From Tetramitus jugosus (Eukaryota > Protista > Heterolobosea): DNA of 64,000 bases. The stretch spans positions 372,001 to 436,000 of the forward strand of contig OW569358.1 of NCBI GenBank assembly GCA_937625935.1, written 5' to 3'. The notes under the pieces are model-generated. The model made no database searches and was not told the DNA's origin. It worked only from the letters and a program-made list of their open reading frames with translations. The position numbers were made by a program, and so were the translations under genes. Shown here piece after piece: positions 1 through 64,000 of this stretch (its first letter is position 1; the number at the start of each line of letters is the position of its first letter).

Positions 1-770
1 GGTATTTTCCAGAGAAATATTTGTGCCAATACTTGGTCGAAGCTCATGGAGAACATGAAACAGATTGTGTGACGTATACATTTGATCGTTCCAATGGTGT
101 TCGTTCCTTGACCAAGAGTTACGAAGCAATCATAACGAAACATAATATTGATGCTGTTATTATCGTAGATGGAGGCACAGATTCACTAATGAGAGGTGAT
201 GAAAAGGAGTTAGGATCACCAGAAGAAGATGCTTTGACGATTGCATCAGTGTACAATATATCAACAGACGTGTTGCCCATGGACAATAGGTTCTTAATGG
301 CAATAGGGTTCGGCGTCGATACGTTCCACGGCGTCAACCACTATCACTTTTTGGAGAATGTAGCTTCAATTGCAAGAAAGTATCCAAATGGTTACTTGGG
401 TGCTTTTTCCCTATTGAAGCAGATGCAGGAGTTTCAGCACTTCAAGGATGCCTGTAATTTCTCATTCTCTAAAATGAGTCAGTACCCATCAATTGTCTCG
501 AGCTCTATTATATCTGCTGTTGAAGGACATTATGGAGACTACCATGCCATACCAGACAGAACAAGTGGCAGCAAGTTGTACATTCACCCCTTGATGTCAA
601 TGTATTGGACTTTCCGTGTTGCGCCAGTCTTCACCGAAAGCACCTACATGTTCAAGTTGTTGGAAACAGACAATAGAGATGAGGTGAACTATTGCTTGAA
701 CAAGTATCGAACAAACCTGCAAAAGAACCAGCCTCATCTCATCAGACAACCTCAGAACCTGCCAGTCTAA
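1..770 (+). CDS. DUF1152-family protein (5' end outside window)
   Basis: Motifs IVDGGTDSLMRGDE..LGSPEED, GFGVD.FHG, SIVSSSI..AVEGHYG and I.PLMS.YW match my recollection of DUF1152. The frame is open from the window edge. Confidence 0.75.
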   Translation, partial: YFPEKYLCQYLVEAHGEHETDCVTYTFDRSNGVRSLTKSYEAIITKHNIDAVIIVDGGTDSLMRGDEKELGSPEEDALTIASVYNISTDVLPMDNRFLMAIGFGVDTFHGVNHYHFLENVASIARKYPNGYLGAFSLLKQMQEFQHFKDACNFSFSKMSQYPSIVSSSIISAVEGHYGDYHAIPDRTSGSKLYIHPLMSMYWTFRVAPVFTESTYMFKLLETDNRDEVNYCLNKYRTNLQKNQPHLIRQPQNLPV

Positions 771-966
771 TTTATCACCACACCTATTCCTCATTCCTCC
801 GACAGTAAAGTATTCAAATTGCTTGAAGGTTCAATAAAAATTTTCACACCAACAAAAAATTTCTCCACACACGCGAAACTAAAATTCAGCAAACAACACA
901 CCATCTCACACATTTGAAGAGTGAAACACAACTGAACGAACGAACAATAACAACAAAAACAAAAAA

Positions 967-3583
967 ATGACAGTCGGTGTGATGCATATACAGATGGCTG
1001 AGTGTTCAGATGATGAACTACCACCATCACTTCATGAAATTGAAGAAGAAACCATTCCTACCAAGTACCCTCACTTGAAGAAGCAACAAAAACAGGGAAT
1101 ATATGACAATCAATTGCGTTATTTGTGTGGAGGGCGATTCATATCGAAACCAATCTTTTTGAACAATGGTCAACTGTTTGCTATTGCTCAATCCACCAAT
1201 GTCAAAGTATACTCTGCACAGACTGGTCAATTTGTTGCGAATTTGCCACATGAAAAAGTGTTGACCGTTTTGGCTCATCCAGACAATGCAAAACAGGTAA
1301 TTATTCTCTCATTCTCTCGCCATCAACAAATGGATGATGATTCTATCGTGTGTGTTTTGTGTGTTTTGTGTGAAAATGATGATATCTGACAACAATATAT
1401 TTTTCTTTCGCTCGCAACAACAACAACAACAACAACAGGTATTCACAGCTTCAACAGATGGTTCCATTAAGCTTTGGAACATTATGAATGAGAACCTAGT
1501 GTCAGAGTATGACTTGGAGATGAATGGAGTGACTCACTTTGCTATATCATGTGTCGACAAAATCAATCCTTTGCTTGTTCGTGGTTTCGTTGCTGTCAAT
1601 CAATCTTCGACCGCTTCTTCATCATTCTATCAGATTGGTCTCTACACGGATGAGACAAACAAGGTGACTATTCAAAAATCGTCAAAAGTGACCGATATTC
1701 GCAGCGAATTCTCTCAATTCACATTGGCCCAGGATCACTCCATGATTCTCGTCTCTGATCGCAACAAATTGAACGTTTACGATTTACAAGATGACTTTTA
1801 TTCGAACAATAGGTCAAAGAGAGCAAACAACATTACTCACAAGCACATTATCACATGTGTCGCACATAACGCAAAGAGAAATTTGATTGCATTTGGTGAT
1901 GAGAGAGGTGCCATCATGGTGTATCACCCTAGTGGAGCTCACAGCTTACTCCATTGGCATCCTGTTGTCGTTAACAGTTTGGACTTTAGTTCCGATGGCA
2001 ATTACATGTACTCTGTTGCTAATGATGGTGTCATGTGCATGTGGAACATTTCAAAGGGATCTCGCATGAATCATTTCCCATGTGGACAAGCATTGAATCA
2101 TGTGACTGTGAGTCCAAAGCAAGACTCTTGCTTGATTGTTTCTGCTGGCAATCAAGTATTGAAGGTTGATTTGCATGGAAACAAGGACAAGTTTGATGTT
2201 CAAGGAATCTTGGCTCACAACAATCCAATGAGTGTCCAATTGCGTCTCGCTGTTCATCCAACAAGTGGCGAAGTCTCCATCACTGGATCCAATATTTTGC
2301 AATGGTACGATATTGAGAACGAGAAGGAAACAAAGAGAAACATTATTCAATATCAAGCGCTGACCTACAACCCATCTAGATATGAAAAAACCAAACCATT
2401 GACACATGTGATTACACACATTGCTGTGAGCGGAACAGGACATAGAGTCGCCACTTGCGAAAAAATCAATGATCAAACTTGTTTAAAGTTTTGGCATCTC
2501 ACCAAATACAAGTGCGAAACACTCAGCGTAGTCGACACTCCTCACGGAGCAGACATTACGAGTTGTGCCTTTAATCAATCTGCACGGGCTCAAAATATGT
2601 GCGTGACAACATCTCTTGACGGAAATGCAAAGCTCTGGAATAGATCAGGTGAAATGGAACATCACGTTTGCTATGCAATTATTGACTATCGGAGATTGAA
2701 GCCATGGTGTGCAGTGTTTTCTATTGATGGAAACTCTGTGATTATTGGTTTCGAGCATGTGATTACCGTGTGGGATGCAAAATCCGCCACTCTTGTGCTC
2801 GCTGAGGAATTTACTGATGGGCAAGGCATTCGTTCTGTTCACTGTCTCGATGATCACCACATTGTCGTGCAAACCAGAAACTGTGTTTATATTTATTCTT
2901 TAGTGAAGGCAAAGATTATTTGGAGCATTGCTCTGGGAGACACGATAACATTATTCGCATTCCATCAGAACAGTCGGCAGATGGCATTCAAATTATTAGA
3001 ACAATCCTCCGTGCATATTCTGTCCATACCAAGAGATGTTTCTCAAACAAAGCGTACAGCTGTTTCTGCTTGTGAGGTGTTAGTGAAGGCAATCAACTTC
3101 TCTACAAAGGGTCAACTTTTGGTTCTGACAGATGCATTCGACATCTTAACATTAGGAGGCAAGACTGAAGAGGAAAAGGAGTTGGCCAAAGTCCAAATCT
3201 CGGATAGTGCTATGGATATTGACATGGTGGATGAGAAACCAACCCAAAAGTTGTTGAATCCAGATACGGTTCAAACAACTGCCTTCGATCCAGAGTTAGG
3301 AATGAACGCATGGAAGGACATCTTTGGTGGCCATTCATCTCATCAGTTGATGTCCATGAACGACAGCTTCGGAACATACATGAACACTTTCTTGCTCAAG
3401 TCTGACCTCCACAAGCAAGCTCTCAAGAAAGAATCTGAACAAGCATCTCAAAAGGAAAAGACTGCCTTTGACTACTTCAAGAATGCAGCAGCAGTTTCTC
3501 ATCAAACTGCAACTGTTCCAACCGAGAACGAGCTATCGAAAGACATAGAGGCACTGCTCAAGAAGTTTGCAACCACCTTATAA
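967..3583 (+). CDS. WDR75: WD40-repeat t-UTP subunit WDR75/Utp17 (2 exons, intron 1297-1438)
   Basis: ORFs 967 and 1334 join via CAG|GTAATT...AACAG|GTATTC. Motifs LCGG, KVYSAQTG, LLHWH, LKFW...TPHG and multiple WD repeats. Confidence 0.8.
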
Positions 3584-3669
3584 AACAATTTGCAATCTGA
3601 AACCTGAAACACCAACTTTTTGTCTTCAACACCAGATGGATACGTTCTAATTTTACATCTTTTATTCAT

Positions 3670-4192
3670 TCAAAACTCGTAGCTAGAAGGTCTGTGGGCA
3701 CCTGCATTGGCTGTCAATCTTTTTTCAATGTCTGACTTGTTCAAGTCATCCTTGGTTTCAGCAGTGAAGACAACATGAGGAGCCAAGAAGTCCTCAACAG
3801 TCTTCTTTACAACAGATACTCTTGCACGCTTGATTGGTCTAACCTTGCTTCCAGTCCAAACAACACCAACAAACTTGACTCTTTTCTGTTTATGATCAAA
3901 AAGAAGTGTAAGTATGTTGACTCGCTCTAAAATGTAGCTCTAAAATCATATTCTAGCTACTTACTGTTGATTCTGCCTCTGCCATGATTGCCTTCACACG
4001 GAAAACTCCATACAAGATTGCTTCTTCATCCAAGTGCTCCAAAAATTCATCATATCCATTTGATCCTTGAGCATGAATACTGATTTCATCCTTTTCACCA
4101 TGCTTCAGCAAGTACCAGTTAACTTCTTCGTTGCTGTCACTTCTAAAGTTGTTGTTTAGCTCTTTAATTTCATCAGAGAATTTGACTGACAT
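3670..4192 (-). CDS. Coactosin-like ADF-H actin-binding protein (intron ~3886-3964)
   Basis: Exon 1 has NWYLL...GSNGYDEF...LYGVFRV. Exon 2, read by hand, is KRVKFVGVVWTGSKVRPIKRARVS...AGAHRPSSYEF*. Confidence 0.85.
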
Positions 4193-4614
4193 TCTTATTG
4201 CTGCTTATGTTTTTTGAGATGATAGGAGGTCGATTGGTGTAAACGAATGATTTTGATTTTTGGGTTCACCATAGATTAGCGATGATTCGCGCCTCGACAA
4301 TCGGGCGTTTTATTGTAAGCGGGCAGTTACAATCGTAAAGTGCCACGTGTGATTATCCCGACAAACCTGTTTTTGAAAGAGAAATGAGAGATGGAGATGT
4401 TTGTTTGTGACTTTACCGAATGACATAAACAATCAGGATCATCGATAAGTTTGTTCTCCAACCAAGCTTTCCGGTATTTGATTGCATCCGGAGAAATAAG
4501 AATCAGAACGAAAAATGACAAAATGTTTGTTCTTCGTCCTTTTTTGAAGTCGAACCGCATAAAAAGTTACAAACAAGCACAGACGTTACATTATTACATC
4601 AAGACACGTTGAAG

Positions 4615-5913
4615 ATGAAACACTTGGATATTACAATTGATTTGAAGAAGGCTGATGCTGTCAAGCAAGATATCACCCAACTAGTGATTGATCATTTGCT
4701 TCGGAAGAACGAAGAAGGAGGAACAGCTGTCAAGAGCGAAGGTTCCTTGAGCATCCACGATGATATTAGAGTGGAAGAGCTTGCGGGAGGTATCACCAAT
4801 AAGCGTATGTGTAACCCACAAATGTTTCGGCGTTTTTTGAGATGTCCTTGCTTGCAACGTTTGCGTTTTTTGCGGTTGACTCACATACAAAATTTATTTT
4901 TCTCCGACAGTGTATCAAATTCATTTGCAGATGAACAATGAGCCACTTGTTCTGCTTTGTCGCGTCAACGGCCTGGGAACTGAGGAGATCTTGGATCGGG
5001 CCCGTGAAACACATCACATGAATGAGCTCAGTAAATTTGGTCAAGGTCCCAAGGTTTACCTGACGTTCAACAATGGATTTGTCTATTCTTTCTTGCCTGG
5101 AAGATGCTTGCGTGTAGATGAGATGGAGAAATATGCGCCTCAGATTGCAAGACAAATGGCCAACTTCCACAATATGGACATTGATGCACCTGATCGCACA
5201 GAGTCAAACTTGTTTCGCATGGCTAAGAAATGGTTCCATGACTGTATGTACAAAAACACGTTTTTTTCCTTTTCAATGTATTGGTTGTTGGCTATTCACA
5301 CACAATTGTTGTCCCTCTCCTTGTCCCTCTCTCCATGATTGCAGTGCACGAGTTGAGATGTGATGAAGAAGTGAGACAAAAGGTGCACGAGTTCCATTTG
5401 GATAAGATGGAGCAGGAATTGACTGAATTGGAGCGCTTAGCAAAGCTCTATAATTGTGATATTGTATTCTGCCACAATGATTTGCTTGCCTACAATATCA
5501 TTTACAATGAAGGGACAGAGTCTATTCATTTTATTGATTATGAGTATTGTGGATATAATTATCGTGGTTTCGACATTGGAAATCATTTCTGTGAGCACGC
5601 ATCCAAGATTGATTGCTCATTGTACCCTTCTGTCGAAGCTCAGAAACGGTTCATCAAGTACTATCTAGAGGAATCTAGTGCAGGTGATTCAGACGATGAA
5701 CAATTGCAGGAGAAGTTGCGCGTTGAAGCCAACTTCTTCTCCTTGCTTGTTAACCTTGCGTGGGGAACGTGGGCCATTCCTCAAGCTCTTCACTCCACCA
5801 TCAAGTTTGACTATTGGAAATATGGTAGTGAAAAGTATGCTTGGTATTGGGCTAAGAGAGATTTGTACATTAAGGAGTTTGTCGATTTTTATGAAGGAAC
5901 AAAGACTCATTGA
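4615..5913 (+). CDS. Ethanolamine/choline kinase (3 exons)
   Basis: GGITN, GLGTE..LDR..E, VFCHNDLL..NI, FIDYEY...NYRGFDIGNHF.E. Introns at about 4806-4910 and 5245-5344. Confidence 0.9.
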
Positions 5914-5986
5914 GATTATAGGTTCACTCAACAATCGAAACACATAAACAAGAATAAGTGGGTTTGGTCCAATAAACTCGATCGAG

Positions 5987-6793
5987 CTATTCTTCTGCTT
6001 TACTGCATGGTGCCTGAGCTTGATCGGCATCATGATGATTCATATACATGTCGAAGCAACTGTTCAAATGCTCGCGCAAAAAGTTGAACATTTCCGGCTT
6101 CAACTGAACCTCACCGGATATAATGTGCTTCAAAGGTGCCCATCTAGCTTCGGCAACCTCCTCTTTCAAAACAGGTTCCAACAATTCGTCTTTCGCGTGA
6201 ACCTCATCCAGACAGTGACCGCACAGATTGGCTATACGTTCCTCTTCTTCCTCCTCCTCATTCTTGGAGTCAAAATGCCGTGCATTATGTTGAAACAGAT
6301 ACAAGTGCACCTTTCTATTGTTCTTGTCCGGTTTGTGAATCGTTCCAATCTTTCCAATCAGCATCAAATGATCCTTCTGTACACCAGTCTCCTCATAAAT
6401 CTCTCTGTAGGTCGCTCCGAGTTCCGTCTCCTCCGATTCAATGTGTCCCTTGGGGAGTCCAAATGTCATCAACAACTTTTGTCGTTCTTCTTGTTGTCTC
6501 TGCGCGAGCAACTCTGGCTTGTTGAGATAGGTGCTTCGGACAATGATGATTTCATGACTGTTCACAAAATCGTTGACAGAGGTGGGGTTTGCAATGGACC
6601 GATATTGGTGCTTTTTACAGTGCGGGTGAATATGGTTGTTGTTGGGACGAATGACAATTCCGCCTGTGGAATGGAGACGAACATGTGGCTGTTCTTGTTC
6701 TGGCTGTTGTTGGCTGTGTGTTGTTGGTTGAGCTTGCATCTTTTCGGTTTTTGCCGTTGTTGTGCACATGGGGTGAGATAATATGAATTTCAC
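5987..6793 (-). CDS. NUDIX hydrolase (Ap4A-hydrolase-like); start codon uncertain
   Basis: Nudix box GLPKGHIESEETELGATYREIYEETGV. Confidence 0.85.
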   Translation of the reverse strand: MKFILSHPMCTTTAKTEKMQAQPTTHSQQQPEQEQPHVRLHSTGGIVIRPNNNHIHPHCKKHQYRSIANPTSVNDFVNSHEIIIVRSTYLNKPELLAQRQQEERQKLLMTFGLPKGHIESEETELGATYREIYEETGVQKDHLMLIGKIGTIHKPDKNNRKVHLYLFQHNARHFDSKNEEEEEEERIANLCGHCLDEVHAKDELLEPVLKEEVAEARWAPLKHIISGEVQLKPEMFNFLREHLNSCFDMYMNHHDADQAQAPCSKAEE

Positions 6794-7654
6794 CTATCAC
6801 TCGGTGTGAGAAACACGCGATTGTCGGGTGTCGATGATGGGCGGTGTCGGGAACTGTTCGACAATGTACAGTCAAATCAAACGATTGTTCTTGGTAAACA
6901 GGTAGTATGTTACTCGTTTGTTTGAGGAAAAGTATCAAGCATTGTCTTGCTTTATCAATATCTGAACAGAAAATAAACTGGGGAGAACTTTTTTATAGAT
7001 CACATTTCTTATCAAAACTCTCCCGGTACGCCTTCCAGCTGTGTCGAGGAGCAATTCATTCAATACAATTTTAGGAGTGCAGGAAAGACCAGATTGTCAA
7101 GTTGCAAGGACAATAAAGCCTTAGTAGGACAGAACATACCTTTCTAAGAGAGACGGAATTAGGAGACAATACAATCCTTCACAAGTGTCCTTGAAAACAT
7201 GACGATGCACAGAAGAAACGATTCAATTACGATCAATTCATACAGCAGGTAAAAATGTTCCATTGTTTTTAAATGCAACCCATTGGTTGCGCTTTTATTT
7301 CTTTGATGCTCTCTGTGCTTGTTTGCTTCGTGAGGGCATAATGCCGTCACTATGGTTTTTTGTTGTTCATGCTCTGCGAGCATTATCAACCGTCAAGTTC
7401 TTTGGAGCTAGTGAAGAGGGATGCATCACCTCAATACACCTCTACAAATAGTTTGGCTTTTCTCTCTGCTGCGTCCATACGGATTGTGGAGTGCTTTGAT
7501 GCACATTCTTTTAGTGTTATTGATCACATTTTCTACCCTCTTTACGGCGTCTTTTGGCTTGCATCCCGACCTTTGGAGTGCACTCCAAACGTAGTGATAT
7601 CCTCCCTCGTATCTACTTCCTTCCCCATCATACCTGCTAGAATAACACTCGACG

Positions 7655-9938
7655 TTTTTTTAATACAACAAATGGTGCGTGAGCACCACGTTGCGGAACT
7701 TTTATCAGTCTTGCCTCAATTGAGTCGTGCTTTAATATCGTCTTCTAGCTGTACAATAGTTCGGGCTTGTTCGAGTGCATCTGCATCCGCAACATCTCCA
7801 ATATCTATACGACAATCGAGGTTCTTGATACGCGGGAGTTTCAACATTTCGTTCTTGATTCCGTCGGTCCCGGTGTCTTATGGTTTCATCAATGATGATG
7901 GAAGAGAATGCTCTTTCCATCTCAAAGGGTTTCTTGTTAAATTTCAACTGAGATACGACATGTCCTCAATCTCTTCAGAGAACGTCTCCTCGAAATGATT
8001 CGCTGCACTCTCTGCAACAGTTCTAGTGTCATGGGTCGTTCGTCTGGCACGAGTTGTACAACTGACTCTTTTGGCCTTCTTTGCTGTCGATGAAGCAAAG
8101 AACAGTTCGGACGTTCTCGCTTTCCAGAGCTACTTGTGGAACTGGCGATCATTGGTACTTCGCCTCTATTGTAAGAGTTTGTCAACCTTCTTAAGTGCTG
8201 CTAACACGCTGGACTTTGACTTGACCCCTTGCGAGCCATACTTGTTCAGGAGATGGTCCAACTTTGGGATCGATAATATGCTATTCGCGATTGAATCAAT
8301 CAACACTGTCCTGTACTGTATTAGTCGTTTGGTCAGTCTCTTCTCCCTCACTCTTTTCCTCTTTCCTAACTTGAAAGTTTTGGGCGTCTTTAATAATCGT
8401 GGAGGTAATGGGATCGCATTGCATATTGACATCACCAATGTCCGCGATCCTGTGTGTTCAAATCATCTAACAGTCCTTACGCGTATTTCTTTAGGGACTT
8501 CGTTCTAGCCAGGGAAACCTCATTAGCCATCGCTTGCAGAGACCATTTTGATTCCCCAATGACGCTCTAGCGCGTCATTGCTGTTGTTTCTCTTTCGTTG
8601 TCGTGAATAGGTGGAGGAGAGTCGTGAGACATCTCCGTTTCACACTATTCACGTAAGTTTGAGCTTTCTTATCCGCTATTACTGTCTTTACTCCTTTTGC
8701 TACCAAACTTTTCCTTCACTTCTATTACCGGTCTTTTACAGCTACCATCTCTCACATTCTTCCACTCTTCTGTTCCTTTCCTGGTCAAACAGTGACTGCA
8801 GATGCTTCCTGTTCTCTATGTGAAACATCCCTTTGTAGAGTGCGGTTCTTTTCTCCCCTGTTGAGTAGCTGGGTTTTGCGCAGCAAGCTCATGATTGCTC
8901 ATTTATTGACTTGTTTTGTGAGTGACGACCTGTAGGGCGCCATTCACTCTTCTTCTCTTGTTGTCCCCGACGGTGCACCTACAGGTCGGAAGAATCACTC
9001 TGGTGAGTGTTTTGGTTGATGCCCTTCATCAAAGAGCGTAACCTTGTAGTAGGACCGTCGATGGACACAGAGCCATCTGTTGTTTTTTTCTTGTCTTGGG
9101 CCTTGTTGCTCCTCAGATCACCCAGTGTGATCCTAGCACTCCTCTTCTTGTTGTCATTGAGTTGTGGACTCTGAATCTCCTTTTCGGAGTCATCATCCAC
9201 ATCAATAATATCTGGTTCGTCCTCAGTCAAACCATACCTTTTGCGTGCACTGGCTAGTGCCAATGCAGCAATTTCCTTCTTCGCTCTTGCAAACACTGGA
9301 GAAGTGGCATTCACTTGCTCCAGGATTTGCCGATTTTCAGCGCTGAGCAGTACAACAGGCACTGTTGGCACTCCTTTGTTCTTCTGCCTCCATTAGATCA
9401 GGAGCAGTTCTTTGTGCAACTTCCAGTACCGGTATCGGAACCGGTTTGTTGCTCTCTTGGCCCTTTGTCTTTGTCAAATCCTTGGTGAGTTCTGTGACCT
9501 GTCGACGCAGTGCGTCGACCACCGTCAGCAGCTCCTCGTACATCTTTGTCAACCTCTTGTTGACAGCCTTGAGAGGATCATGTGGTCTCTCGACGTATCG
9601 AGTGACCGTGGCCTTTACCTTGTTCTCTCCGCTGAGCACTGCTTGTGCATAGGTTTCATCACCCACGACCACGAAAGCAGTGTCACGCTTCTTGAGCACA
9701 CTGGCAACCTTCTCAGGTCCCAGTAGCTTCTTGATGTCGTCCACTGACATGTTCTTCATGCCATGGACGACCACCTTTCTTGTGCAATCAACACTGCGCT
9801 TGGGTGCAGCAGTGCTGTTGCCAATCCTCCTCTCTTTGTTGAACAACTCAACAAAGTCATAGATGCGGTCACCCTTGACCGTCACCCATGCAACAAAGCG
9901 TTGCTGGCCTTTCCTTTTGATGACTTGGACTCGGTTGT
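7655..9938 (-). mobile_element. Decayed, 5'-truncated non-LTR retrotransposon (copy B)
   Basis: A7 tail at 7655-7661. The terminal 44 nt are identical to copy A. ORF1 starts mid-gene and is frameshifted (9337-9885, 8979-9371). An ORF2 relic at ~7840-7880 reads KTPG(P)DGIKNEMLK if one base is restored, matching the pre-RT motif of LINE ORF2. Confidence 0.75.
8979..9938 (-). pseudogene. ORF1 of retroelement copy B (RRM-like + coiled coil), frameshifted
   Basis: Paralogous to 10097-11124: DCTRKVVVHG / DCAKKVVLHG, DPLKAVNKRLTKMY / DPVKAVSKRLTKMY, QSPQLNDNKKRSA / QSPQLNENKKRSA. Confidence 0.7.
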
Positions 9939-9959
9939 TTTTTTCTGCGTTTTTGGTGC
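9939..9959. repeat. 21-bp target-site duplication, left copy (right copy 11130-11150)
   Basis: TTTTTTCTGCGTTTTTGGTGC occurs at both ends of element A, directly beside its poly(A). Confidence 0.85.
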
Positions 9960-11129
9960 TTTTTTTTTTTTTTAATACAACAAATGGTGCGTGAGCACCA
10001 CGTTGCGGAACTTTTATTTTTCTTTTGTGTGAGAGCAGGCTTGCCTGCTCTCAATTTTCTAACATGATGTGGTGCTTGCCCAGTGGAGTGGCAGGCCTAC
10101 GCAACAGGATTCATTCTCTTTCTGGAATGTTGTTTTGATCCCTTCTTCAGGGATTCGTTGCGAGGGCCTCCACTACCGTCTGGAGCACCACTGGTGAGGT
10201 CAGATGGCTCCATAGTCCTAGCCAGTTGGTAGGATCTACGGAGAGCACCTGACTTGATGCTGGCCAACCTGGCCGGGATCTTGTTGGCAGCAGTGTCACC
10301 AACGGTGACACATGCTGATCGCTTCTTGTTTTCGTTGAGTTGGGGACTCTGTAACTCGCAGTCGGAGTTACTGAGATCCAACTCAACTGGATCTTCTACG
10401 GTGGTTGTGCTTCTTGCACGGTCCACCATGATTGCTCGGGCAGCAATCTCCCCGCGAAGGGAATCCGGTTGACGGAAGCCATTTCTTTTAACACACTGAC
10501 TTGGTGGCGCAGGTCGTCCACCACAGCCAGGAGTTCTTGGTACATCTTTGTCAGCCTCTTGCTGACAGCCTTGACAGGGTCACGTGGGCGTGGAAGGAAG
10601 CGCTTTGCTTCCACCTCCACTGGCATGGATTGAACGTTCCGAAGCAAAGCTTCGGCATACGTTTCAGACTCCATCACAACAAAGGCAGTGTTGTGCTTCT
10701 TGAGCACATTCTTGACCTTTGTTGTGCCAAGCATGGCCTTGATATCGTCCTCCGTCTTACCTTTGACGCCGTGGAGGACGACCTTCTTGGCACAATCGAC
10801 GTTGTGCTTGAGTGCTGCCTTGCAGCCACTCATCTTCTTGTTGCGGTTGAAGGTTTCAACAAATGGGTAAATGTTGTCATCAACAACAGTTACCCACGCA
10901 ACAAACCTCTTGGGGCCCTTCTTGATGACTTGGACCCTGGTGAGCAAATCACCAAACTCCAAGCCAATCTTCTTGGCCAAGGCAGCCTTAGGAGAGTCAT
11001 CGCACTTTCCAGTGATGATGACCTCCTTGCTGCTTGGAGCAGTTCCTCTTGGTGCTGTGGTCCACACAGCATAGCGTGGATTCTCATACTCACGAACAAC
11101 AGGGGTGTGTGTTCGTTTTTTCATCGGCG
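9960..11129 (-). mobile_element. Non-autonomous ORF1-only non-LTR retroelement (copy A), 59 bp upstream of tRNA-Asn
   Basis: A14 tail at 9960-9973, 21-bp TSD, ORF1 from ATG 11124, 3' stem-loop, no RT. Confidence 0.8.
10097..11124 (-). CDS. ORF1-like protein: two RRM-like units + coiled coil; C-terminal part (10097-10429) in a shifted frame
   Basis: KEVIITG...RFVAWVTV and KKVVLHG...TAFVVMES patterns, followed by a heptad segment KRLTKMYQELLAVVDDLRHQVSVLKE. Confidence 0.65.
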
Positions 11130-11188
11130 TTTTTTCTGCGTTTTTGGTGCCACAATCTGTCCCCATTTTCTATTATTACATGCACAAT

Positions 11189-11261
11189 TCCTCCATGGCT
11201 CAGTTGGTAGAGCGTCAGGCTGTTAACCTGCAGGTCGTTGGTTCGAGCCCAACTGGAGGAG
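11189..11261 (+). tRNA. trnN: tRNA-Asn (GTT)
   Basis: TCCTCCA/TGGAGGA acceptor stem, D arm GCTC..GAGC, anticodon loop CTGTTAA, TTCGA T-loop, TTTT terminator downstream. Confidence 0.97.
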
Positions 11262-12463
11262 ACCCATATTTTAGTTATTCGAAAATTCTCAACTGTTTGT
11301 ACGATGTGAAGCAGAGATCTTAGGATCGAGATGTATCAAATAGATAGTAAGAATGGTAATGAGTGATTGATTTAGCAATCTGGAGAATGTTTCTATCCAA
11401 TTCCCTTTGTCATTTTGTGTTATGTCGTTGATCGTTTTTGTTGGTACGCTTCTATTCGCTCGTGTTTTATAGTCTCCTCCACATGTGCTACAGACTAATG
11501 CCATGGGCTCGTGGTTATGTTGATTCCTTGCTCTGAATTTTCGTACTGATGTTAGTTTCATGGATTTTATGGAGTTGCTCGATGCCGTTATGTATCGTTG
11601 TAATTGAGGTTTGTTCGATACCAATTTATGATTGACAACGAATAATTGATCAGCAATTAAATCTTATTCGTCAATATGAATTTATAATAGTGAATAATTT
11701 ACCACTCATGTCACCTTTCGTTTTTGCAGTATAATTATTTTGTTCTATTAATTAGTTTGGAAGATTACTCAGTGAGGAGCCTATTGAGGATTTGGGCCAT
11801 TTGACACAAATGTCCGATAAGGACTTCGAGGAGTTTGTTGAACAAGTAAACTGTTTCGCATTCATGCGATACGCAGTACGAAAGAAGGAACTCCGCTGCG
11901 AAGGGCAGGACCTCTCTTGTCAACCCCAAGGTACTGAGCTTAAAGGATTTGCTAGGGAAACTTACTCAAGCCTTGAACAAGAAAGTGTCATGTACTCAGT
12001 TGGCTCGTTTCTCTCACCATTGGATCCATGGAGGATTTGAAGGCTTTCCCCTACTGGTTGTGGGCCTACAATGGAACAATAAACAAACCACAAGTATGAC
12101 TTTTCAAAACACTTTTACACAATGAATTCATGATTTACTCAAACTCTTCTCATACGACATCACCAGGAAATCTTTTAAAAATCGCGTTCTTACTGGCATG
12201 GGCCAAATAAAGAAGCGACGATGTTGATAATAGATGGTCTTCTAGCTACGATCGCCAGTTCGCGTTTGTCCATGAGTTAAACGCAATTGTTAGCGAAATG
12301 CGAAGATTTGAACTCATTCTGAGTGATGAATCCAAATGTTTCACTTTGAAAACCAAATCTTAAATGTACTGGATCATCCCAACAATTATATGGTTTTGGG
12401 TCAGAACAAAGAGATGTGTTTACTATTGACAAGCATCTGATGGATTTGTCATTGCTTAAGTCC

Positions 12464-12838
12464 TCTATCCTCCTATTTTTGGGAGACAATCCGACAAGCA
12501 ACAATCTCGTTGTATACTCATTGTAGACTGCCTACCTCAACATCATAAGGAAGTCAACTACGTGAGCCCTCGTTTTATTATTGACCCAACCAGTTAATGT
12601 TGTAGCTCCGAGATCCTCCTTCACTGATTCTACTTTTGTATCCTTCAACAGAAGACTTACGTTGTATGCGTCAAGTATACAATGAGTGTGGAGACTGCTC
12701 AGCAATATGGTAGCAAGATGTTCTCTTTCTTTTGATTTTTGATGGTATTTTATAGTGTGTTTATTGTAAAACTCGTTGTAAATAAAAAAGTCCGTCAAAA
12801 AGCTCAGGCGGAGACAAAAGGATTATCGCCCACCGAGG
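12464..12838. mobile_element. Internally deleted copy of the GIY-YIG/RT cassette
   Basis: 12464-12699 matches 12985-13226, and 12696-12838 matches 15181-15332. The two parts join at a TGCT microhomology. Confidence 0.85.
12827..12838 (-). repeat. Duplicated 3'-terminal 12 nt of tRNA-Lys
   Basis: CGCCCACCGAGG is identical to 15321-15332. Confidence 0.85.
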
Positions 12839-13052
12839 TTTATTTAGCCGCCAAATAAAGCGTTAATTGTTTTACAGTTTTTTTTTTTTTTTTTTTTAGA
12901 GAAAAAAAAATCTCTAGTACAACTCCTTCACAGAATTGTAAACTTTCATAATTGCTGAATGGTTTTTGTGGTAATTGTATATCTTCTATCCTCCTATATT
13001 TTGGAGACAATCCGACAAGCAACAATCTCGTTGTATACTCATTGTATACTGT

Positions 13053-13781
13053 CTACCTCAACATCATGGAGTTAAGGAAGTCAACTACCTGAGCCCTCGT
13101 TTTATTAATGACCCAACCATTCAATGTTGTAGCTCCGAGATCCTCCCTCACTGATTCTACTGTTGTATCCTTCAACAGAAGACCCACATTGTATGCGTCA
13201 AGTATACAATGAGTGTGGAGACTGCTGGCGAGGAACTCTTCGAACCATGATCGCGGAGACTCAGTAAAATACAACAACACTCTCTCAATACCAGGAACCG
13301 AGACAACCATAAGATGAGGATGTTGTGGTAATGAGACCTGCGGTACTTGATTCACAAAAATGGAGAAATACCTCGATCGAACAGGTACAAAAGCATTGCT
13401 ATCCAATTGCATTCCAAAGCAATGTTTCAAGCACCAGATTGCCTCCTCTCTATTGGTGTCAAATACCTCCCCAGCAATAAGCCTGTTACGCAGCCAACTG
13501 TGAATGAATCGTTCCCAAGCAACACAATTATTTACAACAAACACATCCAAGACCACATCCAAAACCAGCACCTTGGTCAACAACTTCCTCAATCTATTGT
13601 ACATATCTGTACTTTGACCTATTTTAGCACCTGCACACTCTGTGGATGAGAGGATATATATGCATTCTTTGACTGATTTGAGAGTTTTTCTTGGTGCAAC
13701 CTCACCATTGATCGTTATCAAGCAATTAACTGCAGACATAAAAAACAAAAGAACAAGTAATTGTGATTGTTTATTGGACAT
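13053..13781 (-). CDS. T5orf172/MUG113-type GIY-YIG domain protein
   Basis: CIYIL...AKIGQSTDMYNRLRKL...WERFIHSWL...GEVF fits the YI..KIG.S..R..L..E..IH..GEWF pattern. Confidence 0.8.
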   Translation of the reverse strand: MSNKQSQLLVLLFFMSAVNCLITINGEVAPRKTLKSVKECIYILSSTECAGAKIGQSTDMYNRLRKLLTKVLVLDVVLDVFVVNNCVAWERFIHSWLRNRLIAGEVFDTNREEAIWCLKHCFGMQLDSNAFVPVRSRYFSIFVNQVPQVSLPQHPHLMVVSVPGIERVLLYFTESPRSWFEEFLASSLHTHCILDAYNVGLLLKDTTVESVREDLGATTLNGWVINKTRAQVVDFLNSMMLR

Positions 13782-13982
13782 TGAAACAACAGTTTATTTA
13801 AATAGGAATGTAGAGGACTTGATGGGTTGATGTTTTGATGTATTACTTTGATGAGGAACTGTTTTTGTTTGTTTGTTAGTTTGTTTGGTTTTATTTAAGG
13901 AGTTGATGTGATGTAAGATAATTGCTTTTGAAAAAAAAACAACAATAGTAATGGAAATAAGTGGCGTGAAGCAGTAGGATAC

Positions 13983-15227
13983 TTGATTGGAGCACTTAAT
14001 GCCATAGTTGATGCCCAGAGACTCTCCTCTATGGAATCAAGAAATGATCAACCTCAGGAGCAACAGTGTGTCCCGGATTTAACATCCACCATCCAGATGT
14101 TGCAAAGAAATGAGCAAGCTACAAGGAATGATCAGATGAATGTTGTCGAGGACACTACCTATGTGGTTGAGGCAAGAGAAACAAGGAAAGGCAAGGGAAA
14201 GGGGAAGAACAGGGCTGGTATGATCAGTCGACCATTCTGGCAATCGGCCGAGGAGATTCTCAAGACTGGGATGACTGTTAGATTCTATCAGCCCGAATCT
14301 GTTGTCCGTAAGAAGTTGTCTCGAATGATCATCAACAAGATCAAAGGAGAGATGTGCCAGGTGATGGATTCTCGAGTGAACGAGTATGTAGCTAGCGGTG
14401 TGTTGATAGAGATACCAAAGGAGGAAGCGTATTTTATTGCTCCAATGAGAATCATACCCAGAGAGTCTGATCCTTCTCGACCCAGAGAAATCTTGGATTT
14501 CACTGAGCTCAACAAGTACATTCTAGAGGCGGATTGCAAACTACCAACACGCAAAGATCTAGTGTTGTTGGTCGAAAGATACTCCTATGCGGCCTCGATT
14601 GATATCAAATCGTGTTACACCAACATCAAATTGGATGAGGCATTTCAGCCATATTGCTGTATTGGGTGGAGGAGCAAGGTCTACAAATTTACTCGAGTCC
14701 CTTTTGGAATCAAGTGTGCACCGGCATGTTGCCAGCTGGTCACAAGCCATCTCTGCGAGGAAACTACAATAGTATATCTTGATGACTTCCTTTTGTTGGG
14801 CAACTCGGAGCAACAAGTATTATCTCGAGTTCGAGACCAAGTGACCACTCTCGAAGATAGAGGATTGCCTATCAATGTTACCAAGTCCATTCTGGTTCCT
14901 CAGCAAGAGTTAGAGTTTAGCGGATACAAACTCTGTTTTGGAGGTGAAGTCAAGGGTGTTTACACTACAGATAAGCACTTGATGGATCTATCGTTGATGA
15001 TCAAACTGATTTTGACGCAGGAGAGCGTTGAATTGAAGACCTGGCAAAGGTTCATGGGTAAGTATAACTGGTGCAGGGCTCTAAAGGAGGATGAGAAGGT
15101 GCATTCGAAGTTGGTTGCGCTGATGAATGAGCGAGACACCAACTCTGATAGAATTGTAGTCGACCACGTCGCTAGAGCAATGCTCAGCAATATGGTAGCA
15201 AGATGTTCTCTTTCTTTTGATTTTTGA
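13983..15227 (+). CDS. Reverse transcriptase, DIRS/LTR-type, no recognisable RNase H
   Basis: [40 protein letters not shown] and [21 protein letters not shown] (DIRS1-like spacing). Start codon uncertain. Confidence 0.9.
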
Positions 15228-15320
15228 TTGTATTTTATGGTGTGTTTATTGTAAATACATTGTAAAACTCGTTGTAAATAAAAAGTCCGTCAAAAAGCTC
15301 AGACGGAGACAAAAGGACAT

Positions 15321-15393
15321 CGCCCACCGAGGGGCTCGAACCCTCGACCACAAGGTTAAGAGCCTTGCGCTCTACCGACTGAGCTAGACGGGC
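15321..15393 (-). tRNA. trnK: tRNA-Lys (CTT)
   Basis: GCCCGTCTAGCTCAGTCGGTAGAGCGCAAGGCTCTTAACCTTGTGGTCGAGGGTTCGAGCCCCTCGGTGGGCG folds as a cloverleaf. Confidence 0.97.
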
Positions 15394-16516
15394 TTGGATA
15401 TTCACTAAAAAATAAAAAAATACAAAAAACTCGGCCAAAAGCAAAAACAAAAACGCGTTCGTCAATTGTCCGCTTATGCATTTTTAGACTCTAAAATAAA
15501 TGAATCCTTGCCCGCAATTGTTTCGAATTTGATTCCAGAAGAGTGTGCATTTCCGAAAAAGCACAAAAAAGAGGGCTACATCATTTTTCATGGGCATCAT
15601 TTTTCTAGCAACAAATGGAGTTCTGAGAGAGTTAACATACAGGGGAAAGTTAATCTTTGGAGACGATCATAACACCGTGATTTGCACAGATCGAAGCGCG
15701 GAAAGTAAACAGTGCTAATTTTAGAGTATTGATATAGCCAACTCGTTGCAAACAAGGAGAACTTTCACAAATCCATTCTGAACCCTGGCTACTCCCACAA
15801 CGCTTTCATTACACCGTCGGTAAAACTTATCAATCTGTGATCCACTTTTTTCGACCGAATTTTCGAGAAGGTATGGAAAGTGACTTTTGATCTTCCTGTT
15901 GTAGTTGTTGTTTTTTTAGCATGAATCATCATCAGCAACAATTTCAAGTTCTTTTTGTGTGAAGATCTCCTTCTCTTCTCTCAAAAATGGATTCCAAATT
16001 TTTGAATATACTTCTCACTTCTCAGTAGTCTTTGGTTCCTGAATAACATTTGATACTCTTTGCTTCAGCTCACGACGGTACATGTGAACCGTATCTGGAG
16101 TGACCCCGATATCTCCAGTCTCGCTCAATAAGTCTATGAATTTTCTCGCATACATGAAAACATACAAACCCGTATGGTTGGCAATTAACCAAGTGCTCCA
16201 ATCAAGTATCCTACTGCTTCAAGCCACTTGTTTTCCATTACCTGTTGTTTTGTTCCAAAATCATTTATCTTACATGTGAATCAAGTGTCACAGGTCTCAC
16301 ATCTCACTCCAAAATATAGGAGGAGATCTCATTACCACAAAAACCATTCAACAACCAAGATAATTTACAATTCTTTGGAGGATCTCTAGTTCCTAGGATA
16401 AATCACCTTTTTGTTAGGAAAAAGTATTCAAAACTGAAACTTTTGGATTCCATCACTCATAATGAGCTTCAATAGACGCCACGGCATTATTGAAAATTTT
16501 TGACTAAAATATGGGT

Positions 16517-16589
16517 CTCCTCCAGTTGGGCTCGAACCAACGACCTGCAGGTTAACAGCCTGACACTCTACCAACTGAGCCATGGAGGA
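16517..16589 (-). tRNA. trnN: tRNA-Asn (GTT), second copy
   Basis: Identical to 11189-11261 except one D-stem C>T, which still allows a G-U pair. Confidence 0.95.
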
Positions 16590-16625
16590 ATTGTGCATAC
16601 ATTCTACAAAATTAGAAAATCGGAC

Positions 16626-18759
16626 GGGTCGTATTTCAGGGTTCCGTTCCTTGTTCCTCATGTTCAAACAACGTTCCCGTCCCTTGCAACAGAATCTAAC
16701 TTTACAATGAATGAATCTTCAATTCACTATAAATACTGAGATTCTGCGTTCCCTTGTGTTCAAATAACCAAAAAAATGAACACACAACTCAAGATCCCAC
16801 ACAATTCTCACAACTCCCTTTTGGTCAATTACTCCCAACAATCATACCAACCCGAGATCAGCAAGAGAATGAAGAAGAAGATTGTTTGATCGAGACAGTG
16901 GTGTCGTATGAGCAACCAAGTGACGATGGAGATGAATCAGCATTTGAAGAAGATGAGGAAGAGGAAGAGGACACTTCACAAAACCTGTGGAGAGTTTGTG
17001 AACCAAAACCATATCAACCAGTTGGTAAAGAACACACTAAGCAGTACACTTTTGCAGAGCACATATTTAACCATCATCAAACAAACAAACACTCTTCCAC
17101 ATACACATGTAAATTCAAAAGACCACCATATTCCTGTCGAGCCATGTTGAAGCAGATCTTGGAATCAGATCAATGGTTATACAAAGGTAAACACAATCAT
17201 CCTACACCACAATTACTAAATAGAACAAAGGAGAAGAAGCCATCATTCTCTGATCTCATTCATAGCAGACAAGAGGAATTGAAAGAATATGTCATTTCTA
17301 ACAAGCGTGTGAGAAATGCAAAGGCTGTTTGCTATGCACTGAACAAGGATGTAAATCCAAATGATCTTCAACAGTATATATTTCCAGAGCAAGTACATGA
17401 AGCGAGACATAAGTTTGTTCACACAGCATCAATATCTGACTGGAACGATCTTTACAGCAGAAAAGAGTTTACTCATACGAGTCTGGGACAAGCATACCTC
17501 AGAACTCTTCATTTGTATCCAGAGTTCTTAATCCAATACGCAGCTGACTGGCAAATAGATCTTTTGAAATCTGTTACTCAGGAGGATCAGTTATTCGTAG
17601 ATGGAACATTCAATGTCTGTCCTATGAATATTGAGCAGATGGTCACACTACTAGTTTAGAAGAAAACATGGAACCACGCATTGCCTGTAGTACATGCACT
17701 ACTTCAAAGAAGACAAGAAAGCACCTACGTCCATATGTGGAATCATATTATCAGACTTGCTCCAGAACTTCAGAATGTCAATAATCTTTGTATATCTGTA
17801 GATTTTGAAGTTGCAATGCATAATGCTATTAAGAAAGTTATCCCAGCCTCAAAGATCGTAGGTTGTGAGTTTCATTTGAAGCAAGCAATCTTAAGATATA
17901 CATGCAAAGGCAATGCAGGAAAGACAGTGAGTTCAGATATGAAAGAAAAGCTGAACAGAGCAGATCTCATTTCGAGGATATCAGCATTAGTTAACTGTCG
18001 GTCTGAGGAAGAATTCAGAGTGCTGAGGTCATCATTCATTAACTATTATTCTGTGAAACAAGGCTATAGTCGATTTGTTAGCTATATGGTAAACACTTGG
18101 TTAGGGTCTTCTGATGATGCATCAGTTACCAGATTTCCCTATACTCTTTGGTCCAGATGTGCAATGCCCTCGTTAAATCTGCACATGACTAACAACATTG
18201 CTGAAACTCTTCACAAAGAGATCAACAGTAAGTTCACAAGCAAACCACAACTGAAACATTGCATTAAGCTTCTTAAGGAGATAGAAGAGGACTCCTTGCT
18301 TAAAAAGAGACGTATGGAAAGCAACGTACAAGTTTCAACATCAGAACAACCTTCTGCAGTTGTCAGTACAGCAAATTCTAAAAAGAGATCGCGTCCATCT
18401 TCGAATAACTCACTAGTATTGCCTCCACAGAAGAAAGCAAAGAATAGTCAAAGTGGCTCTACACGTGCAATTCCATCCCAGTTTCTTCACTCTTTTCAAG
18501 TTGCACCTGTGAGCACTCCAAGCACTGCAATCTCCAGATCCTATTTGCCAAATGCTCCAACTTACTTTCCTCCACCTAATTTCAACAACAATCCACAATA
18601 TATCCATCAAATTAACTACTGGAACAATATGAATTTGGCTGTAAACGGGCAGTGGAACAAGAACATGCAATAAAATCTCGTATTCCTAAATTTGGTGGAT
18701 TCCTCAAGACTTTACAACACTGAACAAATTATTGGGGACGGAACGCTGAGACACGACCC
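16626..18759 (+). mobile_element. Mutator-like (MULE) DNA transposon
   Basis: TIRs 16626-16650 and 18735-18759 match at 21/25 positions and start GGGTCGT. TSD ATCGGAC at 16619-16625 and 18760-18766. Confidence 0.92.
16754..18673 (+). pseudogene. MULE transposase interrupted by one in-frame TAG (17657-17659)
   Basis: FLYWCH/WRKY-like YTC...C.A...HNH, then FVDGTF, VDFEVA, GCEFH and TNNIAE (DDE triad + CxxH). Both ORFs are in the same frame. Confidence 0.9.
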
Positions 18760-18785
18760 ATCGGACAGATTGGAGCAAAGAAAAA

Positions 18786-19395
18786 CGCCGATGAAAAAAC
18801 GAACACACACCCCTGTTGTTCGTGAGTATGAGAATCCACGCTATGCTGTGTGGACCACAGCACCAAGAGGAACTGCTCCAAGCAGCAAGGAGGTCATCAT
18901 CACTGGAAAGTGCGATGACTCTCCCAAAGCTGCCTTGGCCAAGAAGATTGGCTTGGACTTTGGTGATTTGCTCACCAGGGTCCAAGTCATCAAGAAGGAC
19001 CCCAAGAGGTTTGTTGCGTGGGTAACTGTTGTTGATGACAACATTTACCCATTTGTTGAATCCTTCAACCGCAGCAAGAAGATGAGTGGCGCTCAAGCAC
19101 AATGTTGATTGTGCCAAGAAGGTCGTCCTCCACGGTGTCAAAGGTAAGACGGAGGACGACATCAAGGCCATGCTCGGCACAACAAAGGTCAAGAATGTAC
19201 TCAAGAAGCACAACAATGCCTTTGTTGTGATGGAGTCTGAAACGTATGCCGAAGCTTTGCTTCCACCCACTGGCGTGGCTTGAACGCCCACGTGATCCTG
19301 TCAAGGCTGTCAGCAAGAGGTTGACCAAGATGCATCAAAAACTGGCTGTGGAGGACGACGTGTTAAAAGAAATGGCTTCTGTCAATCGGATTCCT
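18786..19395 (+). mobile_element. Retroelement copy C (frameshifted ORF1), upstream of the second tRNA-Asn
   Basis: Near-identical to copy A from CGCCGATGAAAAAACG onward, with small deletions. Confidence 0.85.
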
Positions 19396-19721
19396 CTCGT
19401 TATTGGATGCCTGGAGCGAATCTCCGAATTTGAACCTTCGACTCCATCTACTACCGATGACTGGGAGTCGATCATGCCGGAGTCCCATCCCGCTACTCCA
19501 ACTAAGGTCACCCAAGAGTCAGTCTACAACACCATTGATGAGGATTCTCGTAGCATAGCAATTCTCGAGCTAGTATTGAACACATCCGAGGTGGTTAGTG
19601 AGCACTATTTGTTGTATAAAAAGCAGGAAAACTAGACGACATTCATAGATTCAGAATCAATTCTCAGAACGTCATCAAGAGTGATCACTTACCGATTGAG
19701 ATGAAGCTGAAAGTACCGAGT

Positions 19722-19795
19722 GGGAGCGTCCAGATATTATTTCTTACGGCATCCTAGGGAGGGGTCAGAAGTGAATATAATATCTGGACGCTCCC
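19722..19795. mobile_element. 74-bp MITE-like element
   Basis: Perfect 19-bp inverted repeat GGGAGCGTCCAGATATTAT with a 36-bp spacer and AGT on both sides. Confidence 0.55.
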
Positions 19796-19829
19796 AGTAC
19801 TGTCAGTAGGAGCCATGGCGTGACTGCAA

Positions 19830-20450
19830 TGAGGTCATCACTGAAAGTGTCCCAAAATGATTGGCTCGAATTTTGGTCTCATGAGGGTCCAAGTCCAGAG
19901 ATCCATAGTTGGTAACACAGTCGCCAACAAAATGCCAGGTCGGTCAGTATCAAGTCAGGTGCTCTCCCTAGGTTCTACCAGCTAGTTGCCATCTGACCTC
20001 GCCAGTGGCTCTGTCTTCGTCACCGAAGAAGGGAATTACAACACGACATAGAAGAAAATGAATCCTGTTGTGTGGTTTTGTCACTCCAAACAAAAGTGCC
20101 ATTCGTAGGAAAAACGGATTCCGCGGTCATGAAATAGATAAAGAGAATCAAGAAGTAATGTATTTAAAAAGGTTTACGAACGGCATCAAAAGAAAAATAA
20201 CACAGCAATGACGCTCTGACAGAAGAGTCATGTTAAGAGAAAGGAAAGAAGATTGTGCTACATGGGACATCATTGATAGTGACTCAGTATGACAATAAAG
20301 CGGTTCTTGCTGGATGATGGGTGGACTTAAGCCTGCAGCAGAGAAGTGAACGATGGATATGCCAATGATACGATCTCCTAGTTAAACACATGATAGAGTC
20401 TTTGAGAGACCAAAATAGGTGCACAACAACTCTACCAATGTATCGCGCCT
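19830..20450 (+). mobile_element. Older, degenerate retroelement copy D
   Basis: Patches align to ORF1 (GAGGTCATCA, AGGGTCCAAGTC, ATCAAGTCAGGTGCTCTCC, AATGAATCCTGTTG) and to copy B (ACAGCAATGACGC). The right boundary is uncertain. Confidence 0.6.
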
Positions 20451-20717
20451 TCTGATGTCCCAATCTCTTTTCGGGTAATATTCCCGCACACTCCGCTTTT
20501 TCACACGAAACTCATACAACACGCTTTTTCAATTTACCCACCAAGGCCAAATAAAATCGAGACTTACGCTCACAACAACACACAACACACGAGTGTGTTC
20601 AAAGATTGCACTGAAAACCACGCGCCTCCATCATCCCCTACCCTATTTCCCCCAAACGCGCACGCACACGCACAACACTAAGCAAATAGTACCCAAGTAA
20701 AAGCTTTTGAACTCAAC

Positions 20718-23432
20718 ATGAGCTTTTCAACAAGAACAACAGCAGCAGCAACAACCATAACTTCATCTAATGTCCTATTGAACAATGACGACGACGACGA
20801 CGAGGAAGAAGAAGTTGTGTGCATTGGATTTCCCTCGCCTCCACCACCACCTGCTTCCACCTTTTCAGCTCATCACCCTTCCTCTTCACTCCTTCAACAA
20901 CACGCAACAAGCAGAATATTGCACTCTTCTTCTGCTTCTGCTTCTTCGTCATCATTCAACATGTTGGATCCATTTGGTTTAGCATCGCTATCCTCTACTC
21001 CAGCCATGACCAATGCATCTTCAAAAAACAACAACTACAATCACAGGAATGCTGCTCCCAATGCGATCGCATCTCCTGCAATAGTAACAACAACGAATGA
21101 TCATCAACAACCACAGCCACAAGAGCACGTCAATATATTTGGAAGTGTGACGCAACCATTTGATCCCTTTGATAGCGTAGTGTTCGATGATCCACCACAC
21201 GATATTGTCTGTTCTGTTTTTGAAGATCATTTTGGCTGTGAACAAGAAGAAGCAGAAGCAGCAGCGCAATTTAATAAAATCAATAGTGCAGAAAAGAAAA
21301 AGAAGCGCAACAGCCACAACAACAACAGTCGAACTGCTGCAATGAATGCAACAACCACCTCCTCATCTTCCTCAGCAAAACGCAAGATTCCAGCCAGCAA
21401 CACGGCCGACGACATCGCAAAATCAAAGCCGAAATCAAACAACAAAAAAATATCGAACACGACAACAACAACAACGAAGAAAGGAAACACGAACAACTCT
21501 GCTGCAGACAGTAACAAAAAATCATCGTCCAACAACATGAATGACATAAACAATGATCGTGACAGTATCAACAATAATAAGAAGACTTTTCACAACAAAA
21601 AACAACAACAACAACAACAATTGAAGAGAGAAGCAGAGAGTGACCATAGTGGTGGCAGTGGATCCATCAGTAGACATGGCAGTAGCAGTGGCAGTAGTAG
21701 TAGTAGTGACAGTGGTGAAAATGATGATGAGAGCGAAGAGGATGATGAAACATTGTTTGTGAGTGATGATTCTGATTCTGATGACGATGACGATGAAGAG
21801 AAAGTGAGTGACAAGAAATCGATGCGATCATCACCTGCAACGACAAAAGCAGCAGCAACAGTCGCCTCACGCAAAAAAACAAAGAGAAAAAACAATGATT
21901 CAACCAGTGGTCACCAGAAAAAAATTACAAAATTGTCAAAGAGTCGAAAACGAAAACAACGTATCGAAGATGATGACGATGAAGACAGTGACAATGATGA
22001 AGAAGAAGATGGAGATGGTACCCATAGTGACGATCACGAAAATGATGACGATGATGAGGAAGATAACGATGCAGGAAGCAAGAACACTAAAAAACAAAAA
22101 AGTCATTCCTCGAGCATTAGTAAAAACAAGATTAGTAGTAGCAATAATAATAGTAATAGTAAGAACAGTAGTAGTAGGGAAAAGAATCAGAAAAGTGGTA
22201 AGAATAGCAGGGCAAATGGGAAAAAGACCAATGACAGCAACACAGAAAGTGATAATGATGTTGCTGTAAAAAGAGAACAAAACGAGAGTAAGGACAACAA
22301 GGCATCGGGCAATATAATATTGACCGAAGAAGATATTTATAAGGACTGTAAGAGTTCATTGGAACGGTTACACATGAAGCGAAACATGTATGAGGCAATG
22401 TGTAAACAATTGAAAAAGAACAAGAAAGTTGTGGATATGCGGCTATTTATATTTAGTGAGATATTGGAGGAGGTTTGTACGGATTTGTGTGTCAATGTGA
22501 TGAAGCAGGAGCAACGACGAAGGTATTTGACGGAAAAGGCCGCGAATGAGCGATCGACCGTGAAATCTGAAACAAAAACATCGTCATGCAAAACCGAAAC
22601 AAAGAGGAAAACGAGTACTAAGAAGAAGAAGGGAGATAGCGATGAAGTCGAAACTGCACTAGTGGAGATTTACTCGCGAACGCTCTCTGATGTTCAAAAC
22701 AGTACAGCAACTGTTACCTGCGATCATTGTCAACAAACAATTGCAAGCTCGCGGTTTGCCCCTCATTTAGAGAGATGCATGCTGCGGTCACAGAGATCTA
22801 CGCGGTCGACTCGAACAAGATCGAGCGGTCAGAGCAGTAGTACCAATCAGACAACAACAACAAGCACAAAATCGACACCATCTCCATCAACAACAAAGAA
22901 GAAAACAAAGAGAACGAGTGAATCTATGTCTCCTCCTGTTTCTGTTGCATCTGTCGATGCTTCCACCACTACGACAAAGAAGCGAAAGAGAAATGTGACA
23001 TCTGAGACCAGACTTCAGAGAAAGAAGCTGAAAGAAGAGCTACAGTCTGAAGAAGAAGACCAAAGTTTTACATCCGAAATGAACGATGAGAAAGAACGAG
23101 TTGAACCAGTGAGCAACAAGATATCGAGCGATGATTCTGCAATTCCCTTGTCTACAGATGCTGTTGAAGATGATTTCGCAATCCCTCCAGCGCAGACCAA
23201 GGATGTAGTCAGTGATTCAGAGAACGATGTCTTTGGTGACTTCTTCTCCTCGAATCCATCCAACTCTAGTGCACTTCCATTCGCAGACCCAATGATCGAC
23301 ATCTTTTCAGATGTCCATTTCGTTCATTTCCCAAACGACGACGACTCAATATTCGGCGATGCAAATGTCTCCAACAGCAACACAAGCATGAACAATGGCC
23401 AAAACAATATAGCTCCCTTCTCAGACTGGTAA
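20718..23432 (+). CDS. SGF11: Sgf11/ATXN7L3-like SAGA DUB-module zinc-finger protein with long low-complexity regions
   Basis: CDHCQQTIASSRFAPHLERCM zinc finger and an upstream IFSEILEE helix. Confidence 0.8.
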   Translation: MSFSTRTTAAATTITSSNVLLNNDDDDDEEEEVVCIGFPSPPPPPASTFSAHHPSSSLLQQHATSRILHSSSASASSSSFNMLDPFGLASLSSTPAMTNASSKNNNYNHRNAAPNAIASPAIVTTTNDHQQPQPQEHVNIFGSVTQPFDPFDSVVFDDPPHDIVCSVFEDHFGCEQEEAEAAAQFNKINSAEKKKKRNSHNNNSRTAAMNATTTSSSSSAKRKIPASNTADDIAKSKPKSNNKKISNTTTTTTKKGNTNNSAADSNKKSSSNNMNDINNDRDSINNNKKTFHNKKQQQQQQLKREAESDHSGGSGSISRHGSSSGSSSSSDSGENDDESEEDDETLFVSDDSDSDDDDDEEKVSDKKSMRSSPATTKAAATVASRKKTKRKNNDSTSGHQKKITKLSKSRKRKQRIEDDDDEDSDNDEEEDGDGTHSDDHENDDDDEEDNDAGSKNTKKQKSHSSSISKNKISSSNNNSNSKNSSSREKNQKSGKNSRANGKKTNDSNTESDNDVAVKREQNESKDNKASGNIILTEEDIYKDCKSSLERLHMKRNMYEAMCKQLKKNKKVVDMRLFIFSEILEEVCTDLCVNVMKQEQRRRYLTEKAANERSTVKSETKTSSCKTETKRKTSTKKKKGDSDEVETALVEIYSRTLSDVQNSTATVTCDHCQQTIASSRFAPHLERCMLRSQRSTRSTRTRSSGQSSSTNQTTTTSTKSTPSPSTTKKKTKRTSESMSPPVSVASVDASTTTTKKRKRNVTSETRLQRKKLKEELQSEEEDQSFTSEMNDEKERVEPVSNKISSDDSAIPLSTDAVEDDFAIPPAQTKDVVSDSENDVFGDFFSSNPSNSSALPFADPMIDIFSDVHFVHFPNDDDSIFGDANVSNSNTSMNNGQNNIAPFSDW

Positions 23433-23538
23433 GGCAGTGTGACTGAGAGAGATTCTCAATAAAGTGAACAAACACAAAAACATGCTTGTCGTCAGACTTT
23501 CACAAAAGAATAATTTCTCCTTCGAAAAAGAAAGCAAG

Positions 23539-23964
23539 ATGAGCACGTCGTATGAACTGTTGGTCGATGAAGGCAACCAACAACTCTTGGCACCTGACAA
23601 TGACAACACCAAAAAATCTCAAGGTGTATCCTACCAACTCCCACCACTACCACAACAACAACTGACTGATCAACTACAACCCATTGTCATCTCATCAGGT
23701 GACACATTTCAACTGTTGACCAAGGATGGTGCTCTCAATATTTCACCACAGTACAGTTGGTATGAACCGATTGCTGAGCTAGAGCTCAATCAATCCACAT
23801 CCAAAAAATGGCAGTCATTGTCAGTGGATCCACACAATGGAAAGAGAGGTCGTTGGGCCTACGTGTTGAGTATAGCTAGCATGTTTGTGGGTCATTTGGT
23901 GTTGATTCTGATGTTTATGGGCTTGTTCTTTGCCATATCACTCAATCAACAAAATTTAAGATGA
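23539..23964 (+). CDS. Hypothetical protein with C-terminal TM segment
   Basis: ORF in the gene-dense region with a hydrophobic C-terminus. Confidence 0.5.
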   Translation: MSTSYELLVDEGNQQLLAPDNDNTKKSQGVSYQLPPLPQQQLTDQLQPIVISSGDTFQLLTKDGALNISPQYSWYEPIAELELNQSTSKKWQSLSVDPHNGKRGRWAYVLSIASMFVGHLVLILMFMGLFFAISLNQQNLR

Positions 23965-24227
23965 GAGCGGTGGGTGATTGCTGATTGCATCCGACTACAT
24001 TTGCTTTATTTTGCTTAAATTGTACATTATGGTGTTGAACACGCAGCCCAGAAAGGATTGTACGAGTTCTCGTGAAATTCACCCACTTCACTGCAGGCTC
24101 CATTTATTGTTCACTCGATTCAGAAATCTCCAAAAAGATGTTTGTTACAGTTGTGCATGCAAAACGCGAAGACTTACACAAGGAATGAAATGAGAAGAAT
24201 CGAGTGACATAAAAACACACACACATT

Positions 24228-24884
24228 TTAATATTGTTGGTGAACCTTTCTTGTAGATTTCTTTGGTTTGTTTTGATTACGCCTCTTGAGTTGAGCCAAC
24301 TCCTTCTTCTTCTTGTTCTCCACAGCTCTGCTCTCCAAGATCAAATTGTCAACAACTTGAAGAACAAACAGTGGCTTCACACCAAACCTCTGAGCCAACG
24401 CTTGAGTAGTGTTAGTGTATGGGTCCTGTGCATAGAGCTCTCTTGCCAATTTGATTTGTTCAGCGCTCAGTGTCTTCTCAGGCTGTGTAGTACGCTTCAT
24501 CTCACTCAACTTTTCAACATATTTCTCCTCCAATTGCTTTCGCTCGAATGGATCTTGAACATCCTTCATCACTTGATCCTTCTCCTTCAAAATTTCAACA
24601 GTTCTCTTTTGAATCTTCAATTGAACAGAGTATCTGGCTTGCTTTACTTGCAAAACTTGTTCATATGTTGGATGCTTGAAGAATACAGTCTCCATAATTT
24701 GTTGTTGTTCATTTTGATTAGGGATCAATGATTGTTGCCATTCCAATGGTGTCTCTAGCATATTTTGGCTCATTGTTCGGCTCGTGTGAAACATGGATGG
24801 TGTTGCTGTAGTAGTGCGCATGCATTTGCTGCTGCTTGTCGACAATCTGCCGCACAAGTTTCTTCTCAAACTTTGCATCATCAT
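24228..24884 (-). CDS. Mitochondrial ribosomal protein mL58 (MRP-L20 family)-like
   Basis: Mitochondrial presequence-like N-terminus and LSAEQI..AREL...DP...T..LA.RF.V..LFV. Confidence 0.65.
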   Translation of the reverse strand: MMMQSLRRNLCGRLSTSSSKCMRTTTATPSMFHTSRTMSQNMLETPLEWQQSLIPNQNEQQQIMETVFFKHPTYEQVLQVKQARYSVQLKIQKRTVEILKEKDQVMKDVQDPFERKQLEEKYVEKLSEMKRTTQPEKTLSAEQIKLARELYAQDPYTNTTQALAQRFGVKPLFVLQVVDNLILESRAVENKKKKELAQLKRRNQNKPKKSTRKVHQQY

Positions 24885-25024
24885 TTTTTTTGTTGTTGTT
24901 GGTTCTTGTGCGTTGTGTGTGGAAGATTATTTTTTGTGTTTTTGCGGCGGTGTCGATGATTTTTCCGCTTGTGCAAAAATCACGCTCGAAAAAAAAGCTT
25001 TTGTAATCTGCATATAAGAAGAAA

Positions 25025-25627
25025 ATGGTTTCGTTCAATCCATTGGATCAACGTCTTGGCTCTCTGTCCATCAAGGAATCTCTCAGACTCATCAACTACA
25101 AGGGTCTGTTGGTCGGTTCTCTGCTATTAGGTGGTGCCATTGTTGTCGCAAACGAAGTTATGGTTCAGGTAAGTTTATCATTATGATTTCTATACATTGT
25201 AGCATAAGTGAAGCTCTCTTCCTCCCACACGCTATGAAATGCAACATTGTCTAGGATTATCGTTGCAATGGTTGTGAAACATCATTATCCAATCGATTTT
25301 TTGTTGAACAAAAGCAATGAAATTATTTTGGTGGATTGTTGTTGTTGTTGTTGTTGGGTGAGTGAAGAGAGTGCAATGAACACTGTAAGCTAACAATTCT
25401 TTTTGCATGTTGAAAATCAATGCGTCTGTCATCCACTCTTTGTTGGTGTTTATTGTTGAATGTGTGACTGATGACGAATACAGACTGTTTCAAATACTAT
25501 TGTGTCGCGTAACCAATTGAGAGGTGCAGAACTTCATCCACAATATCAACGTGCTACACTTGTGCCAAAGACCAAGCCTGACTTTGTGAAGAGATGGGAG
25601 GCAACATATGGCAAGAAGCAAGAGTAA
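25025..25627 (+). CDS. 95-aa single-TM protein, spliced (intron 25169-25483); absent from ORF track
   Basis: ATG 25025, CAG|GTAAGT donor, TACAG acceptor, in-frame 47-codon exon 2 ending TAA. Confidence 0.7.
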
Positions 25628-25953
25628 ATTTATCTATTATCAATCACACAACCAAGTAAATTCTACCTTTGTGTAGGGGCATTGTATTGCTATTTAGTGT
25701 TTCTCTTTTGATGAATGGTGCAGTACATTGACTTGGCTCGATTGTCACCCAGTCAAGTCAACTACCTTTCTAGTTGCTCATTTCTTTCGACCCAAGATCC
25801 CAACTCCAAGTGCTTCATTCTTATTATTTGGAGAGTCTTCGAAAGCACCTGACCTTGCTTCAAGTCCTCGTTTTAATTTTAGAAATCTTCTTGCCTCAAA
25901 AACCAACAAAAACAAAACGAACACTGAAAAATCTTTGATCCCTCGAAGAGAGA

Positions 25954-26532
25954 ATGACAACAACCGAAGCACCAATCGAAACATCCAATGCAAGCAATTC
26001 TACGATCACGATCGAGCGGGCACAACCCAAGATGACCATTGATTCCTGGCAAGACAAATTCATGGACATTCCAGTGTACTTTAGAATTGTTTGGATGAAG
26101 CCAGATGCTTGTTGGATATGGATGGGATCAGCACAACCTGCACTCAACTCTCTATCAGTTGCCATGAACACCAAATTCGTACGTATATGGTATTTAGTGA
26201 TCGACATGTGTTGCTGATTGAAACAGAAATGACTAACTGTTATTGAATGTTTTATCGAATGATATAACTATCTGCTATTACTGTTCATGTATGTATGTAT
26301 GTAGGGCAAGGTTCCATTAGGTACAGATATCATTGGTTGGGAGCAAGCAGCAGATGGTGCAGGAAAGCAATATGCACAACGGTTGGCCATGAATTTCAAG
26401 AAGAAGGCAAGCGATCCCAACTCAAACGACATTGTATTTTATGTAAGCTATAATCTAGATAACAATCCAGAGTTGAGGATGTTTGCTGAGAAGTCCATGT
26501 CTCAAAAGATAAAACAAACACTATCGGCCTAA
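25954..26532 (+). CDS. PSMG4: Proteasome assembly chaperone 4 (2 exons)
   Basis: WIWMG...LNSLSVAM in exon 1. Exon 2 has YAQRLA...FYVSYNL...FAEK. Confidence 0.75.
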
Positions 26533-26628
26533 GAGGAAAATGCATTTGGCGCCATTTTTCGTTTCCCGCCAAGATTTCATTTCCATGAAGGCTTGGAACA
26601 GAAAAATAAAAACAACACGATTGGTATC

Positions 26629-28617
26629 ATGTCGCAACAACACACCAGTATCACTTCGCTCATTCAGGAGCCATTGACCATTGTTGACAACATTTTGCAA
26701 ACCAACATTCAATCCCATGGATTTCATGCAGAGGCTGTGAAGGCAACCATCCATCAAGTGCAAGAGCTCTATCAAAATAGCTTTCGTACGCGAGAGGAAT
26801 GGAACACGATCCCACTTCTCAATGACACACAATACAAACAGAGTAAGCTTCCTAGGCAATCACTCGTCAGAGTAAGATGCATGGTTCAAGACATGATGGA
26901 CCAAGAGATGTTTCCCGGTGTGTTTCGTTGTTCTGAGAATCGGTATAGCTCTGCACTGTTTAGAGATGAGATTCAAGAAGACAGCAATGATGACGATGAG
27001 ATTGATGGAAATGATCCAAGAAACTTTATTCTTTCTGATCGAAGTGTGCTCTACTGTGTTCCTGTGCCGGGTGAATCTCAATGGGCTAGACAATTACAAC
27101 AAGCATCCATTCAAGCCAGCAATCAAGAGAGTGCCAATGGTAATACGGCTAACAGAAAGAGAACAAGAAGAGATGAAGACAACAACAATAATGAAGATGA
27201 ATCAATGGATGTGGATCAAGAAGAAGAACAAGTTCAATCCTTATCAGAGATAGAAAAGAAGAGAGTAAAGTCCGAGACGATGTCTGAGCAAGAGTCATCG
27301 AATCATGCTCAGGACGGACAAAGTCTCAAACAAGCATACACCTTGGACTATCCATTGCCTGGAGAGACAGAGATTCCATTCTTGATCAAGATGTTTGATA
27401 CCAAAGGATCTGACGATCGTATCGCCCTATGTGATATCATTGAGGTTATTGGTGTGCTGGCAGAGAATACCTCACAGTTTTCGGATGAGTATACCAAGGA
27501 AGATGAGTACGTTTCTATTGTAATTGTACGTGCTTTTTGTGTATGACATTGTTGTGTTAACTTTTCGTCTTTTTGTAATAGGAGTGAACTATTGACTGTT
27601 TATCCACCACAGAGCTTAGTGCCAAGAATTCATTGTATCGCATACAAGAAGACTCACTCTGTACATCAAGCTTTTGCTGATGAATCCAAGATTTCTGTTG
27701 TTAAGAACGTCTTGCCAACGTTAAGATCCACTATCGTATCGTATATTGCGCAGACATTCCATTGTGATCAATTAGTTGGTCAGTATGTTCTTCTGCACAT
27801 GTTATCAAGAATATATTCGAGAGTTGGCTCTATGAACTTGGGAAAACTTGTGCTCAATATTACTCGATGCCCCTCTGGTCAACCAGACTTCTCTTCCAAG
27901 GTCGAATTAATGTTCTCTTCGATATTACCAGCCATATTTTTGCTCAAATTGAGTCCTACTAACTTAAGTCGAATGCGCTTTGGACCCAGAAAGGATTTCT
28001 CGACAAACAAGCTCAACTCTGGAATTCTGCAGTTGGCTCAAGGAACACATTTGATTGTTGATGAGAATGCACTTGATCAGGGCGAGATTAGAGAGCAAGC
28101 GTTATTGAATATGCAGTTGCTTCAAGCTGTTATCAACCAATCAATCGTTTCGTATGATTTTGTCTATAATCGCATGGAGTTGCCCACCGATTTAAACATT
28201 TGTATTCTATCCGAGGGTAGATCCATCTTCAAGCTAGGAGTTGATTGCACTGTCCCTATGGTTTCTGTTGACACGACACAATCAATTCAACTCTCGGATG
28301 ACCAATTACAACTGATCAGACAATACCTGTCAATTGTTAACTCCCTCAATGCTGGCTATCTTTCATCTGGGGAAGCCTATTCCATTTCTGCAAATGTTGC
28401 TAAAGCTGCAGAATCTGATTTTGTTGAAGCCAGAAACGGAGGTGCTCATCCAGATGCCTCAATCACAGCTGACGATTTCCATCGATGGCTGTCATTGGCA
28501 AGGTTGGTTACTCTGTCTCACGGTGATACTCAACTCAGTCAAGAACACTGGAACACTGCAAGACAACTAGAGAAGGATAGATCTGATCGTGTCACCCAAT
28601 TCCATCCTTCCTCCTAA
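26629..28617 (+). CDS. MCMBP: MCM complex-binding protein (intron ~27507-27581)
   Basis: LVRVRCMVQDM, YCVPVPGES.W, PRIHCI, L.SGILQL..GTHL.VDE..L. Confidence 0.92.
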
Positions 28618-28672
28618 GTCAGTAGCTTCTGCATACAAAAAGGGATAAAGGATTATTACAACATATTTATTT

Positions 28673-29713
28673 TCAAACATCGAAGCGATTGGTATATGGC
28701 GTCTTTACACCCAATCGTCTCAACACTTGAACTGGCAATGCATAGGTAGGGTCGATCGTCTTCAAGCCTGACTCTGCTCTCATGAGTGACAGACCAGCAA
28801 TACCAAAGAACGTGTGGAAAACGTCAACCATGTTGCCAGGCTTGTCAGAAATACCTCCATTCTCATCGTCCTGACAATTCAAAATAAATGTCTTGAGTTT
28901 CTCTTGACTGATCCAGTGAAGCCTGTCCATAATGGCCAAACAGCTCAACACCCACCACGAATAGCACACATCAGACAATTTGCCCGGTCTTCCGTTCAAC
29001 CCACCATTCTCCTCCACTTGTCTCTCGCACAACCACCAACTCAAAGTATCCTGATCAATCCTGTCCAACGCACCAGCCACCGACAATGCACCCACACAGC
29101 AGAAAATTTGTCCAGCATGACTCTCTGCTCCAGGCACCGCACCGAATCCACCATCAAAGTTTTGACAGGACAACACATAATCGACAGCTGCTTCCACATT
29201 GATCCACTCACTCTTTTGTTCATTGGTCACATAACCCAACAGTGTCAACCCGTTCAGCACACAATACGAAAAACGAGTGTCCACCTCACCAAACTCATCT
29301 CCGACAAAACTGCCGTCCGGTTGCTGTAGATTTGCCATGTATTTTGCCACTTTTTTCGCATCGATCCTGTCCAACGCGTCCAACACGGCCAAAATCTGAA
29401 TGGCACTCAACGTGTACAACAAGTGAGCATCGTGTCGCACGTTGCCACCGAATCCTCCACTGCTCGTCTCATCATCAACATGTTGGCACGACAAGACAAA
29501 ATCAATAATTCCGTCTCTGTCCATTTGATCCACGTTTTGCAAGAGATCGAGTGCCGTAATGCCCCAATAGATGCCATTGATGCGCAAGTGTTCAGTCACA
29601 TAGTACTCGAATGTGTCTTGGCCCAGTTTGTCCAAGTTGACAATGTATTGAACGTGGAGAGGTCTGACAGTGTCAAATGGAGTAGGTTGGTTTGATGACG
29701 ATGATGATGCCAT
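28673..29713 (-). CDS. RABGGTB: Rab geranylgeranyltransferase beta subunit
   Basis: TEHLR.NG.YWG, GEVDTRFSYC, ESHAGQIFCCVGAL, DVCYSWW. Confidence 0.95.
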   Translation of the reverse strand: MASSSSSNQPTPFDTVRPLHVQYIVNLDKLGQDTFEYYVTEHLRINGIYWGITALDLLQNVDQMDRDGIIDFVLSCQHVDDETSSGGFGGNVRHDAHLLYTLSAIQILAVLDALDRIDAKKVAKYMANLQQPDGSFVGDEFGEVDTRFSYCVLNGLTLLGYVTNEQKSEWINVEAAVDYVLSCQNFDGGFGAVPGAESHAGQIFCCVGALSVAGALDRIDQDTLSWWLCERQVEENGGLNGRPGKLSDVCYSWWVLSCLAIMDRLHWISQEKLKTFILNCQDDENGGISDKPGNMVDVFHTFFGIAGLSLMRAESGLKTIDPTYALPVQVLRRLGVKTPYTNRFDV

Positions 29714-29937
29714 AATGATGATATGATTTGATGATGGATCTTGTTTTGGAGTTTTTTTGTTCAGGTGCGGAGAAACATATCCAAACAATCCCCACAAAAA
29801 ACAAGCACGAAAAAAGAATGCTGTGTTGCTCTTTTCCATAATGCCCAGCACACCAACACCCCTCGATCAGAAAAGGTTAAGAAAATCAAATTTTCGCTAC
29901 TTCGGCCAAAGTTGCGATACCATATTACTCGTATATC

Positions 29938-30010
29938 GGGGGCGTGGCTCAGTTGGTAGAGCGCTTCCTTAGCATGGAAGAGGTCCTGGGTTCGATTCCC
30001 GGCGCCTCCA
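29938..30010 (+). tRNA. trnA: tRNA-Ala (AGC)
   Basis: Cloverleaf with G3:U70 and anticodon arm CTTCC-TTAGCAT-GGAAG. Confidence 0.97.
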
Positions 30011-30187
30011 CGATCTTTTGTCCAATCAGAATGCATCATTCAATCAAAATGAGCAATGTCGCCTGATCTGGATTGGAAAACATCGCACACCCTCTCAAAT
30101 TTCTTTATCCTATCCCACCCAAAACCTCCACCCTCTGAAAAAACCAAATTAAAACACGTGTGTAACACTTCTTCCAACAATCAAACA

Positions 30188-31486
30188 ATGACTAGCGAAC
30201 AACCTCAACAACAACAAGAACAAGAACAACCTCAGCTAAGAAAACCATCTTCATGGTCCAACATTAGTGCCAGCAAGAGCTCCATGCGCACATCCAATCC
30301 CATTCGTCTCATTGTCGATCAATTGGACCCTTCACAAGCCAACAAGAGCAAGCCACTCATTCCATTGAGCATTGGTGATCCAACAGTGTTTGGTAATTTG
30401 TCTACTCATGAATTTGTTCTTCAATCCATGGTCGAATCAGTCAACCATGGTGGTTACAATGGTTATGCTCATGCATGTGGTTACAAGGAAGCCAGAAGTG
30501 CAATTGCTGCAAAGTACTCGCAAAAATTTGAAAATCAAGATGGTGCATTTACGGATGAAGATGTCATTTTGGCGAGTGGATGCTCTGGTGCACTGGACAT
30601 GTGCTTGGATGTGTTGGCCAATGAAGGAGACAATATTTTGATCCCTACACCTGGATTTTCACTGTACAAGACACTGTGCGATCACAAGGGCATTGAAACG
30701 TATTTTTATCCGTTGATTGCGGAGAATGATTGGGAAGCGGATTTGAGTGCAATGAAAGAGTTGATTAATGAGAGAACGAGAGCCATTTTGATTAATAATC
30801 CTTCGAATCCATGTGGAAGTGTGTTTACAAGAAGACACATTATGGATATTTTGAAGGTGGCTGAAGAGTATTGTCTGCCTATTATTGCTGATGAGATTTA
30901 TGCGGATATGACGTTTGAGAAGGGTACGTTTGTGCCAGTGTATCAATTGACGAATACTGTGCCTGTTTTGACTGTTGGTGGTATTGCAAAGCAGTATTTG
31001 GTTCCTGGATGGAGAGTCGGATGGATTGTCGTTCACGATAGACAGGGATACTTTAAGGAGGTGAGACAGGGCCTAGGAAGATTGGCCACATTGATTCTAG
31101 GACCAAACACCATTGTTCAGGGAGCGTTGCCAAAGATTTTGAACGAGACTCCACAACAATTTTACGATGATTTAAACAATAGTCTCAAGGAGAGTGCTGA
31201 TTATACGTTTGAGCGAATTTCAAAGATTCGTGGACTGAATGTCATTCGACCAAGAGGAGCCATGTATTGCATGGTTGGTATTGAAGTTGGCAAATTCGGT
31301 GCTGAGATTACTGATGACGTCAGTTTCTCCAAGTTGTTGCTGCAAGAGGAATCAGTGTTTGTCTTACCTGGCCAATGCTTTAGAATGCCAAACTTCTTCA
31401 GAATCGTCATTTGTCCACCAAAGGCAAAGCTCGAGGAAGCATACGATCGCTTGGAACAATTTTGTATGCGTCGATATCAAGAATAA
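30188..31486 (+). CDS. TAT: Tyrosine aminotransferase
   Basis: LSIGDPTVFGN, NNPSNPCG, ADEIY, GGIAKQYLVPGWRVGW. Confidence 0.92.
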   Translation: MTSEQPQQQQEQEQPQLRKPSSWSNISASKSSMRTSNPIRLIVDQLDPSQANKSKPLIPLSIGDPTVFGNLSTHEFVLQSMVESVNHGGYNGYAHACGYKEARSAIAAKYSQKFENQDGAFTDEDVILASGCSGALDMCLDVLANEGDNILIPTPGFSLYKTLCDHKGIETYFYPLIAENDWEADLSAMKELINERTRAILINNPSNPCGSVFTRRHIMDILKVAEEYCLPIIADEIYADMTFEKGTFVPVYQLTNTVPVLTVGGIAKQYLVPGWRVGWIVVHDRQGYFKEVRQGLGRLATLILGPNTIVQGALPKILNETPQQFYDDLNNSLKESADYTFERISKIRGLNVIRPRGAMYCMVGIEVGKFGAEITDDVSFSKLLLQEESVFVLPGQCFRMPNFFRIVICPPKAKLEEAYDRLEQFCMRRYQE

Positions 31487-31578
31487 AACTTAGGGAGCTT
31501 TTTCAAAATTCAATTTATTGCTTGTGCTCACCGTTTCTGATTGATGCCTGCCTTCAGAGGCCAGTCCAAAGCAAAGTT

Positions 31579-31663
31579 GTTACCACTATTGTCAGAGCGT
31601 ATTCATTGTCTGCGGTATTGGTTGAGACGAGGGTTTATGAATACGTTCGTCATGTGCGGTAAC
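31579..31663 (-). promoter_or_regulatory. SECIS element (form II-like) in TrxR 3' UTR
   Basis: Helix I GUUACCGC/GUGGUAAC, AUGAC...UGAC core, 12-bp helix II GAACGUAUUCAU/AUGAAUACGCUC, AAA apical motif, mini-stem GUCU/AGAC. Confidence 0.9.
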
Positions 31664-31740
31664 TTTCACCTCGAACACATCAATAACATACTAAAGCTTG
31701 CACAATCCATTCACCTGCTGGACATTTCAGACCAGCAGGT

Positions 31741-33420
31741 TTAACCTCAGCATGATGTAGACTCGGTAACCCCATACACGAGTCCAGTCATTTCTTCGGC
31801 TGTTGTTGGATGAATACCAACAGTATCATCGAAATCTTGCTTTGTTGGATTGAATCTCATTGCGATACCGACTCCTTGAGTCACTTCACCAGCATTTGGT
31901 CCACAGTAATGGAATCCGAGCACTCTTTCATCATTATCCTTTGTACAAATGAGTTTTATGAAGGCTTGATCTGTCGATTTTCTTGGACCGAGACTGTACT
32001 CCAATACATAGTAACTCTTCTTGTAAACCTTGATATTGTCCTCTCCAAACTTTTTCACTGCGTCCTCCTCAGACAAGCCACATGCACCATATTCCAATGG
32101 AGTGAAAACAGTTGTTGGAACAAGATTAAAGTCCATCTTCTTTGTACTTCCTGCATAAAATCTCTGAACAAGCAAACGACCAGTCTTAATAGCCACAGGT
32201 GTCAATTCTAATCCACCGGCAATAATATCACCGATTGCATAAATGTGTGGTACAGATGTCTGTTGATACTCGTTTGTTAAAATCTTCTTGTCCTTCATCT
32301 TCATGTCAAACATGTCAAGATGCAGTGCTTTCACATCAGCATATCTTCCAATTGCAAAAAATACAGTATCGAACAGTTCACTAGACTCTTCCTTGGTAAA
32401 TGCGTGGGTGTATGTAACTTGCAACTTTCCATCGTCCAATTTTTGAATCGCCTTCAAATTATAAGGCTGCAAGAAGCGAGTTCCATGCTGTTGCATATGA
32501 ATGGTAATCTTGTCTGCACATTCACCGTCGAAACCTCTGAGAATATACTCTCTGACCATCACAGTAGTGTCACATCCAACACCGTGCAAGAATCCAGCAC
32601 ATTCCAATGCGACATAGGCAGCACCAACAACCAATGTCTTACCAGGGTTCTTCTTCAAATAAAAAATATCGTCGCTAGTGATTCCGTGCTCATAGCCAGG
32701 CACCCACTCTGGTAGAGAGGGACGACCACCAACAGCAATCACAAATCGACGAGCAGAGAACCTTTGTTTCTTCTCAAACTTTGTTCCCATCTTGAATGTA
32801 GCTTCTACAGTGTGCTTGTCCACAAACACAGCATATGCATTGTGATACTTGACACCACTCTCTGCCAAATCACCCAAATAACCAAAGTTGATACTCTTAA
32901 TGTATTGACCAACATTGGCAATCATTGTGGACCAATCATGATTCACATGATGATTGGATGACTCACCACCAGATGGCAAACTCCATCCAAAGTTTGCACT
33001 CTCTTCCACCTTCTCTCCATAGATGGAAGCAGTGTGCATGAGCTTTTTTGGAATGCAACCAACGTTGACACATGTTCCACCGAGACCCCATTTGGTTCCC
33101 TTTGGAGATGGCTTCACAAAGTCAAAACAGGCCACTCTTTCTCTACCGTCCTCATTCTCACCATACTTGTTCTTGAGAAGCTTTGCGGCTTCTTTGGCAC
33201 AGGCTAGACCACCTGATCCTCCACCAATAACAATGAGATCATAATCAAATCCGTGATTTGTCTCTGGTAGTTCAGTGTCTTGGGTTCGGTGTCACGACAG
33301 ATGGAGAAGTAGGTGGTGTCAGTTTCAACAAATCATGAAAAAAACATTAAAGAAGATTTTTTTTGCTTTCTTTAGCTTTTAATATTTGAATCACTTACCA
33401 ATCATATTTGTGTTGGACAT
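31741..33420 (-). CDS. TXNRD: High-Mr thioredoxin reductase, selenoprotein ending S-C-U-G (short first exon 33399-33420)
   Basis: GGGSGG, CVNVGC, HPT.AE, terminal TCA TGC TGA GGT TAA and a downstream SECIS. Confidence 0.93.
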
Positions 33421-33619
33421 GTTGACAACTTGTTGTTGATCTACCCTTCTCTTCTTTGCTTGCTTTTCTTCGAAAATGGTTTTGCGACACACAACAACGA
33501 AAAATACGAGCAGAAAGAGTTGTTTTGCTGTGTTTCGAGAGGGAGATCGCGCCAAAATATTGCGCACGTTTATGGTTGAAAAAAATAGACCCAGTCCAGA
33601 GCTTTTCGATCGAAATTTA

Positions 33620-33970
33620 TTAGACTCCCTGGAACCCTTCATTCCTCAGACACATCTTGTGAGCTTCAATCAAATGTTTACAATCTTCATGTTCCTGTCC
33701 ATACTGCACCAAACATGCATCTCTCACCTTCTTTGTGTCTGGACAGCTGCAACAAATCTTTTTGGCGGGCGTTTTTGGGTTCTCACTCAACTCCTTTTGT
33801 ATCTTCTCAATGTATTCCTCTTTTGTGTTATATCCCATGCACATGTTGTGAGCTTGAATGAAGAATTGACATTTGGATTCATCACCACTGTTGAACATGC
33901 ATTCGTCTCTTGCTTGCTTTGTGATTGGGCAGTCACAGCATGGTTTCTTTGTAATGGTTGTTGTGCTCAT
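33620..33970 (-). CDS. COX17: Cox17 copper chaperone with two tandem Cox17 domains
   Basis: KPCCDCP.TK..RDEC...C..FI.AHN.CM and KICCSCP.TK..RDAC...C..LIEAHK.CL..EGF. Confidence 0.9.
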
Positions 33971-34179
33971 TGTTGTTTTTCAGTTTGTTGTTATTATTTC
34001 GTTGTTGTTCGTGTGAATTCTTGGTTTTGTTGCTGCTTTTAGGTTTAGAAACCGGAGCTTTTTGTTGTTGGATGATTATCCGCAATGTGCGATAGAAGAA
34101 GAATGGAAGACCAAGACAACTGTAGCTACAGCTCCTGTCACAGAATACAGGCACTGTGTTTCAAAAGGATATGAGAGTT

Positions 34180-34992
34180 TTATTTGTTCTTGCGCACAAG
34201 GACCTTCTTCATCACAATTTTTCCTTCCATCAGAGATTCATCTTCATCAACCTCTTCAATTTCTTCAAATTCGTCATCGTTGTCATCGTTGTCATCATTG
34301 CCTTCTTCTTCTTCATCATCTTCTTCATCATCTTCCTCATCCTCTTCATCCTCTTCATCCTCATCTTCTTGATCTTCACCTTCTTCATCATCATCATCTT
34401 CTGCTTCATTGTCCTTTTCTGTTTCTTCTTGTTGTTCCTCACGATCATCATCATCGACATCGTCGTCATCCTCTTCTTCATTGTCTTCTTCATCTTCATC
34501 TTCTCCTTCACTGTCACTTGCTTCACCTCTCATTCTTCGTCTCTCCTTTCTCTGCAAATACTCTGTCTGATCAATCTCTCTCAGAATAGTCTTTTGTTTT
34601 CTGAGTGGCAATGCAGCCAATTGTTCAGCCAACCTTTGCACTTCCTTCTTATCTTCCATTCTCTTAATTTGTTGATCGACCAATCCACCACCTTCGTCCT
34701 TTGTTTGACACTTTGCACAAATTTTGTGTTGAATGGCACATGGGTCACAGACGACGTGATAGGCAAGTGTTATATTTTTTTGATCGCACTTGTTGCATTT
34801 TCGGGGTTGAACCAGAGGTTTGTACTTTCGGTATTGCTTCTTCCATTCGATGATATCATGACACTTTTGACAGAGTCCTCTGTTGGGCGTTCGGAGAATC
34901 TTTTGAGTCTTTTTGGAGCCCTTGTTGTGTTTGAATGCGTGTGTGTTTTGATGGAAACCTGGTCTTTTTCCGGTTCCTTTTGGTTGAGGCAT
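34180..34992 (-). CDS. DUF2039/C9orf85-like Cys-rich protein with acidic tail
   Basis: HQN..AFKHNK.SKKT, C..C...IEWK..YRKYKPL, C..C, AYH..C..CA...CAKC. Confidence 0.85.
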   Translation of the reverse strand: MPQPKGTGKRPGFHQNTHAFKHNKGSKKTQKILRTPNRGLCQKCHDIIEWKKQYRKYKPLVQPRKCNKCDQKNITLAYHVVCDPCAIQHKICAKCQTKDEGGGLVDQQIKRMEDKKEVQRLAEQLAALPLRKQKTILREIDQTEYLQRKERRRMRGEASDSEGEDEDEEDNEEEDDDDVDDDDREEQQEETEKDNEAEDDDDEEGEDQEDEDEEDEEDEEDDEEDDEEEEGNDDNDDNDDEFEEIEEVDEDESLMEGKIVMKKVLVRKNK

Positions 34993-35522
34993 TGCTGTCT
35001 TGTTGTTTTCTTGTTGTTGTTGTCGCTGTTTTGGGGTGCAGGTAGTTCAACAGAGAAAATGTGTGAAATTCAAGGAATTGATTGAAGTTCAAAGACGAAA
35101 CAGTGACACAAGATTTTTCAGACCAAGTCGGACCAAGATCTTTTTGGTTCATCACCAAAGAACGAGCGGTCTGTTTGATAAGACTTCACAACTCAATTTC
35201 TTGAAGTTGATGTAATACAAGTCGAACCTATAACCCTTCCACTGGAAATGCAAGATTTTGAAGGTGTCGATTTATGCCCAAAATCGTAGAAGAACTTTTC
35301 GCGGTTGTCGGAGGAGAATCAGACAAAATATCGCCTGTCGATTTCGTAAGTTCATGGCCTTTCGAATATCACGGTGGAAGGAACTTATTCAGTACATTTC
35401 ACAATTAAGGTGAGAGCTATCCGTTATTAAGCGCTGCCAATTAGCACGACAAACAGAACACCCAAACAAACAAACAAAAGCAATTCTCCAGCAAAAAGAA
35501 CTGAACTAATTACTCACATATC

Positions 35523-35987
35523 ATGTCAATCACAAAGAGTCACTTGCAAACTGTTGGAATCATCTACTTGGTGATTGTTATCTCAGCTGCTGTCTGCGCA
35601 GCACTCACTCTCGGTGTTGCCTCCTGGTTGCCATCGACCCCTGTTGTTGCTGCTGTTGAGGAAGTTTCTGCCTTGTCAGAGTCATTCGGTATTTATGGTA
35701 CCTATGCTGCCAATGCCATTGAAAGAGTCATGAACACAACTGAGGACGACAAGTACTGTCCAAAGAAACCAAGTGAAAAGAAGAAGAGCAAGCTCGTTGT
35801 TTTCTTGTTGGCCTTCTTCACTGGTTCATGGGGTGTTGATCGTTTCTACACAGGATATACAGCTCAAGGTGTCTTCAAGATTTTGACCTTGGGTGGATTG
35901 GGCATTTGGAATTTGGTTGACTGGGCATTGGTTCTAGCCAACAAGAGACACATGAAGAATGGATGTCCATTCTATCAAGATATGTAA
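35523..35987 (+). CDS. TM2-domain membrane protein
   Basis: FLLAFF.G.WGVDRFY.G....G..K..TLGG.GIW..VD. Confidence 0.9.
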   Translation: MSITKSHLQTVGIIYLVIVISAAVCAALTLGVASWLPSTPVVAAVEEVSALSESFGIYGTYAANAIERVMNTTEDDKYCPKKPSEKKKSKLVVFLLAFFTGSWGVDRFYTGYTAQGVFKILTLGGLGIWNLVDWALVLANKRHMKNGCPFYQDM

Positions 35988-36220
35988 GCGTGCCTGGGAC
36001 AGCAGCACAGCTGGGCACACAACTCAACTGCCACCGATCCGACCACACAAAAGTTCTCATTTTCATGTAAAGCACTTCATTTTCCCGACTTGTCTGTCAC
36101 CTGTCTTGTCACAAAAAACGATTCGACATCCTCGCACAAAATCATTTTCGCTTCCAAACTCAAGAAACCCAAGCAACACAGAATCATTCAAAAGCACAAC
36201 ACTCCTTAACTGTACAAAAA

Positions 36221-38102
36221 ATGTCTACCGTACCACTGTACTTTTATCTCAAGAACATCCCAGCATCCGACTCTGAACCCTTCCAGATCAAATTCCAAGA
36301 CCAGGTCATTTTTGAGAGCAAAACTGATATAACGTCACAGGTGGAACACGTGGTGAGAATTGAAGAGCCAACACATGCTTCCTATCATCGCATCTACCTT
36401 CACATCTTGATTCCAATGTGTGACATTGATGAGTTGAGTCAGTACAATTTGACTGAGATGGGCACTCACTTTGAAATTTCAACAGTGAGTTTGAAGATTA
36501 AGATCAAGCAGGGATTTAACTCTGAGTTTAGTACAACGAGCGAGAGAGTGTTGATTGATGATCAGAAAAAGTTTGATGTTGATGAAAAGTAAGTCAATGA
36601 CACACACATTCATTGTTGCCTTGTTTTCAATAGCTATGGTTATGCAGGACTTTTTTTTTCTGACGTGTGATTGACTGATTTTTTTTATTGTTAACAGAAC
36701 GGGAGAAGTGTTTTACAAGTACAATAAGCCAGCATACATGAGAGAGGGTTATGAGAAGCCACCAAGCAAATCTGCAAAAGCAAATGCTGAACTGCAAGAA
36801 GAAAACAAGAAGAACTTTGAAACTTCGAGCACTAGAGTGTGGTTCCATCTCAGTGGTATTGAAGCTTCTGATCAAGAACCTTTTAGCTTAACTGTTGAGA
36901 ATCAAAGAGTGTTCAAGTGGAGTAAACCAATTGGAAAGAGACAACAATTCCCAGTGTACATTAAAAAGAGTGATACAAGTGCAAAGAATCATGTGATTGA
37001 ATTGAAGATTGACATTCCAATGCTCGGTATCGAAGGTGCACTCTCTACTTTTAACTTGACTGAAAACGGACAACAAATCATGATTGCTGTGATTGACGAC
37101 GGAACCAATGTCAAGATTTTGCAGGCAGATGCGCGCGATAAGTTGCCAAACTACGATGATCAATATAATCCAAAGGATTACGTCGAAGAGAAGAAGACTG
37201 TGTCAAGCTCTAGCGCACCATCTACTTCTTCGTCTTATGCATCTCCATCAAAGTCTGTCTCCTCCAGCAGTCAATCCTCCATTCCAGTCTTCTTCTATGC
37301 AGGCAACATTCCAGCCAGTTCTCAAGAACCATTCAGATTGAGTGTCAATGAACAATTGTTGTACGAATCAAAGAAGAATATTGGCAAGGATGAGATTGTG
37401 ACTGCAATCGCTGAACTCCCAGCACCAAACAAGGGCTCTGACCACATTATTCTCGTTCGTTTTGAAATTCCAAGCAGAGGTGTCGATGCTGAGCAACAGT
37501 TCAACTTGACACGCAATGGTGCATACATCATGATCAAGTTGACCGAGGAGAATGGTGATGAGAGAGTGAGTCTTCAACAACAGCACAGAAATGTGTATGG
37601 TGGTCCAGAGCCAAAGTCTACTCCCAAAACTAGCTCTCTACCAGACACTGAAACTGTCTTCTTCTATTTGAACAACATTCCTGCTTCGACCACTCAACCA
37701 TTCGAATTGTTGATCAATGGTCAACCATTCTATCACACAACTGACGACATGAGTGTTGGTGATAAGAAGCATCAAATTGCATCATTCGAGGGAAGAATGC
37801 CAAAGCCAAAGTCTGGTGATCATGTTGTTCAATTCACTGCTCGAGTGCCAGTCATTTCTAGAGATCAAATTTCTGTTGAGATGAACTTGACAAAGAATGG
37901 CAAGTATGTCAAGGTGTTTGTCGATGAACAAAAGAAGATTCACATGATCCAAGGCAGAAATGACCAATTCGCAGAACCTATCGGAACTGAGCCTACTATT
38001 GATTATATCAAGGAAATTGAAACTTTGGCTTCTTTGATGCAATCTGGTATTTTGACCAAGGATGAATTCGAACAAAAGAAGAGAAAGATCTTGGGTCTTT
38101 AA
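36221..38102 (+). CDS. Protein with four ~100-aa repeats and C-terminal SHOCT (intron 36589-36697)
   Basis: In-frame splice joins the two ORFs. Repeats follow FY..NIPAS..EPF...FNLT.NG. The C-terminus is L.SL..SGILT.DEFE.KK.KIL. Confidence 0.75.
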
Positions 38103-38139
38103 GTAAATAAATTACATTTGTAAAATAGTTCGTCCTCTA

Positions 38140-39489
38140 CTAATGGGCCCTTTTCAGCAGCAGACTCATATCCTTGGGGATTTGTTGCTCCAGACGAATT
38201 CTCTCATTGTTCTTTAGAGGATGGTTAAACTCTAACTTCCATGAATGCAATGCATGTCTCCCCAAGTATCGGTCCTTTTGACCATACAAGTAATCTCCAA
38301 CAACTGGATGACCAATGTGTGCCATATGAACACGAATCTGGTGGGTCCTTCCTGTTTGTGGTGTCACACTCACTAAGCTAATATTACTGTCCTGAAATTG
38401 TTTCAAGACTTGATAGTGTGTGATGGCAATTTTCTCATCAGTTTCAGACACGATTCTTCTGCCACCTGTTCCCATAGCCATACCCGTTCGAATGGTTCCC
38501 TGAAGATCAGCATCACCAGTGAACACACCATGTACGATTGCCAAATAGGTCTTTGTAATTTGTCTATCTCCAGTGGTAGTGTCTGAGACCTTCGCTTCTT
38601 TTGAGTCATCAACAGCTTCGGTGGATGGAGTAGACCACTGTCTGCTCAACAATTGTTGAACATGAGAGTTTTTAGCCACAAGAACCAACCCAGAAGTATC
38701 CTTGTCAATTCTGTTGACAAGACAGATCTTATCTGCTTCGCTTGTACGAATAGCTTTGGCATTCTGATTTGTCTGCTCACCATTTTCTCTACTTTCTCTT
38801 CTTTGATCCCATAGCTCCCTAATTCTATCAATCAGTGTATTCTTTTGGTAGGACTTGGTGGGATACATCAATACGCCAGGTGGTTTGTTCACAACGAGCA
38901 GATGCTCATCCTCGAACAAAACTTTTATGCTCTTGTTAACTGTATTTGCAGCTATGGTAACTTGATCTTCTGCTGGACGTGGTGAGTTGACATTGCTCGG
39001 CGCAGAATTTGTTTTGGCGGCATTGACCGGTGTTGCTGGCGGCGATACATCTACGGCCTTGCTCACGAGAATTTTGATCACTTGACCTTGCTTTCCCTTG
39101 TTCTGCAAAAAAGGACGCTTGTTATTCACAAAGAGACCTTGGATCCTGGTCGCTCTTTGTATCGTTTTGCCAGAAACAAGCATGTGCTGTGTTAAAATGT
39201 CCTTGATTGTCTTATTGTTTGACTGTTCATCCACAGTGTATTGTAGCCAACTTCCCTTGCTTGAAGTCTTGGTGCGTGGCACAGTAGTAGAGCCATTATG
39301 ATGACTCTCTTGTTCTTCAACGACTTGTTCTGCTTGTGACTTGTCACCTGATGACACAAAAGATCGACTTGTTGTAAGCGGCTGGTGACCCTGGGGAGTA
39401 TGAAAGCATGGTTGATATCGTCGTTCGGTGTGCAAGAGTTGTTGCGTGCAAGAAGACAAGAATTTGCGTGAACAACCGATTCTTTGCAT
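38140..39489 (-). CDS. RluA/RluD-family pseudouridine synthase, likely mitochondrial
   Basis: VVNKPPG, NRIDKDTSGL, TGRTHQIRVH, GD.LYG, ALH; presequence-like N-terminus. Confidence 0.92.
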   Translation of the reverse strand: MQRIGCSRKFLSSCTQQLLHTERRYQPCFHTPQGHQPLTTSRSFVSSGDKSQAEQVVEEQESHHNGSTTVPRTKTSSKGSWLQYTVDEQSNNKTIKDILTQHMLVSGKTIQRATRIQGLFVNNKRPFLQNKGKQGQVIKILVSKAVDVSPPATPVNAAKTNSAPSNVNSPRPAEDQVTIAANTVNKSIKVLFEDEHLLVVNKPPGVLMYPTKSYQKNTLIDRIRELWDQRRESRENGEQTNQNAKAIRTSEADKICLVNRIDKDTSGLVLVAKNSHVQQLLSRQWSTPSTEAVDDSKEAKVSDTTTGDRQITKTYLAIVHGVFTGDADLQGTIRTGMAMGTGGRRIVSETDEKIAITHYQVLKQFQDSNISLVSVTPQTGRTHQIRVHMAHIGHPVVGDYLYGQKDRYLGRHALHSWKLEFNHPLKNNERIRLEQQIPKDMSLLLKRAH

Positions 39490-40154
39490 TTTGTTTTTTC
39501 CTTGGCCAAAGTTGATTTTCTTCTACTCTAGTAAATTGATTGCTTTATTCACTTGTTTTTGTTGTTATTGTTCATATCCTTGTTTGTTTGGTGGACGTAT
39601 CTTTGGTTAGACATTCCATCATCGTCCAGTCTTTGATCATCAAATTCTTCGACTTTTTCTTCTTGACCTCGTGAGAAGACATCACCCTTCTCCAGTTCAT
39701 CTCTCTTGGACAACGATTTCTTGTCCTTGGTTCTTTGTGTATCCATTGGCAGTTAATAAAAAATTGGTCTCGAAAACTCTTCTGTTCTTGCTTGGTTGTA
39801 TTTGTTGATTTGTACACGATCAGAGTTATGATCGACAGTTCAGTTCCGCAAAAAATATGTTGATTCTCAGATTTTTAATAGCCTAAGGTTGTCCTCATTC
39901 GATGATTGTTGAAGGAAACTTTTCAGGCTGGGGTTTCGCTGGATGGAATGAGTTCAGATTCAACAAACTCTATCGGTTGTACAAACAGCATTATCAGGAA
40001 TTTTGTGCTTTGAAAGTGGGGTCAGTTGCTTAATTCTCCGCTCTGGTCAACTACTCCATTTCGTGAACTCCGTGAAACTCACAAGGCACCCACAATACGT
40101 TTATAAATAGGAAACCCAAAACCAAAACACAAGTCAAAAGCTGTTCTATCAATC

Positions 40155-40799
40155 ATGTCTCAATATTCAATTTGGTACGTCAAGGAAATGGAGGGGAAGT
40201 TTCCATTCATGAAGCACTACTCCACCGACAAAAAAAACGAGTTTATCAAGAGGAACGAAGCGTTGGACTACGCTAAAACCACACTGCACGGCACTATAGG
40301 ATCCTCTCATTCAGATTTTTTGGACAGAGAATGGGCACGAGACCAGATTGAAGCAGAATGGGAAACAAGACGTCAGGAGTACTTGGAACGAACAAAGGCA
40401 AGAGAAAAAAGACATTCTGAATACCTGGAACGCCAACGAATCAGAGAGCAGAGAACTCAAGAAAAACAACAAAAACATGAAGAGTATTTACAACGGAAGA
40501 AGGTTCGTGAAGAACGAGAAGCAGTCAAGCAGAGAACAGTGTTTGTCAAGAATCTATCTTTTAGAGCGAACAATGAGGATCTGAGTAGTCTCTTCTCTCA
40601 GAGCGGCAATGTACAGAGTATTGTCATCCTGACAGATCAACTTGGAAAATCCCGAGGTTTAGCCACCATAGTATACTCCTCGAGAGATGAAGCAAACAAG
40701 GCACTAACTCTCTTCAATAATCAGATATTCAAGGGTCGAAAACTTACTGTTCAGATTGATAAACATTCCGTCGGCAATTCAAGGGTTATTAGACGATAA
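40155..40799 (+). CDS. RRM-domain protein with coiled coil
   Basis: RNP2 VFVKNL and RNP1 RGLATIVY. Confidence 0.8.
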   Translation: MSQYSIWYVKEMEGKFPFMKHYSTDKKNEFIKRNEALDYAKTTLHGTIGSSHSDFLDREWARDQIEAEWETRRQEYLERTKAREKRHSEYLERQRIREQRTQEKQQKHEEYLQRKKVREEREAVKQRTVFVKNLSFRANNEDLSSLFSQSGNVQSIVILTDQLGKSRGLATIVYSSRDEANKALTLFNNQIFKGRKLTVQIDKHSVGNSRVIRR

Positions 40800-41307
40800 T
40801 TCACCTCTAAATTTGATGAGGAAGCTAGTGGATAAATTGAAATACAACACAGAGACCTTTGACATTCTGTCATCCTCTCGGTTCAATCAAGTCCACACAT
40901 CCAGATAAAGATCTAACACATTAGTGATGGAATTGTGTTGTTTAATACAACGGTGACAATTTCTCTGTGATGTGGCCCTTGGCAAAGCAAATTACTTTTA
41001 TCCAATTTCAGAGAATTCATCCAAATTTCGCATGCTACATTCTCCTGAAGAAATTCTTAGGACTTGGTTCCGATCCGATCCACAAAGATATTTCGCCATG
41101 AGAAAAAATGTTCACACGAACGGCAAGTGCCGCAAAGTGTCGCCAGGGATCCACCAGGGAGTAATTCTCGCTTGCAATTGCCCGCTCTTGATTGGGCCTA
41201 CCTCTTTGGTCACCTCACCAAATCTTGGGCTTTGCCAGTGACTGTTGATCGAAGTGACGCAAAAAACACATACACACCCCAAGACACCATATCACTAACA
41301 AACAACA

Positions 41308-44291
41308 ATGATCAGAAACTTTGTCAGATCAAGCAACAACAAACACAATAGACACTTTCAAGAGTACCTCCAGCGGTATTATGCCACACTTGCTATTCGT
41401 GCTGAAGACAAGAATGTTTGGGAAAGTAAGTTTTACAAATAGACATTGTGAATTTATTGTCAAAGAATATTCAATGTCAAAAGAAACATTGACAACTAAC
41501 ACTAACGAATCACTTTCATAGGAAGAGCTCCATTGGCACCCAAGCACATCAAGGAAATTGTAGAGAAGGGTATCGCTGATGTGATTGTTGAGCCTTCCAC
41601 AACTAGAGCGTATGTGCAATGTCCTATTTTTTTTTTCTCTCTTCATGTTGGATGTCAAAGATTTTTAGCTTACGCTTATTTTTGGCGCTGCTCGCGTAAA
41701 CATTTTTGCTTTTTGCGCTGCGATTGGTTGTGTTTAGTTTTACAGATGAAGAGTACGTTAAGGCTGGTGCTTCCATATCCAAGGATCTATCACAAGCTGA
41801 TGTGATTTTTAGTGTAAAGGAAGTTCCTATCACGAAGCTTCAACCAAACAAGACTCATGTCTTCTTCTCTCATACCATTAAGGCTCAACCATACAATATG
41901 GATCTTCTGGACTCTATTCTAGAGAAGAATATTCGTTTGATTGATTATGAACGTATTGTCAATGAGAAGAATGAGCGTTTGATCCGATTTGGACCTTATG
42001 CTGGTTTTGCGGGTGCTATTGATACACTCTCTGTGACGGGAACACGTCTATTGGAAGAGTATTCAATCAGTAATCCATTTATTTCATTGTCTCTCTCCAA
42101 GAATTATCCTTCATTGAAGACTGCATTGGCATGTGTCAAGGAGGTTGGTGATGTGATTCGTGATCGTGGTCTGCCAAAGCAAGTGTTTCCATTTGTGATT
42201 ACACTGACCGGTAGAGGTAGTGTTGCTGCTGGTATGAAGCAAGTTTTGGACGAGTTGCCACTCAAGCAAATTACAGTTGATGATTTGCCAAGATTGTGGG
42301 CAAGAAGAGGTCAAGAAACGGAAGAAGAGCGCAAGTGGATCTATTATTTGAATGTGTCTGCCAAGGATTGGTGCAGAAGAAAGCTTGTCGGAGGTTTCGA
42401 CCCAGAAGAGTACTATGCTCATCCAGAGTTGTATGAGTCAACATTTGCAGAGAAGATTTTGCCATATTCTCGTGTCATTTTGAATGCCATCTACTGGGAG
42501 CCAAAGTACCCTAGATTGATTACAACCGAACAAATTAGAAGAATTGAGCACAATCTGGTGACTATTGGTGATATTTCTTGCGATCCAAATGGTTCTATCG
42601 AATTTTTGACCCGTGTGACATCTATCAGTGATCCTGTCTTGATCAATGAGGGAATTGCTTTGTTGGCTTGTGATCATTTGCCTGCTCAATTCCCAAGATC
42701 TTCTTCCGAAAACTTTGGAGGTACATTGCTTCCATTTGTTGAGGAAATTATGAAGCAAAACTATTCTCAACCAATCAGAACTGCTATGATTGCTGAAAAT
42801 GGTCGCTTGTCACCAGCTTACGAATATATTGCTCAATTGAGAGCTGCGAATGAGAGAAAGGGTGTTAAGGGTGAGAAGGCACACAGAAAGCGTGTTGTTG
42901 TTTTTGGTGCTGGCTTCTGTGTACCACCAATTGTTGAATATTTGAGCAGACAGAAGAATTTGGTTTCCGAGGTGTTGTTGGTTGATCAGGGTAAAATCTC
43001 CAAGGAGAAGTTTACTTTCGATAAGAACCCTGTTCCTATTAGATTTAGAACTGCCTCTATTGAAGAAGCTCATCAAATTATTGAAGAGGAAGATGGTGTT
43101 GTTATTTCCATGGTGCCAGCATTCTTGCATACCAAGATTGCCAAGATTTGTCTTGAGAAGAAGGTACCAATGGTCACCGCAAGTTACATCTCCCCTGAAA
43201 TGAAGGAGTTGAATATGGAAGCTGAGAGACAAGGTGTGCTCATTCTGAATGAAATCGGTTTGGACCCTGGTATTGATCACTTGTGTGTCATGAAGACATT
43301 GAAGGGCATCAGAAACAGAGGTGAAACATTGACTCAATTCAGAAGTTACTGTGGAGCTTTGCCTGCACCTGAAAGCGCCATCAACAGCATTGGCTACAAG
43401 TTCTCATGGAGTCCAATGGGTGTTATGAAGGCATCTGGTAACAGCGCAGAATTCTTGTGGAATGGAGAAAAGGTCAATGTACCAGGACCATTGTTGCAAT
43501 TCTGTCCAACCGTAGAAACATCATTCCCTGCTTTGAACTTGGAAATGATCCCTAACCGTGACTCTCTCTCCTATGTCAACACGTACAACATGTCCGAATT
43601 CAAGAGCATTCAAACATTTGTTAGAGGTACATTGAGATTCCCTGGATTCACAAACTTCTTCCGTGCTCTCTCTGTTTTGGGATGCTTGGACGAAAAGAGA
43701 GTGTTGACACTTGCACCTGGTAACAACTCTTGGTCCCATGTCATGAAATCACTTGGCGTTGACAACTTGAAGCAATTGTTTGCTGATCACTTGGAGAAGC
43801 ATAGCGCTGCAGTCACCAATGAGTTCGTCTCATCCAAGGTGAACGAGAGAAAGTCTACATTGTCCAAGGATGTGAACATTGCCCTCAAGACATTGAACGA
43901 TCTTGGCTTCATGGAAGAGAAGCAAGTTTTGCCAATTGGTGAATTCAATTTGATGCAACACGTCTGTAATCAACTCGAAAAGAAGTGCGCATACACCAAG
44001 AAGGAGAGAGATATGGCATTGATGACTCATCAATTCTACACCACTACCAAAGAAGGCAAGGACCAAATCATTACATCCAACATGGTCCAATACGGTGATG
44101 TCAGAGAATTCTCTGCCACAAGCAAGACTGTGGGAGTTCCAGTCGCTGTTGCATGCTCCATGATCTTGAGAGGAGACTTGGACGGATTGAGCGGTATTAG
44201 AGCACCAATGGACGAAGTCATTTGGTCACCATTGCTCAAGGAATTGGAAAAGGAAGGTATTGTTATTAACGAATACGTCGAACCAGCTTAA
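41308..44291 (+). CDS. AASS: Bifunctional lysine-ketoglutarate reductase/saccharopine dehydrogenase (introns ~41426-41521, ~41610-41737)
   Basis: IRAEDKNVWERRAPL, FFSHTIKAQ, DISCD..GSIEF, NEIGLDPGIDH, YKFSWSP, RGTLRF. Confidence 0.93.
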
Positions 44292-44409
44292 GAAATAAAA
44301 TAATTTATCGCAATAATAATCCATGCATCGACAATGTATTTGATTTCCTTTTTCTATACAGTTTGATGATATTGGTGGTACAAAGTGTGTGTCGCTCTCT
44401 CTCTCTCTC

Positions 44410-45366
44410 TCAGTTTGATGGTGTCAAGTGAATCGTTTTCACAACGCGATCCGCTATTTCTTTCAATTTGATCGCACTGGTCGTCTCGGGATACATTTTA
44501 ACAAAATCAATGCCCTCATCTTCAGCATTTCCCAGCTTTGGATCAATAGGAACAGTTCCCAGCACTGGCACATTGAACTGTTGTGCCAATTCTTCACCAC
44601 CACCCTGTCCAAATATATATGTGACTTCGTGACAGCACGGACAAGCAAAACCGCTCATATTTTCCACAATTCCAATCACTGGAATGTTTAGCTTTCGACA
44701 AAAATTGAGTTCTTTGCGCACATCGGCCAACGACACACCCTGTGGTGTAGTCACCACAATGGCACCATCCAATGGAATCTCCTTGAAAATCTCTGCAATC
44801 GAAATGTGCTCATCCGATGTGCCAGGAGGTGTATCCACAATCAATACATCCAAATCTCCCCAGTAAACATCTTGCATAAACTGCCGTATCATTGCTTGTT
44901 TTTTTGGACCTCTCCAAACGACTGCGTCATCCTCATTTTGCAACAAGAAGGCAATACTCATGCAGCACAAGGTGTTTTTTGAAGAACCTCCGGCGTAGTC
45001 AACCAGTGGATCTCCGCCGGCGGAGGCATTTCCGGCGCCAATCGCGGAGTCACTCATTTGTCCGCTGTCGGAGGAATACTGATCGACGTGAACAGGAACC
45101 CAGCCTTCACTGCACTGGAAGACTTGTCGTTTTTCAATGCCCAAAATCTTGGGAACACTGGGTCCACATATATCAATATCAAGAATACCGACTCTATATT
45201 GTTGTGATAGTGTAAAGGCCAATTGGGTGCTGATCGAAGATTTTCCGACTCCGCCTTTTCCCGACAAGACGAGAATTTTGTGTTTGATGGTGCTCATGCG
45301 GCGTTGTAGTGTGGTCATACCACCACTATTGTTGTTATTGGTGGAAGTGTTGGTAGGTGATGACAT
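44410..45366 (-). CDS. NUBP2: Cytosolic Fe-S assembly factor NUBP2/Cfd1
   Basis: [33 protein letters not shown] and CPCC. It lacks the N-terminal Cys cluster of Nbp35. Confidence 0.88.
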
Positions 45367-45878
45367 GGTTTCTATTGTTTTGTTGTTGTTGTTTGATTTT
45401 TTTTTTGCCTTGTTCGAACCAAAAGTTTTAGCGAAGTGATTTCTACGCAAATGGAAAAGGCGTGAAATCCCGATGAAGTTTTGGTGAAGTGCGGCATTGG
45501 GGCACAGGGTTGTTATCAGAGAATACAAAGTTGTAGTGAGCAGCTCTCGGTGGTCCTACAGGCAGTCCTACTCCTTCCAAAACCAATGGAGTTTTCACTC
45601 GCTTTCCATCTCGGCTCAACTTTCGATCGAGAGAGCAATAACAGCGCAACACAAGTCAGGTTCAATTTTTGTCAAATTGTTTTAGTTTGTCCGCTGCCCT
45701 CTGTTCGCACTTCTCATAAAATGTGCACCTGAATTTCTGTGTGAACAATTTCATGGTTTCCATTCAAACAAACAACAAACAAAGAAATCACTACTTGTCG
45801 GACAACCTTTCTCTTGAATTGACTTGGATAGATATATCTATTCGCACATATTCAAATTATATAATACCTTAGATTGGA

Positions 45879-47067
45879 ATGATCACTCAACAACAGAACA
45901 ACACCAACAACAACAACAATAACAAGAATATCAATAGCACAATCAATTTGAAGAGTCATCCGATGCAACAACAACAACAACAACAAAATTTAACATTGCC
46001 ACAACAGATTTTATCGGCAAGTGCAGGAGCTTTGTTGACGACATCGATCGGTATGTTTGCTTTTTGTTGTTCGTTCGCCCATGCATCATTATTCGCTCCA
46101 TTTGTGCATTTTGAGCTAATAACAAGCTTGATTTTTGGTTTGTTTGTTTGTTGAATGAACAAAATGATTTTATTGTGATGTGTGCATGTTGTGTGTGAAT
46201 TCTTCTAATGCAATTCTCACAGTGACGCCATTTGATGTGATCAAGACACAAATTCAAGTGAACAGAGCGAGTTACATGGCTGTTGAACAAACTTTGGCGC
46301 ATCACAATACTCCGACCGCACTTGGATCGCTCAAGTACATTTTAAAGAATGGTGGAGTAAAGGGATTGTGGAGAGGATTGGCGCCCAGTTTGGTGATGCA
46401 AGTGCCAGGAACAGGCCTCTATTATTCTTCCTATGAAAATTTGCGGATATTTCTTGATCGGAATCTCACTTCCAGAAAAGAGTGGAACCCATTGTACGCT
46501 GGTTGTTTGGCGCGTGTTTTGGCGGGAACGATAACGAGTCCTTTGGAGTTTTTGCGGACGGCGGTACAGGCCAATTTAACACCAAGCAGTCGGTTGGCTG
46601 AGAAACCTTCCATGACATCCTTTTTTCACATGGTGAAGAATGGTCAAGTGAGTCCATGGACGGGTCTCGGAATTACTTTGCTCAGAGATGTTCCATTTTC
46701 TGCACTTTACTGGTACTGTTACGAGAGATTTAGAGCTATATTTTTGAGGGAGTATGGTGCAGATTATTTGGTTGTGAGCTCGTTTTTTGGTGGTGCAGCT
46801 AGTGGAATGGTGGCTGCCATTTGCACGAATCCACTCGATGTGATCAAGAGTGAAATTCAAGCTCATGGTCTCAATAAGAATAGTGAAAAACGATTGTGGC
46901 AAACGACAAAGAATTTGTACATGGCTGATGGACTGTATAGCTTTACCAGAGGATGGGCACCACGGTTGGCTAAAGTGGCACCTTCTTGCGGAATCATGAT
47001 ATCGAGCTTTGAATTGTTCAAATCCTTATTTTTGGCACAAAATTCGAGTAAACAATCTGCATCCTAA
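45879..47067 (+). CDS. Mitochondrial carrier, SLC25A39/40 (Mtm1)-like (intron 46051-46222)
   Basis: TPFDVIK, SPLEFLRT, NPLDVIK; RDVPFSALYW; KVAPSCGIMISSFE. Confidence 0.88.
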
Positions 47068-47237
47068 CCATAACTATTACAATGACCGGCATGACGCTGT
47101 CACACGGAAGCGTAGTATGGAGCGTTATCGTCCGATGAATATTTTCCCGACACTTACAAATTTTTGAACGTTACGCTCTCGATTAATATTCAAAAAGCCC
47201 AAAAACCAAAGAAAAACATATTATCCAGCTCAAGGAA

Positions 47238-49391
47238 ATGAATAGCAATAATTACTGGACCCAAACACTGAACCATTATCCACACTCGGGGAACAACAGT
47301 ACCCTATCTTCTACTTCGTCCTTCCATAGCAATGCTACTCCTCTCAATCAAACCTCACTGTCCCAGGCAAGTTTCTTGAGCGCATCAACGATACCACCAG
47401 ATGAGAGTTTCAATTTTGACCAATTAGTGAGGGATGCTCAGAATTGTGAAAGGGTATTGAATCACCAACGACCACAAAATTCAACTATCTACGGTGTACA
47501 GCAATACAGTGGACCACAAGCATCGATCAACCCATACCAAATGCAACCCAATATCCAAACTTCTTTTGTACATCCGCATCAATTACACCAACCATTTAAT
47601 GTACCTCTGTCAATGCACCAGCAAATGTATAGCAACTCGAGTAGTAGCATGAACTCTTCAACATGCGAACAAGAGAACAAAGATCCTAATTGTAGTAAAG
47701 AAAGTCCAATTGGAGGTAAAAAAGAGGGGTCTCCTCGAATTCCAACCAAGAACATGCGGATCAGTAAAGAGTTTAAGCTCCCTCGAAGAAGAGATTCCAA
47801 GATTTCGACAGAAAACATCAAGAAAGAAGTCGAAGAGAAGTTTCACACTGAATGTACATTTAAGCCACAGATCACCAAGTACACTGGTTCTAAAAGAGAA
47901 TTATCAGCAGAGGAGCGGTGGAATCGACTGGCTGACAGTAAGAGAACAGCCTATCAGAATAGAGAAAAAGAGAAGCAAAGGTTGGAGCAGGAAGAAATGA
48001 AACAGTATTCCTTCCAACCCAATGCACAAAAGAAGAATACCACCGTTCGTAGTTCGAGTGTTGTAGATAGACTTTCGAAGAAAGGAGTCGACAAGGTTGC
48101 ACAGAGAGAACAGGCCAAGAGAGAGATGGAAATGGCTCAGATGAATCAACATAACTATGCACCTAAGATTAATCAAAGCGTTCCCGAAAATTATGTACCC
48201 GTGTTTGATAGAGTTGCAGAGCTCCAAAAGAAAAAGGAGGAGAAGTTGAGAGAGCTACGGATTCAACAGTTTTATGGAAACAAGGAGTTGACCTTTAATC
48301 CAGAGATTAACAAAACAAGTGAACAGATTGCCAAGACAAAGAATGGATTACACTTCCATGAAAAGGTACAGATGGGCCTGCTTAACGAAGCAACGAGCAA
48401 GCCTCCTTCACAATCGGAAGAAATCAAGGAGTGTACATTCCAACCAAAGGTGAATCCAAAGAGTGAAGAAATGCTGAAGTTTTCGAGACTGTATTCCAAA
48501 GAGACAGATTTTGTGAAGAGACAAGAGATCCTTGTTCAACGAGAGCAACAACGAAAAGAACTATTGAGGGAGAAGGAAGATAGTACCAACCAGTATACAT
48601 TCAAGCCTTCTATTAACAAGACATCTCAAATTATTGCCGAGGCAAAGTCTAGTAGATCATTAGAAACAGAAGAGGATAGAATCCAGAGATTGTCTCAAAA
48701 AGATATGATGAAGAAACAGGCACTTCAGTCAATTATACAAGATCAATACTACTCCCAATTCACATTCCAACCCGAGGTAAACGAGAATTCCAAGATGATG
48801 GCTCCTTCGTCCTCTTCAGTTACAGATTACAAGCTTCATGAAGATATCAAAAAACACAAACTAGATATGTTAAAGAAGGATAAGTACGATTTTAAACCAA
48901 CATTAATCGCTAAACCTCTCAATGTTCAACCAAAGGTCCTCGATGTGAACTACGAAGAATTCAAGAATCGAAAGCTGGAGTATGCTCAACAGGTTCAAGA
49001 GTACAATGAAATCAAAGATTGCACATTCAAACCTCAAGTCAATAAGAGCATACCAGAGAAGGATCATGGACCGATCGTAATCAAAGGACTTGGACAATTC
49101 CTTGACAGAAAAGACAGAGCAAAGAGAATCGAAGAGGAAAAAAGAGAAGCCGAAGAAGCTGCTTTTCGACCAAGGTATCGTGTTGATCAAAGTATGAACA
49201 ACACAGGATACACCATACCAGAGCCCTTCCAAAGTTTACATCCAGGAAACAATGAAACCTTCCAGGAAGTTCGAAGAAGAGAACTCATCAATCGCGTCAG
49301 ACAGGAAGAAATGCAAAATTGTACCTTCCATCCAAGAACCAATGCTTCCTCAGTAGATGTTGGCATTGAGTCCTTTTTGGCTGACCTGTAG
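47238..49391 (+). CDS. Coiled-coil protein with ~10 (C/Y)TF.P.(I/V)N repeats
   Basis: Long ORF with recurring ECTFKPQI/ECTFQPKVN/QYTFKPSIN motifs. Confidence 0.75.
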   Translation: MNSNNYWTQTLNHYPHSGNNSTLSSTSSFHSNATPLNQTSLSQASFLSASTIPPDESFNFDQLVRDAQNCERVLNHQRPQNSTIYGVQQYSGPQASINPYQMQPNIQTSFVHPHQLHQPFNVPLSMHQQMYSNSSSSMNSSTCEQENKDPNCSKESPIGGKKEGSPRIPTKNMRISKEFKLPRRRDSKISTENIKKEVEEKFHTECTFKPQITKYTGSKRELSAEERWNRLADSKRTAYQNREKEKQRLEQEEMKQYSFQPNAQKKNTTVRSSSVVDRLSKKGVDKVAQREQAKREMEMAQMNQHNYAPKINQSVPENYVPVFDRVAELQKKKEEKLRELRIQQFYGNKELTFNPEINKTSEQIAKTKNGLHFHEKVQMGLLNEATSKPPSQSEEIKECTFQPKVNPKSEEMLKFSRLYSKETDFVKRQEILVQREQQRKELLREKEDSTNQYTFKPSINKTSQIIAEAKSSRSLETEEDRIQRLSQKDMMKKQALQSIIQDQYYSQFTFQPEVNENSKMMAPSSSSVTDYKLHEDIKKHKLDMLKKDKYDFKPTLIAKPLNVQPKVLDVNYEEFKNRKLEYAQQVQEYNEIKDCTFKPQVNKSIPEKDHGPIVIKGLGQFLDRKDRAKRIEEEKREAEEAAFRPRYRVDQSMNNTGYTIPEPFQSLHPGNNETFQEVRRRELINRVRQEEMQNCTFHPRTNASSVDVGIESFLADL

Positions 49392-49453
49392 ACACGAATA
49401 CAATTTCTCACCCAGTCATAAATCAAAATCTCCGAAACTTTTCCCACCAAAAA

Positions 49454-50269
49454 ATGAATCAACAACAAGTTCGTTGGAATGATCAAGATGAATTTGATGA
49501 TAACATCATCGAAGACGATCAAGGTTCTCCATCCATGAACAACCCAAATGCAAGGTCCTCTCTCGTCGATGATGAAGACGATTACAACCCAGATGATCCC
49601 GAGAGTAACTCCGATAATTTCTCCGATTTTTACGAAAATGAATTGCAGGAGGAACAAGAAGAACAACTCCGTCAATCTCATGAACGACTCTTGATGCAAG
49701 AATCGGAAGAATCTCGTCTCTGGGAGAATGATTCTTCTTACCTGGTTGCCGTTTCACCTCGTCTCTTTGAAAACGATCGAATTCGATTGAAATTGATCAT
49801 GGGTTACCGTGTCTCTTCACTGGTTCATGGCCTGGACAATGACTATAGTGCTACGGCGCAATCCGCAATGACATCTGCCAATTCTCCACTCGTGCCATTC
49901 AATCGAAGAACTCGTAATCGATTGGCACAGTTCTACAATCGGAATGAGATGAATTTGAGGATGACACCGGAGCAGTTTAATCGATTGCCAGAGTACCAAC
50001 AGAGGAGGATACTGAGAGAGAGGTATTTGGCGAGACAGTGGAGAGAAAATAGAGATTTGAGAGATGGAATGATGCAGACGAGATTGCAGCGCAGCAGACA
50101 ATCGACGCCGTATTATGACAATGGCAATCCAGTGTCGTTTGCTGGATTTTTTAATTGGGCAGCATCGAATATGAATCAGATTGGATGGAGAAGTATGGTG
50201 GGTGTCGCAGCATTTGTCATTGGATTGATACGAGCTGCGGGAGGAAGAGGAGCGAGCGGCATGTCGTGA
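49454..50269 (+). CDS. Hypothetical protein, acidic N-terminus, C-terminal hydrophobic segment
   Basis: 271-aa ATG ORF; no family recognised. Confidence 0.6.
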   Translation: MNQQQVRWNDQDEFDDNIIEDDQGSPSMNNPNARSSLVDDEDDYNPDDPESNSDNFSDFYENELQEEQEEQLRQSHERLLMQESEESRLWENDSSYLVAVSPRLFENDRIRLKLIMGYRVSSLVHGLDNDYSATAQSAMTSANSPLVPFNRRTRNRLAQFYNRNEMNLRMTPEQFNRLPEYQQRRILRERYLARQWRENRDLRDGMMQTRLQRSRQSTPYYDNGNPVSFAGFFNWAASNMNQIGWRSMVGVAAFVIGLIRAAGGRGASGMS

Positions 50270-50400
50270 TGAAGCATGTGTAACGAAAATGTCAGGAAGC
50301 ATAACAATCTCATCCATTAGCTAAGATCGATCGAGTAAAAGGACCGATCAAGTTGAATAATACAGCATCAAATGGTTACAAGTTATTTGTTGTTTTATTA

Positions 50401-51405
50401 TTATTCTAGTTTACCAAGGGAGGCCATGGAGGGAGCACCTACTGACTCATCCGTATCCAATCCTAATTCCTCCAAAAACTGAGCAGGTTTCTGATCAGCC
50501 GCCTCGGACAACTTGTCCACAATGTCCTTGAATATCGATTTTCTCTGTTTCCAATGCTTGAGATACAAGTTCAACTTGACCATTGCATTCTTCTTATCAT
50601 CCGGATGAGCCAACTGTGCACCACCCTTCAATTTATCTAGTCTCGCCTGTTTCCGCTCGCATTCCTCTTCCAATTGCCGTATCGCCTCAGCCAATTCATC
50701 ATTGCTCATTGATTTTGCATATTTTGCCTTTTCCGAAGTCAGGGCATTCACTTCATTCTTCAACTCGTTTCTCTCCACTGTTAATTCCTTGATTTGATCA
50801 TCCATTTGTTTCAGTTCGTCCTTGTCCATCACTGGCATCAAATCCTGATTCATAAAATACACTTTTGTCTTCTTATTCTCCTTGAGTGTCACTTTTTTTT
50901 CCTTGACTAGTTTGTCGATACATTTCTGACACATGGCCTTCTTGACTTGACCATGCAAGTTGTCCACTAAATTGACTACACTGAACGGACGATTCGTCTT
51001 CTTCAAATAGTCAAAAACAACTTCTCTGGCTTCTGGTTCCGATTTGATACTGACATCTTTTTTTTTGGATGCTGATTTGGAGGTGGTCGATTTGGATTTT
51101 GATGCAGTTGATGATTCCTTTTTGTTTGACGCACTCTTTTTTGTAGTGGTGGTGGTGCTTGATGCTGCTTTTTTCCTTGTTGAAGAAGAAGCAGCTTTTT
51201 TTGTTGTTGTTGTTGATTCTTTTTTGGCCTTCTTCTTGGGAGGTGGTGATTCTTCATCTTCTCCGTAGGATGCGTCATTGTCATCGTCGTCGTCGTCATC
51301 ACCACCGCCATTGTCGTGTTCATCGTCATCTTCGAAAGCTGCTTCGTCTTCAAAGACAAAGTCACCATCTTCGTCGTCGGAATCTGCCTTTTTTCGTTTG
51401 CCCAT
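50401..51405 (-). CDS. HOP2: Homologous-pairing protein Hop2/TBPIP
   Basis: YL...NRPFS...L.DNL, K.KVYF.NQ, coiled coil, W.QRK.IF..I. Confidence 0.88.
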   Translation of the reverse strand: MGKRKKADSDDEDGDFVFEDEAAFEDDDEHDNGGGDDDDDDDNDASYGEDEESPPPKKKAKKESTTTTKKAASSSTRKKAASSTTTTTKKSASNKKESSTASKSKSTTSKSASKKKDVSIKSEPEAREVVFDYLKKTNRPFSVVNLVDNLHGQVKKAMCQKCIDKLVKEKKVTLKENKKTKVYFMNQDLMPVMDKDELKQMDDQIKELTVERNELKNEVNALTSEKAKYAKSMSNDELAEAIRQLEEECERKQARLDKLKGGAQLAHPDDKKNAMVKLNLYLKHWKQRKSIFKDIVDKLSEAADQKPAQFLEELGLDTDESVGAPSMASLGKLE

Positions 51406-51626
51406 TTTTTTTAAAGTTGGTTTGTTGTTGTTGTTGTTCGTTTGTTTGTAGATGTGTGTTTGATTTTTGTTTCTTTGTGTATTCGAAAAATGGTTTTTTC
51501 GTGTTTTTTTTGTTTGGCGCTTTGAAAGTTCCAGCAATCGCTGGAAGGCGAGTCATTTCTCGAAGTGCGCGCCTTTTCCTACGACCCATTCGCGTTTTTG
51601 TTCCAAAACCAACGAATTGAAAGTTG

Positions 51627-54284
51627 ATGATGAATAGTGGTACGAACCGGCGATCGATTCATCATCACCAGAACCCCACTGTGACCACTACAAGGGACGA
51701 AAGTGATCCTAGTCGTCATCATGCCCCACCTCCGATCCATGATGACATTGAAGAATTTGAGGATAGCTTTCATAATGGGAAGAATTCACTCAAGAAGCAT
51801 CGTAGCTCTAGCTCTCACAAGAAGGCTTCCAAGTCAAGTTCTCATCACCACAAGCACAAGTCTCATTCCTCCTCCAGGAGACGAACAACCAGTGATGAGA
51901 GAAACGAAGATACAGACAAGAAGAGAAGAAGAAGCTCTAGTACAACTGTTGGTGAATCGTTGTCTTGTTCGAAAAAGAATTCTGTGAGTGGTAAGGATCA
52001 CCATCATCCTCATCAATCTCAGTTGGTGATCGTGTCTTCGGCGCAACAGAGACAAGCAGTCATGAATCCTCCGTCATCTCATGTTATGCAAGCAGGAGGC
52101 GATTCAAAAAGGTCAAGTGTGAGTGTTGGAATAGGGACTAATGGAATAGCGCACGATGTGAAACGTGTGCGAATCAGTGATGAACACTTGCAAGCTTTTA
52201 TATCTACTGATCGAGAGAGCGGGAAGGTGGGCGTTTATAAGCGTGTCAAGTTGGAAGAAGAGAGCTATGATGTCAATGATGGCGCAATCCAGCTATCTAA
52301 GAACTCTGTTCAAAGATCAGTGGAGCAGAGAAGAGAGCATGAACAACAATTAGAGACCTCTAGATTACCACAGTATGATAGTGACCATGACGATGACGAT
52401 GATGTTGTGGATGATGATCATGAGACTACTACCACGGCAGTAAGAGTCAAGAGAGAAATGAATGATAGTAGAGATGACGATGCGTTCGAACAACATTCGA
52501 TCCTACGCACAGAGATTGGTGAAACACAGTCCCAAAAGAATACTCCTGAAACTAATATGACGGTCGCCCCTTTATCGACTCCAGTTGCTACTAGAACTAT
52601 AATATTTGGTGCAAAAACGACGAAGGATAGCACGCACATGAATGAAGATCATAAAGCGAGCCCTACGATAGAAGAGTCGAAGGAGGGTAGTGCACATTGT
52701 CAAGAGGAAACGTACGAACGACATCCCAAGATTGAAGCGGCCGATATCAAACATGAAGTGTTTGTCGAACACAAACCAGTATTTGAGAATACTCGCAACT
52801 GCCAACGACCAAATAGTAATCTTGTAGAACCAAAATCGGAAGATTGTCACATGTGCGTTGAACAAACCATTGATACCCATCGCACTCAATTTACAGAATG
52901 GGTGACGCTTAGGATTCAAGGTAGAACATTTGAAGTGACAATTGAAACTCTTCTCCGCAACCCAGAGTCTATCTTTCATAAGCTATTCGATAAGAGTGTA
53001 GTGAATGATGAGCGATTGAAATATTTCCGAATCGCCGCTCGAGCACCAATTACATTCGATTCGGTCAAGTCTATACTCTCTTCTCACCGAGTCACAATAA
53101 CCATTGATAGGGACGAACAGTTATTTGGTTATATTTTAAATTATATGAGAACAGGGAATGTCGCAATACCGAATACCGTAAGCTCTAGCTCGATTATACA
53201 GGAAGCAAAATTTTATGGTTTGGATGCCCTGATTCACGAAATCGAAAAACCACTGAATAGGAGTGATGTGATACGGATTTTAATGGAATCGAGTGGTGTG
53301 ATTAGGCTTCGTGGGTGCAATTTACAATCGGCAGATCTTAGAAATTTGAACTTGAGCTCGATAGACATGTCATATTGTAACCTATCGCATTGTACATTGA
53401 TGAAAACGTCCATAGAAACTTGTATCTTTAAGGGTACTATGCTCAATGATGCTGATTTTTGTGATTGTGATGGTAAAGCGACTGCCTTTGACAGTATAGA
53501 TGCATCAACGGTTAATTTTGGAGGATCCAAGCTCATGAGCTCCACTTTCTCTCAGTCAAAGCTGACTACATGTCGGTTTCAGAACACGATTATTGACAAA
53601 TCATATTGGAAAGATATCACGTTGACCGAATCAAAATTTAGGGATGTGAGTGCTGAAGCGTGCCATTTCACTTATGTCAACTTTCGAAAGTGTGATCTGT
53701 CAGGAACAAACTTCAGTGAATCTGTTTTCGAATCAGTGCAATTGGATGAGTGCAAATTATTTAGGGTGTACTTAAAGAATTGTCAGTTTAGTACGATGAA
53801 GTTCATCGAGTTTGATTTCACAGATTTACTCGATTTCTCTTCCTGCTCGTTTAACAAGGTTGTGTTTCGCAATACCAATTTCTCTGGAGTTAACATCTCC
53901 AGAGTAGCTTTTAGTCATTGCAATTTCTATCAGTGCAACTTTGAGGGTGTTACCTTCCAACAGAAGAGTAAGATTGGAAACTGCACATTCTCTGAATGCA
54001 ACTTCAAGAAGGGTAAATTCCTTCAAAAAACAGATATCAAGTTCTCAGAGTTTGAGTCTTGTGACTTTAGACAGTGTTCTCTACATCAAGTCGAGTTTGC
54101 AGACAATCAAATGAAGAGAGTCAAGCTTGATGGAACTACGTTTCAAGGTTGCGACATCAACTTTTTACAGTGCAGCCAATGCTCAATGTTTGACACAAAA
54201 ATGTTGGACTCTCAAGGTGTTCTGGCCAACAGCAACCAATTCATTGATTGCTCAGGTTTTACTCAAAAAACCATTTCTCAATAA
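51627..54284 (+). CDS. BTB/POZ + pentapeptide-repeat protein (KCTD9-like)
   Basis: V.L.IQG..F..T..TL, IDRD..LF.YILNY.RTG, EAKFYG, followed by pentapeptide repeats. Confidence 0.85.
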   Translation: MMNSGTNRRSIHHHQNPTVTTTRDESDPSRHHAPPPIHDDIEEFEDSFHNGKNSLKKHRSSSSHKKASKSSSHHHKHKSHSSSRRRTTSDERNEDTDKKRRRSSSTTVGESLSCSKKNSVSGKDHHHPHQSQLVIVSSAQQRQAVMNPPSSHVMQAGGDSKRSSVSVGIGTNGIAHDVKRVRISDEHLQAFISTDRESGKVGVYKRVKLEEESYDVNDGAIQLSKNSVQRSVEQRREHEQQLETSRLPQYDSDHDDDDDVVDDDHETTTTAVRVKREMNDSRDDDAFEQHSILRTEIGETQSQKNTPETNMTVAPLSTPVATRTIIFGAKTTKDSTHMNEDHKASPTIEESKEGSAHCQEETYERHPKIEAADIKHEVFVEHKPVFENTRNCQRPNSNLVEPKSEDCHMCVEQTIDTHRTQFTEWVTLRIQGRTFEVTIETLLRNPESIFHKLFDKSVVNDERLKYFRIAARAPITFDSVKSILSSHRVTITIDRDEQLFGYILNYMRTGNVAIPNTVSSSSIIQEAKFYGLDALIHEIEKPLNRSDVIRILMESSGVIRLRGCNLQSADLRNLNLSSIDMSYCNLSHCTLMKTSIETCIFKGTMLNDADFCDCDGKATAFDSIDASTVNFGGSKLMSSTFSQSKLTTCRFQNTIIDKSYWKDITLTESKFRDVSAEACHFTYVNFRKCDLSGTNFSESVFESVQLDECKLFRVYLKNCQFSTMKFIEFDFTDLLDFSSCSFNKVVFRNTNFSGVNISRVAFSHCNFYQCNFEGVTFQQKSKIGNCTFSECNFKKGKFLQKTDIKFSEFESCDFRQCSLHQVEFADNQMKRVKLDGTTFQGCDINFLQCSQCSMFDTKMLDSQGVLANSNQFIDCSGFTQKTISQ

Positions 54285-54514
54285 ATAAGATCATGATAAT
54301 ATGACCAACATGAGCCAAAAGATTCTTTTTCATTGTATTGGAATCGCACGCTCAGAAATCGAACAGACAAGTTAGATTCCGCTGCGGCTAAACTACCACA
54401 GCCAGGCGAGAAAGCTCCTTGTGTGGAAAAACTAAATCACGCAAAAAACAACAACAGCAGACACGCAACACTTTCGAACAACAACAAACAACAATAACAA
54501 AACACCAATCAAAC

Positions 54515-54829
54515 ATGCATCCAGTCATCAAAGAAAATGAACTAACACCAGAATGTCTCAAAGTTTGGCAAGACTTCAAGAGATGTCACGCTGAAAAACG
54601 AGTGGGCAGACTCTTTAGAGCATGTGCTCAGCTAGAAAATGATTTGAATGATTGTTTGGGTAGAGAATGGGAAGCAAAGGTGGAAGCTAACAAGGAAGGA
54701 CTAGACGTGTATCGCAGAATTGAATACTTGAGAGATTTGAAGAAGGAAGAAGAACAAAAGAAGAGAGCTACAGATGGTTTGACATTGGAGGAGAAGATTA
54801 AGCTCGCAAAGAAGGAGGCTCAAGTCTAA
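54515..54829 (+). CDS. CMC2: Twin CX9C COX assembly protein Cmc2-like
   Basis: MHP...C-x9-CH...F.AC-x9-CL. Confidence 0.75.
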   Translation: MHPVIKENELTPECLKVWQDFKRCHAEKRVGRLFRACAQLENDLNDCLGREWEAKVEANKEGLDVYRRIEYLRDLKKEEEQKKRATDGLTLEEKIKLAKKEAQV

Positions 54830-55134
54830 GAAGAAGGATTTTTTTTCTTGTGTGATCATCGTCTTCATTGTTGTTGTTGTTTTGTTGTGTCGTGAACGTG
54901 GACAGACATGATGATTTTTTGTGAATGAATTTTTCTTTGCCATCATCGCAAACTGGTGACGATGATTGCTCAAGCAGTATGATGATATTTGAGGGAATAT
55001 AGGAGGATAATCGTAAATGACGATTATGTAAGTGGAGGGAACTGGATCCATATGAGAGAAAAGAGCGCGTGCTTTTGGCGTCGCGATCGCAATAAAGCAA
55101 AAATCGTAAAAATGAAATACGCGGTTGTTTTACT

Positions 55135-56041
55135 CTACGGTAAGAGTTGCTTCTTTTGGAGACTTGCACATTCTCTGTTCATGTTGGCAAACGCTTGTGA
55201 TTCACACAATTGTGTCATCTCTTGTGTGTAGTAGAGCTTCTGATTGTTGTTGTTTTGCGTTGATGCCATGTGCTGCAGAAAGGCTGCTCTCTTCTCACAA
55301 AAGGTATCAAACGGCACAAATTGATACTCGTGCCTGATCTGGCGACTGTATTCATTGTATCGTTCTTCGTTGGCACCTAGAATACCTAAATCGAAATCCA
55401 AGAACCACTTGAGAGCTTCGTCCGTCTCTTGTGCATGTGAACCATGATTCTTCGTGCACAGGATATACTTTACAACTGAATCGACTACTTGTTGCGGGAT
55501 CCATTGCACTTGACTCGCAAACTGTTCAAACAGCTTTGCACTTTGTTCTTCATTGTCGCTTGCTTTTGAGTCATAAATGATACTTTAGCCAAACACAAAA
55601 GAAAATTAGGTTACAAACTCCTTGACAAAAAACAACTTGACAAAAAACCAAACGTAAACCAATTATGTTGCTTTGTACTTACTCATGAAAGAAAATGCTC
55701 CATTGAACAACAAGTCTTCTGTCAGCATCCTGCGGCAACAGGTGCTCGAACCGCTCAAACCACTGAAAAAGCTCCTTCAAGTGATTCAAGGTGTGATACG
55801 CTCTGTGCTCTTCAGAATGACGCTGCACAATTGTCTTCCACCATTGTTCAACCACCACAAGATTGTCATTTGAATCGCTGCTTTCTTGTTTTTGCAGTTG
55901 ACAAAGCTGTTTCCATTTCTGTGCCAAATCAAAGCTGGGTCCCGACTTGATTGTTGACATTCTTGCAATTTGATGTTGAAACTGTTTTGATAAAGACGAG
56001 AGATGTTGGTTTGATCTGATCTGTTGAGTCAATCGGAACAT
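55135..56041 (-). CDS. HD-superfamily metal-dependent phosphohydrolase (COG4339-like), 2 exons
   Basis: R.YHTL.HL, FH(D) across an intron at ~55585-55682, FLD.DL.ILG, Y...IR.EY. Confidence 0.8.
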
Positions 56042-56071
56042 CGAAGAATTCAAGAAAGAACAGGTTTTTTG

Positions 56072-57395
56072 ATGGGCACTCCTCCTTCCAGAAAACAACA
56101 AAAAAGAACTTCTTTTGGAATTGTTGTTGGCATGAAATTGCATCTGGTTGAATGTTCCCAAGATTTTGAGAACTGGAGTACAAACACTCCAGCAAGTCAC
56201 GATGGTATAAAGTCCCGAGTGCCAACTCACAGTTACCAATGTGGAAACTCATGGTGCTTCTTGGATGATGTTGATCTACCTCAACGTAAGAGGTATGAAC
56301 TGGATATGGAGAAGAAAAAGTGGGTTGGAGTGGAAGAGTTTGAACCGTTCCATCTTTGTGCATCGTAAGTATAAGTGCATATGATGAACATTGAAGTTGG
56401 TTTACTTGCTGAAGAACTCACATTTGTTCAATTAATGTTGTAAAAGAGGATCGCATACCATTGTGTCTGCTGGAAATGGAATAGCGTATTGGTTCGGTGG
56501 ATCCGGAAGCTTATTCGGATCACCAATGCAGGATGTTCTAGAGCTTGATCCTTTGCAGGACAAGGAGTGGTGTTTGGTTCAACCTCGTGTTCCTTTTTCA
56601 TCGATTGTTAGTGATGGCAAACTTCCTGTTTGTGGCGGTGACCACCCTGGTTTAGAGTACTGCACATCTACGAAACCCACGGAAGATGATGGCCTGGAAT
56701 GCTCCATTGATGATCCTGATGTGAATCATAATGATGGTGGCGGAGCCGCCTACAGTGGAGGGCCTTGTTTATTGGTATTTGGAGGATACGATACAGGAGA
56801 CGGCATTTATTTCAATGGTCTCTATCGCTTTGATATTCAATCGAAATCATGGTCCAAATTGGATTCAGTTGTCAAACCGAGTGGTCGATCCCATTCAACC
56901 TTGGTTCACTTGGCAAGTCAACAAAAGTTGCTCATGTATGGTGGAAGAGGTGCACGCAATGCGACTTTTGATGATCTGTGGATATTCGACCTCAGCAAAC
57001 AGAAAAAGGGCTGGCAAAGAGTGACTGCAACAGGAGCAGCACCCAATTGCTCGAATACAACGGTGGTTGTCTTCAAGGGTTCGAAACCAAAGATCCTCGT
57101 GTTGAGAGAGGATCCAACAACAAAAGAGATACTGTTATATTTCTTGGATTGCTTGACCTTGCACTGGACTGCGTTCAACTCTCATATTCGAATGGAACTG
57201 AAATTTGCTTCCATTTTCCAACCAAAGGAATCAGAGGTTGTCGATGGAATTCATTTCTTTCTCTACTTGGCTGCGTCTCAGGGCGAAGCACGCATCTATT
57301 TTGTTTCCTTGAAGAGCAACAGCGTGCCACTCAAGTTGTATGAGACATCACTCCACAGACACTTGTGCGATATTACAATTGAATGCCAATCTTAA
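56072..57395 (+). CDS. Kelch-repeat protein (spliced)
   Basis: YWFGG, LVFGG, PSGRSHS, LMYGG...DLWIFD. Confidence 0.75.
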
Positions 57396-57512
57396 TGAAT
57401 CTAATGTTCGATAGTACGCAAACATATCATTTAATCCTGTTGATCTTGTGCAGTGCTGAATCGATGAGAGCTGTACAGCCAATAAGCAAAAGTTTTATTT
57501 CTCTCCTCATGC

Positions 57513-59123
57513 TTACTTTTTGTGGCGTCTATAGTGCAAAACTGGGACACCTGGAGCGACAGCTTGAGCTTCGATGGCAGCTTCATCGACACCCTTCTTG
57601 ATTAAGAAGTATCCGTCCATACCCCAGTCAGCTCCCCAACTGTTCTTAGCAATCCAGTACTTGGTGTCTGTTTCCTTGTCAACACCCCAGCCAACAATGG
57701 CAACAGAGTGAGTGGTAGCCTCAAAATCGTTCACAGCATCCTTGCTTCTCACCTTTTCGGCCTTCACATTCGAGTAAATACCATTTTCATAGTACTTGAA
57801 ATCGGAGTAAACTTGATAGCTGACAGGGATTGGACCATTGGTATAAATCTCTCTCATCATCAATTCTTCAGTGTTACCAGCACCATAGAATCCACCAATG
57901 TATTGATAGTCACCATTGACGGTGACACGGAGTCTTGGGTTCTTACACTTGAGGGAGCATGGGACACCAGCATCACCCTTGTATGGGAAGCAATCTTCAG
58001 TCACAAGAGAGAAGTCATTGGTTTGCTTGCCAACAAGGAATGGGAAGCCACCGCTGCACTTTTGATTGTAGGCAGAACAGCTGACCACATCCTGAGGTGC
58101 CAAAATTGCTTGTTCCTTGTTCTTGGTCAAGATACGGATTCTGGATTCAAAGGCAGCCAATGTAGCAAATGTATAGCAAGAGCCACATGAGCCTTGATCA
58201 CGAACTGGTGACACATAATTGACACCAGAAACGTTTCTCCAGTCCCAGCTCTCTGGCAATGATGACACAGAGATATCAGACATGGATTCTGCTTGTCTTT
58301 GTTGCTTCTTGTTCTTCATCTTGTTCAAGTATTGGTTGAGATTGACATTTGGAGCCATACCATTGTAGGCCTTAATCTGTCCATTGGTCAACTTCTCAAA
58401 TCGCTTGTAAGCCTTTGCTTTCCACAAGCTTTGCTTCTCGTTGATCAATCGGATCAATTTGGCATCATTCTTGAACAATTTGGAGTCTTCCGACAGAGTC
58501 ATGGACGCAGAATCAGACAGAGCATGAGTGTTCAATTCCTTGTGCTCCTCAGGGTTCTCATAGAGCTTCATATTCACTGGCAAATCAGTCACAGTATCCG
58601 ACTCTTTCTTGTTCATCTTTCTTGCATAGTAGCAACCGAATGAAACAGCACCAGTTTTTCTCTCTGTTCTCTCATACCATCCAAAATTGGTCTCTGCACA
58701 AAAACTAGTAATCATATCACTGCCCTCATGCCTTGTAAAATTATTGTAAGCAAAAAACTTGTAATTCTCCGCCGTGAACTCAAATCCTTGATCGTAGACC
58801 ATGGTCCAAGCACCCAACACACTTCTCTTTGCCGCACCACTCTCCTTCAAGAAACGAGTGACTACATTGGGCGATTGCAATGAAACGGCCATTGTTTGAT
58901 GGAAGACAAAAGAGAGAGGAGTGAGATCTTGACACTTCAATGGACGTTTGGCAAGCTTATTGGCAGAAGACATGAGAATGAGCCAATCTCCCTTAATTTG
59001 CTTGTGTTCACAGTGAAGAGGCAAATCAGCCCGAGTCGTCGTGGCAGTAAACAGCAACAGCAATAGACTGCAGAGTAGACTCAAGAGCAAACAAGAATGT
59101 ACGTTGTTGTTGTTGTTTGTCAT
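57513..59123 (-). CDS. CTSC: Cathepsin C (dipeptidyl peptidase I)
   Basis: Signal peptide, DLP.HC and WTMVYDQGF exclusion domain, QGSCGSCY, HSV, KNSWG. Confidence 0.93.
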   Translation of the reverse strand: MTNNNNNVHSCLLLSLLCSLLLLLFTATTTRADLPLHCEHKQIKGDWLILMSSANKLAKRPLKCQDLTPLSFVFHQTMAVSLQSPNVVTRFLKESGAAKRSVLGAWTMVYDQGFEFTAENYKFFAYNNFTRHEGSDMITSFCAETNFGWYERTERKTGAVSFGCYYARKMNKKESDTVTDLPVNMKLYENPEEHKELNTHALSDSASMTLSEDSKLFKNDAKLIRLINEKQSLWKAKAYKRFEKLTNGQIKAYNGMAPNVNLNQYLNKMKNKKQQRQAESMSDISVSSLPESWDWRNVSGVNYVSPVRDQGSCGSCYTFATLAAFESRIRILTKNKEQAILAPQDVVSCSAYNQKCSGGFPFLVGKQTNDFSLVTEDCFPYKGDAGVPCSLKCKNPRLRVTVNGDYQYIGGFYGAGNTEELMMREIYTNGPIPVSYQVYSDFKYYENGIYSNVKAEKVRSKDAVNDFEATTHSVAIVGWGVDKETDTKYWIAKNSWGADWGMDGYFLIKKGVDEAAIEAQAVAPGVPVLHYRRHKK

Positions 59124-59512
59124 TATTTGGAGTATGTTGGTTATGTATGTATGAGTGAACAAACGAACACGTTTTTTTGTTTGCGAATAAAATGGATGTT
59201 TTTTGGAAACTTGCACGACCGTCGGCACAAAAAGCTCACGTGGGATTTCTCCGTTGACATCCAAAAGCACATATCTCATTTTTCTGCCACATGACCCACA
59301 GGTCAAAGAGGATTAAAGAGGATTGGGTGAACGAGTTGCCAATAGGCAACTTTGTGGGAAGAAAGCTGTGGGTGTTCAACAGAACTCCAACTTGATTTCT
59401 TCATTTTGTTCCCGCCTTTTGCTCGTTTATCGAAAAACTACAACACGGCGAAATTATCAAAAACTGGCGTTAGGAGCTAGAAACGTACTTTGATCTCCGC
59501 ATTAGTGAAGAA

Positions 59513-62029
59513 ATGTCGAAGGAATTAGCTACAAAGTCATCCATGGATTCCTCTGTTCGCACAGGATACATGACAGAGGATCAATTGGCAGATTATTTAA
59601 CTCGAATGGATGGAAATGTTTCGAAACCTGAAGTGGAGTACATGTACTTGTCAAGACGTAGACAGTCTCTAGATATGGTACGTAATGATGTGTTTTTGTG
59701 TTGGTGAATTGGATACTGGGAGAGTGCGCCTTAACTGTTGTTGCTTCTTCTTCCGTTGAACAGAAGACAAATTCGGATCGTATGAGTGGAGTCACTCAAC
59801 ATGCTCAAACTATGATGCTCTCAGCGAATAATTGCTTTAATCCCTATCCATTCAAGGTGGTAATCCTGGGAGATGGTATGTCATTATTGATCAAAGACTC
59901 CAATTCTATGAACGACCATTCGTTATTTACCTGCTGTGTTTACGATTAGAATCCATCTCTGGGAAGCAGGAGATTTTTCATTTATTTACTCTGCTTGACA
60001 TCATCAAGAAGAATTCAAATGCTCTCGATTTTACTCAGTTGCCTCCATGTGACATTCAAACACAGATTTTGCAATTTAAGGACACTGAAACGAACTCGAC
60101 AAAGAACTATGCTCTTGAATTGTTTTTACCTCAATGTGAGCAGGAGTATGATTCATTGAGATCTTTGTTCTTTCCTGCAGCAGATGTTTTCATTGTTATT
60201 TTCAGTATAAAGAGCTACGGCTCACTGATGGAAGCCAAAAGTCGGTATTTACCTGAGGCCCGCCGTTTTATTGACGAACACTCAAAGGTAAGTGCATTCC
60301 AGTAGATGAACGAATTATTTTATGAATGAAGTATTCACTGTTATCCGACGTTGAGTTGGGAGATATTCCAATTGTTTTAGTAGGCAACCATACCGAAATA
60401 AGAGATGATAGAGAGTATCGAGGAGAGATAGTGGATTCACAAGACGCAGTTGAAGTAGCGCAAGAGTTTCAAGTTTCGAAATACATCGAAGTATTCTCTG
60501 AGAACTTGTTTCATGTACAAGAAATCTTCCAGCAAACAGTACATGCGATCAATGCATTCCATGCAAATACATCCATAAGGGAGGAAGAAAGAAAGAGATA
60601 CAACGCATATGAAGACAATTATTTTAGAGGCTTGCTTACCGTACCGACACCGGAGGGAGAGTTTGATCAGTTTGAAAAAACTTTTGAGATTAATACTCTT
60701 GAAGGAGTTGATTATTTTTACACTTTTGACGATGAAGACCCCAACAAGTTGAGTAAGAGATATTCTTCAGCCATTAAGATTCAGCGACCATTTCCACGAT
60801 TAATCAAGGTTATTGCAATTGAACGATGCAAGTTCGCGAGCGAGATATCCAGATTTGAAATTCCCCTAGAAAGCAATGAACCTACCTGTTACTTTGATCC
60901 AATAACGAAAGGCTTTCACATACACTCCGAGGCTAATACTGCTTATTTCTTAACAATTGATGGATCGAAACCTAACAGCAGCTCTATGATATATTCCGAC
61001 CCTGGTTTATTTTTTGATGATCTACCCAACTATTGCTTTGGTGATAATCCCAAAGTCCCTCAAACAATCAGAGTTGTTGCAGTGGAGCAAAATCGATTTA
61101 AGAGCAAATGTATCACATTTAAACCATTTGAAATATTATCTCCTCCCGTGGTTCACTATAGTGAGAATATGTTGCGAATTGACACGATCCCTGGAATAGT
61201 GTACAAGTATACACTAGATGGAAGTCTGCCCAATTTTAATTCTCTGACATACTCCAGACCTATCATGCTCTCCAGGACTTCTGACATGAGAGCAATTAAA
61301 GTGGCAGCATTTCCGAAGTTGTATTTTAGTAGTAAGTACGTCGAAATTCCTATTCCTCAATCGACATCTCCAGTTAAGAGCCAAACACCACAACCAACTG
61401 TCCGTATGACTAAAGCTGTTCTCCAAAGAATACAACACTCTGCCAACTCAACGAACCAGAAGACTGCCCAAGCTCAAGCACTCACATCTCCAAAGAAGAA
61501 AGCGTCACCTCCACGGAGCACTCGATCCAAATCTATCCCTCCTCAAGCCAAGAAACCTCTCGTTGTACCTCCTAAGGAGACAACAAAGCTACCACCCAGA
61601 AAAGTAGTAAATAAGGATGTTTCTCCTCCTGCTGAAAAATACATGAGGGACACCACAACCAATACGAACACTCTCGAGGAGGTCCAACCTGCTAAGGGTT
61701 GTCGATGCACTTGCAAAGCAGAGGGTACGAAGGTAGAATTCATTTTCGAGAAACATGTTCTTGTGAATCGTATGATCATTAAAACACCCGGAGATAGGAA
61801 TGGACCTGAGGGTTATGAAGTCTTCATGATCGAAGAACCAAGTGGTAAGATGGTGAAAATTGGAAGTGGACCTCTGGAAGACGAACCAACAGAACAGATT
61901 ATATTCATGCATGAGTCATTCTTGAAGCAGAATAAGAAGGTGAAGAAGATAGTGTGCGTGTTTTCCACACCAAAAGGTCAATCAGCTTTTAAGATTCTTG
62001 ATATGAAGGTAGATTACCGAGTGGCCTAA
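59513..62029 (+). CDS. Multi-exon protein: degenerate Rho-like GTPase domain + three Fn3-associated/chitobiase-like repeats
   Basis: FKVVILGD, QEYDSLRSL.FP.ADVF...FS, IPIVLVGN; YFYTFDDEDP, YFLTIDGSKP, YKYTLDGSLP. Exon structure is approximate. Confidence 0.65.
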
Positions 62030-62058
62030 CTCAAAATAAAAAGAAATTTAAAAGCTAT

Positions 62059-62130
62059 TGAGGAGTGAGCGAATTGAACGCCCGACCTGCTGATCTGGAG
62101 TCAGATGCTCTACCGCTGAGCTAACCCCCC
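62059..62130 (-). tRNA. trnW: tRNA-Trp (CCA)
   Basis: GGGGGGTTAGCTCAGCGGTAGAGCATCTGACTCCAGATCAGCAGGTCGGGCGTTCAATTCGCTCACTCCTCA. Confidence 0.92.
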
Positions 62131-62330
62131 ATTCCATGATATTTAGGATTCGGAAATCGGCCCGATTTTTTTAGATACGATCCGGTCTTGCAAAAGAGAA
62201 TGAACGTGCAATCGCATCCCTGATCTGAAACTCATGAAGGATTACCATAACAACGTTGTTAAGTGATGTTGCGGTTTACAAACTATTTTAACTGTTCTTT
62301 GTTGTCGCGAAATTCTTCTTCGAACAAGAA

Positions 62331-64000
62331 ATGGATTCAATTAACCCTGAAACGATCAATGAAGTTTTAACCAGGACTTTGCTGAGAGCGAAGAAGGATC
62401 TCAAAGAGCTTGCTCGTCTCAAGAAGAAAGAACTCGGACCCAAGTCAGCTCTCTACACTCAGACATTTCTCGATGATGTCAAACAGGTGATGTAAGTAGA
62501 CTACTCTCTCAGAATGAAAATCATATTGAAACCAACAAATCTTTGGTTAACTTTCTGTAATTGTTAGTCAGGAGGTAGGTGACGAAGAAAAGAATGAATC
62601 GGAAGAGAGAATCAGTTTCATCAAGAAGAGAGGTCACTCCGGAGATCTGTCGAACATTCAATTCTCGGATAATCAAGCAATTAATCAGCTCACGGTAAGA
62701 ATTCACTTTGGTCATTGTTGTTATCACCTCACAGTCACTCTTATCAACACTCCTCTCCACAACAAAATTCAATACAGGAACAATTGTTAGAGAAGGAAAA
62801 TGAGTTGAAGAGAAAAACACTAACTGCTCTCAATTTGAAAGAAATATTTGCTCGGTCTCGTAATCTGTATGAACATGTTCCCTGTTTTCACTACTTCTAT
62901 TCTTGAACTGTGACTCACATCTATATTTCTCTCTTTTAACTCAAGTATTGAGCATTTATGGACCGAGATGCATATTCCACCAAATGAAGCTGCTGAATTT
63001 GCCAAAAAGTACTTTTATCCAGAAACAATCATGAACTATGTGATCATGTTCCAAGAGATTTCCAAGCTATCAAAAGTTAGAGGTATCCAGCATCAAGTAT
63101 TAACCTTGATCGAACAACGAGAAGCATACATTCTGAGACTGCGACAGATCTCACAGCAACTACTTACCAACAAGCGAAGTTCTAACTCATTCTACGAAAC
63201 GACACTGATATCGAACGAAGTACCTGATATCATTCAAAACATAAGAGAAATTACCATACAGATTATTTTGGCAATAATGAGGTGGAGAGATAAGTTGACG
63301 AGGAGGCAGCCATTTACTTACAACTCTCAAAACTATATCATCAAGATGAGAAACGACTTGGATTTCTTGAAGATGACACCATTAGGACCGCATATGGAGA
63401 AAACATTCCCTTTGGAGAGCAATCCACTATTACTGCCAATGATTCATATCAATGAACGATTCACTTCATCTCTAAGTGTAAGTACTGGCAACCAGCAAAG
63501 CAAATTTTCTAAACCCTTAATGAATACCTCCACAAAATCCTTGAAACAGAGTGTGAATACATCGATCGTTGTCAATTCGAGCATTGTTCTCTTTGAACCC
63601 AATCATAGTAAGAATGTCATCCCGAATAATAGCAACATCATCCAAACAAAGAACTCTCAACTCTTGAAGTCATTAGAAGATCGAGGGGAGAAGTTCATCG
63701 AAGATTGTATTAGGGTGGATCGAGTAATCTTTGTAGGTGAGGACAAATTTCTAAATGAAATGATGGAACTGGAGATTAAAGAGCAAGCAGCAACTAAGAT
63801 TCAATGCTTTGTTCGTTTGTACATGGCAAAGAAGATTGCTCGACAATTGAGAAGAGAGAAGAACATCAGATATCGGAAGATTCAGGAGGTAGTTCAACCC
63901 ATCTCTGCGAGACAAACTGTTTCCGATGATCAATTGCAAGATGAAGAGGAAGACGCCATGATGACTCGATTGGAATCTCGATCAAATGGTGACATGGTAG
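62331..64000 (+). CDS. Multi-exon IQ-motif protein, runs off window
   Basis: ATG 62331, a long open frame after ~62950, and AATKIQCFVRLYMAKK near 63790. Confidence 0.6.

Follow-up and report, generated by a model that had tools for sequence, protein, structure and literature searches.

A two-gene reverse-transcriptase element at the edges of intact tRNA genes in Tetramitus jugosus

In the window analysed here (64,000 nucleotides of the heterolobosean Tetramitus jugosus, contig OW569358.1, positions 372,001 to 436,000), a compact unit of two divergent genes, one for a T5orf172/GIY-YIG protein on the minus strand and one for a YLDD reverse transcriptase (RT) on the plus strand, abuts an intact tRNA-Lys(CTT) gene and is bounded at its other end by a copy of the last 12 nucleotides of that gene. 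Units of the same family recur at this exact position in other tRNA-Lys genes of the genome, and related subfamilies occupy the edges of tRNA-Trp and tRNA-Asn genes. What sets the orders of retrotransposons apart is their enzymes and the chemistry of their integration (LTR elements with integrase, DIRS with tyrosine recombinase, Penelope with a fused GIY-YIG nuclease, LINEs with APE or REL endonucleases), and the present family, with its retrovirus-type RT, its separate homing-type nuclease and nothing else, fits none of them. We lean, by a modest degree of belief, towards reading it as a site-specific retroelement family that carries its own flank and is joined to tRNA gene edges under the guidance of homology. 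As far as our literature search shows, it is the first eukaryotic retroelement found to enter a tRNA gene and to make it whole again from an edge copy and a substitute flank of its own. To our knowledge, restoration of a tRNA gene by an element's own edge copy has so far been seen in bacterial integrative elements. The family is also a clean example of mobile DNA surviving in a gene-dense genome of 26 Mb.

Structure of the unit in the window

Coordinates of the unit and its surroundings are collected in Table 1. The original prediction placed two divergent open reading frames here, a T5orf172-like one at 13053-13781 (minus strand) and a YLDD RT at 13983-15227 (plus strand), and Pfam searches confirmed both. 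The first matches T5orf172 (PF10544) with 24.9 bits, where the cut-off is 20 (E=3e-5), and scores just under the cut-off of the MUG113 profile. Both frames had been called intact, which holds for the RT frame, open over 414 codons, but not for its start: in the window a deletion of 4 bases directly behind the ATG at 13953, from which the 99% identical copy of contig C30 is read, puts that ATG out of frame.

Table 1. Features of the window unit and its immediate neighbourhood
Feature	Position	Strand	Remarks
RT-coding fragment, short, from a diverged family member	12405-12460	+	leftover at the stack's outer edge; resembles RT frame near 14955-15005
Older, internally deleted unit	12461-12826	+	part of left region fused to last ~140 nt of right end; directly left of stub
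12-nt stub, copy of last 12 nt of tRNA-Lys(CTT)	12827-12838	-	identical stub ahead of 7 more left ends elsewhere in the genome
Full-length unit	12839-15320	+	2482 bp; 99.2% identical to contig C30 copy (blastn, junction alignment)
Left terminus	12839-12859	-	palindrome, 7-bp stem; AATAAA on - strand; sequence identical in 6 other left ends
T5orf172/GIY-YIG-like protein gene	13053-13739	-	228 aa from the ATG (at 13739) that starts this frame in other copies; frame open to 13781
Spacer between divergent genes	13782-13982	.	same layout in relatives L059, L061, L062, L073
Reverse transcriptase frame	13983-15227	+	Pfam RVT_1 E=1e-18; YLDD; fingers, palm, thumb
Right terminus	15277-15320	+	AATAAA 15277-15282; 6-bp-stem hairpin 15286-15307; tRNA-Lys trailer mimic 15310-15320
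Intact tRNA-Lys(CTT)	15321-15393	-	ARAGORN; Rfam 66.7 bits; its last 12 nt (15321-15332) = second repeat copy
Inverted remnant of a related unit, heavily deleted	16191-16400	-	~115 bp from tRNA-Asn; no precise junction; inverted repeats

The 12-mer CGCCCACCGAGG, present at 12827-12838 and again at 15321-15332, where it ends the intact tRNA-Lys as had been predicted, is the sole exact terminal direct repeat of the unit; the chance expectation for a 12-mer repeating within 2.5 kb is ~1e-4. The 73-mer of the tRNA gene matches the tRNA-Lys(CTT) genes of the other compared loci exactly. Its terminator had been said to fall inside the end of the cassette, and it does so: the final 11 nt of the unit mimic a tRNA-Lys trailer, TTTT included, with CCTTTTG at 15310-15316. 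A role of tRNA-Lys as RT primer, with the 12-mer as primer-binding site, was considered and rejected: CAT, rather than the TGG that would pair with CCA, stands ahead of the 12-mer, and in the Trp type it is the 5' end of the tRNA, in sense orientation, that the unit bears.

Past the left terminus lies a T-run (12879-12899) whose length varies between copies. From its sequence and strand, the AATAAA of the left terminus is likely to serve as the nuclease mRNA's poly(A) signal, and the spacer between the genes is presumed to act as a bidirectional promoter region. No promoter for a unit-length RNA is evident in the unit, because both genes point outward from this central spacer. Pol III read-through from the tRNA gene was rejected as a source of template RNA, as a T9 run inside the unit (the complement of 13930-13938) would terminate it.

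Profile and repeat searches find these two reading frames only, in agreement with the earlier statement that the unit lacks gag, RNase H, tyrosine recombinase, integrase and LTRs. Repeat and Pfam searches of the unit returned no LTRs, gag, protease or integrase; no RNase H profile matches the RT; neither frame matches Phage_integrase, and none of the related contigs is hit by a tyrosine recombinase (YR) seed. Inverted terminal repeats, split direct repeats with an internal complementary region and a gag-like frame were likewise not found in the unit, and no hammerhead ribozyme matched it at E up to 1.

The older unit to the left was delimited by blastn, which aligns 12461-12826 to unit positions 144-388 and 2343-2479 at 92% and 89%, and the repeat search agrees. 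The window also contains a large inverted duplication around two tRNA-Asn genes.

Recurrence at tRNA genes

The genome comparison covered 58 loci, merged by coordinates, together with pattern counts. The same junctions occur at the same position in 8 of 26 tRNA-Lys(CTT) genes and in two tRNA-Lys(TTT) genes, and the other 18 tRNA-Lys(CTT) genes carry no unit. Left and right junctions are identical on C8, C15, C23, C30, C35 and C40, and near-exact left ends (n=7) are all at occupied tRNA-Lys loci. Units stack up to three or four deep, as on C30, with the 12-mer between them, and the outer flanks differ from locus to locus. The predicted outcome of insertion (a tRNA left intact, its end duplicated, and units stacked at one site) is thus seen directly. 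Nor is the 12-mer the breakpoint of a one-off tandem duplication, as had been feared, since the window-type junction is found again at 8 further places. Each subfamily has repeats of one length, and these are always exact; no A-tail is seen at unit junctions, and defective copies have internal deletions with both ends retained. The C15 and C30 units are 99.2% identical, and the sequences suggest recent activity of the family.

These shared junctions might alternatively reflect segmental duplication, in which tRNA-Lys genes were copied together with an adjoining cassette that has no mobility of its own. Such genes and their short trailers are indeed multi-copy and similar, and the inverted duplication in the window is a case of large-scale copying. 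Nevertheless, we judge this explanation very improbable: it sits badly with the 18 tRNA-Lys(CTT) genes without a unit and the locus-specific outer flanks, with the stub found between units in stacks, with the presence of units at tRNA-Lys(TTT) genes of different sequence, and with related units at Trp and Asn genes and in contigs from other organisms.

The two genes travel together. Both are present at every locus with a reasonably complete copy, and four contigs, independent of one another and drawn from metagenomes or assemblies, carry both as well, so that the concern that the frames might occur apart is not borne out. The unit is likewise not a piece of a canonical DIRS element, being complete at 2.48 kb between precise junctions, with neither YR nor RNase H. 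In contigs from run X1 and from a soil metagenome (X4), unit positions 15281 and 12840 are connected via 11 other letters, a junction that the assembly does not contain.

More distant relatives keep the two-gene layout down to 37% RT identity and differ in target. In the Trp subfamily (RT identity ~65%) the target is the first 14 nt of tRNA-Trp, of which a 14-nt stub remains at the other end of the unit. In an Asn-type relative from a metagenome (RT identity 55%) it is the last 23 nt of tRNA-Asn; the complete tRNA stands on one side and a 23-nt stub followed by the native trailer on the other, and the unit is reversed in orientation relative to the tRNA. The sequence after the RT in L062 ends in an apparent tRNA 5' half, for which there is no Rfam call. 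Nucleases that are 62% identical to one another go with unrelated targets, used in either orientation.

The two proteins

The predicted structure of the RT (pLDDT 77.5) finds its best folds in the RTs of CaMV, Ty3, foamy virus, HIV-1 and MMLV; the alignment with solved RTs spans ~330 columns of their polymerase part, and the protein stops after the thumb. The nearest sequences, like the nearest folds, are those of CaMV, Ty3 and retroviruses. The RT is of the retrovirus/LTR/caulimovirus type, within which it is a clade of its own (support 99) that falls outside the integrase-bearing clade. Two YR-linked RTs, P0006 and P0113, share with the family a large unresolved assemblage, in which they are not its sisters. 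The tree was built without curated DIRS, Ngaro or VIPER references, and the label "DIRS-like", given in the original prediction, is not established. The frames next to the sister RT clades (L068-L072) match no Pfam family and so lend the RT no label, DIRS or other. In one distant relative (26% identity) a tyrosine recombinase frame follows the RT.

Protein language-model neighbours of the nuclease all belong to T5orf172/MUG113 clusters. Residues Y28, K39-I40-G41, R49, E76 and G90-E91 are invariant across nine relatives at 21-96% identity, and by analogy with the family we assume them to be catalytic. The protein has two GIY-YIG-like halves (model pLDDT 82). The top VIA-align matches of model residues 22-114 are HIGLE, Slx1, T4 EndoII and the UvrC N-domain, at Z 4.3-5.8, and residues 140-213 match I-TevI at Z 4.2, all below the caution level of 8. 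Foldseek returned no match to the model, and GIY-YIG folds were seen only with the exhaustive aligner.

Nuclease dN/dS is 0.08-0.29, and dN of the RT (0.32-0.85) is far under its saturated synonymous divergence in all lineages. Judged by such substitution patterns, both proteins are under purifying selection. The RT values bear on the possibility of homing at the DNA level, in which the nuclease would cut empty tRNA genes and the break would be repaired by copying an occupied locus, with homology supplied by the tRNA body on one side and by stub and trailer on the other, the RT having another role or being a passenger. T5orf172/GIY-YIG genes are classic free-standing homing endonucleases of phages (PMC10448857); internal deletions with both ends retained are typical of interrupted gap repair, and homology is present on both sides of the unit. 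Nevertheless, a passenger RT would not be expected to be conserved to this degree and to be always linked to the nuclease, the homology on the stub side is only ~23 bp, and homing usually destroys its site, which here is rebuilt and re-used. We consider homing improbable.

The flank of the rebuilt gene and a proposed mode of joining

An exact copy of the trailer ATGTCCTTTTG stands at 4 of 8 occupied tRNA-Lys(CTT) sites compared with 1 of 18 others (Fisher p=0.02); occupied sites keep their trailer constant, whereas those of empty sites vary. In the youngest C30 unit the trailers on the two sides differ while the 12-mers are identical, and the idea that trailer and 12-mer together form a target-site duplication of 23 bp was therefore rejected for the Lys type. 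The Trp type repeats ~59 bp including ~45 nt of flank, of which 5 of 45 positions differ between the two sides of one unit, the 14-mer being identical. Compared with the sequence upstream of the window's clean tRNA-Trp, this flank is identical at 30 of 45 positions, a score reached by 4 of 2000 shuffles, and the same tRNA-proximal 11 nt are found at the three tRNA-Trp genes that lie at or near Trp-type elements. From these comparisons, the flank beside the rebuilt tRNA appears to be borne by the element, as a TTTT trailer in the Lys type and as ~45 nt of upstream-like sequence in the Trp type. At the two tRNA-Lys(TTT) sites, where left ends are missing, the trailer looks native (AAC...) and not element-type, and an element-borne flank would there call for a sublineage of its own or for a crossover lying further out.

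Under the flank-carrying, homology-guided joining that we favour, the T5orf172 nuclease would break the edge of a tRNA gene. The cDNA made by the RT, circular or terminally redundant, would bear a copy of that edge and its flank where its two ends join, much like the core of an attP site, and would be joined into the broken gene through this short homology. The unit would thus end up flanked at either side by the edge segment, with a tRNA gene still whole, and would bring the substitute flank with it: a TTTT terminator in 3'-end insertions and the ~45 nt of upstream-like sequence in the 5'-end insertion. A target so rebuilt could be hit again, giving head-to-tail stacks. If target choice lies mostly in the target copy carried by the element, this would explain how nucleases as similar as 62% identity serve unrelated targets in either orientation. 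Several observations stand against the proposed mechanism, among them the lack of RNase H and of an evident promoter for a unit-length RNA, the modest structural matches of the nuclease (Z <6), the native-looking trailers at the tRNA-Lys(TTT) sites and the reversed orientation of the Asn type. For the Lys type, a plain 12-bp staggered cut would leave the same final structure.

Alternatively, the units may enter by target-primed reverse transcription of the kind used by Penelope-like or R2 elements, with staggered nicks of 12 bp (Lys), 14 bp (Trp) and 23 bp (Asn); the repeats would then be true target-site duplications, the RT would copy RNA onto the nick, and the trailer-like end would be just part of the element. 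This accommodates the constant length and exactness of the repeats in each subfamily, and priming from a nick just beyond the trailer fits the native-looking tRNA-Lys(TTT) trailers; a GIY-YIG nuclease with an RT is, moreover, the Penelope toolkit (PMC8557442). Nevertheless, the RT is not of the Penelope or LINE type, there are neither poly(A) tails nor 5' truncations and defective copies keep both ends, and the ~59-bp Trp repeat differs between its sides in the flank but not in the 14-mer. A unit-length RNA with one gene in antisense would be needed here too. We therefore think this route unlikely, if the most credible of the alternatives, and retain homology-guided joining as the working model.

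A broader reading, which we offer tentatively and hold with somewhat less than even confidence, is that the family represents an unrecognised order of eukaryotic retroelements, with an LTR/pararetrovirus-type RT, a free-standing GIY-YIG nuclease, an att-like target core carried by the element, and a gene that is always repaired. Such a core might allow retargeting to a new tRNA by the exchange of a few dozen terminal bases. The subfamilies with different exact targets (Lys 3', Trp 5', Asn 3') make it testable whether target choice lies in the nuclease or in the terminal bases; if the latter, the unit would be a very small, programmable and gene-sparing integration system.

Full-text literature searches found no account of an element combining an RT with T5orf172, or of a retroelement that rebuilds a tRNA gene, and known systems resemble the family in part. 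Prokaryotic integrative elements (phages and ICEs) carry a copy of a tRNA gene end that rebuilds the gene, leaving a partial copy at the far junction, and re-use of the site yields tandem arrays. The family likewise bears a tRNA gene end, rebuilds the whole tRNA and re-uses the site, but the prokaryotic systems, found in bacteria and archaea, consist of DNA and integrate by tyrosine or serine integrases, whereas the present family is eukaryotic and has an RT and a hydrolytic nuclease in place of a recombinase.

Penelope-like elements also rely on a GIY-YIG-superfamily nuclease rather than on an integrase or an AP/REL endonuclease. Their RT, however, belongs with telomerase and the nuclease is fused to it in one frame (PMC8557442); in the present family the RT is retrovirus/LTR-type, the nuclease is a separate, divergently transcribed gene of T5orf172 type, and insertion is strictly at tRNA gene edges. 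With DIRS and other YR elements the family shares an RT from the broad non-integrase, LTR-related group and the stacking of copies into one another, and a target-site duplication is unnecessary if integration uses a circle junction. DIRS-1 targets its own copies (PMC5006619), in contrast to the tRNA genes targeted here. From LINEs and R2-like non-LTR retrotransposons the family differs in RT type, in the absence of an A-tail at its junctions and in the absence of 5' truncation.

Multi-copy tRNA genes serve retrotransposons of gene-dense genomes as a safe harbour (PMC5006619), and the family shares this choice of target with TRE5/TRE3, DGLT-A, Skipper-2, Ty1 and Ty3. These elements insert at a distance, for example ~50 bp upstream for TRE5-A, which targets TFIIIC/IIIB (PMC3159450), whereas the present units sit within the edge of the gene, at a single fixed nucleotide and in either orientation relative to tRNA transcription. 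Dada elements, DNA transposons with a DDE transposase, insert sequence-specifically inside tRNA and snRNA genes, with 6-7 bp duplications inside small-RNA genes and reliance on high gene copy number (PMC3706591). One Dada insertion site lies inside a U6 gene, and in the tRNA figure the anticodon is marked (PMC3706591). The present family, in contrast, is an RT element that duplicates the gene edge, and the gene stays whole.

The two-gene unit and its copies at tRNA-Lys genes

The genome holding the window is eukaryotic and comprises 26.35 Mb in 56 contigs, with a G+C content of ~41%. The last 12 nt of tRNA-Lys(CTT), CGCCCACCGAGG on the + strand (hereafter the 12-mer), occur at the end of the intact gene and again in a stub at 12827-12838, confirming the 12-nt repeat of the original prediction. 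The 12-mer is the sole exact terminal direct repeat in the unit region, and no LTRs, inverted terminal repeats or hammerhead ribozyme were found there. On the tRNA strand, ATGTCCTTTTG lies directly 3' of the gene, so the terminator falls inside the end of the unit, as had also been proposed.

Features of the two-gene unit and its tRNA gene (window coordinates)
Feature	Position	Strand	Description
tRNA-Lys(CTT)	15321-15393	-	ARAGORN; Rfam 66.7 bits
Unit, 2482 bp	12839-15320		Between two 12-mer copies; two divergent ORFs
Nuclease ORF	13053-13781	-	Pfam T5orf172, above curated threshold
Reverse transcriptase (RT) ORF	13983-15227	+	RVT_1 E=1e-18; YLDD present
Older deleted unit	12461-12826		Directly left of the stub

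The two genes diverge from a central 200-bp spacer and are closed by AATAAA at the extremes of the unit. Going by other copies, the likeliest start codon of the nuclease is the ATG at 13739. Both ORFs had been described as intact; the RT frame is indeed open, but the RT ATG used in a 99%-identical copy on contig C30 is out of frame in the window because of a 4-base deletion. The older unit keeps part of the left region and the last ~140 nt, with ~1.95 kb between them gone.

Six-frame searches of the whole genome gave 36 RT and 28 nuclease matches, which merge into ~16 regions spread over 12 contigs; every reasonably complete copy has both genes. We merged the loci and aligned their ends, covering flanks to ~1.5 kb. 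On contigs C8, C15 (which holds the window at 372001-436000), C23, C30, C35 and C40, the right end meets the 3' end of tRNA-Lys(CTT) at the identical nucleotide, and the left end starts TTTATTTAGCC... with the 12-mer just before it. On C30, 3 or 4 units stand head to tail with a 12-mer between neighbors. All near-exact left ends (7/7) and right ends (4/4) in the genome lie within these tRNA-Lys loci, and recent copies are 99.2% identical. The recurrence of exact junctions on several contigs and the co-occurrence of the genes exclude both a single tandem duplication event and the idea that the two ORFs occur independently; duplication of the unit together with its tRNA gene is a less likely account of these copies. 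Eight of the 26 tRNA-Lys(CTT) genes are occupied, and degraded units sit at the equivalent position of two tRNA-Lys(TTT) genes, whose last 12 nt differ from those of the CTT gene. Metagenomes from soil, freshwater and groundwater contain near-identical sequence, indicating that the host is an environmental protist. In place of the Lys 12-mer, an older left end on C23 (202150-202166), 84% identical, has ...GGGACCAAGG before it, which may be a stub derived from a different tRNA or one that has decayed.

Subfamilies, targets and flanks

A Trp type on contig C16 shares ~65% RT and ~62% nuclease identity with the Lys type. Its boundaries are GGGGGGTTAGCTCA, the first 14 nt of tRNA-Trp, and the intact tRNA-Trp lies on the RT side, as in the Lys type, but is co-directional with the RT. 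In an Asn type (55% RT identity), found on metagenome contigs L059 and L073 from two samples, a complete tRNA-Asn (Rfam 67.5 bits) adjoins the nuclease side, and beyond the RT side stand a 23-nt copy of the tRNA-Asn 3' end and then a TTTT trailer that looks native. An apparent tRNA 5' half stands at the end of L062, a contig of an NCBI assembly, ~240 bp past the RT stop; it received no Rfam call, since the contig includes only ~28 nt of it. Relatives with as little as 37% RT and 21% nuclease identity (contig L061) still have the divergent nuclease/RT pair. Common to the subfamilies is insertion in the terminal 12-23 bp of a tRNA gene, with that segment duplicated and a whole gene left. Unit orientation relative to tRNA transcription varies among them, which favors direct recognition of the DNA sequence over tethering by the Pol III machinery.

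The exact trailer ATGTCCTTTTG follows 4/8 occupied tRNA-Lys(CTT) genes versus 1/18 others (Fisher p=0.02), the rest of which carry variant trailers. The youngest C30 unit has identical 12-mers but unequal trailers on its two sides; the duplication is therefore 12 bp and the trailer moves with the unit, and a 23-bp duplication in the Lys type is ruled out. In the Trp type, ~45 nt beside the tRNA are homologous to the sequence upstream of a clean tRNA-Trp in the window (30/45 positions, a score reached by 4/2000 shuffles). The tRNA-proximal 11 nt recur at the three tRNA-Trp genes at or near Trp-type elements, and the segment also precedes both stubs with 2-5 differences. From these comparisons, each element seems to bring along its own copy of the gene edge together with a functional flank, which is a terminator in 3' insertions and upstream sequence in the 5' case. 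The two tRNA-Lys(TTT) genes, where the units lack their left ends, have a native-looking trailer. This fits an element-borne flank poorly and would be accounted for by a more distant crossover or by a separate sublineage.

Two further observations concern Trp-type loci. A single open frame on C14 (166176-167204; 1501-2529 of locus L010), a deletion derivative within a multi-copy Trp-type stack, joins the nuclease's C-terminal half to the core of the RT. At C16:358760-358790, the T-rich 3' end of a non-LTR-like element, similar in kind to one at 9960-9990 in the window, truncates the right end of a unit; different tRNA-associated elements thus insert into each other.

The two proteins and possible routes of integration

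Residues Y28, K39-I40-G41, R49, E76 and G90-E91 are invariant in nine nuclease relatives, and nuclease dN/dS is 0.08-0.29. The AlphaFold model (pLDDT 82) consists of two alpha/beta halves. For residues 22-114 the best matches are GIY-YIG nucleases (HIGLE, Z 5.8; Slx1, 5.0; T4 EndoII, 4.3; UvrC, 4.3), and residues 140-213 match I-TevI (Z 4.2). These modest values agree with the Pfam and language-model assignments in pointing to a GIY-YIG-type nuclease.

The RT model (pLDDT 77.5) best matches the CaMV, Ty3, foamy virus, HIV-1 and MMLV RTs over ~330 columns and stops after the thumb, leaving no RNase H. An exhaustive search of 1.8 billion proteins gave only 8 RT cluster representatives at E<=1e-30. 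A tree of 155 RT domains recovers the family as a single clade (support 99) that falls outside the Ty3-like clade with integrase. The nearest sister RTs have unannotated surroundings, and two tyrosine recombinase-linked RTs fall in the same large, unresolved assemblage. Between subfamilies, RT dN is 0.32-0.85 and synonymous sites are saturated. No integrase or recombinase was found among unit ORFs, nor any tyrosine recombinase in related contigs.

On a 10-kb metagenome contig (L067), a same-clade RT (890-2119; 43% identical) has a zinc finger-like segment rich in Cys and His at its N-terminus. A eukaryotic IML1/DEPDC5 gene stands ~3.8 kb away, separated from the RT by two unannotated ORFs, and the stretch of contig covered contains no tRNA or recognizable T5orf172 gene. 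This may be a relative of different architecture or a domesticated one.

The family resembles Penelope-like elements in combining an RT with GIY-YIG, DIRS elements in being non-integrase and possibly circle-based, and bacterial tRNA-integrating elements in target restoration and stacking, but it lacks the defining features of all three, as well as those of LTR and LINE elements, and differs from Dada transposons. Whereas the tRNA-targeting elements TRE5, DGLT-A, Ty1 and Ty3 of compact genomes insert beside tRNA genes (PMC5006619), this family inserts into them. No earlier account of this layout emerged from our literature search.

Insertion is precise, recurrent, tRNA-edge-specific, gene-sparing and repeatable, and the unit has two conserved genes and recent copies. 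We infer that the nuclease would break the tRNA gene edge and that a cDNA, carrying edge and flank where its two ends join, would integrate through this short homology, much like an attP/attB pair. After this, one side would read tRNA, element flank and unit, and the other stub plus native flank. The main rival, target-primed reverse transcription from staggered nicks, predicts an identical final Lys structure; DNA-only homing is less likely. Integration of cDNA by homology would explain why the flanks are element-type, why the Trp repeat is long (~59 bp), why both orientations occur and why unrelated targets are served by nucleases that are closely related. Because both genes diverge and end in AATAAA at the unit extremes, a unit-length template RNA would, speculatively, have to be read through a junction between tandem units or within a circle, in the manner of DIRS elements and pararetroviruses.

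Contigs from two sequencing runs of independent studies (X1 and X4, the latter a soil metagenome) join 15281, in the right-end AATAAA region, to 12840 at the left end through 11 other letters ending GCCCG. This join is absent from the assembly and could be a variant junction of other strains or the junction of an extrachromosomal form. In X1, which has many short variant contigs over the unit, summed contig depth across 12906-15320 is ~10 to 40x that of 12300-12900, which may reflect copy number or expression.

Other mobile elements around the tRNA cluster

The stack of Lys elements in the window lies entirely between the arms of a large inverted duplication (10532-11275 and 16503-19343; 88-99% identical), which takes in both tRNA-Asn genes and the ORF1-like retroelement directly upstream of each. 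Two adjacent ORFs at 16754-18673, a few hundred bases from a tRNA-Asn, encode a MULE-type transposase (PF10551, E=4e-8; weak FLYWCH). The tRNA cluster of the window is crowded with several unrelated mobile elements.
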